From: Eledone cirrhosa
Lineage: Eukaryota
DNA length: 64,000 nucleotides
Direction of reading: 5' to 3'
NCBI GenBank assembly: GCA_964016885.1
Contig: OZ024745.1
Span: forward strand, 69,068,001-69,132,000
Notes under the pieces: generated by a model
What the model was told of the DNA's origin: nothing
Seen by the model: only the letters and a program-made list of their open reading frames with translations
Databases searched by the model: none
Program-made: the position numbers and the translations under genes
Shown here: one piece after another, positions 1-64,000 of the stretch
Position numbering within the stretch: the stretch's first letter is position 1
Layout: every line of letters starts with the position of its first letter

Positions 1-822
1 TGGTGCAAAGATAAACTATCCTGATATGTCCTGACAATTGGCACATCTATTTGTATTATCTATCAGCTTTACTGTCGGATGGTGACAATAAGTCTGGCAT
101 TGCCTTATATTCCACGGATGAGAAAAGAGGATGGGCTTAAATTTAGACAAGGGATTATCTCTGTTGGACAAATAAAATTTCCTAAAATAAAACAAAAATA
201 AAATAAAATTAAAATTACGGGAAAACGCGTTCTCCACAATTAACTCTGGTTAATTTACAAGGGCAATCAGATGCAGAGTGGGAACTGCTAAACAAGGTGA
301 CTAATTAGATGCACATCTTACTAATCTGACTCCACTGAGGGCTCTTATCTGACATGGTTACACTCCCAAGTAGAAATCTCTATCTGTTTATATTCAAATT
401 ATTCCACGCTACCTTTAAACACGTAGTTTGTTTAAATTATTCCACGATACCTTTAAACACGTAGTATGTTTAAGCATGTATACATGTCATATATGTGTAT
501 AGCTGTGTGTGTCGCTATATGTGTATGAATTAGAAATGTTCACAATGAATAGAGGAATTTCTCAAAATATGCCTTCCGTTGAAATGCATAAAAACTCACC
601 AATTACACAGATGTAAAACAAACTGTTTAAATCCAATGTAGGGATATTCTTGAAGAAAATCTTCTAAAGGAGGAAAATACATATGTTCTCTAGGGAAGAT
701 TCCGGAATAAGAAAATAGACATGATTATATATACAGAAACAATTGTAAGGGTTTATAATAAATTGCCGTGTGAAAAGTTCATTGCCTTTTGTCATTTACA
801 AGTGACGGCTGCAGTTTTGGTT

Positions 823-823
<1 letters not shown>

Positions 824-898
<75 letters not shown>
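824..898. repeat. (TATC)n microsatellite, 5' flank of the Tx1-like LINE
   Basis: Run of TATC/CTAT units read directly. Confidence 0.97.
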
Positions 899-1107
899 TT
901 GCCTGAAGCGTGGAACATCGCCGATAAGATTTTTTGTAAATTTATATACGAAAAACAGAACAAATTGTTTAAAAAAACATATTATTTTGTAGATTAACCC
1001 CCAAGCTGAATTGTCAGCTGGGTGGTAATCCCATTTAGCGCCCCTTTAGGGACGAAAATTTAATTAAAATATTGTTTTAAAATATCAAATTTTGCCAACT
1101 ATAAAAC

Positions 1108-2991
1108 ATGAATAATACGAAAAGAACGCTGGAGAACGTCGACAGAGAAAAGAGAGAGAAAGAGGCAGGTTTTAAAGTTATATCTGCTTCTGGATGTCGC
1201 CATAGATACGACTGTCAACAAAGGAAAACAAATATTGCCAATTGAAGATTGTACAATTTCTACCGTTGAAGCAGAGAAAAATGAAAACACAGGAATTAAA
1301 CCCATTAACATACATACACATGAAAAAAACATCAACAACTCCACAGATACATCTACACATAAAGTTTCACCTCATCAAGGAACTGAGATTGCCAACACCG
1401 AGGCTAACAAGGATAACAACAACAACAACAACAACAACAACACCACACAAAATGTCTTTCGCTGAAACAGTGAACAAAAAACAAGATTTTATAAATCTTG
1501 ACATCTCCAATGCAAGAGATATGCTCCAGCAAGGGAGAACATGTGTAACTTTCGAAGAGAAGGATGGGTTTAGAATTAACTCACTCCTTGAAATAAAAGA
1601 AGACACAGTTTGGAGGACAGTGACCTTTAGGACTGTATCCAATACCACGAGAAAGCCGATATTTGTTAGTCAAGGAGATATAGAAGATACCTTGAAGAAA
1701 ATTCTAGCAAATATCGAATTTCTCCAACGAGGAAAACAGTATGGAAGTGTTTCCGCACTGTTTAAAAGCGAGGCACTTGCCCCAAAACATTCTGTGACAC
1801 CAATAGTCTCAAAAGCATTCACCCTTTTCCCTACATACATGGGAAAAAGGACACAAAAAATAAAAATAAAAAATATACCACCAAACATTAACATCTAGGG
1901 GATCTTGGCTGGCTTCGTAGAGCCAGAAACTGATATGATTCTTTCGATACGAAAGTCTATTCGACAAAGGTGGGCGGGTACGGATTTGGAAATTCTGTTT
2001 CAAATGAGGTTGGAGAGAATCTCCAAAATACCCGAAAGAGTCGTCATCGACGACAACAAGTTAAACATTTCGGTAGAAGGACGAACATTTCATTGCTTTC
2101 GCTGTGGTAGCACAGCACACCTAAAAGCCTCCTGTCCTTCAGAAACACACCACAACAACATCATTAAAAAACACTATTACCAACACCAACACCAAAACAA
2201 CCACCACCACCACAAGTACAATGACAGACGAAACGAGCAACCACACCAAAACAAACAGCCACTCAACGAACAACAACAGAAAAAAACAGAGACAACACCC
2301 CTGAAGAACATAGTCCCACCCCATCCCACTCCATCAAACACTACCACAAACACACACACCGAAACACCACCACCACACAACATACCCCTACCCCACACTC
2401 CGGACGATGATTATTCATCGACGGATGAAGCTGCTTCTTCTTTAATTGAAGAAGAGGGAGAGCCGCGGAAATCTAAAAAACAAAAAAAAGAGACACCACA
2501 AAACCCCCAAGACTCCAATCACCAACACCAACACACAACCACAGACACAAACAACAACACAAACTACACCACGTCAAACATACCCCTACCAGCCAAACCA
2601 ACACAAACACCACCCCAAACACAAGCACCCACCATAAAAAAAACTCCCGGACGAACAACTAACTAAAACAACACAACAAAAACACAAACAACAATGCGCA
2701 TACATCAACACAAACAACAAGAGTTTGATGGAGGTCATCTCCCAAAACCCCAAGGTGGAGAAGGAGGGCAAAACTTTCGTCAAGGCAGAATCGTCTCCAC
2801 ACCTTAAACTTATAAGGGTTTCTATGGAAACCTATAATGACCTGAAAAATAAATTTTCACAGGACGTGGGCAACCCCTGCTAGAAACCCATCAACCGCGC
2901 CCTGTTAAAATGTTTCCCCACCCCACCCAACACCCCATCCACCACCCAAATGGAGATTGAACAACCCGATCTCCAGGAAACGAAAAGGTAA
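1108..2991 (+). pseudogene. ORF1 (gag-like nucleic-acid-binding protein) of the Tx1-like LINE, disrupted
   Basis: ORF-track pieces 1242-1898 and 1905-2666 are in the same frame, split by TAG at 1896-1898. Zinc knuckle CFRCGSTAHLKASC (CX2CX4HX4C) and a Pro/Thr/His-rich tail. A shifted frame continues NNKSLMEVISQ...NPC*KP...QMEIEQPDLQETKR to TAA at 2989-2991. The start ATG at 1108 is tentative (alternative 1452). Confidence 0.8.
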
Positions 2992-3032
2992 GTGCACCTT
3001 TCGTCCTTTTTCTCCTACTCTTCTTCACCAAA

Positions 3033-6000
3033 ATGGCTAGTTTACGAGTTGGAAGCGTGAATGTGCGTGGCCTAGGGATGCCCTGGAAACAGGGCCAACT
3101 TTTAAACGACCTTAGGTCACACGGTATAGATGTGATAGCCATAATCGCGTCCAGGATCCACAACAGGCAGCAACTAACCCCCATCTTCGACGACTTTGAG
3201 ATCTACACATCTCTCTGTCAGCCAGGAGGTGGAGGGGGAGTGGCTGTCATGTTTGGGAAGAACCTGGACGTCGAAGTACAGCAAATACACTTGGACCCGG
3301 AGGGTAGACTGGTAGTCCTAGACGTGAACAGTATTGGAGGTGGAGCCTTCAGACTGGTGGCCGTTTATGTCCCGACCGGGCAATCGTAATCACAGCCAGA
3401 TTTCTTTAAGCGTCTAGAGTCTTTTCTGGGAACGTCTAGCTCCTTAATTTTAGAGGGGGACTGAATGGTATCCTAGATGCACGATGGGACTATGTTGGAG
3501 CATGTCCTAGTAGAAGGGGGTGCAACAGCCTCAAAACTTTAATCGGCCAATTCCAACTGGCCGATAGGTATCGACTGGATTTCCCGACTGCACCACAGTG
3601 GACGTGGGCAAACCGCAGCGGGACATCTAGATCGTATTTAGATAGGTTCTTTATTAGAGAAAGGGAGAAGGAGATGTTAAGCTGTCCACGAATGCACATC
3701 GTTGCCTATTCCGATCACAAATTAGTCGTCTGCTTAGTCAACCGTGATAGAACACATAGACAAGGACCCGGATACTGGAAGCTGAACGTGTCGTTGCCGG
3801 CACGTAAAGCTTACAGTGAACGGATAAGTAGACTTGTCAAGCAACAGTTAACGGGAGCCATCGTCAACAATAAATGGTGGTACTCTCTCAAGAAAGCAAT
3901 TAGAATAGAATCGATAGGGTTTAGCAGAGAGTTAGCTTTAGAGAAAAACAAAATAGAAAGAGAACTAGTAGCCAAGGTAGAGAAGGCACTTAGAAGTGGC
4001 AACGCGGCTAGAGTGTTAGCGTCGAGAACAGCACTAGACCAGTTCTTCGATGCGAAACACGAAGGCTGCGTGGGCAGAAGCAAAACACGTGCTCTAGGAA
4101 ACGAAGGAGCGAAAGCTGTCAGCTGAGCCCGAGTGGCGGAGGCGAAAAGTGGCAACAAGTCCACGATTCGGTCTTTGAAAGACCAAAACGAACGCGTGCT
4201 ACTTGACCCCAAGCAAATGTGCGCGGCCTTTCAGCAGCACTTTGCGCGACTGTTTGAGCAGAACGACGGTGAGCCGAACGGGGCAATGGACTTTAGTTCA
4301 TACCTCGACGGCCTGCCGCGTCTCTCGAACACAGACGCCGTGTTCTGCGAAAGACCGATCACGAACACTCAGATACGGGACACTCTGGGCCACTGCGGGA
4401 AACGCAAGTTACCCGGTCTAGATGGTCTACCCTATGAGTTTTACATAGGCATGCCCTCTCCTGCAATTGGCAGCAGAACCGGAGAATTTCCAGTTCTGCA
4501 GGCAAGGGCGTATTAACGCTGATCAGGAAAGACGAGAACAAGGGGGACGAGAACAAGGGGGACGAAATTAACAACTTCAGGTCCATTACTCTGCTCAACA
4601 CAGAGTTAAAGATTTTGGCCAAGGTGCTAGCGACGAGGTTGTTGGCACTTGTCGTCGAGAACCTGGTAGGGAAAGCGCAAACGTGTGCAATCCCGACCAG
4701 GTCCTTACACGACAACCTCCACCTCATGCGATACATCATAGAGAGGGTGGGTAGTAAACCCGGCTTCGGTGGGGCTCTGATCAATTTGGATCAGTCTAAG
4801 GCATTCGATAGGGTCGACCATCGATACTTGGAAGCGGTTCTCAAGGCGGCCGGTTTCCGTCCCGTTTTCAGATGCTGGATCGAGGCGATGCACACCAGCA
4901 TCTGCTCGAGGGTCAAGGTGAACGGCTACCTGCCGGAGCCGTTCGCAATCACGCGTTCCATTCGCGGTGCCCTCTCTCCTCCATTCTGTATGTATTGACT
5001 CTAGAGCCACTACTGCGGAAATTGGAGCTGTTGCAGGGCATCCCTCTAGAAGCAGGACTGCGCAAAGCGGCATCGGCTTATGCCGACGACGTAACGGTAA
5101 TGGTGTCGAGCACCTCGGAAATCGGGGTGATCGGCAACTTACTGAAAGAATACGAAACGCTGACGGTAGCTAAACTAAAGCGGTACAAGTCTGTCGGTTT
5201 GCAACTCGGTACGTGGAGAGGCAAACCGATGACGTCCGACAGCTTCGTTGAACGCTGGACGGACGGATCGGTGAAATTGCTCGGGGTCTGGTTCGGTCCA
5301 GACCTCCAGGTGGAGAAAAACTGGAATGAGGTCACGGCCAAGGTGTTTGCACTCACCCAGAAGTGGGAAGAGTGCAAACTGTCCTTGAAAGGTCGAGCGG
5401 AGGTGGCGAACACTTTAATAGCGTCCGTCATCTACTACCGCTTGACTGTCGTGCCTTGTTCCCGTGAACAGCTCGCCAAGATGGAACGCATGCTCTTCCC
5501 ATTTCTGTGGAAGAAGCAGGCTCTGCTGGTGAGGAGATCCGTCTGCTGTCAGCACCCTTCCAACGGAGGGCTGGGAATGCCGTGGCTGATGATGCGCAAA
5601 CATGCGGTGAGGCTGCGGCATCTCTAGGTATTCCTCACCGACCCCCCCCCCCCAACCGGTGTGGGCACCGTTTGTGAGACAGGCTTTCCCACAGCTCGTC
5701 TCGCTGACGGAGCTGCAGTCCTGGGTGAAGAAAAGACCGAACACGATGGGCGCCTGGCACATTGAATGCGCTCAGGCGCTCACAGTCCTCTGGCAAGCGG
5801 GCGCAGCAATCAGTGGAGACTCCACTTCGACATTCTATAGAGGGATTGTACGTTACAAGGGCGACGACGTGCTCGGAGAGACTCTGGGCGTCGAAGACGA
5901 TGAGCTCACCAGTCTGTTTGGTAGGACTTTCCGCCCGGGACCTATGGACAACTTCCAGAGGTCCCTGGCCTGGCAGTGCTACCGAGGAGCTCTACCGGTT

Positions 6001-6471
6001 CGTGACAAGATCTACAGGCACGGACGCCCCGGCAGGGATGCTTCCAAGAGGACGTGTCCAAGATGTGCGAAGGACATTGAAACAGTACTGCACGTAATTG
6101 TACACTGCCCGGGCGTAACCGACATGTGGAACTATGCAGAACAACTGCTGTCGCGTATGGAACAAATCCAGTTGACTGCTGAGTGCATAGTAAGGATCAA
6201 ACCACCAGCCTCTTTCAAAAACGACAGAGAGGCGGTTTTCCACTGTACGGTGGCTATGGTGAAATAAATTATATGGTGGACGAGATTGAGAGGACTGAGG
6301 ACAAATGCCTTTCTCTCCGGACAACAATTGGTTCCCTTCTTTAAGTATCACTTTAGAAGGAGAATGAGAGTGGAGAGAGAAGCACTGCACCCCAGTAAAT
6401 TTACTGAAAGGTGGGTGAATGAAGCGAAAATGGTCCTAGTGATTGGTCCTTCTCTGTTTATAAGCCTGTAG
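3033..6471 (+). pseudogene. ORF2 (APE endonuclease + reverse transcriptase + zinc finger) of the Tx1-like LINE, disrupted
   Basis: APE motifs GSVNVRGL, RLVAVYVP, SYLDRF, SDHK and GPGYWKLN. RT motifs PGLDGLPYEFY, NFRSITLLNTELKILAKVLA, LDQSKAFDRVDH, CPLSSILY, AYADDV and KLLGVWF. C-terminal CPRC..ETVLHVIVHC. Several stops (3387, 4124, 5625, 6265) and frameshifts; in-frame 15-bp duplication at 4531-4560. Confidence 0.93.
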
Positions 6472-6707
6472 GTTGAAGAAGAGAGCAAACGGAAGAAAGG
6501 AGCACTTGTACAAGACGCTCCTGGAGTTGAGGGTTGTTCTATCGACGGGGTATTAAACAACCCATTTGTGGCGCTTCTCCCCTATTGAGGATTTCGATTG
6601 TTGTAATTGTTTGTTTTTATATTTTTTACACGACTGTATGTAAAATCCCCGGCATGTCTTTGTATTGTCCTCTTTTCTTGTGCGCCCTTGTGGCAAATAA
6701 ATAAATA

Positions 6708-6940
<233 letters not shown>

Positions 6941-7984
6941 ATGACAAACTTCAACTCAGTCTTCGTCACTCACAAAACGTTTGTTACCCCGAAGTTATAA
7001 TAGAAGACCCTTTTCAAATGTTCCACGCAGAGTAACTGATGCCGCACTCTCTTGGCTGCTCAGAGAACTTTTTAACCACACAGCCATGCCTGTACCTATT
7101 AGAAAAATCTAAACAAAACCCAAAATTAAGATATCCTTTTACTATTTTATCAAATATTAAAGCATTTGAGGCTAGTTAAACGAACCAATTTATGTTTAAG
7201 AGGCGGAGGAACACTAGCTACTTGACTCGCTCCCAAACGATGAGCTCATGCTTCGCTGCTCGTAAATTTAACTTTACTTGCCTTAACTCTCACGAGATTT
7301 CCTCTGAAATATTTGGCATATATCTCATTTAACTGTAAACAAGGGAGATACTATGTGGCTTCTAGCCTTGTTAGAAATAACAACTAACTCTTCCTGTCGT
7401 CTTAAATAAGAAAAAATAACGTTTGGTAATGTCTTAAAGGTAAAGTATTGATTAAGGCTCATTTCTGAACACGTCGTGCGTGTTTAGACAGTACAAGGCT
7501 CCTCTACACACCGCAGTCCATCGCAAGCATAGCCAACAACTGCTCTCGTTGGAACACATTTTAATCTGAGTGAACTGGAGCGATATAAAACACAATAAAT
7601 TACTCAAAAACACAACACATTACCTAGTCTGAGTACGAAAGCCATACCACTAAAACATAAGCTCAACACCTTAACAACTTGGCCACGCAAACTTCATAAT
7701 GTAGTCATAGATACCATCTTAACTAGATTTCCTTTGATGATAGAGCTGCTGCATAGGTGAACCTCACCCGAATAGTAACTGAATTATATTCATATAGGAC
7801 ACATAATACGAGTGTGAATATCGTGGTGCTAGTTATCAACATGTTTTAAACAACTTACCTGTTTCCTTCAAACATACCCCATCTATAATTGTTCGTTTTT
7901 GGTCCTTTATGTGTAACGTTGACTCCCTTACATTTAAATACATAAATATTTCGATACAATAATGAATTATGGCTGAATATTATG

Positions 7985-8790
<806 letters not shown>

Positions 8791-8920
8791 GTGAGGTTTT
8801 TTTTACAAAATGAAAAATAACCGAGGTGTCCTACACGAGTGGAAGTATAAAGAAAAAGGGATGAAATCGAAAATGCAACTGAAGTCTTATTTTTTTAAAA
8901 ATATATATATTTATTTGGTT

Positions 8921-8958
8921 CCTTTACCGGTTTCGCAGTTCTTCTGCTTTTCAAAAGG
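8921..8958 (-). ncRNA. Minimal type I hammerhead ribozyme (U3-A8 core variant) in the pLTR
   Basis: Minus strand reads CCTT-TTGAAAA-GCAG aagaa CTGC-GAAA-CCGG-TA-AAGG: 4-bp stem I, 4-bp stem II, palindromic stem III (ACCGGT). Confidence 0.8.
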
Positions 8959-9992
8959 TGAGTTGAGATGGAGGGTCTGTGGTTTTTCTCACATCTGGTT
9001 GGTCTCTAAATGTTACTTGTTTTATATGGAAAAACTGGCTCGAAAACCAAGTTTTTCGAGAAGTAATTTGATTGGTTTGTCAATAATTATAATAAATTTC
9101 GCGCCAGTTCGCGTTACAATAGTTCTTCAAATAAGAGAGGGGGGGGGGGTTGTCACAGGTTGTTTTTTCATATATGAGTGTTTGAATTTCTTTTTACTTG
9201 AAAAAATGAAGCTCACGAAGGCTTTTTTTTGGTTGGTTATAAATGAAATTTGGCTGTCACGTGAACAAGTTTTCATTACATTTTTGCGCCCTTATTTGGA
9301 AAACTATTCTGTAGTCTATAGTGAATGTTATGACGATGGAGAGATAGTGGTCAAGGGAAAAGGGATTGGGAGAAATGTTCTGGTTCAGTGAATATGGCCA
9401 GCTGTCAGAGTTCAGGTGTCAGAGTTCAGATTTTCTATTGAGACTGAAGATATGTGTTTATTTGTGTGCTTGTGTGTGTGTATATGTGTGTGTGTGTGTA
9501 TATGTGTGTGTGTATTGGAAGATGATTCTATTAGTAGAGATGGGGGAGGGAGTTGTGTGTGTATATGGGTGTTATGTGTGTGTGTGCGAGTATGTTAGAT
9601 AGAGAGAATATATATTTTTTGTGTGTGTGTATATATATATGTGTGTAGGAAAGTGGTTCTATTAGTAGAAATGGGGAGGGTGTTGTAGGTGTGGGGGTTT
9701 TTATGCGTGTGTATGGGTGTTATGTGTGTGGGAGTATGGTTAGCATGTTAAGATGAAGAGAATATATATATATATATATATATATTGTGTGTGTGTATGT
9801 GTGTGTGTAGGAAAATGATTCCTTTAGTAGGAATATTTTTGAATGAACATATTTTCCTGACTTTTTCGTGTTTGCTGTTGTATTGCCAGTGCAAACGTAT
9901 GTTTAAGGTTTATTTAGTTCGGGTTTTTATTTTCTAAAGTAGGTGTTATGTGTGTGTGTGTATGTCATATTGTGGTGTTGACATAATGTATA

Positions 9993-10570
9993 TTAAACCT
10001 TATTTAATGTTGGTCTATATTTTTGAATAAACATATTTCCCTTATTTATTCGCATTTGTTCTGTTGTATTGTTAGCGCAAAGGTAAAATGGGAAGACTTG
10101 GAATTTGGGTGTCTTATTACTTGCGCAAATGTCTAGATGTGCACTTAGTGGTATTTGTCTCGTGGTTGGATCTCGTAATTGTTGGCGATGAACTGTCATT
10201 CTGTTTCTGAGTGTGAGTTTAGTTTGTCCTATATAATCTTCATTGCATCCTTTACATTTAATGGCATAAATTAGATTTTTTGATGAGCAAGTGAAGTGAT
10301 TTTTTACAGTAAAATTTTGTCCTGATTTAAATGTATACGTGTTGCCTTCAATGAGGTGAGTGCAGGTTCCACAATTAGAGCGACCACATTTTTTGATACT
10401 TGGTTGTGGGTTTGTGGTAGGTAATTTGGCATTGGTGAGTAATGTTTTCAGTGATTTTGGTTGTCTTTTGCTTTTGATTATTTTGTGTGTTTCAAGGGCT
10501 TTTTTCATTCTTGGGTTTTGTTTTAGTAGTGGGATGTTATTGTGAATAGTGTTGTAAGCTTCCGCATTTC
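9993..10570 (-). pseudogene. C-terminal GIY-YIG endonuclease fragment of a Penelope-like ORF (RT missing)
   Basis: Cys-rich linker KKCGRSNCGTCTHL, then FTCSSKNLIYAIKCKGCNEDYIGQT...RNRMTVH...LSAHL...PTLN. Truncated at the inverted-repeat junction near 10570. Confidence 0.88.
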
Positions 10571-11043
10571 GAAAATAAACTACTTTAGAAAATAAACTAC
10601 TTTAGAAAATAAAAACCCGAACTAAATAAACCTTAAACATACGTTTGCACTGGCAATACAACAGCAAACACGAAAAAGTCAGGAAAATATGTTCATTCAA
10701 AAATATTCCTACTAAAGGAATCATTTTCCTACACACACACATACACACACACAATATATATATATATATATATATATATTCTCTTCATCTTAACATGCTA
10801 ACCATACTCCCACACACATAACACCCATACACACACATAAAAACCCCCACACCTACAACACCCTCCCCATTTCTACTAATAGAACCACTTTCCTACACAC
10901 ATATATATATACACACACACAAAAAATATATATTCTCTCTATCTAACATACTCGCACACACACACATAACACCCATATACACACACACACAACTCCCTCC
11001 CCCATCTCTACTAATAGAATCATCTTCCAATACACACACACAT

Positions 11044-11074
<31 letters not shown>

Positions 11075-11589
11075 AGCACACAAATAAACACATATCTTCA
11101 GTCTCAATAGAAAATCTGAACTCTGACACCTGAACTCTGACAGCTGGCCATATTCACTGAACCAGAACATTTCTCCCAATCCCTTTTCCCTTGACCACTA
11201 TCTCTCCATCGTCATAACATTCACTATAGACTACAGAATAGTTTTCCAAATAAGGGCGCAAAAATGTAATGAAAACTTGTTCACGTGACAGCCAAATTTC
11301 ATTTATAACCAACCAAAAAAAAGCCTTCGTGAGCTTCATTTTTTCAAGTAAAAAGAAATTCAAACACTCATATATGAAAAAAACAACCTGTGACAACCCC
11401 CCCCCCCCCTCTCTTATTTGAAGAACTATTGTAACGCGAACTGGCGCGAAATTTATTATAATTATTGACAAACCAATCATATTACTTCTCGAAAAAATTG
11501 GTTTTCGAGCCAGTTTTTCCATATAAAACAAGTAACATTTAGAGACCAACCAGATGTGAGAAAAACCACAGACCCTCCATCTCAACTCA

Positions 11590-11627
11590 CCTTTTGAAAA
11601 GCAGAAGAACTGCGAAACCGGTAAAGG
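11590..11627 (+). ncRNA. Minimal type I hammerhead ribozyme (U3-A8 variant), inverted pLTR copy
   Basis: CCTT-TTGAAAA-GCAGAAGAACTGC-GAAA-CCGG-TA-AAGG, the reverse complement of 8921-8958. Confidence 0.8.
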
Positions 11628-11695
11628 AACCAAATAAATATATATATTTTAAAAAAAATAAGACTTCAGTTGCATTTTCGATTTCATCCCTTTTT

Positions 11696-11740
<45 letters not shown>

Positions 11741-11751
11741 GTGTGTGTATG

Positions 11752-12857
11752 AAGTGGCGGACTGAGTCTAAAAATATCGGTTGCCAGGAATGCTATTATT
11801 TATTTTTTATAATAAATAAATAACATTTTATAATGAATAAATAACATTTTCGAAAAATACATAAGTGGAAACAAAACAGTGCAATCACATTTTTGCGGAA
11901 AAATATCTTACGTTCTCCAATAAAAAATATTATATATTTTGCGAAATCCAGAGACTTTCAATAATGACCAGAAGTCGATCCTAAATATTAATAATAGCTC
12001 TAGAAAGCCATGAACGACACCACATATTTTTAACTTTGATTTTGAAAGTAGGTTTATAATTATCAATTTTCCTTATACTTTTGTAGCTGTCTCGGTGGTC
12101 TAATTGGAGGAAATATAGACGGTGGTGATCCTTTTCTGAAGTTCGATCCTGGCCGGGAGTAGGGTTCCCGGTAAATCTTTTCATTTTTTTTTCTATAAAA
12201 TAAAAACTGAAAAAGGTTACATGTACCTCTTGACCAGGATTGAACCCAATGCCAGGATTTCCACCGTATCTAGTACCTACCGTTAGGCTACAGAGACAAC
12301 TACAACAATATTATTTAAATTCATACTTATAAACATAATTTCAAAATTTTTATAAACATAATTTCATAATTTCAAATTTGCAAATGTTATTGCTCCTACT
12401 TAAGGTCGACTTCTAAATAATTTGGGGGTTCCATAAACTGCATCCTCCTTTTGTTTCACATCTATCTAGACTATATTTTAACCTGTAATCCATGTTTCAT
12501 TTCTGTCGCACCTCATTCCCCCCTCTCTGTCTATATATGTATGTTTACATGCATGAATGAATACACTAAGCTTTAGATTTAGTAGAATGTACAACCACTG
12601 ATTTCAGCTATTTGCACTAACGTACATTTTGGTTTCTAATAATTCTCTGGGGGAAAAAGGTTGACCAAATGCTTTGCTTAATTGTTTTATTTATTAAAAA
12701 AAAAATTATTCTTAGATTTCAGGTACTTTTTGAAAGCAAAGCATTGGCCCCTAAAATACTACAGTGGGCCTTGCAATGCTACTGTGGGCTCTTGCAATGC
12801 TACCGTGGACCCTCGGGGGCCCACTTGCCATTGGGCAACCTGGTCAGTCTGCCACTG
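11752..12857. mobile_element. Non-autonomous hAT-superfamily DNA transposon (~1.1 kb)
   Basis: 14-bp TIRs AAGTGGCGGACTGA and TCAGTCTGCCACTG (12/14 match). 8-bp TSD TGTGTATG at 11744-11751 and 12858-12865. No transposase ORF. Confidence 0.8.
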
Positions 12858-12875
12858 TGTGTATGTATAATATAG

Positions 12876-13048
12876 TGTCAGGAGCCGAGGCTGAGCTCTT
12901 ACCGATTCAACAGTTTGGAACGAGCTGTTAAATCGGCAAGATCTCAGTCGGCGGGTCCTGACTCTTTATAATATAGCCATACTCTACTGCCCCAAGTATC
13001 GCGTACTCTGTTGAGTAATGGTTTTACTAGTTTTAAACTGGTTATATC

Positions 13049-13051
<3 letters not shown>
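12876..13051. mobile_element. Hairpin-headed mini-element in (TA)n, copy B (diverged)
   Basis: GTCAGGA..CTGAGCTCTTACCGATT..AACAG pairs with CTGTT.AATCGGCAAGATCTCAG..TCCTGAC. The tail ACTCTACTGCCCCAAGTATCG resembles copies A and C. Confidence 0.65.
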
Positions 13052-13092
<41 letters not shown>

Positions 13093-13096
<4 letters not shown>

Positions 13097-13149
13097 CTGA
13101 TGAAAGCACACCATAATTTAACTTGGTGTCCTTGAAATATGTATAATGA
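13093..13149 (+). ncRNA. Type I hammerhead motif in a ~190 bp ORF-less unit (13093-13285) flanked by (TA)n
   Basis: TTAT-CTGATGA-AAGcACACCA..TGGTGTcCTT-GAAA-TATGTA-TA-ATGA. The unit is homologous to 48262-48461. Confidence 0.72.
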
Positions 13150-14435
13150 AATAAATATGGTTTTATAAATATAGTTTCCATTTGTTAATATATCGTATTT
13201 TTACTCCAATAATTTGTTGAATGCTTTATATCAGTTATAAAAATATTTGCTTGTTGTATCCCAACAATTTAAATAGAACTTCTACATATATATATATATA
13301 TATATAAATATAGTATGTCTTGGGATATGTGTGAATGTATCTGTCTGACTGTCCCATTATAGAACAGTTCGATAAAAAGAGATTAATATGACCGACCAAA
13401 TCAAGGTGACGCACAGCATGGCTGCAGTCTAATACCTGACACCAGTAAAAGAATAACAGACTAAAATTATCCGAAGGATGGCAACGGGAAACCACCCTGT
13501 ACATTCTCTGGAAAATTCCATAACAAATACACACAGCATTTTAAAAAAGAAGTCAGCAAAATTCGTTGGTCTGGCTGATGGCGTATATTTTCTTTAGAGC
13601 TGTAATTGTAATGAAAGGACAACACAAGTAATCATCAGTGACATACCTAAACACTTAAGGAGTAACGCATAATTTTCTTGCTTGAAACTAGTCTATAAAT
13701 CACTTTACATTTCTATAAATGAAATAATCACATCTAATATTTTTTTATTATTATTTACTTTTTCTTCTTAAGTTTTTCTTCATTTTTATTTGTAGAGAAA
13801 TAGAAATAAAAGAAAACATAGATAGAAAATAAGATTGAAATCATTAAAATATAAATAGTATTTCTGAAAAAAGTATGAAAATATGTTTGTCTACTGTTTA
13901 TTGAATTTATGGGGATTTTGAAAATGACATTGCAAACAATTATTTAGTTAGTAGATTAAAACAAAACAAAAATAATTTTCTTGAAAGGATGAACAAAATT
14001 ACGTTTGAGTAGAGGACAGACGTATCATATATTTATGATGTACAAGAAATACAATACAAAAATGTATATAAATGTATTGTATATTGTACATCTTTCATTA
14101 TTAGGAATATTTATTTTGTGAGAAGACTCAGGAGTATATCACTCCTGGGGTTAAGAGACGAATAATATATCAACACTTCCATAAAGAAGCTCTTACATCT
14201 GCACGGCTGGCGAGGAGGTATCTATTACACCGTCGATCATTCTGCTAGCATTAATAGTTAACTCTGTTTCAAGTAACATATGCTAAAAACAAAGCATACA
14301 TTAGATAACCTAGTGCTGGATTTTATTACTTGTTAGTCAAATACTGGGAACGATTGATTCAACTCCTTTCCCCTCAAATCGCTGGTTTCCTGCCTAAATT
14401 AGAAGCCAATATCAATTGAGCTATTTAGATACGCT

Positions 14436-14560
14436 AATGGTGGTTGAATGGTCGATTGGATAGAGCGTCGGATTATGTTTCAGTGTTAGTTCCGGTTATC
14501 TAATTCAAATGTCGCCGGGGTCAACTTTGCTTTTCATCCTTTCGGGGTGGATAAATAAAG
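14436..14560 (+). mobile_element. tRNA-derived Nin/Deu-domain SINE, degraded
   Basis: GGGGTCAACTTTGCTTTTCATCCTTTCGGGGTGGATAAATAAAGTA matches the family core seen at 31565-31752. Confidence 0.65.
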
Positions 14561-15297
14561 TAGTAATCCAGGGTTAGTGGATTGGCGGAATTATTAAAAT
14601 CGCCAGAGGGGTTGTTTTGCGATATCTGTTCCGGCTTTGTGTGTTTTGAATTTTAATCAAGTTTTCTTTTATTAGAAAAGCGGTGACAGTTCTGCCAGAA
14701 GTTGAGAGCAATATGATCAATGGAAACATAGTTTCCTTGTTCTATTCTGGCTATCGGCCTGTTTTCTTTATACATTTCTATGGAGGCTTTCTTTCGGGAA
14801 ATTTGTAAGAGTAAATTTGTTAAAATGTTATGCAGTATCATTACAACAAACGTAGTGCCATTAAGCAACATGGATGGCGTTGGCTTCCCATCTCAGCTGG
14901 AATCGACGGGCTTAGACCAAGGCAATGACATCACAGTCTTCTTGTTCCAATATGGTAAACTCCTCATCTGAGATGGGATTTGCAACTAACCCTTTTCCAG
15001 TGGCAACCGGCTTAAATGAGCGTCAAACCCAAGCCCATTTACTCGGAAAATTGAAAATCTCTAACTGATAATGTACCAGTCATTGTCCGAAAGTTTCTCA
15101 TTGAAACAATAATAGTGGGGCCTCGAACCAACTCCTTACTAACAGTGGTCGGAATGGAGAATGGCATTCTGAGATCGACTAATCTTATAGCACATCTCTT
15201 TCGATCCATTTCCTTCTTTTAGATATTTTTTCGGGGGGTTTCTCTTGGGAAATTATTTAGTAAGGGTAAATGTGTTAGAATGTAATAACAATTATGA

Positions 15298-15724
15298 TTT
15301 CTTATATAGGCACAAGGGCAGCAATTTTGGGGGAGGGGAAAGTCGATTAAATCGACCCCAGTGCCTGCCTGGTACTTTATTTTATCGTCCCCTTAAGGAT
15401 GAAAGGCAAAGTTAACCTCGGCGGGATTTGAACTCAGATACTAAAAGGCCGTAACTCTATGCTGTAAAGCATGGCGCCCGATCCTCTACCGATACTGCCA
15501 ATCCACTGCCCTTAAAATAGTTTCTTATATAGGCACAAGGCCAGCAATTTTAGGGGAAGGAAAAAGTCGATTAAATCGACCCCAATGCATTACTGGTGTA
15601 TTATTTAATCAACCCTGTAAGGATGAAAAGTAAAGCTAACCTCGGCGACATTTGAACTCAGAATGTAAAGGGACATAACTCTATGCTGCAAAGCATGTTG
15701 TCCTACACTCTACTGATATTGCCA
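15298..15724 (-). mobile_element. Two tandem copies of the tRNA-derived Nin/Deu-domain SINE
   Basis: Each copy has AAGGATGAAAG.CAAAG.TAACCTCGGCG..ATTTGAACTCAG (B-box on the minus strand). Copies at ~15298-15512 and ~15520-15724. Confidence 0.85.
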
Positions 15725-16442
15725 AGAAGAAGAAGAAGAAGAAGCAGAAGACGACGACGAAGAAGAACCACCATTACAACTTGTTTCAAATTAATCAACA
15801 TATGATTCTAGCATTTGAAATTGATGAAATTCAATTAACACGTAATATGAACTTGAATAATCCTTTTATAACTAACTGATATTAATATCTGAACTCTAAA
15901 GTATTACCTCATCGATATTAGTTCAATATTATAAACAAACCAACTGATTTAATTATAAATTATAAATTATTTATTTATAAAAATGCTTATGAATATTTAT
16001 AAACAAATAACACTGTCTTCTATTATAGCCTCGGTTTGACCAATGACTTCTGAATGGAATTTAGCAGACGAAACCTGCAGAAACCCTTGGAATACATACA
16101 CACACATACATACATACATGGTGGCTGCCAACTCATTTTCGAGTACGGCCACTACTTTATATCCATGTAGGAGAACCCCTACCGATGCGCTAAACAAGAG
16201 TGACTTTTTAGTGCAGCCAGCGACTTGAAAACTATGGTACAAACACTACACTTGTCACAATTATTGACACATAGTGCTGGGCCCATGGCACCATGTGACG
16301 ACAAGTGCAGAGGGATATCCAGATATAAAGCAATGCCTGTGCCGTGAAGCTTTTATAGTGAGCAAAGGCAGTGCACAAAAATCTATACATATATACATAC
16401 ATACAATACAGGAACATACATACATACATCCATCCATCCATC

Positions 16443-16515
<73 letters not shown>

Positions 16516-17814
16516 ATAATAATAAATTTGAACACTAAAATCCAAAGAGGGCGTCCACAGATTGATTTTTTTAGTTTCAGAAGATCCCGTTAAGGGTGAA
16601 AGCAGCGATTCTTTGCTTAAATTTTAATCTGTTATTTTAATATATATATATATACTAGCTAAAGTACCCATCCTTTGGACGGTTCAAGTAGCTTTCGATG
16701 TAGCTCATTAAACTAAACAAAGTAAATTTGAATACATAGAAGAAAAACGTACTTTATGTAAACATGAAAACCTTAGGCACTATTCCAGCGAAATAATTAA
16801 TATGCGAGCTCGGTGTCATCCGTTATCCCATATAACAACAAAATCCAGTCTAGGTATAACTATTTTTGACAACAGTAAAACCTTTTGTTTCAAGTACAAA
16901 GAGTAAAGTAAAATCCGAATGAGCCGAATTGTAATAATCAAAATCCCAAACCAAAATTTTTGACAACATCAAAAATGAGTTCCTATTGTATTAAGATAAC
17001 TCTTGCCTTACTTAATCACGAAATATTGACGAAAGATAACTCTTGTCTTACTTAATCACGAAAATTGACAAATAACCGAAACTTTTTTAATGCCTCCAAA
17101 AGCTTCAATATCGATTTTTGAAAGCCTTTGTAGATCATGTACAGGTTTTGTGCAAGGAGAAGCTCTGTAAAAAATTTAAAAGAAATTGCATGAGGCCTCA
17201 TTAAAAATTGTCTACACACACATACACACACATACAGAAAACCTCATCTTTATATATATACAGATATATATATATGTGTATGTGTGTGTGTGTATGTGTG
17301 CGTGTAAGAGAGAGTGTATGTGTCTGAGTATGTGTGTGTTTGCTTCTATGCATATATCCCGTAACCCTGTGGTGGGACGAAGCGATCAATAAAATAGGTA
17401 CTAAGCATGAAAGGTATAAGTAGTTGGGTCGACATGATCGACATAAACCCATGCAAGGTGGTGCCACAACATAGCCGTAGTCCAATATGTAAAAGAATAT
17501 ATGAATAAAAGAATATATGAATAAAAAAGTAAGAAAAATCTATTCAGAATCCAGAGAATAGACAGAGGATAATTGTCTCTAACATAAACAAGAAGCCATA
17601 GGATTGGGAAGATTGATCAGTCTATTACATTAGCCATTCGTTTTAACTGGTACTTAGCTTATGTATGTATAGACCTGTGACTCCTGATGGAATCCTCGGG
17701 GCGACTGAGTGACATATGGCGCACCTTGCGCATTTTGAAAGCTGCTGGAGACTCTCCCTTCTATACATCTGATTACAGCCGATTTTTTCCTCACACACAT
17801 ACACACGGAGAGAG

Positions 17815-18232
<418 letters not shown>

Positions 18233-19128
18233 GCCAGATATTCCAGTAACCTGGAATGTCTTACAGGTGAAATTAATATAAGATGGTAGTAACCGGCAAA
18301 TAAACAGCAGTGAGTGATATGAAAATGTTAAAAAATGTGTTACTGCGGTCTATTGTGTTATAAGAAGACGACTATTTCATAGAATCACAGAGGACAGATT
18401 GATTGAATATTTGAAATAAGATCATAAATAGATTGATTACCAGCAAACAAAACAAAAACAACAATAACAACATCAAAACCATCAGCAATAACAGCAACGA
18501 CAACGACAGCAGTAACAGCAACAATAATAACAACAGCACAAAAAAGAAAAAAATGGCGATAAACATCGTGGGAGACATTTTCAATTCTGATATCACTTTC
18601 AACAAAAGGAAATAAATATAATAAATAGATAACAAAAAATAAAAATAAAGATTAAAAAAAAAAAGAGATAAATAAACAATATAAATAAATATGATACATA
18701 AAAATAAAAAAAATAAAGAATGACAAATAAAAAAAAAAATACGTGCAAAATAAAAGAAAATGTCAAAAACAACGACACCGACAGAAATATAGATGCCAAG
18801 AAAAACAAACAAACAGAAATTAAAACAAAAGAAAAACGAAAGTAATTATTAAAACAAGCAACATGATAGTAGTTGTAGTTGTAGAAGTAGTAATAACGTT
18901 TCCGCGATCACACCTCCTAAAACTCTTCAGACGATGCTTTGACAATTATCTGACATTTTATTCATTAAAACAAAGAAGATAAAGACAAAGATTTGAAGTA
19001 TTTTTTTCTTTTCAATTTTGATCTGCACCCAATGAATGTATAAGTGGTGTTTATAATGTAGAAGAATAAGATATGTGTGAAATTGTAGAGATTTAGATAA
19101 AACAGAACTGAAGATCTTGCCATTTGCA

Positions 19129-19282
19129 GCTATGTCGACATACGCTGAATGGTGATGCTAATGTATACTAGAGAGCCATGTTAATGTATACCAAAAGAGC
19201 GATGTCGACGTATACTAGAGAGCGATGTCAATATATGCTAAAGAGCGATATTGATGTGTACAATAAGGCGATATTGACACAT
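19129..19282. repeat. Degenerate ~23-bp minisatellite (consensus ~GCGATGTCGATGTATACTAGAGA), about 7 units
   Basis: GCGAT/GTGAT/GCCAT recur at ~23-nt spacing. Confidence 0.7.
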
Positions 19283-19310
19283 CTCTCTCTCTATACACAC
19301 ACACACACAC

Positions 19311-19387
<77 letters not shown>

Positions 19388-19505
19388 AAGGCGTGTGGCT
19401 GAGTGGTTAGAGAATTGGATTCGCAATCGTAAGGTTGTGAGTTCGATTCCTGGACCAGGCGATGCGTTATGTCCTTGAGCAAGACACTTTATTTCACGTT
19501 GCTCC
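19388..19505 (+). mobile_element. tRNA-derived CORE-domain SINE head
   Basis: A-box TGGCTGAGTGG, B-box GTTCGATTCC, then CORE-like TGTCCTTGAGCAAGACACTT. Confidence 0.8.
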
Positions 19506-19673
19506 TTCTACCTGGAGTTGCGACCGATAGATAGTATTAGCAATTGGAAAGACCAACGGAAACATTGTTCCCTCGGTCCGATTTGACGAAAGTCGATCGT
19601 TCCTTTAAATATATATATATATATTTATTTAGAAATTAAACAACAATATAATATAACTACTGCATTACCAAAT

Positions 19674-19741
19674 CTCTGTCTGATGAACGATCTAGACATA
19701 TATTAATATTGTCTAGGGTCCTGAAACCTTTAGTAATGGAG
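19674..19741 (+). ncRNA. Type I hammerhead motif in an ORF-less unit (~19625-19837) between (TA)n and (CA)n
   Basis: CTCTGT-CTGATGA-..GATCTAGACA loop TGTCTAGGGTC..-GAAA-CCTTTAG-TA-ATGGAG. Stem I is 6 bp with two G-U pairs; stem III is imperfect. Confidence 0.65.
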
Positions 19742-19834
19742 GAGTTATATATTGTGTGGATCACTTTCTAATTAAATAGCTCTGTTCTATACATAGAACA
19801 CTATTTTTTCCTTTGCTCTTTCTTCGGAATTACC

Positions 19835-19876
<42 letters not shown>

Positions 19877-20058
19877 GAAAAGAGTTAGGACCCCGACGGC
19901 TGAGCTCCGGCCGTTTCGACAGCTAGATCTACCTGTTGAAACGGCCGGAGCTCAGTCGCCGGGGTCCTGACTCTTTTCCTATTACCCACTCTACTACCCT
20001 AAGTATCGAGTGTTCTGGTGCGTTATGGTCCCCCTGGTTCCTTACCACACTTCGTTCA
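19877..20058. mobile_element. Hairpin-headed mini-element in (TA)n, copy C
   Basis: ~45-bp imperfect arms (19877-19922 and 19933-19978). Tail shared with copy A. Confidence 0.75.
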
Positions 20059-20965
20059 TTATATATATATATATATACAATTACAGAGACACGAACAAAA
20101 ATATAGTAGTTAATAATTGAAGCTAAAGAGAGAAATGTGGACAATTTAAGAATAAAGGAAACCTTGCTTATACGTAGACTCAACCCATAAATTTATAACA
20201 GAATGGAACTCAGCACACAATAGTTTCCGCCTTAAAGTATGTACTTTTTTCTAAATATTATAGGCTTCATATATATGTACAAAATACTATGCATTCCTCT
20301 AACGATATATGGCTCTTTCGCTCTCTATATACATATATCTTCGAATTATATATATGATGGCTGCCCCCTCGTTATCGAGTATGGCCATTGCATGATATAC
20401 CATTATTAATAATTATTAATTAATTCTATCGTGCAAAGCTTGTGCATGAAGATATTTTTTAAAATGTGGAAAGACTGTGCACTGAACCAATCCCACTCTC
20501 AGAGCGACAGTAGCTATAACCCGAAAAGAAGAAAAGATCAACATCATCGGTAACTACTGAGCCGCAGATTTTATATCGGAGTCATCCCAGTTTCCTGCTT
20601 GCCTTTTCCTAGAAGAATGCCCTGACAAAGGCTAGGGGTCCTTCACTCCGAGTGATTTAACTGTGCGGTACATGTGTATATACATATTTACACACTTTTG
20701 GATGGCCGTTGACTCTTATGAGTTTCTTCCGCCCTTTGTCAGGTTTTGTTTTTTGTCCTGTAGGGTGTCCAAAATCACCCTCCTCACCAAGTAAACTTGG
20801 CGGGGTTGCCGGTTTAGTCGCCGAGGACCCGACCATGCGACATATATACAGATAGATAGATAGATAGATAGATAGAGATAGAGAGAGAGAGAGAGTGTTG
20901 CTGAAACCGAGGAGACCACTAATCTTGGGAGTACTCAATGCTTGGCGCTGCGATCGAGATTTTAC

Positions 20966-21061
<96 letters not shown>

Positions 21062-21288
21062 ATGATTTATTTATTTATTTATTTATTTATATAATAATGA
21101 TAATAAAAAGGACGATTTGTTATGTCTTCTTTACGTTTATTGAGTAGTGACGCGCATTTCGCTATTGATCAGCTCAAGGTTCGATCTGTATTATTATTAC
21201 ACTCTGTTTAGTTTACACCTCTATACTTACTGGAAACTACTCATCGAGTGCTCACTCTGGTGAACCTACCGTAACTGGATGTTACAAT

Positions 21289-21354
<66 letters not shown>

Positions 21355-23214
21355 ATGTATGTATGTGTATATATCCATGTATATGTTCGTGCCTTTGTTT
21401 ACAATTTCAGTTTGTTTATATCTCGTAACCCAGCGATTCAATAGAAAGAGATTGATAAATCTAGACCAGACTTGGAAAAATAAGAACCGAGGTCGATAGA
21501 ATCGACTAAAATTAATTCAAGTAATGAACTGCTACTTTATTTATCCACATGGAAAGGATACAAGGCATAATTGGCTTCGGCAGAATTTGATCTCTGGGTT
21601 CCATAAGACTAAGGAAGGCCGTAAATATTTCTATCCAAAGTTTTAACAAATCTGACAATTTTCACCATTTTTCATCTCCGTTAAGCCAAATTATGCCTGC
21701 ATTTTATAGAGTTACATAGTGTGAGAAATATGATGGAACAAGTTTAGAATTCGTTCTCTTCTTATCTCAAATATCAAATTCATGGAGTGATTCGACCTAC
21801 ATCGATTCGACAAACAGTGTTCAAGTTTTTTTATGAACAGAAAAACCCATAAGTAGCTGTGTATTTCACAAAACACGTAGCTTTAACATAATTCTCAATG
21901 GTGATCCAGCTGAATACACTGTGTTGAAATGCTAGACTTTAAATAACAGATACAATCCATCCGACTGGCTTTTAAATAGCTTCCGTCTACCCAATCTTAC
22001 TCACAAGGCACTGGTCATCCCGAGGATATAGTAAATGTCATTGACCAAGATGCCACGTCGTGGAATCAAACCTGCGATGTTATGATTAACATGTGAATTT
22101 CTTAACCATTTATATTTGTTTTGTTTTAACTCGTATGTTTTCTTGATCTTTTAAAACTGTTTTAGTTTTTGAAGATGCTTTGAAGTGGCAGACTGATTAG
22201 TGGTATCGGATTAAAAACCTTGCTATTACTTCCGGCTCAGTGCACCTCTCGTTTAAATTTCACCGAGGGCGACGTGGCATTTTATTCTTTCATGATCGAT
22301 AAATAAAATACCCTTTCATGTGAACGGTGGATTGGTGGAATTCATAATGAGTCAGATGCTTTGCGGAATCAGATCCGGCATTGTGCGTCTTTTGTCAGGA
22401 GTTGCGACCGAAAGATAGTATCAGCAATGAAATGACAAATATAGTTGCCTTGTCCACGTGTGACTATAGATTCCATTCCTTTCCCTTTAATAAAGTACCA
22501 GTCCTTGGCATGGATTAGTGGATGGAGTATTTTGTCGTATCCGATCCAGCTCTGTGCGTTCTGAGTTAAAATACCACCTCCTTGTGTCAGCAGTTGTAAC
22601 CGGCAGATAGCATCAGCAACGGATAGACCGACGAAAACATAATTTCCCTAGTTTGACATGACAATCGGCTCATTGTTTTTCTTCGTTTTTGTATTATTAG
22701 GTGAAATAACGTGGCTATCTTCTTAATCGACCCATATAAATTACACTAAAAATAAATGGCAAACTTTACATATGACTATATTTTCACAAGAAAAACAAAA
22801 AAAAAAAGAAATGAAAATTCAATAGTTTGCGTTTGAAATGAGTGTGAAATCACTGTCAGAAATTGTTAGTTATTCAGGCCAGATAGCGATTAATCAAGCA
22901 AAAATCATTAACTCCGAAGCTCCATTAAAGCACCAACATTGAAAAATAAAATAAATAAATATTAAAAATACACGCCATAAATATCTTGTTAATATTGCTA
23001 TCCGTTCATTTTTCTAGAGGACCAAGATTTTCGCGAGTTGCAAGAAAGAAAAAAAATTCTTTTCTATAAAAAGAAAACCATAGTTAACTGTAAATCATAG
23101 CTTATTGATTTATTTTGCTATTCTCAGGGTAATGTACTTTGTGTAAAGAGGAAGACACTCCACTTTATCAATACGTGCTAGCTGTGATTATACATCACAA
23201 TGTGAAAGAGTATG

Positions 23215-23520
23215 ACTTTATGTTGCGGTGTTGGGCTCATGATCGTAAAATCACGAGTTTGATTTCAGCGGTGCATTGTGTACTTGAGCAAGACACATTA
23301 TTTCCCGTTACTCCAGTCGGCTGGGAGAAAAATTAAGTTATATCTGTAATTCAAAGGGCCAACTTTGTCACACACTGTGTCACGCTGAATGCCCATCAAA
23401 ACTACATTATGTGTACATATATCTGTAGAATTCTTAACCACTTGTACGTTAATTTTGGAAGCTGGCTGTCCCATTGATCGAATCAACTAGAACATTTGTC
23501 TTCGTAACCAACTGAACTCC
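23215..23520 (+). mobile_element. CORE-domain SINE, degraded full-length copy
   Basis: TGTGTACTTGAGCAAGACACATTATTTC...CTGTAATTCAAAGGGCCA...CCACTTGTACGTTAATTT is shared with 41755-42015 and 56335-56575. Confidence 0.7.
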
Positions 23521-25019
23521 AACGCACATACATCATCAACAGCGATAATCTAACAATTTATCAGGTCTCTAGGTGATATCGTATGGAAAAAGTAAGAAAT
23601 ATGTTCTTCCGACAATAGGATCAACAAAAGCAACTTGTGTGAATGTATGGAAATATAAAAATGGTAATTGTTAGGTAAGGCAAATGGATCTGCCATTGTT
23701 TCAACGATGAATGTTCCATTTAAATGATCAACGGAACTGTTTGCTCGTGAAATCAATGAACGAGTGGCTGAGCATTCTATATCACGTGTACGTTTTTCAG
23801 GGAGATTCAACGAGACAGAGTGTGTGTGACAAAGCTGTTCTTTTGAATTGTGGTTATAATCCATTTTAATAGTGTATGTGGCTAAATATTCTACAGACAC
23901 ATCTTCCCTTAACATATCTCTCAGAAATATGACACTGTGTCTGACAAGGCTAGTCGTTTGAATTACCTGTACAGTCAATCTTTAACAATAGTGTATGTGG
24001 CTAAGTATTTCACAGACACTTGTATCCTTACGTACCGTTAAGAAATTTCAGTACAATGCACTATGTGGCATGGAGTGTCCTTTGAATTTACAGGTAAAGT
24101 TCATCCAATGGGTTTCCACACAATTTCTGTCTAACCACTTTCATTCATAAAGCTTGGAATCACCCGAGGCTCTGCTAAATTATACAGGCATAAGATTTCA
24201 GCTGCCAAATTTACCGAGTGTCTAAAACGTTAGAACAATTCACTTCCTAACTCAAATTACGAGTCCTCCTGCATAGTAAGACACTTGCCCAAGAAGCCGT
24301 GCAGTGGGATTGCGTACAAAATCGTGACTAATGTGAAATGAATATTTTAACTAGAAGACTGTGCCTGCATATAAATAATTATTTCTAATTTAAGTTGAAG
24401 TATTTCAACACATGACTGGTATGAAAGGATGAAAGGCAAAATTAAACGCAACACTATTTGAACACAGGCTGTAAAACGTCAGAACCAATGTCATGAGGAA
24501 TGTTGTTCGATTCTGCAAATCCACCTCCTCTGCTTTTCCATAAATAAAATAAACTATATTTTCAAGATATAGGTTATAATTATGTAAAATTAATATATTA
24601 TCAATATGATGTGTGTAGTGGTGTTAGAAGGTTTCAGTCTTTGTAACTGTCCTTCAAGGGTTATGGGAATACGGAGGGTTGCACCAGAGATAAAAGGGAG
24701 ATAAAAGTAGGCTTCCTTATGATGTCATGTTTAATTATAGCGTTGTGGATATTTTGCAGAATAAATGTTAAGTAATAAAATACTTTACAAGGGATCAATG
24801 TAGAGGAATTATTCATGTGCAGACCTATCAATATTTTTCTCGATCTCCCTGTCCCAGCCCCAATCTCTCTCTCTCTCTCTCTCTCTCCCTCTCTCAACAC
24901 ACACATACACACACATGTATGTATATATATATATATATATACATACACATCTTCACTTACAAACACTCAATCACACTGATCTCTCTCCTCTCGCTCCCTC
25001 TCACACGCACACGCACACG

Positions 25020-25061
<42 letters not shown>

Positions 25062-27122
25062 GATCCTCACTTACATACACTCTATCACATACATGCACCC
25101 GCATTCATGCACCCTATTATAGATTTCCATACACATGCTCGCATATGTGTATCAGCATATATAATAGAAACATAAATATGCATATACATGCTGATTGAAC
25201 ACATAATTTTACACACATGACCATTTAAGTGTGTGTATGTATCAGCATACACGTATTAGCAGTATTTATAAAAGCATGTATCTGTATTTTATGTAAAGAA
25301 AAAGCCATAATTATTGTGTCTGAAGATGGTTTCCTCAGAAATCAGATTCTTTTGATTATACTCACCCCCACCTAAAATATAACTTGTACATAGTGTGACA
25401 TACATACATAAATATATAGACGCACTCTATATGAAACAACTAGTAGCAATACCCAGCCCCAACTGGGTTTATTAGCACTTAAAATAAATACAGCCACATG
25501 GATTTTACTATATTTTGAACAAGAAAATACGGACGCCGCGTTGGCAGAGCCGTTAGAACGTCACATAGAATGCTTTTTGGTATTCGTTCTGGCTCTTATG
25601 CATTCCGAGTTCAAATATTGCAGATGTCACATTCGCCTTTTCTACTTCTGAGATACTACTTCAGTATTAGGAATAAATCATTCCTATAACTCTCTCTTTC
25701 TCCCCCTCGCCCCCTCTCTCTGTCACTGAAACCGGCTGTGATCAAAGAGAGATATGTTCTAGCAGATTTTACAAATTGTCCAAAATACACCGTATATCCC
25801 ACGAATAGCATGAACAACGCATAATTTTTAGGAAGATATTCAACGTATGAGTGATATACAGATAGATGTGGAATAAAATGAATTGAGTTTTCTGAAAATA
25901 TTTAAAGCCAATGGGACAGCAGTGCACGTGAGGTGTGTAATTTGACAGTTGTGACCGTGTATCAGAATAGAAAGGGAACATGAACTAATAAAACAACTTT
26001 TGCATGGTCGCGTGTTAGAAACAACAGCTAAATGTCCATAACCACAGCCTGCTGTTTTGAAAGTAAGGAAACATTGGATCATTAAATCCTATATAATACA
26101 GTCCAATTTTTACTTTAATAATTTCAGGGATGATAAATAAAGTACTAATCCAAGGGGAGTTGATTTGCAGAATTGTTAAAACTTCGGATGGTATGTTTTA
26201 TAGTGGTTCACCGGATCTGTGCGTTTAAGTTCAAATCTCACCTACTTCTGCCAACCAGATAATATCAGCTTTTCGTAGAAGTATTGTAATGGCAACTCAT
26301 TACACTAAAGCTGCAATTAGAAAACGTTATGGTGAAGTAAAGGCTCCGCCAGGGTTTATTCATCGAAAATATTGTAAAATTTATAGGGGAAGGTTATCTC
26401 CAATGTTTTAGATCATAGTTATGTTTTACTTGATCAAGAATGATGACCTGGCGTTAAACACAAATTACAACAGGAATATAGAAAGGATACTTTGTGAGTG
26501 AAAGCTGTCATAGACTTAATTCCTTGCCCTGTTCAACCCCTACCCCTGAGTGAGGGATGCTCTAATACAGAGGGATGCTCTGATGTAAGCATACAGATCA
26601 GGCCTCCGGCTTAAGGCTACCTTCCTTTATATCCCACTAGTCCCAGTGGCTCTGGAAAGGGCCATACATTTTGTTATGTCCTCTTTGACTAAAACAATCG
26701 GCTATAAATAAATTATACGCAAAATATATGGAAAAAAAAATACTACCCTCGTATATATCATTTTTATAATATATGGATTCGATTAAGCTGTGGGATATCA
26801 TTTCTTTTCCTATATTTTTCTTGGTTTGAAGATCATAGTAAGATTGGCAGCTGGCCTCTTACCCAGAAAGACACACACATATATCATAAGGAATACAACA
26901 GAACTACCAGCATTTCTAAGAATGGATTTAACCAACGTATACAAAATATAAAAGATAAAATAAAGAATAAAAATAAACATGAGCATTATTCAGAAGATTT
27001 CGAGCAGAAGGAATTAATAAAACTTGAGAATATTTAATCTGTACATTTTAAAATATATAGCTGCATCTTTGTGATAGAAAAATGATTTTTTTTTCAAGAA
27101 TATATGGACGAAAATAATGAAA

Positions 27123-27161
<39 letters not shown>

Positions 27162-27414
27162 ATGAAAATTAAATACACAAACAAAACGAAAAGCAAAACA
27201 GAACATTAACAACAAATGAATATAATAACAAAACACGTGCATGAAAATGTGTGACGCTGAAAAAACTAACCTCGCACATGCGCAGCAGGGAACGTAAACA
27301 GAAAGGAGAAAAATCATACTATATTTATACCAAACACAATTACACACCTAAAAAAAATCGTTCTCTATATATCCAGACACACATTCATGCAATTAAACAC
27401 AGATATACAAATGT

Positions 27415-27520
27415 CTCTCTCTCTCACGCACTCACTCTATCTCTCTCTATCTCTCTCTCTCTCATTCTATATATATATATAATTATTTTTATATATTGTG
27501 TGCATATAATATACATTATA

Positions 27521-27551
<31 letters not shown>

Positions 27552-27648
27552 GGACACTCGAACACACATACACGTATACACACATTCACAACGCAAACAC
27601 ACACACACACACAGACACACACATACACACACACACACACACAGACAG

Positions 27649-27720
<72 letters not shown>

Positions 27721-27730
27721 ACATACATAT
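27415..27730. repeat. Compound (TC)n/(TA)n/(CA)n microsatellite
   Basis: Read directly. Confidence 0.9.
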
Positions 27731-30279
27731 TCAGATATACATCATATAAAGACTTAAACACATACGTAAATCTTTTTGTTAAGCTGATTTGGCTGCTGTC
27801 ATTGCTATTTACATATTTTCTTGGAACCGTTTCTAAACAGAAATAAACAAATAAATAAATAATCAAATAAATAAATAATATAAAAAAATAAATAATATAA
27901 AAAATAAGAATAAATAAATGAAGTAAATAAAATAAATAATGTGAATAAAATCAAAGACAGCGAAAGAGAAGAGGAAGAGAAAAACATTGTTTGCAGAAGA
28001 ATTGGTTTGGTAAATGTCATTAATTTAAGCACATTCCGATTAAATGGTTTGTGAAATTTGGTGATATATTTTCATTTATATCTTGAAGAAGATTGTGAAA
28101 AAGTGGTTGGAATTGAATTTAAGACATTCTTTTATAGAATACACTTAAGCTGAACGAAAGAATTTCTTCAGAGAACAAAGATGTGTTGGGTAGACTTGTA
28201 AATAACATTGTTTTTTTCTTCCAGAGATGATGTACGATGAATAGATAGGGAGAGATGAGTAATAGAGAGATAGAAGAGAGAACAAGTGAGAGAGAAGAGA
28301 GAGTGGAAAAAGACAGAGTCAATAATTGTGTTATTTTTATTGTTGTTGCTGTTTAGTCCCATGTCAGCCAGAATCGAACAGTCTTATGATCAAAGGGGCT
28401 TAAATTGAAATCCTTCAATTTTTTCCTGACACTTTCCACCAAGGCAACTTTTCCAAAAATACTGGTCCCTTATTAAGAGAGGGTTTGGCTTTAGGTAGAT
28501 TTGACTGCTATTTATAGCAGGTTTACCGACAGTCGTTTGGCTCTAAGTTAAAGCCATTCTTTTATAGCATACACTTAAGCTAAAGGAAACATTTTCTCCA
28601 GGGAATAACGATGTATTGCAAAGACGTGTAAAGAAATTGCTTCTTTCTCAGATATGTTGGGAGATATGACAGAGGGAGGGGGAAAGAATACGGAGTGAGA
28701 ATGAGAGAGGAGAGAGAGTGAGTGAGAGAGAAACTTAATAATTGTGTTGCTCTTTAGTCCCATGTTAGCCACCAATGAACACGTTATGTGCAAGTATGAA
28801 AGGAAAAGGAAAGTAAAGACTCATGGGATCGTTGACCCATTGACCTCGGTGGGATATGAACTCTGACCGCAGTGAGCTAGCACAAATACCAAAGTATTTA
28901 TAACCCAGTGCTCTGAGGACTCACCACATTAAGGATAAAAGAATGAACGTGTGGAATAGACTCATCCTACCCTTTTCCACACTAAGGAAATTGATTTGAT
29001 TTGTCTATTGATCACCTTCTTCTCTGTGAATGATATATTTGTAGCCCTGATTTAGGCCTTTGATAGCATACTATGATCTGTCAACTTTATATCCAACTCC
29101 TTCTGACACCCACAGTTTATTCTAGAACTTTTCGGTTAGGTGACAGCATGTTATAAAACCGGATGAAAAATTCAACTCTTTGAAGAATCTCCAAAATTGT
29201 TCGTAGGCTACAATATTCGAGCTAAAGTCAAGACGTGTTTACATGTTCTTCCCATACAAGATAATTAAATATTCACAAGTTTCTTCTCATTTAACCTAAC
29301 ATACTCAAATGCGCATCTTATTTTATTGTAATTAATATTTTAGTCATTGTATAGACTACCTTTTCTAAGTAGTAATATTAAGTTGACCTTATTTAGTGTA
29401 AGTAAAATATATTTATTTTTTATACAGTCTTTGTTGTTTATTATATTTAGTACACTGTTTTAGCCATCTGATTTCCTCACATTTAAGTTTTCTCTTGCAC
29501 ACATTCACTACACATGTAAAAGGAAAACCGGAACTCTTTCTAATGTTCATGTTGTTAGAGCTGCAATCTTTGTAACACAACAGTGTTAGATGATATCGTG
29601 AAACAAATATGGAGATAACAACAGTGAAAAGATATGTCTTGCACTTGAAAGACCTGTATAGTTTAACGCCATTAATTAAAACAATCATGTATTATCACAA
29701 TGAAAGATAACAGACTGTGTCGAAAGTATACCTGTTGTTAGCTGGAAACGTGGGAACAAGCAACTTAACATGTACTTTATCAAAGGAAACATTTAAACTA
29801 AGCATTAGTTGACGATAACACGATGATTCACACACAACAAACAAAAGGAAGCTTAGTAGTTATTGCTCATATTAGAGATAAATTTCCAAGATTTCCTACA
29901 TATCGGCGAATACGTAGCTGTGTTGTTAAAATGTTCGTTTCACAACCACATGGTTCTGAGTTCAGTGACAGTGCCTGGCGCTTAGTCAAATGTCTTCCGC
30001 TTTAGTCTGTCCGTTTTTCCGTTGTTGTTTCTCCATTGCCTTTGTCCTGTGTGCCTCACTCTTATGAATTCATATTCTAAAGTCTTAGCAATGTAGGCTT
30101 TTTTTCGAAACTCTCTCTCTCTCCCTCTCTCCCTCTCTCCCTCTCTCTCTCTTATTTCATTTCTGAAGATTTCAAAAAACTAGATGATTCTTGCAACAAA
30201 CATCCAGTCGTTCGCCAATATATATATATATAAGTTAAAACAATGAAATAAAAATTGAAGTCATTAGAAATATACTTCA

Positions 30280-30417
30280 CTGCTTTACGATCGTTTCTAG
30301 GTGATAATAATACATCGTACGCATATTTCGTTATCGATCCATGTAAGGTTAGTTACAAAATATCAGATAAGAAATATATTTACTTACATGTATATCATCA
30401 GCTGTTGTCAAAAGCAA
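30280..30417 (-). ncRNA. Type I hammerhead (U3-A8 variant, long stem II), inverted pLTR copy
   Basis: Reverse complement of 32150-32287 with a few substitutions. Confidence 0.62.
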
Positions 30418-30491
30418 TGAGAATTTTATTCAAAATCAGTAGTAAAATGAGAACTATGTAGGTACCCCCCAACAACTATCTTACGTATGGT

Positions 30492-30919
30492 TATAATTGC
30501 AGAAATAGAAGCGTTTGCTCCTTAAATGGCAACTGTTTGATTAATAATGTAATATATAAATGCACTGTCTCTACTACTAACTCCAACAAAACTTATATAG
30601 GTTCTACATCGAACACATTTAAGAAAAGATATTACGCACACTCTAGTAGCTTTAATAATACCAAACTAGCTAACACCACATCTTTAGCTGAAGCAGTAAA
30701 TAACTATAAAAAGAAAAAAAAATAGATTTCAAGCTATCGTGGAATACCATCCTGCAAAGAACTCCATATCTTGGAAACCGGAGAGAATGCAGATTATGTT
30801 CAGGGGAGATCTTGCAAATTACTAAATCTAAGGACGATTTATTGAATAAAAGACAGGAACTGATTATAGATTGTAATCACCGTATACGAAAAATATTTAA
30901 GTACTATAAACCTAATTAA
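30492..30919 (+). pseudogene. GIY-YIG endonuclease fragment of a PLE, frameshifted
   Basis: YNCRNRSVCSLNGNCLINNVIYKCTV...TYIGSTSNTFKKRYYAHSSSF...TSLAE, a frameshift in the A-run at ~30707-30722, then LSWNTIL..PY..RECRLCSGE..LLNKRQELIIDCNH..*. Motif-for-motif homologous to the C-terminus of the 51059 ORF. Confidence 0.88.
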
Positions 30920-31222
30920 TTATTCTAAATAGAAACTCACTATAATTATATGTAACGTAACATTTGTTAGTATCCCCTTCCCTAATTATACGTCTTCCTG
31001 CTTATTTTTTAATTTTTTAGCTTCCTTAGATTCCTGCGTTAATGATTGAAGGCAACAAGGTACATGACCACATGTAATTGCATGGGTATATATGTATCTA
31101 TGTATGTATGATATGAGAATATATATATATGTGTATATGTGTATATGTGTGTATATGTGTATGTGTGTGTATGCGCGTGTGTGTACATGTATGTGTGCAT
31201 GCACATATATATGTATGTATAG

Positions 31223-31274
<52 letters not shown>

Positions 31275-31564
31275 GATTGTGTGCGCATATGTAGGTGTAT
31301 GTATATGTTTATATCTATATATGCGTATGTATGTTTTTAATAGAGTATCAATATGACTATACCTCTATCTATATATATGAATATTTGCACTTTGTGATCT
31401 GTGAAAATTATGCGTTTTGACTACATGTCAACATGCATTTATCTGAGTTTGATTACTTATACATAGACACACTTGAAGATATTTACTATTTTATATTTTA
31501 AGATGTATCATACGCTGTATTATACTATGTACAATGTACCATACCGTACTATATTATATTACAA

Positions 31565-31752
31565 GGGCGGTGGATTGGCAGTATCGGTAGAGGGTCGGAC
31601 GCCATGCTTTCCAGCATAGTTACGTCCCTTTACGATCTGAGTTCAAATCCCGCCGAGGTTGACTTTGCCTTTCATCCTTACGGGGTCGATGAAATAAAGT
31701 ACCAGTAACGCACTGGGTAATTGTTGGCCTTGTGCCTAAAGTAGAAACAATT
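31565..31752 (+). mobile_element. Full-length tRNA-derived Nin/Deu-domain SINE nested in the PLE 3' region
   Basis: GGCGGTGGATTGGCAGTATCGGTAG (A-box), GAGTTCAAATCC (B-box), GCCTTTCATCCTTACGGGGTCGATGAAATAAAGTACCAG (Nin/Deu-like core), and a 3' end GGCCTTGTGCCTAAAGTAGAAACAATT. Confidence 0.88.
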
Positions 31753-32149
31753 ATATTATATTATTATATTATTATATTTTATTACCTTATAATTTTCATC
31801 TTTTAATATGCTATCTTTCCTAGTCATTACCATGATTTATATTCTCCTAAAAACTCCATAGAACACAACTTAACATTTCCTTTTTACATTTCTTTTAAAC
31901 TTCACTATACCATATACATTCAACTATCAATATAACAATCCCAATTTTCATCATAGGTTCTTTATAGCAATTCTATTTTTAACACTATTCAACCATTCCT
32001 TTGAAATGGTCATGACCTCAACTAAAGTGAGTTATTTTTCATCTTAATATCATATGGAAAAAAAAAACAATTTGATTGGTTTGTCCTTCAGCTACCTCCA
32101 AATAAGGTCATAGAACTCAATTTACTACTGATTTTGAATAACATTCTCA

Positions 32150-32287
32150 TTGCTTTTGACAACAGCTGATGATGTACATGTAAGTAAATATATTCCTTAT
32201 CTGATATTTTGTAATTAACCTTACATAGATCGATAACGAAATATGCGTACGATGTATTATTATCACCTAGAAACGATCGTAAAGCAG
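32150..32287 (+). ncRNA. Type I hammerhead (U3-A8 variant) with ~107-nt extended stem II in the PLE 3' pLTR
   Basis: TTGCTT-TTGACAA-[cAGcTGATGAT GTACAT...ATGTAT t ATTATCA cCTa]-GAAA-CGATCG-TA-AAGCAG. Stem I is 6 bp and stem III is the palindrome CGATCG. Confidence 0.65.
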
Positions 32288-32910
32288 TGAAGTATATTTC
32301 TAATGACTTGAATTTTTATTTCATTGTTTTAACTTATATCATAACTCTGTTTTCCTTCTGATGTTTTATTGTTTACCGGGATTTATTTTAACCTATAACA
32401 TTTTCGACATATGAATTACATTGAGTTCTTCATACAGACAAGACCCCACAACTTACCGTGGATATTTCTGTGTGTATATATATATATATATAATTGAATA
32501 AACAAGAGCGATGAACACTAATTTAAACATACATGTGTTCGAATCGTAAGGACTAGGTTAGCTAGGGTGAACAAATACTAACTACAGCAATATGGTTTGT
32601 CAGACTTAATTTTAAGTAGTAAATTAAGAAAAATAACAGACCTATATCGGGCAATAGTCTGGTAACAACTAGACAGTTTTGAAAACTGTTTCGCAACATC
32701 TTATTAAGTGAAGTCAACGCGTTTCTCTGCTCCTCAGTAGTTGTTGAGAAATTAGCGATCCTTCCACTTCTAAAAATATTAGAAGATTGAATTGTGTGCG
32801 ATATGAAATAGCGCACGTGTCTCCAGAACCCAGCCTGTCTCGAAATCCCATGCCACTAAAAATAGCAGTCTGGTTAACAAGCTCTACATGATGGAGCCGA
32901 CAAATATATA

Positions 32911-33014
32911 GTGAGTTAGAAACTCAGAGTAGTCTCTTTCAATTAAATAGCTCGGAAAAGCTTTTTTCTTAGAGCTATTTAATTGTAAGAGACTACTCTG
33001 AGTTTCTAACTCAC
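32911..33014. repeat. Near-perfect palindrome (43-bp arms, 1 mismatch, 18-nt spacer) flanked by TA repeats
   Basis: GTGAGTTAGAAACTCAGAGTAGTCTCTTTCAATTAAATAGCTC and its reverse complement at 32972-33014. Confidence 0.92.
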
Positions 33015-33219
33015 TATATATATATATATATATATAAATATATATACTCATGTTTTTCTTACAAGAATGCGGAAATGCTGGGTCACCACCTTGATGTAGT
33101 TGATTATATAGACCCCAGCACATATTCCAATTTGTCGGTATATTTTTTGTCGAACTCTGAAGTAACGGGCCATAAACGCATACATGAATGCATACTGACG
33201 TACACACACACACACACAT

Positions 33220-33250
<31 letters not shown>

Positions 33251-34640
33251 CGTATATGCATAATGCACAACGGGACTGAATCCAGAACCACATGTTTACA
33301 AAGCGAGCTTCTTCACCTAACAACCATCTTTGTGACTATTTGTCCACACACGTACACAAGTGGCCGGTCATTTGCAGCTAACAATGAAATATTGTTGTGT
33401 CTTTGAACAATGACATTTTAAAGAGAATATTCGCGGCTGAATTCTCTATAGCTGACTTTGAAAAGCTGTAATGTTTTGTTAAAAGCTGCTTTATCGCTGC
33501 GAAGAAAACACAGAACGCACAAGAAAATAGTCATTGGCATAAATCAACCATCAACTGCACGACGGCTTCACAGGAGACAAACCTTATCTTTATATCAGTG
33601 ATTTTCTCACCTTAGCTTTTGAATTGTTGACGTTGCTGCTATTCAAGAGAATTGCTGCTATGCCCACACTTATTGAACCTACAAAGAGGTTACAAAAATA
33701 TTAAGCTCAGGGTTTTCTTTGCAATTCGTTTTATTTCTCGGAATGGGTTTGGTGCATGTATGCATATAGATACAAGATATACTAATTTTGTCCCGATGAA
33801 TCTAATGCTTCTTATGACTTGATACAGCATAGTTCTACTTGGAATGTTCTTCATTAAAGCACATGATTTGCCATGGATTTTTTTTCTGGAAGACCAGTAG
33901 TCGCTCATGCATGCAAGTTTCCCCTCATTATATCATTGCTATTTTCTAAAAGAGGGGTAAAGGCCGATAGAATGTGGTGTTAGTGTCCTCGCAGGCGAAC
34001 GCAGAACGTAAATGGACAAAATATATGTCGCACGACATCACGTCCGGTTCATTCACATTTCCGCTAATCCCTCACACTAGACTGGCACTTTATTTATCGA
34101 CCTCAAAATAATGAAGGACAAGTTGACCACGGTGGGATTTAAAATTAGAACACAGAGAGACAGAAAAATAACGAAGCGCTAAATACTCTGATAATTCGCC
34201 GATTCATGGATGCTAATAATTACACTTCAAAGATACCTATTATTAAGAGGGATGAATCAGAGAGACATGTTATCAGTTTGATGGCCTTCACTACGAATCA
34301 CGATTTAGATTGCCGACATTCAAAGCAGATACGAAATAAAAAACCATATATCATTTTAAGGCCGAATTTACACCGATCTACCCCATATATTTGCTCAAAC
34401 GCAAAAAATGTTGAAGGTTTCATTAATTCGCGATTGCTGATAGTAATCTTTTACAGCTTAGTGAAAAATAACGCGAAATGAAGTATCTTATTCAAGGACA
34501 CAACGTGGTGTCCAGTCTGGTATCAAACCCACGATCTTAGGATCGTAATTCCCAAACCATAACTAATAGGCCATGTGACTAGGGCTCATTTAATCGATTA
34601 TAGCTATACCGTACATTTAGAGCTTTGTACCTGTAATATG

Positions 34641-34792
34641 AGGCGGCGAATTGGTCGAGTCGTTGGAATGTCGGATAGAATGCTTTGCGATATTCGTTAC
34701 GGCTCCCTGAGTTCAAATCCCGCCGAGGTCAACTTTGTCTTATATCCATTCGAGGTCGATAACAGAAAGTACCAGTCTAGTACTGGGATCGA
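34641..34792 (+). mobile_element. Nin/Deu-domain SINE
   Basis: GGCGGCGAATTGG...GAGTTCAAATCCCGCCGAGGTCAACTTTG...GAGGTCGATAACAGAAAGTACCAG. Confidence 0.8.
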
Positions 34793-36212
34793 TTCTTCCC
34801 CTGTATCTATTCAGATCTGGAAAGGAGATTGGCTTAGATAGGCCGTATGTCAATGGGTTGCCCCTACAACTCCCCCAGGAGTTACGGGTCTATACACACG
34901 CCTGTAATATATTATTATTTCAGTAGCAGAAGAGCTAGATGGTCGGTATTTAGTTAGAATTTTTAGTCAGAATCCTTTACGTTGGCAGTTAAAAACTCCC
35001 ATGTTTAACATTACTTTTCAGAAGTCGGAGATGGGGGATGGTGCGCTATGAAATAAAATACCACTTAAGCTTTGCAAATTTAAAAAAATCAAAACTATTT
35101 CAATGAGAAATAAAATTTAGCTATAAAGCGTAGAAGACAAATTCTCTTATTTGGAGTTAATGAGAGATTTAACCCTTGGTAATTCAGTCTAAATATTTAC
35201 AAAGTATGTGCCATTCTGAAGAATAGTAGAGTTAAACGAAAATATTCTGAGTTTCTGCGAAATAAGGTGTCTTTAAATAAGATTCAATTTTAAAAAACCC
35301 TTGCATGTTTTTTAATTAGAGTGAATAAATTATTTGTCTAAATCAATTTTTATTTCTTTAAAATTAGCGTGGTGCAAATTGCCAATAAATTATTATAGCT
35401 AAAATACAACAAACAGATGTAAATTTGGAATGGCATATACTCATGTATGTGTGTGTGTGCGCGTGTGTATGTGTGAGAGAGAGAAAGAGAGAGCGATGAA
35501 GGGAGGGGCAGATGATAGGAAGAGAGTGCAAGAGAGAGAGAGAGAGACGTGGGTGTAAATGAAGTGGGTGGAAAACTATAAATTATTAGCCCTATAACTC
35601 GGCGTTATAGCAAGCAATTTTTCGAAAAGTTGATTCAGCCAGAAAATCTGGTCTTCTCTGTGATAAGGTATTTTTAAAAATAAAGTTTATTTTTGAAAAA
35701 ATTAGTAAATTTTCTCTCTGAACCAACATTTTGTTTGTTTTAAAGTCTTATTAAAAGGAAAGTGGTCGCAATTGTCTATACGATATAGGTATTGGTTCTG
35801 CAATTTTTTTGTAACGTATTTAAAGGTTTCACGATGAAATTTTCTAGGATTATTGGGTTAGAAAAAAAAAACGAAACCCTCGAGCAACGAGGTTGATTTG
35901 CTTTAGTCTTTGAAGGTTTCACGGCAATCCGATAGCTATAGGTCATTATGTTGCAGGCTAAGTGAATTGGGTGGCTGACTGGGCTGTAACTAATATTAAG
36001 AGTCCGAAATTAATTATTTACCTATCAGAGACAATATATTATACCTAGACGAATTGCATGATAAGAAGGAAAGGAGAGGCAAATGTGCCCAAACCTTTTT
36101 GTTTCACTAGTAAATTAAAAACAGCTTGACGCCAAATCCCGATTAAATGTTTATCCTAGGACCCCTTGAAAGCTTAAACCGCTCAAGTATTCCTTCTGGT
36201 TATATTTCTTTG

Positions 36213-36248
<36 letters not shown>

Positions 36249-37139
36249 GAAATATAATTCTTATTGAACATGGAACATTATAGGAAAGATTCATTGCATA
36301 AAATTATTGTTGTGGCTTCAATAATTACATTTTGTTATAGAGAACGTTCTAAGTTAAATTTTTCATACATCACGAATAATATAGAAAATGTTACATTTGA
36401 AGATGGAATATATCAATATATAATACGTCTTAATTTCCAAATAGAAAATATACGGATATAAATATACGTTTAGTTGCAGTGATTGGAAAAGACTACGAGA
36501 ATAAAACAACAAAAGCCACCAGATATTAAGTATTACATATATTAGAGAAGACACCAGACAAAATATTATCATGTACTCACATCTATTATTTTCAAGTATC
36601 ATCACGTTATCTAATTCTAATACTTCGTATCTGTTCTCATCTATTATTTTCTAGCACATATCCGAATATATCTTGGTGGGTTAATTACTTTAAAAAACTT
36701 TTATTTTTCCAAAGATGCTGATGTGAACGTCACACACATAAAAAAGAAAGAAATATCGAAATTTTCATACAAGAATCAAATAAAAGAATAATCAAGACAG
36801 TATTAGTAATCTGTAGAATCTGTGAAAGCAATGTGTATTGGTTTAAATTACAGTAGATCCAACATTAGATCAAAGGCCTACATTGGAAGACATTAGATTA
36901 AACAATAATGTTAGATTCTGTTACAAGATATATCCATAATACATTCATATCCATACTACATTTGTAGTGATTTCTATGACGTAATCACAACATTGAAGTC
37001 ACTCAACTAGTAACTCTAAACGGAGTCGTAGCGGCACCATCGTCACACTTAGCGTGTCTTGGATGTTTTAAACCTGGCGACGCTCACCACCTCTCCAGGT
37101 TTGACAACAACCGATTGTTTTTCTGAGAGAGAGAAATAA

Positions 37140-37475
37140 TAGTTTCTCATTTAAGCACAAGGCCAACAATTTGTGGAAGGGGAAAATCGATTGAATCGAC
37201 GCCTGTGCGTTACTGGTACTTTATTTTATCGACCTCGTAAGGATGAAAGGGAAAGTTAACCTCGGCGGGATTTGAACTCAGAACATAAAAGGCCATAATT
37301 CTACACTGCAAAGAGAGAGAGAGAAATAATGATTATTCTCTCTGTCATTGGCACAAGGTCAACAATTGTTTGAGGAAAGGGAAAGTTGATTATATTGACA
37401 CCAGTACTTAACTGGTATTTTATTTTATTGGCCTCGGGAAATGAAAGGCAAAGGTGGCTTCAGGTGCATTTAAAC
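37140..37475 (-). mobile_element. Two adjacent Nin/Deu-domain SINE copies
   Basis: GCACAAGG.CAACAATT...CTGGTA.TTTATTTTAT.G.CCTCG..ATGAAAGG occurs twice. Confidence 0.8.
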
Positions 37476-37965
37476 ATAAAAAGGACGACAACCACCTTCA
37501 TTTCCAAGTTATCTACCATTAATTTGAAACCGCTTTCGAACCTGATTGCAAAGTAATTCCGTACATTTCATATTACCTATTTTAGTGCTTTAGCTGAAAC
37601 TATATATTCTCATGTTAACAACCCTTGCTACGTTTATTTTATAAAATATTGTGGACACATTAAAACTGAAATTTAGTAAAAAAAAAAGTGAAAACATATC
37701 ACAAAAATTTTGGATTTAATATTTTTTATTATGCTTAGATCAAAATATGCTTTTTAAATACATACATTTTAAACATCAGGGAATCAGAATTTACAAAAAA
37801 TCTTAAATTTGGAACATTTATTTCACTACGAAGGAGATTTACAGCCACACCACTCCCTTATTTTATACACAAATACACTAGATCGCCTTCGAAAGCAAAG
37901 GACGAAAAGTAAGCAAATGAATCGATTTATTTTTAATCACCTATATATATATATATATAGGTGAT

Positions 37966-38656
37966 TAACTTATGTTTAACTCTGGTATAGCACTTGCCTA
38001 CATAATCCTGAAGTTGCGTTTCGCTAATTTATACTCGCCGAAATGCGATTCTCGCTAAATATATATTTGTATCAATCTCCCAAGTCTAGCAATTAACCAG
38101 TTAATCTTTTTGACTTTTTAGTTAATTCTATTGACTGATTAATCGCTTAAGTTTATTTAAAAACTACTCGGTTGAGAACTTAATTCGTTTTGTGTTTTTT
38201 TGCAAATTTTTGCAATGACTACACATATTGAATTCATTTGCCAAAAAAGGGGTTTTCTCCCCTTTGGACCTCACATGTGTTTTGAACACTGGGTTCCTGA
38301 CGCACGCTGAACAAAACGCCTGTTGAGAAAGTGATTTCCTTGTTCGATCATTATACCAAAGGCTTATTATTTTTTATAAGCAGACAGTGTTATTGATTTA
38401 GGAGTCGCAGAAACCCTATATCGGATTATACAATCATTCCTGAAGGTCCGGGTAATTATTTCAATCTTATTTTTTGTTTCACCCGCTTAGCTTGCTCGCT
38501 TTTTGGCTTAGGTAGTTAATGGCTTCTTAACCATCGTCTCAATTTTGTAAGTCCTTTAACTTATGTTTAGCTCTGGTATCCATTGAGCACTTGCTTACAC
38601 AATCCTGAAGTTGCGTTTCGTTAATTTCTACTCGCCGAAATGCGATTCTCGGCAAA
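37966..38656. repeat. ~100-bp direct repeats (37966-38060, 38557-38656) bounding a unit within TA runs
   Basis: TAACTTATGTTTA.CTCTGGTAT..AGCACTTGC.TACA.AATCCTGAAGTTGCGTTTCG.TAATTT.TACTCGCCGAAATGCGATTCTCG is present twice, each followed by TA repeats. Confidence 0.85.
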
Positions 38657-38663
38657 TATATAT

Positions 38664-38737
<74 letters not shown>

Positions 38738-39210
38738 TATAGTATGGAAGTAATTAAAAGTGTGTATATAAAGGTACGCAAGTTTAAATGCAAATTTACG
38801 TATTTTCCTGTTACACTAACGCATACACACGCATACACACACACATATATATAATATATTTTATTATATCAATGATTCGAGTCAGGACTACTTTGAAACT
38901 GGCTATCTATCTATCTATCTATCTAGTTTCTAATTTAGCAAAATACCAGCAATGTTTGAAGGGATGGGCAAAGTCGGCCCAATACTTGTCTGCTACTATA
39001 TTTCATCGATTCAACCCCGATAAGATAAAAGGAAAATTTGACCTCAGCGGGATTTGAACACAAAACGTAAAAAAGCCATAACAAATACATGAAAGTACTT
39101 CTCCTACGCTTTCATGTTTCTACCAATTCACAGCATTTTATATATAAATATATACATACATACATACACACACACACATATATATATATATACAAATACA
39201 TACACACACA

Positions 39211-39265
<55 letters not shown>

Positions 39266-39315
39266 ATATATATATATATGTGTATATACATATGTGTATA
39301 TATATACACACACAC

Positions 39316-39360
<45 letters not shown>

Positions 39361-39384
39361 GTGAGTGAATATACACACACACAC

Positions 39385-39422
<38 letters not shown>

Positions 39423-40328
39423 GTGTGTGTGTGTGTGTGTATATTCACTCACATAATACACATTGCTATGTAGGCGTACGTCGTATTTCTTTATATCTTA
39501 CATCTTACGTTAACAATTCTATTTCTAAATATGATATGAAATATGAAATATCAAATATCAAATATGGAATATATAAAATATAAATCTAATATCTAGGTCA
39601 GTTGTGAAATTAAATTTACTTCGCCTGAATCCATCAATGAAAGCAAAATATGTGTGAATATGGCTGGCAAATCGGATATTGAAAAATATCAAGTAAGTCT
39701 ATTGCTGATATATTACTCGTGTCTCACCGAGAGGAGTTCCAGTCACTCCTCTGAAGGTTCACTTTTTTTCTGATCATTGATAAGAAAATGTATAAAGCAC
39801 ATACAAGTAAAAATCAATGATTAAATCTTTTAAGCAAAGAAACGTGTTGCGTACAAAAGAAAAAATTATATTGTAAAAATATATTTTCATTATTCAATTA
39901 CATGGCACGTTAAATAATTCAGGATGAAAAGATGCTGAGGGAAAAATATCCAATTACGAAGTCGAATCGACCAGGTGTTATTGCTATGCTACATGGATTC
40001 GCCAATAGGAAGAAAGGAGCCACAGAAATGGTACATTGATTATTAATATTAATACATATGGTAAATGGTTAGCGAGAGAATCGAGTTAATCATCATAGAT
40101 AATTTCGAGAACTAATAGAACTAATGAAGTTTCTATAACGGAACTAATGAAGTTGTCAAAAATCTAAAATCGAATGAAAAGGCGCATTTAGAGTATGTAA
40201 TTTTGTTATTGTTCCGTATAAAGATAAGGGCATTGACCGAAAATGTGCAGAATTAGAGAATATATATATATATATATATATTCATTTATATATATTTATA
40301 GAGAGAGAGCGAGCGTGAGACATACATA

Positions 40329-40521
40329 TTGTTTCTACTTTAGGCACAAGGCCAGCCATTACCCAATACATTACTGGTACTTTATTTTATCGACCCCGTA
40401 AGGATGAAAGGCAAAGTTAACCTCGGCGGGATTTGAACTCAGACTGTAAAGGGACGTAACTATGCTAGAAAGCATGGTGTCCAACCCTGTACCGATACTG
40501 CCAATTCACCGCCCTTTCACC
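40329..40521 (-). mobile_element. Full-length Nin/Deu-domain SINE with a probable 16-bp TSD
   Basis: Reverse complement of the 31565 family. Flanked by GCGT(G/A)AGACATACATA at 40313-40328 and 40522-40537. Confidence 0.88.
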
Positions 40522-41754
40522 GCGTAAGACATACATAATGAGAAAGAAAGAGGAATAGTGAAACCGTTTGAAGTACAGCAACAATTCATATTTGCTAGTT
40601 GTCTGGTCTTGCTCATGTAACTAACGTGCCACCAGTAATCGAACTCATAGCCTCATTGTTATAAGACAAACATCTTAGCAACTAAGCCACACACCCTCAC
40701 ATCACGATTGGTGCTGATATTACATTTAATGTCGAAGAGTGGGCAGATGTTTTGTCTAGTGTCAATTGCCATTCAGGCTACAGCATACGAAATTAGATGA
40801 ACATATTTGATTACAAAATACCGAAGAAATAAATTTAATTTAGTGAAGAAGTTATATATATTGATCGAGTATTCCAATAACCAGTTAATGGAATACACCA
40901 TGTCTTGTCGGATTGAAGTAGTAGAAGGTTGTCATCTGTCATGGCTGGCTTTATGTTAGTGTTTGGAAAGTTTCTCGCCAAGGCGCAAGCTTGGTCAAGA
41001 TGTTTTGTGAAAGATCAATAGTCGTCTAACTATGTTATTGTTAGCTGGCGGTTCTCTCGTTGGATTGTGACTATTTCACCGGCTTGAGATAGTTTTCCAA
41101 GCCTACCAGTCTCCTCTCTCTCTCAAAAGCGCCGAATTTATTCACGAGAAAAGCACCTGTGTTGTCATCATTCATTTCCTCCGGTTGAATGCGTTGGGCT
41201 CGGTACGGGAAATGAACTCCAAGTTAGATAAATGCCGTAAACCTCAACACTCTATTACTGTAATTTGATTGCAAATGGCCAATTTTAAAGTCAAGCTAGT
41301 TATTATGATGGAAATACAATACTAAATACAATGTTTCTGTTTCTTTTTCTAGATATACGGGATATTTGTCTGCCATTTCTAGCAGGCTGAACAGTTATGT
41401 AGAGGCTACCGTATGTTTTGTTTATGTAAGAACGAACAAAGAGATTTTGATGGTTACGTGAATGTATTTAGATGTATGCATAAAATAATGATTCGTGAAA
41501 AATCTCCTGTGGCGACTGCAAACGTAATAGTAAGGTTGTCGATAGCATGCTTGATGTAGTAAGCTATGAATTTTTAATTAATTAAACATACAAGGTTGGT
41601 GATAAAATCAATCATTATCTAATTCTCAGATTCCTAAACTACAATCCACAATCCTCAGGGATGATAGAAAGATTATTTGCGGTCATAGAACTGTCATGGA
41701 GAAAATGAAACTTTGCTTCGTTTATTGGAGTATTTCATCTGTGGATGTGAAGGA

Positions 41755-42015
41755 ACATGGCTTCGTGGGTAGAGTGTTCCACTCCCCAACGTGAGTTCGA
41801 TTCTCGGTGGCAAGTTTTGTTTTTTTAGCAAGATACACTATTTCACGTTGTTCCAGTCTACTCTGTTGGAAAAAGTGATGTATACCTGTAATTCAAAGAG
41901 TGATCGCTATAACATACTGTATCAGGTTGACGCTCCCTAAAGGGTACACGTGATTGTGGATTGCTTAGCCATTTGCACGTTAATTTCACGAGCAGGCTGT
42001 TCCGTTGATCAGTCC
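41755..42015 (+). mobile_element. CORE-domain SINE, degraded
   Basis: TGGCTTCGTGGGTAG...GAGTTCGATTC...AGCAAGATACACTATTTCACGTTG...CCTGTAATTCAAAG...TTGCACGTTAATTTCACGAGCAGGCTG. Confidence 0.7.
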
Positions 42016-42260
42016 TCTAGACACATATTCGAAATTGATGAAAGCTCAACTCACACATATATAAAGATTTATCAATAGTGTATACACTTAGAGTAATTCA
42101 CGAAGGGGATTTAGAATGCCATACCGTGCGACAAGACCCGATCTTTGTTCTGTTGATCAGTCCTCTAGACAAATATTCGAAATTGATGAAAGCTCAACTC
42201 ACACAGAGTAATTCTCGAAGGGAATTTAGAATGCCATAGTGTGCGACAAGCCCGATCTTT
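42004..42260. repeat. Local tandem duplication (~140-bp unit; second copy has an internal deletion)
   Basis: GTTGATCAGTCCTCTAGACA.ATATTCGAAATTGATGAAAGCTCAACTCACACA...GAGTAATTC.CGAAGGG.ATTTAGAATGCCATA..GTGCGACAAG occurs at 42004 and 42152. Confidence 0.88.
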
Positions 42261-42595
42261 GAATTACAGAAAAGAGACAGTTTCTGCGAGTAGTTTTCAA
42301 ACAGTTTCAACCTACTCAATTTTACTCATTATGCTTCAGTCAGCTCCAAATATTTGCTCGCGATGTCATTCAGTGGGATCGAATTAGAAACTTTATAATT
42401 GCGACGTAAACCTCTTAGCAATTCAATCAAATACAATGAACTTTGTTACTATATGATGATGTGTAACATATTTGGTATTGTATCTCATGACACTTGATAT
42501 CGTGTGTCTTACGTTCAGTCTAAGAGAAGGCAGTATTTTATTGAAAGGTATTAACAAGATGTATATTTACAAACGCGATTTTGATATCTTAATCC

Positions 42596-42640
<45 letters not shown>

Positions 42641-42645
42641 CATAC

Positions 42646-42723
<78 letters not shown>

Positions 42724-43537
42724 ATATATAAATGTGTGCGTGTGTGTGTGTGTGTGTGTGTCTGTGTGTTTGTGTGTGTGTAGTAAGGTGTGTCAATAAT
42801 AATGTCCTTTGAAATATATGACGCAAACGTAGTTTGCAGAAAAAATGTTTCGTATATTATTATTGACATAGTCATAATTTCGGTGAGTAGGCAGATTTTG
42901 AAAGTTTGTCTTAAACTCCGGAAAATGCGGAAGCTATTGAGATAAATCAGTTGTAAAAAGAATATAATTTGCTCATAAGATTCGCAAATAATCCCTTTTT
43001 CCTATTCCCTAATTAATTCAATAAATATAAAGTATACAAGTGCTATGATATTGAATTTATGATTTAATTTGAATACATATAAATATAAATTCATCTTGAT
43101 AAACTTAACATTTTTATGACGTCGAATTAGAAATAACTCATCAGGGATAAATAGATAAATTCTCCAAAAAACACGACAGGAATCAATGCTGAAGTAACAA
43201 TATTTCTTACAGAACCTGGAATCGAGAATGAGTGATATTTTATTACAGATTCAATTTAGTTCTGCAGTGTTGAATTATACTACCAAGGGGTCCCATTGAA
43301 CATTCCCGTCAAAATTCGACATTTATATAAGAAATGAAAATATATAAAATAATACAAAATGCAACTTGTTTAAACAGTCTTTTTCTGTCTATTTACTTCA
43401 TATTATGTTTACTAATTTATTTATTTATCTATTGAGTTAGATAGTTATTAGTTTCGCTTATGCCTGAGTTCGATGTGAGTTTTAAGGTTTCTACGAAGTG
43501 ATAGTTGGTCTAAAATGTACATCGATTCTTTTTTTTG

Positions 43538-44490
43538 TCTTAAGTATGAAGTAAACCGTGCCAAATTTATAAAGGATATTTGGCGAATGAAAGGATGAAA
43601 CCTGTGACATTGAAACCTTTGTGAATGTTTGAAATATTACCGCAAACTTTGAAAGTCTAAAAGAATATTTGAAAAACATATACTAGTTCAATATAAACAC
43701 ACTTAAGAGCGTCATACGAAGACTTAAAATTACTTATTTAAGTTAAGAAACCATACATAATCTGGGAAAAACTTATATTTCCGGAGACAGTAGAAATCAC
43801 AGAAATAATTTGTGGAAGACCAATGCGAACGAGATAATGAAAACATTGTAAGGTAAAGAAAAAAAATCAGGAATTAGCAATAACTAATTTATGAAACTTA
43901 TTGAAAAAAGAACGAAACTTGTGATTCAGTTAAACTAATTTACCGACATTGTAAATACGGGTCATCTATTAGAATGTGTGAGATATTAGTATGGAAATAT
44001 TATGTACAAGAACTTACAGCTTTGCCACTCATTAGAGGGATGTACAACAAGTCAAGATGTTTTCCACAAAATGGACCAGTTTAAATAAATTATGTATGGA
44101 ATAGAATAATACCGATGGCACTAAAGGTGGTAGGGAAAAGTAGAACTTAAAGCTAATGAAACATCTACATTCACTAATTGCATGATTCATCAAGGGGCAC
44201 TAAGGGTGAACAAAATATTATCTCAGATAATTACACGTAATAAGAGACATAGTTAAAAGTATCTACTTGGATATCACATATTTAAAATATAATGCGATTT
44301 CAGCAACTTTTTCTCTATACAGATGTGCGATGGCTGTCGAAGTGACAAGTTTTAAAATAATTAGTAGACGTAAAGAAAAACACGTTTTAAAGAATTCATC
44401 CATGCTAGAATTGGTCTCGGAATTTAAACCGTTTTCTAGGCATATTTGTGCATATTAATACATTTCTTATGCTTCTGCAAGGAAAAACAT
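43538..44490 (+). pseudogene. Heavily decayed hAT transposase (Buster/Charlie/ZBED5-8-like)
   Basis: Collinear motif remnants across frames: LANERMKPVTLK (~43580), KKPY..EKLIFP (~43746), TDG (~44111), FTNCMIHQGAL (~44171, cf. THCxIHREAL), TDVRWLSK (~44319, cf. TEVRWLSRG), AYL (~44440) and LQGK (~44475). Confidence 0.72.
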
Positions 44491-44519
44491 GAACAAATGT
44501 CACTTAAGAAAGTAGTTGG

Positions 44520-45125
44520 TTAAATATAGGGTATAGTTGGTCTATATCTAGTTAGATAGCTAGTGATAAGATACATTAGGTCTATATTTGGTTAGATAGC
44601 TAATAATTGTTTCTACTTTTGGCACAAGGCCAGCAATTACCCAGTACATTACTGGTACTTTATTTTATCGACCCCGTAAGGATGAAAGGCAAAGTTGACC
44701 TCGGCGGGATTTGAACTCAGAATGGAAAGGGCCGTAATTCTATGCGTCAAACATGACGTCCGACCCTCTACCAATACTGCCAATCCACCGCCCTAGATAG
44801 CTAATAATAAATTGTAACGTGTTTATATTCGCTAATGTGTCAAATTGGTAGGTATATATTCCTTAGAGATCTAATGATAAGTTATTATAGTTGGATATAT
44901 TTGGCTAGATACATAAAGTATAGTATGTATATTTTGTGTTAGATAACTATTATTTGTACAGCTCTGTAATTAATTAGATAGCTAGTGATAAGCTATTGTA
45001 AGAATAAGTCTATATCTAGTGATATGGTACTATATATATATATCATTCTATATTTAGTGTGATACCTAGTGACAAAGTGCTATAGTGGTAGATCTATATT
45101 TAGTTAGACAGTTAGTCATAAGGTA
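44520..45125. repeat. Degenerate ~40-45 bp tandem repeat (TCTATAT.TAGTTAGATAGCTAGTGATAAG-like), interrupted by a SINE
   Basis: Recurrent TAGATAGCTA.TGATAAG and CTATAT.TAG units. Confidence 0.6.
44608..44793 (-). mobile_element. Full-length Nin/Deu-domain SINE with a perfect 15-bp TSD
   Basis: TSD TAGATAGCTAATAAT at 44593-44607 and 44794-44808. The body is the reverse complement of the 31565 family. Confidence 0.92.
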
Positions 45126-46604
45126 TGGTATCATAATGGGAGTTTAATAGTTAATGATGGTTGTTTGGCAAGGATGTAATCAGGAGTCGATTATTGACCT
45201 GGTACAAGAAAGACGGAGAGTTGAAAGTCTGCTTGTGTATATGTAGTCATATCATGTACATACCATAAGTTTGCTGAACTTATTTCACACGGTAACATAT
45301 CTGCTGCATTGTGCGATAGCATTTGTTTTAGTTGATGGCGTACCTCAGTTTAAATTCCGTTAGGTTTCAGGCAGCCTATTCTTTTGCTAAGATATACCAG
45401 TAACATATTCTGTCCGAGTCAGCTAATTAAGCACAATTAACAACTTACAAAATATAAGAGAGCACTGTGCCAAAGAAAGAAATATTGTGTATTTTGCAGC
45501 TGTTTGTTCAAGAAGAGAATAAAAAAATAACCGCCTTCTAGTTAACCTTTTGCTCTTTCTAAATGATAACTTACCAGAATGGAATGTCTTGGATTTAAGA
45601 CGATACATACGTGACGGTATGGCTTACGATAATTTTAATCTCTATAATCCTGCATCTCCAGCATAGGATGAGTTATTTGGAAGTAACTAATTCTAACAAC
45701 ATTTTATTTTCTTCGATCCACCTGTTTTCTGTTTTGAAAGCGAGTGTAAGTAAGACTTACAAATATTTGATTCTAATTCTAATTACTCTCTTGCCACCTC
45801 TATTTTCCTTCCACTGCCTCAGTCTCTCCGCACTAACTACCATTTTCTATTAGAAAAACAAACAAGCAAACCAATGAACTACAAAAACAACTAAACAGAA
45901 GAAAACAACAACAAAAGCTACAACATATATAACAACCACATTCAGTGCGTCAAGAATCTATTCTTGCAGCAGTTTTTCAATTAGACGAGAAGCAAATCTT
46001 GCAAAAATGAAGCAGAGAGAATCTTTATTAAATTCTATTCTTAACTAATTTCCATTAGAGGAGCTATGTAACGCATTCAGCACAGCTTCATTTCCTACTT
46101 CAAGTTTCGATCCTTTTCTTCCAATTTTCTTTACCCTCTACTTTTTCTTTCTACTCGATGGAAGAATAATTTAATTAAACTTTTGCCGAAAGTCTCTTAA
46201 CAATTAAAGTCTGTGGCATACTTATTCATAACTGTCTTTCGTTCTGTGATATTCTCTTAACTCCTGCTATTAACGTTGAGGTGGGGGAAGTGGCAAAGTC
46301 ATCAGAGAGAATGCTTAGCGGTATTTGTTTCGGCTCTGTGATCTGAGTTCAAATTTCGCCGGGGTCAACTGTGCTTTTCATCCTTTCGAGATGGATAAGT
46401 AAACAACCAAGTACTTAAAGCTGGAGAGCTCTGCTAGTTTTAACTGCCCTACAACTCTATAAAGATCTATAGGCCAATAAATGGATGGAGATTGATCCTA
46501 ACTGCACGTGTTCCTATATTCATAGATCACAGAGTAATAGTATAGGTCCGAATAAAAATGTATGAATTTTTACCGAACGCTACTTCTTAAGACATAAAAT
46601 GTGA

Positions 46605-46845
46605 AGACACATGGCTTAGGGTGTTCGCCATATTAGTAATTACATATATCGTAGGACTGTGAGTTCGATTTCCGGCGGTGGGTCGGACGCCATGCTTTGA
46701 CGCATAGAGTTACAGCCCTTTCCAATCTGAGTTCAAATCCCACCGAGGTTAACTTTGCCTTTCATTCTTACGGGGTCGATAAAATAAAGTACCAGTAATG
46801 CACTGGGTAATTGCTGGCTTTGTGCCAAAAGTAGAAACAATTATT
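46605..46845 (+). mobile_element. CORE-SINE tRNA head fused to or interrupted by a Nin/Deu-domain SINE body
   Basis: TGGCTTAGGGTG..GAGTTCGATTTCC, then GGGTCGGACGCCATGCTTTG..GAGTTCAAATCC..GCCTTTCATTCTTACGGGGTCGAT..GTAGAAACAATT. Confidence 0.75.
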
Positions 46846-47658
46846 TCTGATACTAGCAAATAAGTTGTATTTGTAATTCAAGGGACCAGCCTTTTCGTAC
46901 ATAGTTTCAGGCTGAATCTCTATGTGAACTACCTTATGAGTATAAGTGTCTGTGGAATACTCAACAAATTATATTATGTCTAGCTACTCCCACGTTTAAA
47001 TTTGAGCATGTATTCTGTGGTTCAAACAACTGGAACAACCGTCGTCAACATTCACATACAGACATGCACATACTCACAGAAACGCACCCACACAGAGACG
47101 CAGCAAAAAGAGTTATTAAATTGCATGTTGCATCTTTCAGGAACCCCAACATGCTAGCAGAACGAATCTGAATTGAGTGCAAGTAAACCGACTATGGCAT
47201 AGAAAATCGATAGTGTTAGTGAAATCAGTGATTTTTTTCTACCCAATATGGAATCAATAACATGTAACCAAGAGAAACTACGAGCTAGTCTGTATCTAAT
47301 TTATTTCTTTCAGTTAATTATATATATTTATATAACTTTCGTTAATTGTTTCATTTCTATCATAATGGTTTTAGAATTATATTTATTTTATTTTTTACTA
47401 TTGTATACCCGCTGGAAGGCAGTGAAGTAGAGTTGAAACAGCCAACTAAAATATTGTAGAATACCTACTTTTATTCTTGTAGATTCTTAAACAAATCCTA
47501 CCGTGACCCACTCCACTTTATTACTATACTATATGACATCGTGAAAATCCACAGTTTAAATTGAACCAATCACCAAGTATTAATAAAAGAGCAATGTGAC
47601 GCTTTAATTGTTTTATATTATATATAAGAATGAAACAGTCCTAGTCCCGTAGAAGTCA

Positions 47659-47807
<149 letters not shown>

Positions 47808-47834
47808 ATGTAATAAACACCATAACATAATTAT

Positions 47835-47894
47835 TTCATTTACCAGTGGTTTCTTGAAGGCAGATATTTATCTGTCTTCAGTCGTCAGAATGAA
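47835..47894 (-). ncRNA. Type I hammerhead motif in a ~127 bp ORF-less unit (47804-47930) between (TA)n and (CA)n
   Basis: Minus strand: TTCATT-CTGACGA-cTGAAGaCAGAT aaat ATCTGcCTTCAa-GAAA-CCAcTGG-TA-AATGAA. Confidence 0.75.
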
Positions 47895-48136
47895 TAAATA
47901 ACATGGTGTTTTTATTAAATATGGATTTTATACACACACACACACACACACATATACTGTATTGTTCACCTGTGTTATTTCCCCTCGTTGACGTTTCGCA
48001 CACACAGACACAGACACACACAGACACACATACAGACAGACACATATAAATATATATATATACAATGAATAAAAACAACCAGGGTTTAATTGCAATAAAT
48101 CATTTAATTATTTTATTTATTTATTTAACTACATTA

Positions 48137-48198
<62 letters not shown>

Positions 48199-48261
48199 AG
48201 CGATCCTCAACCATTAAGGTTTTCTTTATGCGGGTATGTCAATATTCATAAAACAAATTTG

Positions 48262-48327
48262 TATTTTATCTGATGAAAGCGCACCAAAATTTGCCTTGGT
48301 TGCCCTTGAAATATATATAATAAAATA
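48262..48327 (+). ncRNA. Type I hammerhead motif in a ~265 bp ORF-less unit (48197-48461) flanked by (TA)n
   Basis: TATTTTAT-CTGATGA-AAG..GCACCAA..TTGGTTGC..CTT-GAAA-TATATA-TA-ATAAAATA. Perfect 8-bp stem I and palindromic stem III. Confidence 0.82.
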
Positions 48328-48527
48328 ATTATGGCTTTATAAATATAGTTTCCATTTATTAATATATTGAATATTTACTCCACTACATTGTTGAGTGCTT
48401 TATATCAGTTATAAAAATGTTTAAGCTTGTTGAATCCCAACAAATTAAATATAACCTCTGCATATATATATATATATATATTAGTGAAAAAGAACAAAGG
48501 AACAATTATGACATTATAACAAGTTTA

Positions 48528-48576
48528 TTGCCGACAGCCGTTTCGTACGATCACATGGTGGGACTTTTCAAGGCAT
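48528..48576 (-). ncRNA. Type I hammerhead (U3-A8 variant) at the 3' terminus of the PLE
   Basis: Minus strand: TGCC-TTGAAAA-GTcc..gtAC-GAAA-CGGCTG-TC-GGCA, directly overlapping AATAAA. Stem II is imperfect. Confidence 0.68.
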
Positions 48577-51058
48577 ACAACATGTGACTGTAAGATCATT
48601 ATCTACATCAACGTATCACTCAAGGCTAGCAGTTTGAAATTGTGGTATACATCAGCAGCTCGGCTTGTATAGTTGGGGTCTATATTCTAAGGGGGCTCTT
48701 TTATATTAGTTGTCGGGGTCAGGGATTGAAGGTTAAAAATTAGATAATATATTATTTACGCATTAACAGTAAACTAAAAGACTTGGGGTCCCGTAGAAGC
48801 ACCTTAAAAAATCCCTCAATAAGTGCATAAGCTTACAGGTTCCAATAAACCTACTAAACTAAAAGAAATTAAGAGGCTAATAAAATAAAAAATAAAAATA
48901 TAAAGTTTCCCTAAAAATATATAAAGTTTCCTATGAAATTCCTACGAGAGAAAAAAGTTTTTTTCCGAAAGAAAAAAACTTTATTCCCCCGAGATCACGT
49001 TTACAAATTTCAGAAAATTTACGAAGTTTTGATATTCCCGACTAAGTTGAAAGAAACTAATCAATTAAAGGTTAATTCAAAGAGCCTTCTATAGTTCTCT
49101 CAGAAAAGGCCCCTTTAATATTTTTAATAGGAACCTCCTCCGAGAGACCCTTCGAAGAATTAAACTTTTAGAGAGCCTTTAAGGATATATATAAACACGA
49201 ATTGAGGAAAACTATACATTAAAAGTTAAAAATTACGGTATTTGGGATATCCGAGGAATTTTCAAAGGGCTGCCTCAGCAGATACAACTTAGGCATAATA
49301 GATACAATAATTTAAGTAATTTAAGTAATTTAATTAATTTAATTAGGGAGCAATTCAAAGAGTTTATCAAGTTGGGCAAGATTAAAGAGAGTGGTAAATA
49401 AGAAAATACATAAGCAAAAAGACAATAATTATAAAATGTATTTTTAAGAAGGTATAAGGTAGCTTCAGTAATCTAACAATGTATTATCACAAAAAATTAT
49501 TATAAAATTATTGATACAGGATTAACAAAGACATAATAATATATATTCCTGCCTAATTAACAAGTAACCAAAACACTATTAACAGTCAGGCAAAATTAGC
49601 TCAGGGATATCCCGCGCTCGGATACTTTACACACATACAGCAACACATAGGATTAGCACATACACAATGGTATATTCCTGCCTAATTAACAAACAATCGA
49701 TTAACAATTGATGGTCAAGAAAATGTACTCAGGGATATCCCGCGCACGGATATTTACATACATACAACAGGATGAACAGTACTGGTGACCGTGTGGGCGC
49801 GATATCCATTATGCGTATGTAGTCATCTGCATAGCTCCAGGCACAGCTGGTGTTGTTTAAAAGTTCATAGTTCACGGATCAACTGGGATTCACTATCAGC
49901 TGCGTGGACTCTCTGGGAGATGTACCTGTGGTTCCAATAGCTAGTGGTTGCTGGGTGTGGTCCTTTCGATCTTTTAGTTTCAGGGGTTGCACGCTTTCGG
50001 CCGGTTCTAAGTCCAAGGTCTCGCTACATAGGATGTATTGGTCTACATGCCATATTGGTAAAAAAACCAGTGTGGATTTGACTGGGGTGGTATATTACGA
50101 ACTCCAAGCCCACACGCGACTGGTCAAAAGCGAAGGGCTGTCCCCTCTTTGTTTGCTGTATGGGTCGGTTCCAGCTTAGATGGTGGTCGTGTTATCCATA
50201 TTCCGTCAGCCCTGTATATTCAAGACAGATCAGGGTATATATTTGCGGGTACGGTCCGGCGTCTACGTTATCCAGAGGGTCTCACTTGTGGTACTTTCAA
50301 GTTCGCATGTCATCTCCCGGTTAAAACTGCGCATGCCTCGGTGAATCTCATGCATGGAATCTTAGGGTATCATATTACACGGGGTGACAAGCAGAAAATA
50401 TACATTCTATGCTATCGCGCACGCGCTGGCCTGTGGCTACGACCATGTCCAGTCTCGGGTAGTAGCAGACAGTAGGTAGACCAGCCTGACACACTCCTGT
50501 TCAAGGGGCACAACCCCTAACTTATCGAGTGGTCAGACTTCAAGGGAGTCAACTCTCCAAGCCCATAAAGCCGACTGTGGTAAAATACAAACAAATCCTA
50601 TTAGTAAAGAACTAATCACTGATAATAAAGAACTAACTCAAAAGAATGGGGAGGAGCATCTATTTGGGCGGGGGTTTACTAAAGGAGGGGTGGGGGGGGG
50701 GGCAGGGGGTGAGTGGTTATAGGCAGGGAGCGGCCGCCATACTGGGTGTTTTGTTACTGTTTCCCTGGGTATGTTCTCGAGTTTGTTGACATACATCTCC
50801 GACGGCACCTTCCCATATTAGTCTACGTGGGTCCAGGCACTCACAATGTCCTACATCGCAGGCATCAGCTGCCCCCAGGGTGCCCAGCAACAATGTTGCC
50901 ACCAATCCCAGGTTGGCAAGTGGGACACAGGGTCGTCTGTTCCTCACCAGAGTCCCCATCGCCAATCGGGGAGCCGAGGCATCCATGCGGCCGGGGTTAC
51001 TAAAGAGCACCCTGTTCGCTAGCGGGGCTGCCAAGTGCAGGACTGGGTGGTGTCAGGG

Positions 51059-53520
51059 CTATGTGTCTGGTCTGAAGAAAAAGAAAGAGCTAAGTATAGT
51101 ATGGGGGCATGACGAGAAGATTTCTGATCTCCTGTTGAGCAAGTTGAGTCCTGAGAATACTATGGCATGAGATTCAGATAGGCACAGGCTACAAAACCTG
51201 CTCAACGAGCTATATGGAGGAGCTTTAGTAAGGCATCTCCAGCTTAGTGTGTAGGGGGTTTTTGTTTGTTTTAAGCTATGTATATGGCCCGCTAACGACG
51301 TGGTATTTTTAAGCTTCTCATATCGGAAGCTATGCTGGTGGGCGTTGAACCTCGTCTTGAACTCGTTACCGGTTGATCCAACATACGTCTTAGTATACGT
51401 GCCTGTGGTTACGTTACAAGCATATACCACGTTCCTAATAAGGCAGTGTCCAGCTAGTGGGCATTTGTCCTTCCTTCTGCAATTACACTTTTTAGTAGGG
51501 TCATGCTCCTCAATCAGGGGTGCATGTCCCTCCAAGCAGCCGCGGGGCTGCCTAGTGGGACCGGTTCTATTGCCTATTATCCCCCTGGGTCTTTCACTCA
51601 GTGGGTTGGTCCCGTGTTGTCGTGTGTACTGGCGTGGTTCACTATTTCGGATGGCCTTAAGTCCCTCTTTAATCTTACTCTTATTGGTCTTAGCTAGGTG
51701 TGAGGCCAGATTAGGGGTTGTAGAGTACGATAGCTTGGCAGTATTCTTATTGATAACACTACCGTACCTACTACCCCGGGGGAAGTTCTTATCTATTAAA
51801 GAGAAAAAAGATTTGGGGAGGTCTGTAGTAACATTAGAGTTGAAGGGCGGGTTAAAGAAGGTACTATCACGTCTTCTATTCCTTCCACTGCGTTTCCTAC
51901 CCCCTATGCTGCTTACCCTCTCTTCGTCTATATTATTACGGGTTCTACCAGGTGTGGTTGCTGGGCTCCCAGTGGTACGTGCGTTGGTCTCGAGTCTCCT
52001 AGGCCTCTGTCCCCCGTTTTCACTGTTGGACTTGCTCGGGGCGGCATAGCGCTTACCAGGCGTGTGGGCCCTATCCGTGTCTGCGTTGCGAGTGTTGTTG
52101 TTCTTATCTAACTTCCTATTGTCCCTATTCGTCTTTCTAGCTCTCCTTCCAACTCCCATGGACATATTATGCGTGATTACAGTGCTGGGTTGGGGTGGTG
52201 GGGTGGTGCCGCCTGTCTCAACATAATGGCGTTTATCTTTGTGCCCTGACCCAGCTAGCGCCTTATTGTAATATTCCGCGTTCGCTTCAAATGCGGTCAC
52301 GCTGCTAGATAGTCCGCTAATCCTACTAGATACTCCTTTAACTATTGCTTTGAGGACTGAGCCTGGGTGGTTGGAGTTGGCATTGACGTATGTCAGCCTT
52401 TCGTTAGGTTTATGGTACGGTGCATATTCTAACTTATCTAGGTCTAGTGTGGCATCTAGAAAGTTGACTACCTTACTATTTCTATCTATAGTTATTGATA
52501 GGTTAAAATTCTTGAAGAATTTATAAAGGTCCTTTCTAGTTCTTTCTAGGTTGTGCCGTTTAAAGTCCACAGTAAGCAATGCGTCGTCACGGTATAGCCC
52601 ACCTCTGAGGTGTGGGAGCTGCTCGTTGAGCTCCTTGAGCAAGTCCAATCCGACGAGGTCTGTCACCTGCGCTGAGTCGCTAGACCCCATAGTGATGTCG
52701 AAATTGTTACGAGTGTTCTTGCGCGTCCACAATTCATCCTCAAATGTGATAATTGTTTTACGAGCGGCAAGGACTATGTCAATCTGGGATCTAGCGAGTC
52801 CGCCCGTCCGCATTGCCATCATGAGCGCCTTATTTAGTAGTATGGGGGATATAGACGTATAGTAGGAGTCTATATCGAACTGGATGAAGCGTAGTGATTT
52901 GTGGTTGCTAATGCTTGAGAACCACTTTATCACTTCTGCAGTGTTTCCCCATAGGTCCAGGCTAATCCTGTCTTTAACTTTCGGTATGACTTCATCTAGT
53001 ATTTTTTTACTTATAATCCCTATGTCAGATTTAGAGGGGCTAATGAGCCTGACAGAGGGGCTACTTGCAAAGTCCTCCTTATGATCTTTCAATGTGAACC
53101 TTGGTTGTCGGGGGGTATAAGGTTGTGTGCATTTCTCTAATCCTAGCTTCGTTACTATCACTTTAGCCTCCCTGTTAATCTCGTCTAGGTTGGCTACAGT
53201 AGTTTTTTTAATAGTTTTTATGTAGCTCAATGTATATGAAACCGCGGTATTCTTCATAACTCAGGTTGTACATATTCCTAGTCTTGTCCGAGGGTACGAG
53301 TATACACTTTCTGTCCTTAAAAGATTTAACTAGTGATTCTGATTTTGTTTGGAAGCCGCTACGCTTACTGTTTTTCCTTTTATATCAAATAGACCGGACG
53401 AGAGATAATAGGTCACTCTCAAATTTATCGAGTAGAGGGTTATGGGGCGGGCTCCTAAATGTCCTAAATCCATACTTATTTCTGCTCCTAAATGTCCTAA
53501 ATCCATACTTATTTCTGCTC
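51059..53520 (-). pseudogene. PLE polyprotein: reverse transcriptase + GIY-YIG endonuclease, lightly disabled
   Basis: The 732-aa track ORF has RT motifs FIQFDIDSYYTSI, DITMGSSDSAQVTDLVG, GGLYRDD, VNFLDATLDL, SNHP and FFNPPF; linker CNCRRKDKCPLAGHC; and EN motifs NVVY..YVGST..FKTRFNAH..CSLCLSE..LLNRRSE..CPH. The true N-terminus (KYGFRTFRSPPHNPLLDKFESDLLSLVRSI*YKR..VPSDKTRNMY) lies in another frame upstream, joined by a +1 frameshift near 53205-53212, with one TGA at ~53383. Confidence 0.92.
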
Positions 53521-53614
53521 TGCGTATACGCATAGAGCTTAACTAGCTACCATCACATATTTGGTAGGTCAGACGTGATCATCGCGATTCACATACGACC
53601 TACCATACATCTTA

Positions 53615-53679
<65 letters not shown>

Positions 53680-53920
53680 GTGTGTGGGTGTCTATGGGTG
53701 TGTACGTGTGTAGGTGGGTGCGTGTGTAGGTGGATGTGTGTGGATGCGTGTGGATGTGTGCGTGTGGGTTTGTGTGGGTGAGTGCGGGTGTGGATGTGTG
53801 CGTGTGGGTGTGGGTATATCTACATGTATTTATGCGTTCAAGAACAAACTGTCTTATGCATAGTAAATATCGTTAATGATTAAGTACTAATAAATTAGAA
53901 AAAGGTATACAGGTTCCACC

Positions 53921-53969
<49 letters not shown>

Positions 53970-54040
53970 GCGTGAATTTTTACCGAACGCTACTTCTTTA
54001 GACATAAAATGTGAACATATATATATATTTATTTATATTA

Positions 54041-54116
54041 AGGCTAATGACTCTTCTCTGATGAACCTGTGATACACAGGCGAAACTCCAGAGTAACAAG
54101 ACTCACTATTTAGCCT
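54041..54116 (+). ncRNA. Type I hammerhead motif with extended stem I in an ORF-less unit (~54040-54494) between TA runs
   Basis: AGGCTAA-TGA-cTCTTcT-CTGATGA-aCCTGTG ata CACAGGc-GAAA-CTCcaGAG-TA-AcAAGAc-TCA..TTAGCCT. A few mismatches, including the first pair of stem II. Confidence 0.68.
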
Positions 54117-54490
54117 TACTATGAATGAATATTAACACTCTACTTCGGTACTGATTACGCTTTTGAATATCTGATATTCAAAACAACAAACAGCGGAGGA
54201 CGCGTTTCGCACCTTTCCGACAGACAACCTTTCCCCCACCCCGGAAAAAACCCCAGTTGATGGATGTGAATCCGAAATATTGCGGGACAATTAAATCTCT
54301 CCCAAGGTAACTCTCTCTCGTGTTATTTTTATTTTATCCTTTATACTCTTTCCTTCATTCTTCTACACGTCTTATACACACCACGCATCTCAACGTACAC
54401 CCACTTACATCTCTCTCTCCACCACCGGATCTTGTTACCCGGAGATTTACCCATTTGCATTGTCGAGGCTTCCAAACGACTTAAAGATTT

Positions 54491-54530
<40 letters not shown>

Positions 54531-54722
54531 AACCTATCTGTATTTTTCGTTGTTGTACTATTAATGTGGCAACATACCTCTGGTCGTATTATTCATGGTG
54601 TCACTATTACCTAACTTGTGTTCATTCCGAGGAGAAAGTTATTAATTACTCTATCATCGTGTGCTTTAAAGAACGGGTGCTAATCTGCTACTTGCAGCTG
54701 CAACTTCGATTATACTCAATAC

Positions 54723-54809
<87 letters not shown>

Positions 54810-54930
54810 GGAGATGAGTTTTATTGTAGCACAATAAAGCAATGCAAATATCGCATAAGTAGCACTCAACAGTTTATAGGACTGGAGTATAAATAATATA
54901 AAATCAAAAGATGGTTAAAAGAGTTCCAGG

Positions 54931-55001
54931 TATTTTATTATGCGCATTTCAAAAACAAATATCTTCATGGAATGATATTTGCGTTCTCATCAGATAAAAT
55001 A
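54931..55001 (-). ncRNA. Type I hammerhead motif related to the 48262/13093 family
   Basis: Minus strand: TATTTTAT-CTGATGA-GAAcGCAAATATC..GATATTTGTtTTT-GAAA-TGCGCA-TA-ATAAAATA. The downstream TACTCCA..TGTTGAGTGCT is shared with ~48375-48400. Confidence 0.82.
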
Positions 55002-55021
55002 GGGAGACATGATATGAAGCT

Positions 55022-55103
55022 TAAAAAACACTTGCGAGCAGTGAAGTGTTAAATCAACATATTTATGTTAATTTAACACTTCACTGCTCGCAAGTGTTTT
55101 TTA
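55022..55103. repeat. Perfect 33-bp-arm palindrome with a partly self-complementary 16-nt spacer
   Basis: TAAAAAACACTTGCGAGCAGTGAAGTGTTAAAT and ATTTAACACTTCACTGCTCGCAAGTGTTTTTTA. Confidence 0.93.
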
Positions 55104-55404
55104 CGTCAGCATGACTTGGTAAGCTATTTGTATGTCAGCATGACTTGGCAAGCTATGTAGAACACTGGTTTAACCGCTTTACTTCCGTCCGAAGAAGAGA
55201 TATTATCTCGAAAATTACGAACATTTAAATAAATCTAAGGTAAAAGACTAATTGTCAACAATATCTTTTGCATTTGCATTCTTTATTCTATGTCCATACC
55301 TGCATTTTTCTGGCTTTATTATACATATACAAACGTTTATACCTCATTACACAATGCTTCAAGTGAACTATAACCTCCTCCTATATATATATATATATAT
55401 ATAT

Positions 55405-55448
<44 letters not shown>

Positions 55449-55593
55449 ATTATATAATTATCTCTAGCATAGACACAATGGGGATAACCGTTTAAATCCA
55501 CCCCCCGTTTATTACTGGTGCTTTATTTATCGCGCTCTGTAAGGATGAAATGCAAAGCTAATCTCGGAGTTAAACGTAAGTGAGAGGGTAATG

Positions 55594-55712
55594 TAATTGT
55601 TTCTAATTTGTGGCACAAGGCCAGCAATTACCCAGTGTATTACTGGTACTTCATTTTATCGACCCCGTAAGGATGAAAGCCAAAGTTAACCTCGACGGGA
55701 TATGAACCCAGA
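55594..55712 (-). mobile_element. 5'-truncated Nin/Deu-domain SINE
   Basis: GGCACAAGGCCAGCAATTACCCAGTGTATTACTGGTACTT..GACCCCGTAAGGATGAAAG..AAAGTTAACCTCG. Confidence 0.8.
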
Positions 55713-56334
55713 CCGGCCATATAATTGCATTCAAATACGATCCCTATCACATGGAAGGTAGCTGAGCCATTTTCCATACTCATACCTTAAATACTTCAGC
55801 TCCTTTATATGGACGCGCTTGGTCTAGTTATTATTTGGACTCAGAATAAGAACTTCAGGGATTCGATTCCAGTCTGTTGAACGAAATACATTATTTCACG
55901 TAGCTTCTTCTGCCAGGAAATGCAGCCGTCAGAGAATATCATCAATCGAAGACCAATGGAAACATTGTTTCCTTCATTCAATCTTATGGCCGACTCCTTT
56001 TCTTTTATATGAAAAAAGTATTAAATATTTCTGATTTTCTAGCTCTAGACCACCTCCCACTTTGTTTTATTCAGAGTCCATAAAAATGATTTCACTGTCA
56101 CCTGTCACATACCTTTGTCATTAAATACATCGACATCGAATACAAATATTTCAATGTTTGGGATTCAGTGATTTCCGATGGCTGTATTGATTGTCAATGG
56201 ATTTAATGATTTTTTCTATGGAATATAACAGTAAATCTATAAACTTCCTCTTTCTCTAGTTATTTGTCATGCATTAAGTAAAGTCATAGTTTTCCATCAT
56301 GTTGACTGTTTTTCTCTACAGTTTAGTCAGCGAA

Positions 56335-56575
56335 GGCACGTAACGTAGTGGTTAGGGTGTTTGCCTTACTATGGTATGTTCGATTCTTGGAAATCAGGTT
56401 CTGTCTCTGAAAAATATATTTATTTCCTTTTACTCTACTCCACTTAGCTGGAACAAAACATGTTTTATCTTTAATTCAAAAGGCCAGTTTTGTCACACAC
56501 TGAATCACCTTGAATCTCCCTGAGAACTATGTTAACGACACATGTATTCGTGGAATGATCAACCACTTGCACCGT
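56335..56575 (+). mobile_element. CORE-domain SINE, degraded
   Basis: AGTGGTTAGGGTGTT..GTTCGATTC..TAATTCAAAAGGCCAG..GTCACACACTG..AATCTCCCTGAGAACTA..CCACTTGCAC. Confidence 0.65.
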
Positions 56576-57917
56576 AGATAAAAGCACTGGCATGATTCTT
56601 GTATAAACCGATGGAGATGGAACACATTGTCTATTCATGGAGAAAGGTGATAGAATACCTGACCCTTTTTAGGGCTCTCATGACTGATAAGGAATAGGAA
56701 GTGAGCGAGGAAGGTATTCTCAAAGGGCACACCTGGTCCAAAATCTTTACAACGGAGTATACTCTGCCAAAGCCACCTTAGGGATTTCCAATAGACGAAT
56801 GGTTAAGGAGTTCACTTGGTAATAATCTTCTTTCAGATTCGATCTCACTCCGTGGAATCATGAGCAAGTATCATTTATGATTTATCAACCAATGTTTTCT
56901 GAATGAAATTAGGTAGACAGAAACAATTTGAAAGTCTGTCTGATGGATTGAGCCTGCAACTTATAGAGCCAGTTATGTCACATACTGTATCCCGCTCAAT
57001 CTTCCTTAAAATTACGTTAATGGTACATGTGCCGATGTAACGCTCAGCTGCTTAATTTCAATACCAGGCTGTTTTGTTAATCGAAAAACTGGAACACTCT
57101 TCGTCGAAACGGACATAGGTCCATTTCATTGATTATAAACGGATCTAATGATTATTTAACAGGAAACATATATATATATTTGTCATAATTTCACGAATGA
57201 CATAGCTTCCAATCATGTTTTACTTTTTGAATTAAAGATGCAAAATTCTGATTAAATTTCATATTAAACAAGCATTACATTCATGAGAATGTTAAAATAA
57301 ACATTTATACTTTTATTCTTTTATTCTTTTACTACTTTCAGTCATTAGACTGCAGTCGTGTGGGGCACCGCCTTTATAATATATTCATTATATATTTTCC
57401 TCAAATAAAAAGGAACAAAACCGAGGTTAACGTTAGAAATAAGAAAATACAATCTATAGGTTAATTTATAATCGTCCTCTTCATTAGAGATATCATGAAT
57501 ATATGTGCTGTTTGTTCTACATTTAATTTTTTTTTAAATCTAGCTATATAGAGGTTTAATTACTGGTTCGTGCTTTTGCTCCTCTGTTGACGTCAAAAGG
57601 TGATTGCTTAACACATTTGCTAGTGTGTAGTGAAAAACAATAGGAACTCTTAATAATCAGAGATTATTATCTGTTTGGTGTATTGATTCTTGACATTAGT
57701 TAGTTACGTTAATACAAACTGAAGGACAGTTTTTCAATCAGAGACTATGTTGTAAACATATGTTGTACCTCAATGGACCTCCATGGACCTATGTCGGTTG
57801 GTTCTGATGGTCACGCAACATTACATCTCTTTCATGATAATTAATAGTAACGAAAATATTTATTGTTTGATATGCGAACAAATTCACTTTTATGATCTAC
57901 TTCAATATATCTCTGTC

Positions 57918-58325
<408 letters not shown>

Positions 58326-59896
58326 CCTTTCTCAACCCCTTCACCAGGTAATATAACTGAAGTTCACATATAGTTTACTCTTATGCACAACTGAGTCATG
58401 TACATATGCAATATTCTCCACTTATATATATATAAATGCATATAAACATGTGCTCTGGTGCCCCTAATTTTATTACTAGAGGTATAGTCTGCTTGTATGA
58501 ATGTGTGGTGTGTGTGTATGTGAGTATGTATATTGGCAACATGTGTGTGAGTATCTGTGTGTGTGATTTACAAATTGGTTTTCAGTTTATTCTTGAAGAA
58601 GTCATTTATATTTATACAAAGAAGAGTTACATCGCTTAATCTGCATTTCCCTACTTTCATAATTTTTGTGACCAGATTAGCCATCTTTAAGAACATTAGA
58701 CCTGATGATTTGATACGAATGAAGCAGTTCTAATTCTGTATTAAATTTTCGTGGTTCTCACTCTACTTATGTATTGAATACCTTATTTACTGTGGGTACC
58801 CCCGATTTTACACGTGATCTACACTTTCCCCCATATATATATATATATATATATCATGAAAGCAAACGAAAACATACTTTTAGATTATATTTTTCTTACA
58901 ATTAATATGAATATCAAATAACCTAAGTATTTAATTAACAACTTGTCAGTGAAATAGAACAGCTTCTTCATCTTTACATAAAGACGACATTGTATCATGT
59001 CGACCTCTGACATTCCTGTAATTGTTCCTCATTAAACATTCATTAGCATTAAATAATTGAATTTAAGGTTGTAAACGAAAGATGTCAGTCATTAGGAATC
59101 GTTTGGAGAACCAGAGAAAATATTTCTTGATAGGAGTTATCCTATAATGTATAAGAAGAGGGAGAATAATGTCATTAAGATAGTGTTATTTTCCTCTAAA
59201 ATAATATCTTGGGGGAAAGATTTATTCGATTGTGTATTTGTCAGCTTGAAGGAGAATTACCCAAGTAATTTTGAATACTTGATTTGTTTTTATGGCTGTG
59301 CTGTAAAAGGAGTGATAAGCTCGTTAATATTTTAAACGTGAAGAACACACATAAATAGAAACCCCTGTAATAGCATCAACTATTCTGTATTTTAACAACA
59401 TGTGGTAATTATAAACACTTTTTACTAGAGGCAGGGCAGTTTCTTTATGAGAAAACGTTGGTCCCGATCATGACCGTAGATGCGATTCTCTGTCCAGTTA
59501 ACGCATTGTGACCTTGAGCAAGATACTTCACCATATGTTGTTCTTCCTACCTCAGCTGATAATGAATACTCTAACAACTCTGCCGATTAGTCAGTTATTA
59601 ATAATCAATTGTTATTGCCAACAAAATAATCAATCCGGTAAGAGAATAAATAGATTTAATGAGGGACCCTATACGTAACGGTTTAGCCTGCTACAAATGA
59701 CACTTAGACATTCTTCAAATCACACATCTTGAAAAATGGAACAAATATATCAAATAATATAGTTCTATGCCTCCCTAAAATAGATGAGGTGGTCCTGGCT
59801 GGAACGCTATTGATCCCAGGTCTAATAAATCATGGCTAGTCTGATGTTAAATATAAAAAAAAACAATAACAAAAATTACTACTACTACTACTACTG

Positions 59897-59929
<33 letters not shown>

Positions 59930-60019
59930 TCCTTGTTAGCTGAAGCATTGATATTTATTTGGGTTGAGATTAAAACGTAAAATATATCCCCCTATAGATT
60001 TTAGAGCGGAAAGCAAAAT

Positions 60020-61280
60020 AACAACAGCAACAACAACAGCAGTAACAACGACGCAACTATAAAAGCAACAACAACAACAACAACAATTACATCAATGATA
60101 ACAACAGCAATAAACCACCAAATAAAACAACAATAACAATATGAACAACAACTACAACAGTAACAATAGGAACAATGAAAGCAGTAACATCAACAATATC
60201 ACCGCCCCCACCCACACACACACACACCACCAGCACCACTACCACCACTACCACCGCACCCACAAACGCCATCACCAGGTACAACAACAACAACAATAAC
60301 AACAACTACAACAAACACTACAAATTCATAGATTTTCAACGATTCTCTTTCAGAAAACTCAGAAAAAATAAGTCAGAAAAACTCCCCAAAACTCAGCAAT
60401 TAATTGGAATAAAAACAGCAGCTGCCGACAGAAAACTCTGGATTGAGATCAGCCATAACGATTTCCTATCACATTGGACGGCCATCTTGTTTTTGTTACT
60501 GCTATTGGTGTTGGTAGTGGTGATTGTGACGTGATGTTGTTAGAGGTGTTGATGTTGTTGTTATTGTTGTTGGTAATGGTCATGGTCTTTGTACTGGTGG
60601 TGTAGTTGTTGGTGTTGGTGGCTGTGTTGTTGTTGGTGGCTGTGTTGTTGTTATTGGTGGCAATATAGGTTAAGGGTCGGATGCCATGCTTTGCAGCATA
60701 GAGTTATGGCCCTTTACGGTCTGAGTTCAAATCCCGCCGAGGTTAACTTTGCCTTTCATCCTTACGGGGGTGGTGTTTTTGTTGTATTAGTGGTGCTAAT
60801 TGTGTTGGTGATTTTGTTCATGTTGCTGTTGATGATACGGTTGTTTGTGTTGTTGTTGGTGGAGAGGCTGGTGATTTTATTGTGGTTGATATTGTTGTAG
60901 GTGGTGTTTGTGTTGTTGATGTTGGTGTTGGTCTTTTTGCTGTTGATGTTATTGGTAGTGCTTTTGATGGTGGCGGTGTTGGGGTTCTTGTAGTTGTTAG
61001 TGTTGATGGTAACCTTGGTGGTAGTGATTGTGGAGTTGTTGAATGTGTTATACGTTGTTGATGATGGTGATGTGATGGTGTTGTTGGTGTAGTGGTGATG
61101 TTGTTTGTAGTGTTTGTGGGGGTGTTGCTGGTGTTAGGTCTGCTCTTGTTATTGTTTTTGCTGTTGATGATATTGTTGTTGTTGTCATCGTTGTTGTTGT
61201 TGTTGTTGCTACAGGTGTTGGTGTTGCTGGTGATGTTAGTATTGTTGATGTTACTTTTGCTTTTGCTGGCATTATTTCGT
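60020..61280. repeat. CAA/CAC-rich then GTT/GGT-rich low-complexity trinucleotide tracts, with a SINE fragment at 60667-60768 (+)
   Basis: Read directly. SINE core GAGTTCAAATCCCGCCGAGGTTAACTTTGCCTTTCATCCTTACGGGG. Confidence 0.85.
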
Positions 61281-62314
61281 TGTTCAACCTATAACCATTA
61301 CGTCACTCGTTAAGACAATTTAGGGCTACATTATTTAATGCATCTTGCATTTCTGTTGAAAGATGGCAATAAGGTGGAATTGGAGCGCAATGTTTCTACT
61401 ATTTCTAGCATTGACAGAATCATTAGAGTGTAAAACATTACCTTGCGGTATTTGTTTCAGTTATCTGCTCTCTCAGCTCAAATTGTGTCGGCGTCAGCTT
61501 TGCCTTTCGTTCTTTCAGGGTTGATAAAATAAAATACTAGTCAAGGGCTGTAAATTAGTGGAACTCATATCAACCTACTCGTTAAATTAATGAGGAAGCG
61601 ACTAAACATTCTACGGAGCTTTAACGAAGTTCTCAGGGAAATTCAGCGTGACAGTGTGTGACATGGCTAGCCTTTACTGTTAGAGGTACAACTAGTTTAG
61701 TGAACTGGAACAAAATGAAATAGCGTTTCATACTGTTTAAGGACACAACGCGTGGCTAGAAATCGAACTCACGCCTGCACGATCGTTAGCCGAACACTCT
61801 ACCTACTAAGCATTCACAATATGATAACGCAGTGTTCGAGTCAGTGATCAGCTGCGTGTCGGGGCCTTTTACCTAATTTCAAAGAACATTCTAGACATTG
61901 AAGTAAAAGCCAGTGAGAATGAAACAATTTTCTATGTGACATAAAGCGAATTTCAGTAGTGGGTATTATTTTCATATTTACGTTTCGCTTTGCAGAATTG
62001 ATTTTATAGCAATGCTTAACGATTAATCTAACATGCTGTATGAGTGGTTTGGTTATTGATAAAACCATTCCCATTCTAGACGTTGTTTATCGAATTTAAT
62101 AACAACTCAGAAAGCATGGTGCCTTTACTCTGACCCCAGACTTTTCTAATGTAATCCTTTCTATTTGATCAAGGGAACACAGTCAATGAATAATGGTTTC
62201 TCAATGATGCCCCCCCTTCTTCTTTTCAACAACCCCTTCCTCATCTATCCCTTCGCCTCTTCTACATTTCTACATCTCCTGGTCACATGTTCCCTTTATT
62301 TCATTTCTTCCATT

Positions 62315-64000
<1,686 letters not shown>

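Follow-up and report, generated by a model that had tools for sequence, protein, structure and literature searches.

A conserved splice donor on the ORF1 stop codon of an Eledone cirrhosa LINE family lies within a predicted long-range helix

The window analysed here, a 64,000 bp stretch of the Eledone cirrhosa genome (assembly GCA_964016885.1, contig OZ024745.1, forward-strand positions 69,068,001–69,132,000), contains a LINE at window positions 900–6705 (this and all features below are on the + strand). Both ends of the element match many of 60 genomic copies, and it represents a full-length, disabled member of what we term family A. By its sequence it belongs to a young L1/Tx1-type LINE family, has since decayed, and sits in a (TATC)n microsatellite: (TATC)n tracts flank it on the 5' side (826–897, the likely target) and on the 3' side (6706–6750). 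At least two TATC units occur within 30 bases of 37/39 full 5' ends in the family (vs 32/1926 background 30-mers), and (TATC)n adjoins 47 of 52 family 3' ends. In the Tx1 clade, target preference has been called where more than 20% of flanks are of one sequence type (PMC4494074, available text), a level that the (TATC)n flanks surpass. The AATAAA word expected by the original prediction is present at 6696–6701. The family ends at this word and continues directly into microsatellite, with no poly(A) tail at any of 52 3' ends, a correction to the original prediction.

As in other L1/Tx1 elements, a separate upstream ORF1 with a nucleic-acid-binding motif precedes ORF2. ORF1 (1190–2991, start approximate) is broken here by stops and frameshifts, stays open over 627 codons in copies L079 and L103, carries a single CCHC knuckle (near 2094–2135), and gives no Pfam match. 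In 24 of 27 family-A copies, the open ORF1 frame is that ending in AGG TAA. ORF2 (3033–6471), also broken here, encodes 1148 aa in intact copies, with an N-terminal AP-type endonuclease, a reverse transcriptase (RT) and a C-terminal zinc finger; the Pfam matches in the intact natural copy L080 are Exo_endo_phos (3e-14), RVT_1 (1e-26) and zf-RVT (8e-5, below its cut-off). The closest solved structure to ORF2 is human LINE-1 ORF2p (E 2e-55), with R2 far behind. The L1/Tx1 placement was set by domain content, best structure match and target preference. According to the available text on the Tx1-clade elements Kibi and Koshi, these share with the present family two ORFs, an endonuclease-RT-zinc finger ORF2 and insertion into microsatellites, but target (TC)n or (TTC)n rather than (TATC)n; that text mentions neither a donor nor a long-range helix (PMC4494074).

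The original prediction placed the whole of ORF2 in a candidate intron (2988–6471) running from a splice donor on the ORF1 stop to an acceptor at the ORF2 stop. The donor is present as described: AAG|GTAAGT (2985–2993; GT at 2988–2989) overlaps the ORF1 end, AGG TAA (2986–2991), and is the sole such site in the window copy of the element. Given a TAA or TGA stop, the other six donor positions would arise by chance about once in 2000 (an estimate assuming uniform base frequencies), and the match exceeds chance on this measure. Comparison across copies reveals that the donor and the TAG-G at the ORF2 stop are family features rather than peculiarities of the window copy. The donor is intact in 27/29 copies of A and of B alike, 23/29 of C, 2/2 of D and 19/25 of E, and perfect in 3/6 of F; it is retained in six lineages, down to about 50–60% identity at ORF2 ends. 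Between lineages, the final 60 bases of ORF1 are just 43–77% identical and the spacer between the ORFs 40–70%. The non-coding +5 and +6 positions and the AGG codon are retained even across lineages with 43–48% ORF1-end identity, a pattern that points to constraint beyond ORF1 coding. The donor position that does vary between subfamilies is +3 (A/G). The metazoan donor consensus likewise has A or G at +3.

The acceptor is a weaker feature. ORF2 ends in CTG TAG (6469–6471) followed by G, and an acceptor-like site (6448–6472) ends at this stop, as had been claimed; in the window copy it is moderate, at 2.7 bits and rank 4 of 279 AGs (scores are from a crude frequency matrix). By the same matrix, the site scores 2.7–3.6 bits in A and C (ranks 2–4 of 256–279 AGs), 0.4 in B and −1.1 to 3.6 in D types, but in E and F, which retain the donor, it is either missing or negative in score. 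A second AG lies 7 bases upstream in A and C, including the window copy, and no pyrimidine bias is seen at the free codon positions before the acceptor AG. TAG itself is retained at the ORF2 stop in every lineage (E 6/10, F 24/33). Lineage E has a strong acceptor-like site 158–183 bases downstream of the ORF2 stop in 9/10 ends. Turnover of the acceptor, with every lineage having a good site either at the ORF2 stop or further on in the 3'UTR, was suggested by lineages A–E and rejected on lineage F, where none of the 24 TAG ends reaches zero and a 3'UTR AG of at least 3.5 bits occurs in just 1/33 ends. The retained TAG, the high-ranking AG of A and C and the downstream site of lineage E are compatible with real splicing.

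Joining 2987 to 6472 does, as predicted, extend ORF1 in frame by 27 codons to a stop at 6554–6556; an open run of this length is estimated to occur by chance about one time in four. The extension is not conserved as protein: it has 27 codons in 26/30 A copies, 18–49 in C and about 41–74 in D, shifts frame half way in B, and stops at once in L230 and L278. The region instead appears to be an untranslated one of covarying hairpins. Hairpin 1 (6499–6521), a local alternative to the long-range helix described below, has 86% of cells paired and two pairs with double changes; it is weak in family A, has 7–9 pairs in B, C and D, and misfits in lineage E. The stop codon that would end the proposed tail falls within hairpin 2 (6531–6563), which has three such pairs. 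Cells paired and covariation score beat 500/500 shuffles and all slid controls, while the pair-count measures fell short of a full win (410 and 451 of 500).

Genomic copies provide a record of any spliced RNA that has been copied. HAL1 elements are ORF1-only L1 derivatives, and a HAL1-type element is what copying of the RNA spliced as proposed would be expected to yield. None was found from this donor: processed copies lacking exactly 2988–6471 are missing from genome searches that returned 732 + 62 unspliced ones. The exact 2987/6472 junction word occurs 0 times in the genome, vs 473 exact matches to the donor word and 338 to the acceptor word. An exon-side search gave five matches with a non-donor continuation, none of them spliced, vs 732 unspliced; it can detect a junction only where +3 and +5 differ from the donor, which holds for the proposed junction and for roughly half of arbitrary ones. 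In lineage E, 62/62 copies are unspliced. The 60 copies mentioned above all continue into ORF2; having been picked by the unspliced donor word, they cannot reveal spliced copies. Contigs of runs X1–X4, from one study and of a kind not on record, have the 2987–6472 joint in 0 of the 15 listed of ~450 joints, and in 0/7 in X4; they were given no weight. A mini-intron fusing ORF1 to ORF2 was also considered and rejected, the necessary in-frame AG near the ORF2 start being absent from some family-A copies; processed copies of this kind, which would still encode ORF2, are likewise absent from the exon-side search. As far as the genome records it, then, the intron with a coding tail is not upheld. 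Human L1, like the present family, is a LINE with splice sites, and its spliced RNAs are legible as processed genomic copies (SpIREs; 131 of 6,609 full-length L1s), with introns that lie in the 5'UTR and ORF1 and leave ORF2, and products that the authors term dead ends (PMC5860796, available text). The present family differs from that account in having a conserved donor and, in the genome searches, no processed copies. Preference of the proteins for their own RNA in cis could keep spliced RNAs from leaving a genomic record.

Both proposed splice sites are present as motifs, but both sit within one predicted helix that the original prediction overlooked. Its 5' strand (2988–3036) comprises the donor, the pyrimidine-rich spacer and the ORF2 start codon (3033–3035); its 3' strand (6464–6509) comprises the ORF2 stop plus the initial 40 bases of 3'UTR, including an anti-donor at 6502–6509. 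With ~35–45 pairs, interrupted by bulges, the predicted helix would cover the donor, the start codon of ORF2 and the AG of its stop. In minimum free energy folds of the whole 3.7–3.8 kb, the donor pairs with the anti-donor in both copies folded. For 19 of 23 elements, no more than 2/200 dinucleotide shuffles are as stable as the spacer/3'UTR-start duplex (the other four fail this test), and in 19/23 the window that pairs best, out of the entire ORF2–3'UTR stretch, is no more than 13 bases from the ORF2 stop. The shuffle test is also passed by 3/3 D-type and 3/4 F elements. About half of the 60 regions sampled yielded no pair of ends; L235, L250 and L267 have no readable stop. L095, L222 and L230 (3' end from another lineage) were left out of both pairing matrices, and L278, L316 and L323 also of the later one, in which the own 3' end is the best partner in 5/6 lineage rows. 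The cross pairs A/B, D/E and E/F are within 1 kcal/mol of cognate pairs. The non-cognate pair in L095 likewise beat all 200 shuffles. Strand lengths covary (rho 0.82, nine related elements), and double changes join donor +3 (A/G) to the anti-donor (T/C), and a spacer C/T to the G/A at +1 after the ORF2 stop. Pyrimidine-rich and purine-rich strands pair readily, and because the lineages are related, the covariation rests on few events. The donor's first four bases are left unpaired in some copies of C and D.

The conserved donor, a complementarity that tracks lineage and the absence of spliced genomic copies from the searches lead us to favour, tentatively and at somewhat under an even chance, a U1 site that is open during ORF2 transcription and then clamped shut by the helix, so that the genomic RNA stays unspliced. 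U1 would likely bind the donor while ORF2 is being transcribed, and its binding would guard the RNA against premature cleavage and polyadenylation, on the model of the Arabidopsis Ty1/copia element EVD (PMC5580714). Once the 3'UTR had emerged, ~40 bases past the AG, U1 would be released, and the predicted helix would hide the donor, leaving full-length RNA available for copying. A minor spliced RNA may exist alongside it. Lineages E and F retain donor and clamp without a good acceptor at the ORF2 stop. This clamp reading assumes a risk of early polyadenylation, posed by a putative cryptic poly(A) site within ORF2. In the available text on EVD, a conserved donor also lies where the structural gene ends, and U1 there both permits splicing (shGAG RNA) and suppresses premature termination of the full-length RNA (PMC5580714). 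EVD differs in being an LTR element with one ORF, in which a demonstrated splice creates the Gag stop, whereas in the LINE any splicing is hypothetical, ORF1 has its own stop and a 3'UTR anti-donor is predicted. A conserved donor and co-evolving helix looping out all of ORF2 would offer a compact, mutable unit for testing how the RNA of a two-gene LINE remains intact, escapes splicing and early polyadenylation, and yields far more ORF1 than ORF2 protein. No description of a comparable donor or helix in a LINE was found among titles and abstract openings, a search with subscription papers mostly outside it.

Regulated splicing, an amended form of the original prediction, is somewhat less likely: in some transcripts the donor would be joined to the AG of the ORF2 stop codon, or in lineage E to one within the 3'UTR, to give an ORF1-only mRNA. 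The clamp would set the ratio, the tail would merely lead to the next stop codon, and spliced RNA would go uncopied because ORF2p acts in cis. The perfect donor, the acceptor features of A, C and E, TAG retention, the Ty1/copia precedent (PMC5580714, available text) and the cis-preference of L1 proteins (PMC5860796, available text) all fit. However, pairing in the predicted helix already accounts for TAG-G, the free codon positions show no push towards pyrimidines, a second AG lies 7 bases upstream in A and C, lineage F keeps donor and clamp with hardly an acceptor, and 0 processed copies stand against 732 + 62 unspliced; ORF1, unlike its copia counterpart, needs no splice to be made. Rather doubtful is a co-transcriptional splicing switch, in which U1 would keep the donor for 3.4 kb and the spliceosome would then race the 3'UTR anti-donor: a win would give ORF1-only mRNA, whereas after a loss the helix would close on the two splice sites and the start of ORF2 and so mark the RNA as the genome for copying.

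The helix might instead serve translation or RNP assembly, burying the ORF2 start codon and bringing the ORF2 stop and 3'UTR beside it, thereby limiting reinitiation or aiding cis-binding, with the donor-like word a by-product. The predicted helix does take in the ORF1 stop and the ORF2 start and stop codons; yet pairing alone needs no donor consensus, spacer positions co-change freely while the donor varies mainly at +3, and the donor is retained even where unpaired, so we consider this account improbable. Such a role of the helix is compatible with a role of the donor. Chance and shared descent, by which an Arg-stop ending and base composition imitate splice sites and helix, draw on the three donor bases supplied by the stop codon, the composition-biased strands, the relatedness of the lineages and an acceptor and tail that do appear incidental, but are very improbable in view of the donor positions retained at 43–48% ORF1-end identity, the shuffles, the window scans and the covariation in strand length.

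The element occupies about 900–6705 of the window, flanked on both sides by (TATC)n runs. It is a full-length but decayed copy of an L1/Tx1-type LINE family (family A) in which ORF1 and ORF2 are both disrupted. An open ORF2 of 1148 aa, with endonuclease, reverse transcriptase (RT) and zinc-finger matches, was recovered in five of 60 fetched genomic copies, and the nearest solved structure to its protein is LINE-1 ORF2p. TATC repeats surround 37 of the 39 full 5' ends and 47 of the 52 3' ends (versus 32 of 1926 background windows), while a poly(A) tail was seen at none of the 52 3' ends. Target preference is a criterion used for Tx1 families (PMC4494074), and the preference found here is for (TATC)n. 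The best named protein match comes from Argonauta, and L1-Tx1 families are given as recently active in Octopus vulgaris (PMC13282606), both pointing to a likely cephalopod host; as a LINE, the element is unremarkable within its known group. The (TATC)n runs flanking L065–L120 (fetched genomic copies) have accumulated copies of several lineages head to tail. A few young copies (L067, L068, L069, L071) lie outside TATC repeats, three of them within one other shared flank sequence.

Two splice-like motifs bracket ORF2 in the window copy. A donor GT at 2988, within the AGG TAA that ends ORF1, and an ORF2 stop TAG at 6469–6471 followed by G can both be read directly in the sequence, as can a 27-codon frame past that stop, upstream of an AATAAA word at 6696–6701. 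The T-rich distal 3'UTR ahead of this word (6590–6700) contains no AG over about 110 bases. The original prediction took 2988–6471 for a candidate intron, removal of which would extend ORF1 and yield ORF1-only mRNA and HAL1-like copies.

Related lineages (B, C, D, E and F) were collected from the same genome as family A, which keeps both splice-like sites but is little informative at 95% identity. An intact donor occurs in 27/29 A, 27/29 B, 23/29 C and 19/25 E copies, and a perfect one in both D copies and three of six F copies; in L278, L316 and L323 the stop is TAG and the donor is weaker. Even at the ORF1 end of lineage E, where identity to the other lineages falls to 43–48%, the donor is kept. 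The acceptor is less steady: scored with a crude matrix, it reaches 2.7–3.6 bits in A and C (rank 2–4 of 256–279 AGs) and 0.4 in B, and although TAG stands at the ORF2 stop in 6/10 E and 24/33 F ends, every one scores below zero. Of the two sites originally expected to be conserved, the donor is kept from A to F, and the acceptor, on this crude scoring, fails in E and F. Nine of ten E ends (L258, L260, L265, L272 and L274 among them) carry a strong acceptor-like site (a long T run and CAG) in the 3'UTR, 158–183 bases past the ORF2 stop. This site is absent from A, C, D and almost all F ends (a fair 3'UTR site occurs in only 1/33 F ends), and no junction to it was found among 62 lineage-E exon-side matches.

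A genome word search returned no match to the exact spliced junction, against 473 and 338 matches to the unspliced donor and acceptor words. The 17 exon-side bases common to lineages A, B and C1 run into an intact donor in 732 cases, and into a continuation unlike the donor at +3 and +5 in only five; these five were rejected as spliced copies, all being small deletions or substitutions running into ORF2. In lineage E, 62/62 exon-side matches are followed by the donor or by a form of it differing at one base, and none is spliced. The predicted HAL1-like processed copies are thus missing from these matches. Spliced copies of human L1 amount to about 2% of full-length ones and retain ORF2, unlike the product of a 2988–6471 splice, and L1 proteins favour their own RNA (PMC5860796). 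The genomic null consequently rules out HAL1-like offspring from the donor at the depth searched, rather than splicing itself.

Nor is there a conserved 27-codon extension of ORF1. The tail is 27 codons long in 26/30 A copies and mostly so in B, where its second half lies in a different frame; elsewhere it spans 18–49 codons in C and about 41–74 in D, and L230 and L278 have no tail codons at all. Its bases fold as two hairpins that show double changes from one lineage to another. Paired cells make up 82%, versus 74% in shuffles and 30–51% in slid controls, though two of five measures failed to beat the shuffles. The region is structured 3'UTR, not a coding exon. In B copies (L216 and others), the nine bases at donor +5 to +13 exactly repeat the 3' arm of hairpin 1. 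The 5' arm of that hairpin could thus pair equally well with either, which may amount to a two-state switch. Regulated ORF1-only splicing would make use of the kept donor, and we consider it less likely than the reading favoured below.

The second feature is a predicted long-range helix (the clamp), in which 2988–3036, running from the donor through a spacer to the ORF2 start codon, pairs with 6464–6509, from the anti-donor (bases complementary to the donor, 6502–6509) back across the ORF2 stop. The spacer/3'UTR-start duplex of the window copy reaches -36.5 kcal/mol (shuffles, -21.1 +/- 3.4), and in 19/23 elements at most 2/200 shuffles are as stable, in a composition that itself favours such pairing. 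The best spacer partner across the whole ORF2–3'UTR stretch lies at most 13 bases from the ORF2 stop, again in 19/23 elements; D types (3/3) and F (3/4) agree. The helix is predicted in six lineages, and the spacer pairs best with its own lineage's 3' end in 5/6 rows, with near ties (A/B, D/E, E/F), one non-cognate pair that passes too, and lineages that are few and related. Strand lengths (27–45 and 23–35 bases) covary (rho 0.82, nine related elements), and the donor stays paired in both copies for which the whole 3.7–3.8 kb was folded. Predicted spacer partners include the last base of the TAG stop and the base that follows it; in E and F the latter is A instead of G, and its partner has changed too. 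The 'acceptor' bases are thus probably retained at least partly for pairing. In L008 (1960–2190), a neighbouring copy is 5'-truncated right ahead of the ORF2 start codon, where the predicted helix ends, a possible truncation hot spot.

Because the donor is kept so exactly, even where unpaired, it is best read, by the donor consensus, as a U1 site. At a donor of this kind in the copia element EVD, U1 allows splicing and suppresses early termination (PMC5580714). We tentatively favour an open U1 donor that is later clamped, leaving full-length RNA unspliced. The donor would be accessible during the 3.4 kb of ORF2 transcription; the anti-donor would emerge about 40 bases past the ORF2 stop and is predicted to close over donor, start codon and AG, with a local hairpin in B, C and D that may compete for the same anti-donor bases. 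The outcome would be unspliced full-length RNA, the only form seen copied. A mainly translational role, to which the paired start codon would lend itself and the exactness of the unpaired donor would not, seems rather unlikely. Chance origin of donor and helix, for all the favourable composition and shared descent, is very improbable given their recurrence across lineages. Literature titles and abstract openings yielded no description of a LINE with such a conserved donor or helix; as far as these show, the combination of a conserved donor and a clamp that co-evolves around ORF2 is new.

The copies L222, L229, L230 and L232 are likely recombinant lineages, joining one subfamily's 5' half to another's 3' end with ORF2 of normal length. 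Window positions 50001–54000 are GC-rich (0.42–0.49), without a match to the ORF2 or the DNA of this LINE. At L061 (3949–6540), a family-A copy is interrupted by an unrelated RT-like frame of 863 codons whose C-terminal part resembles a nuclease; the frame is putatively Penelope-like.
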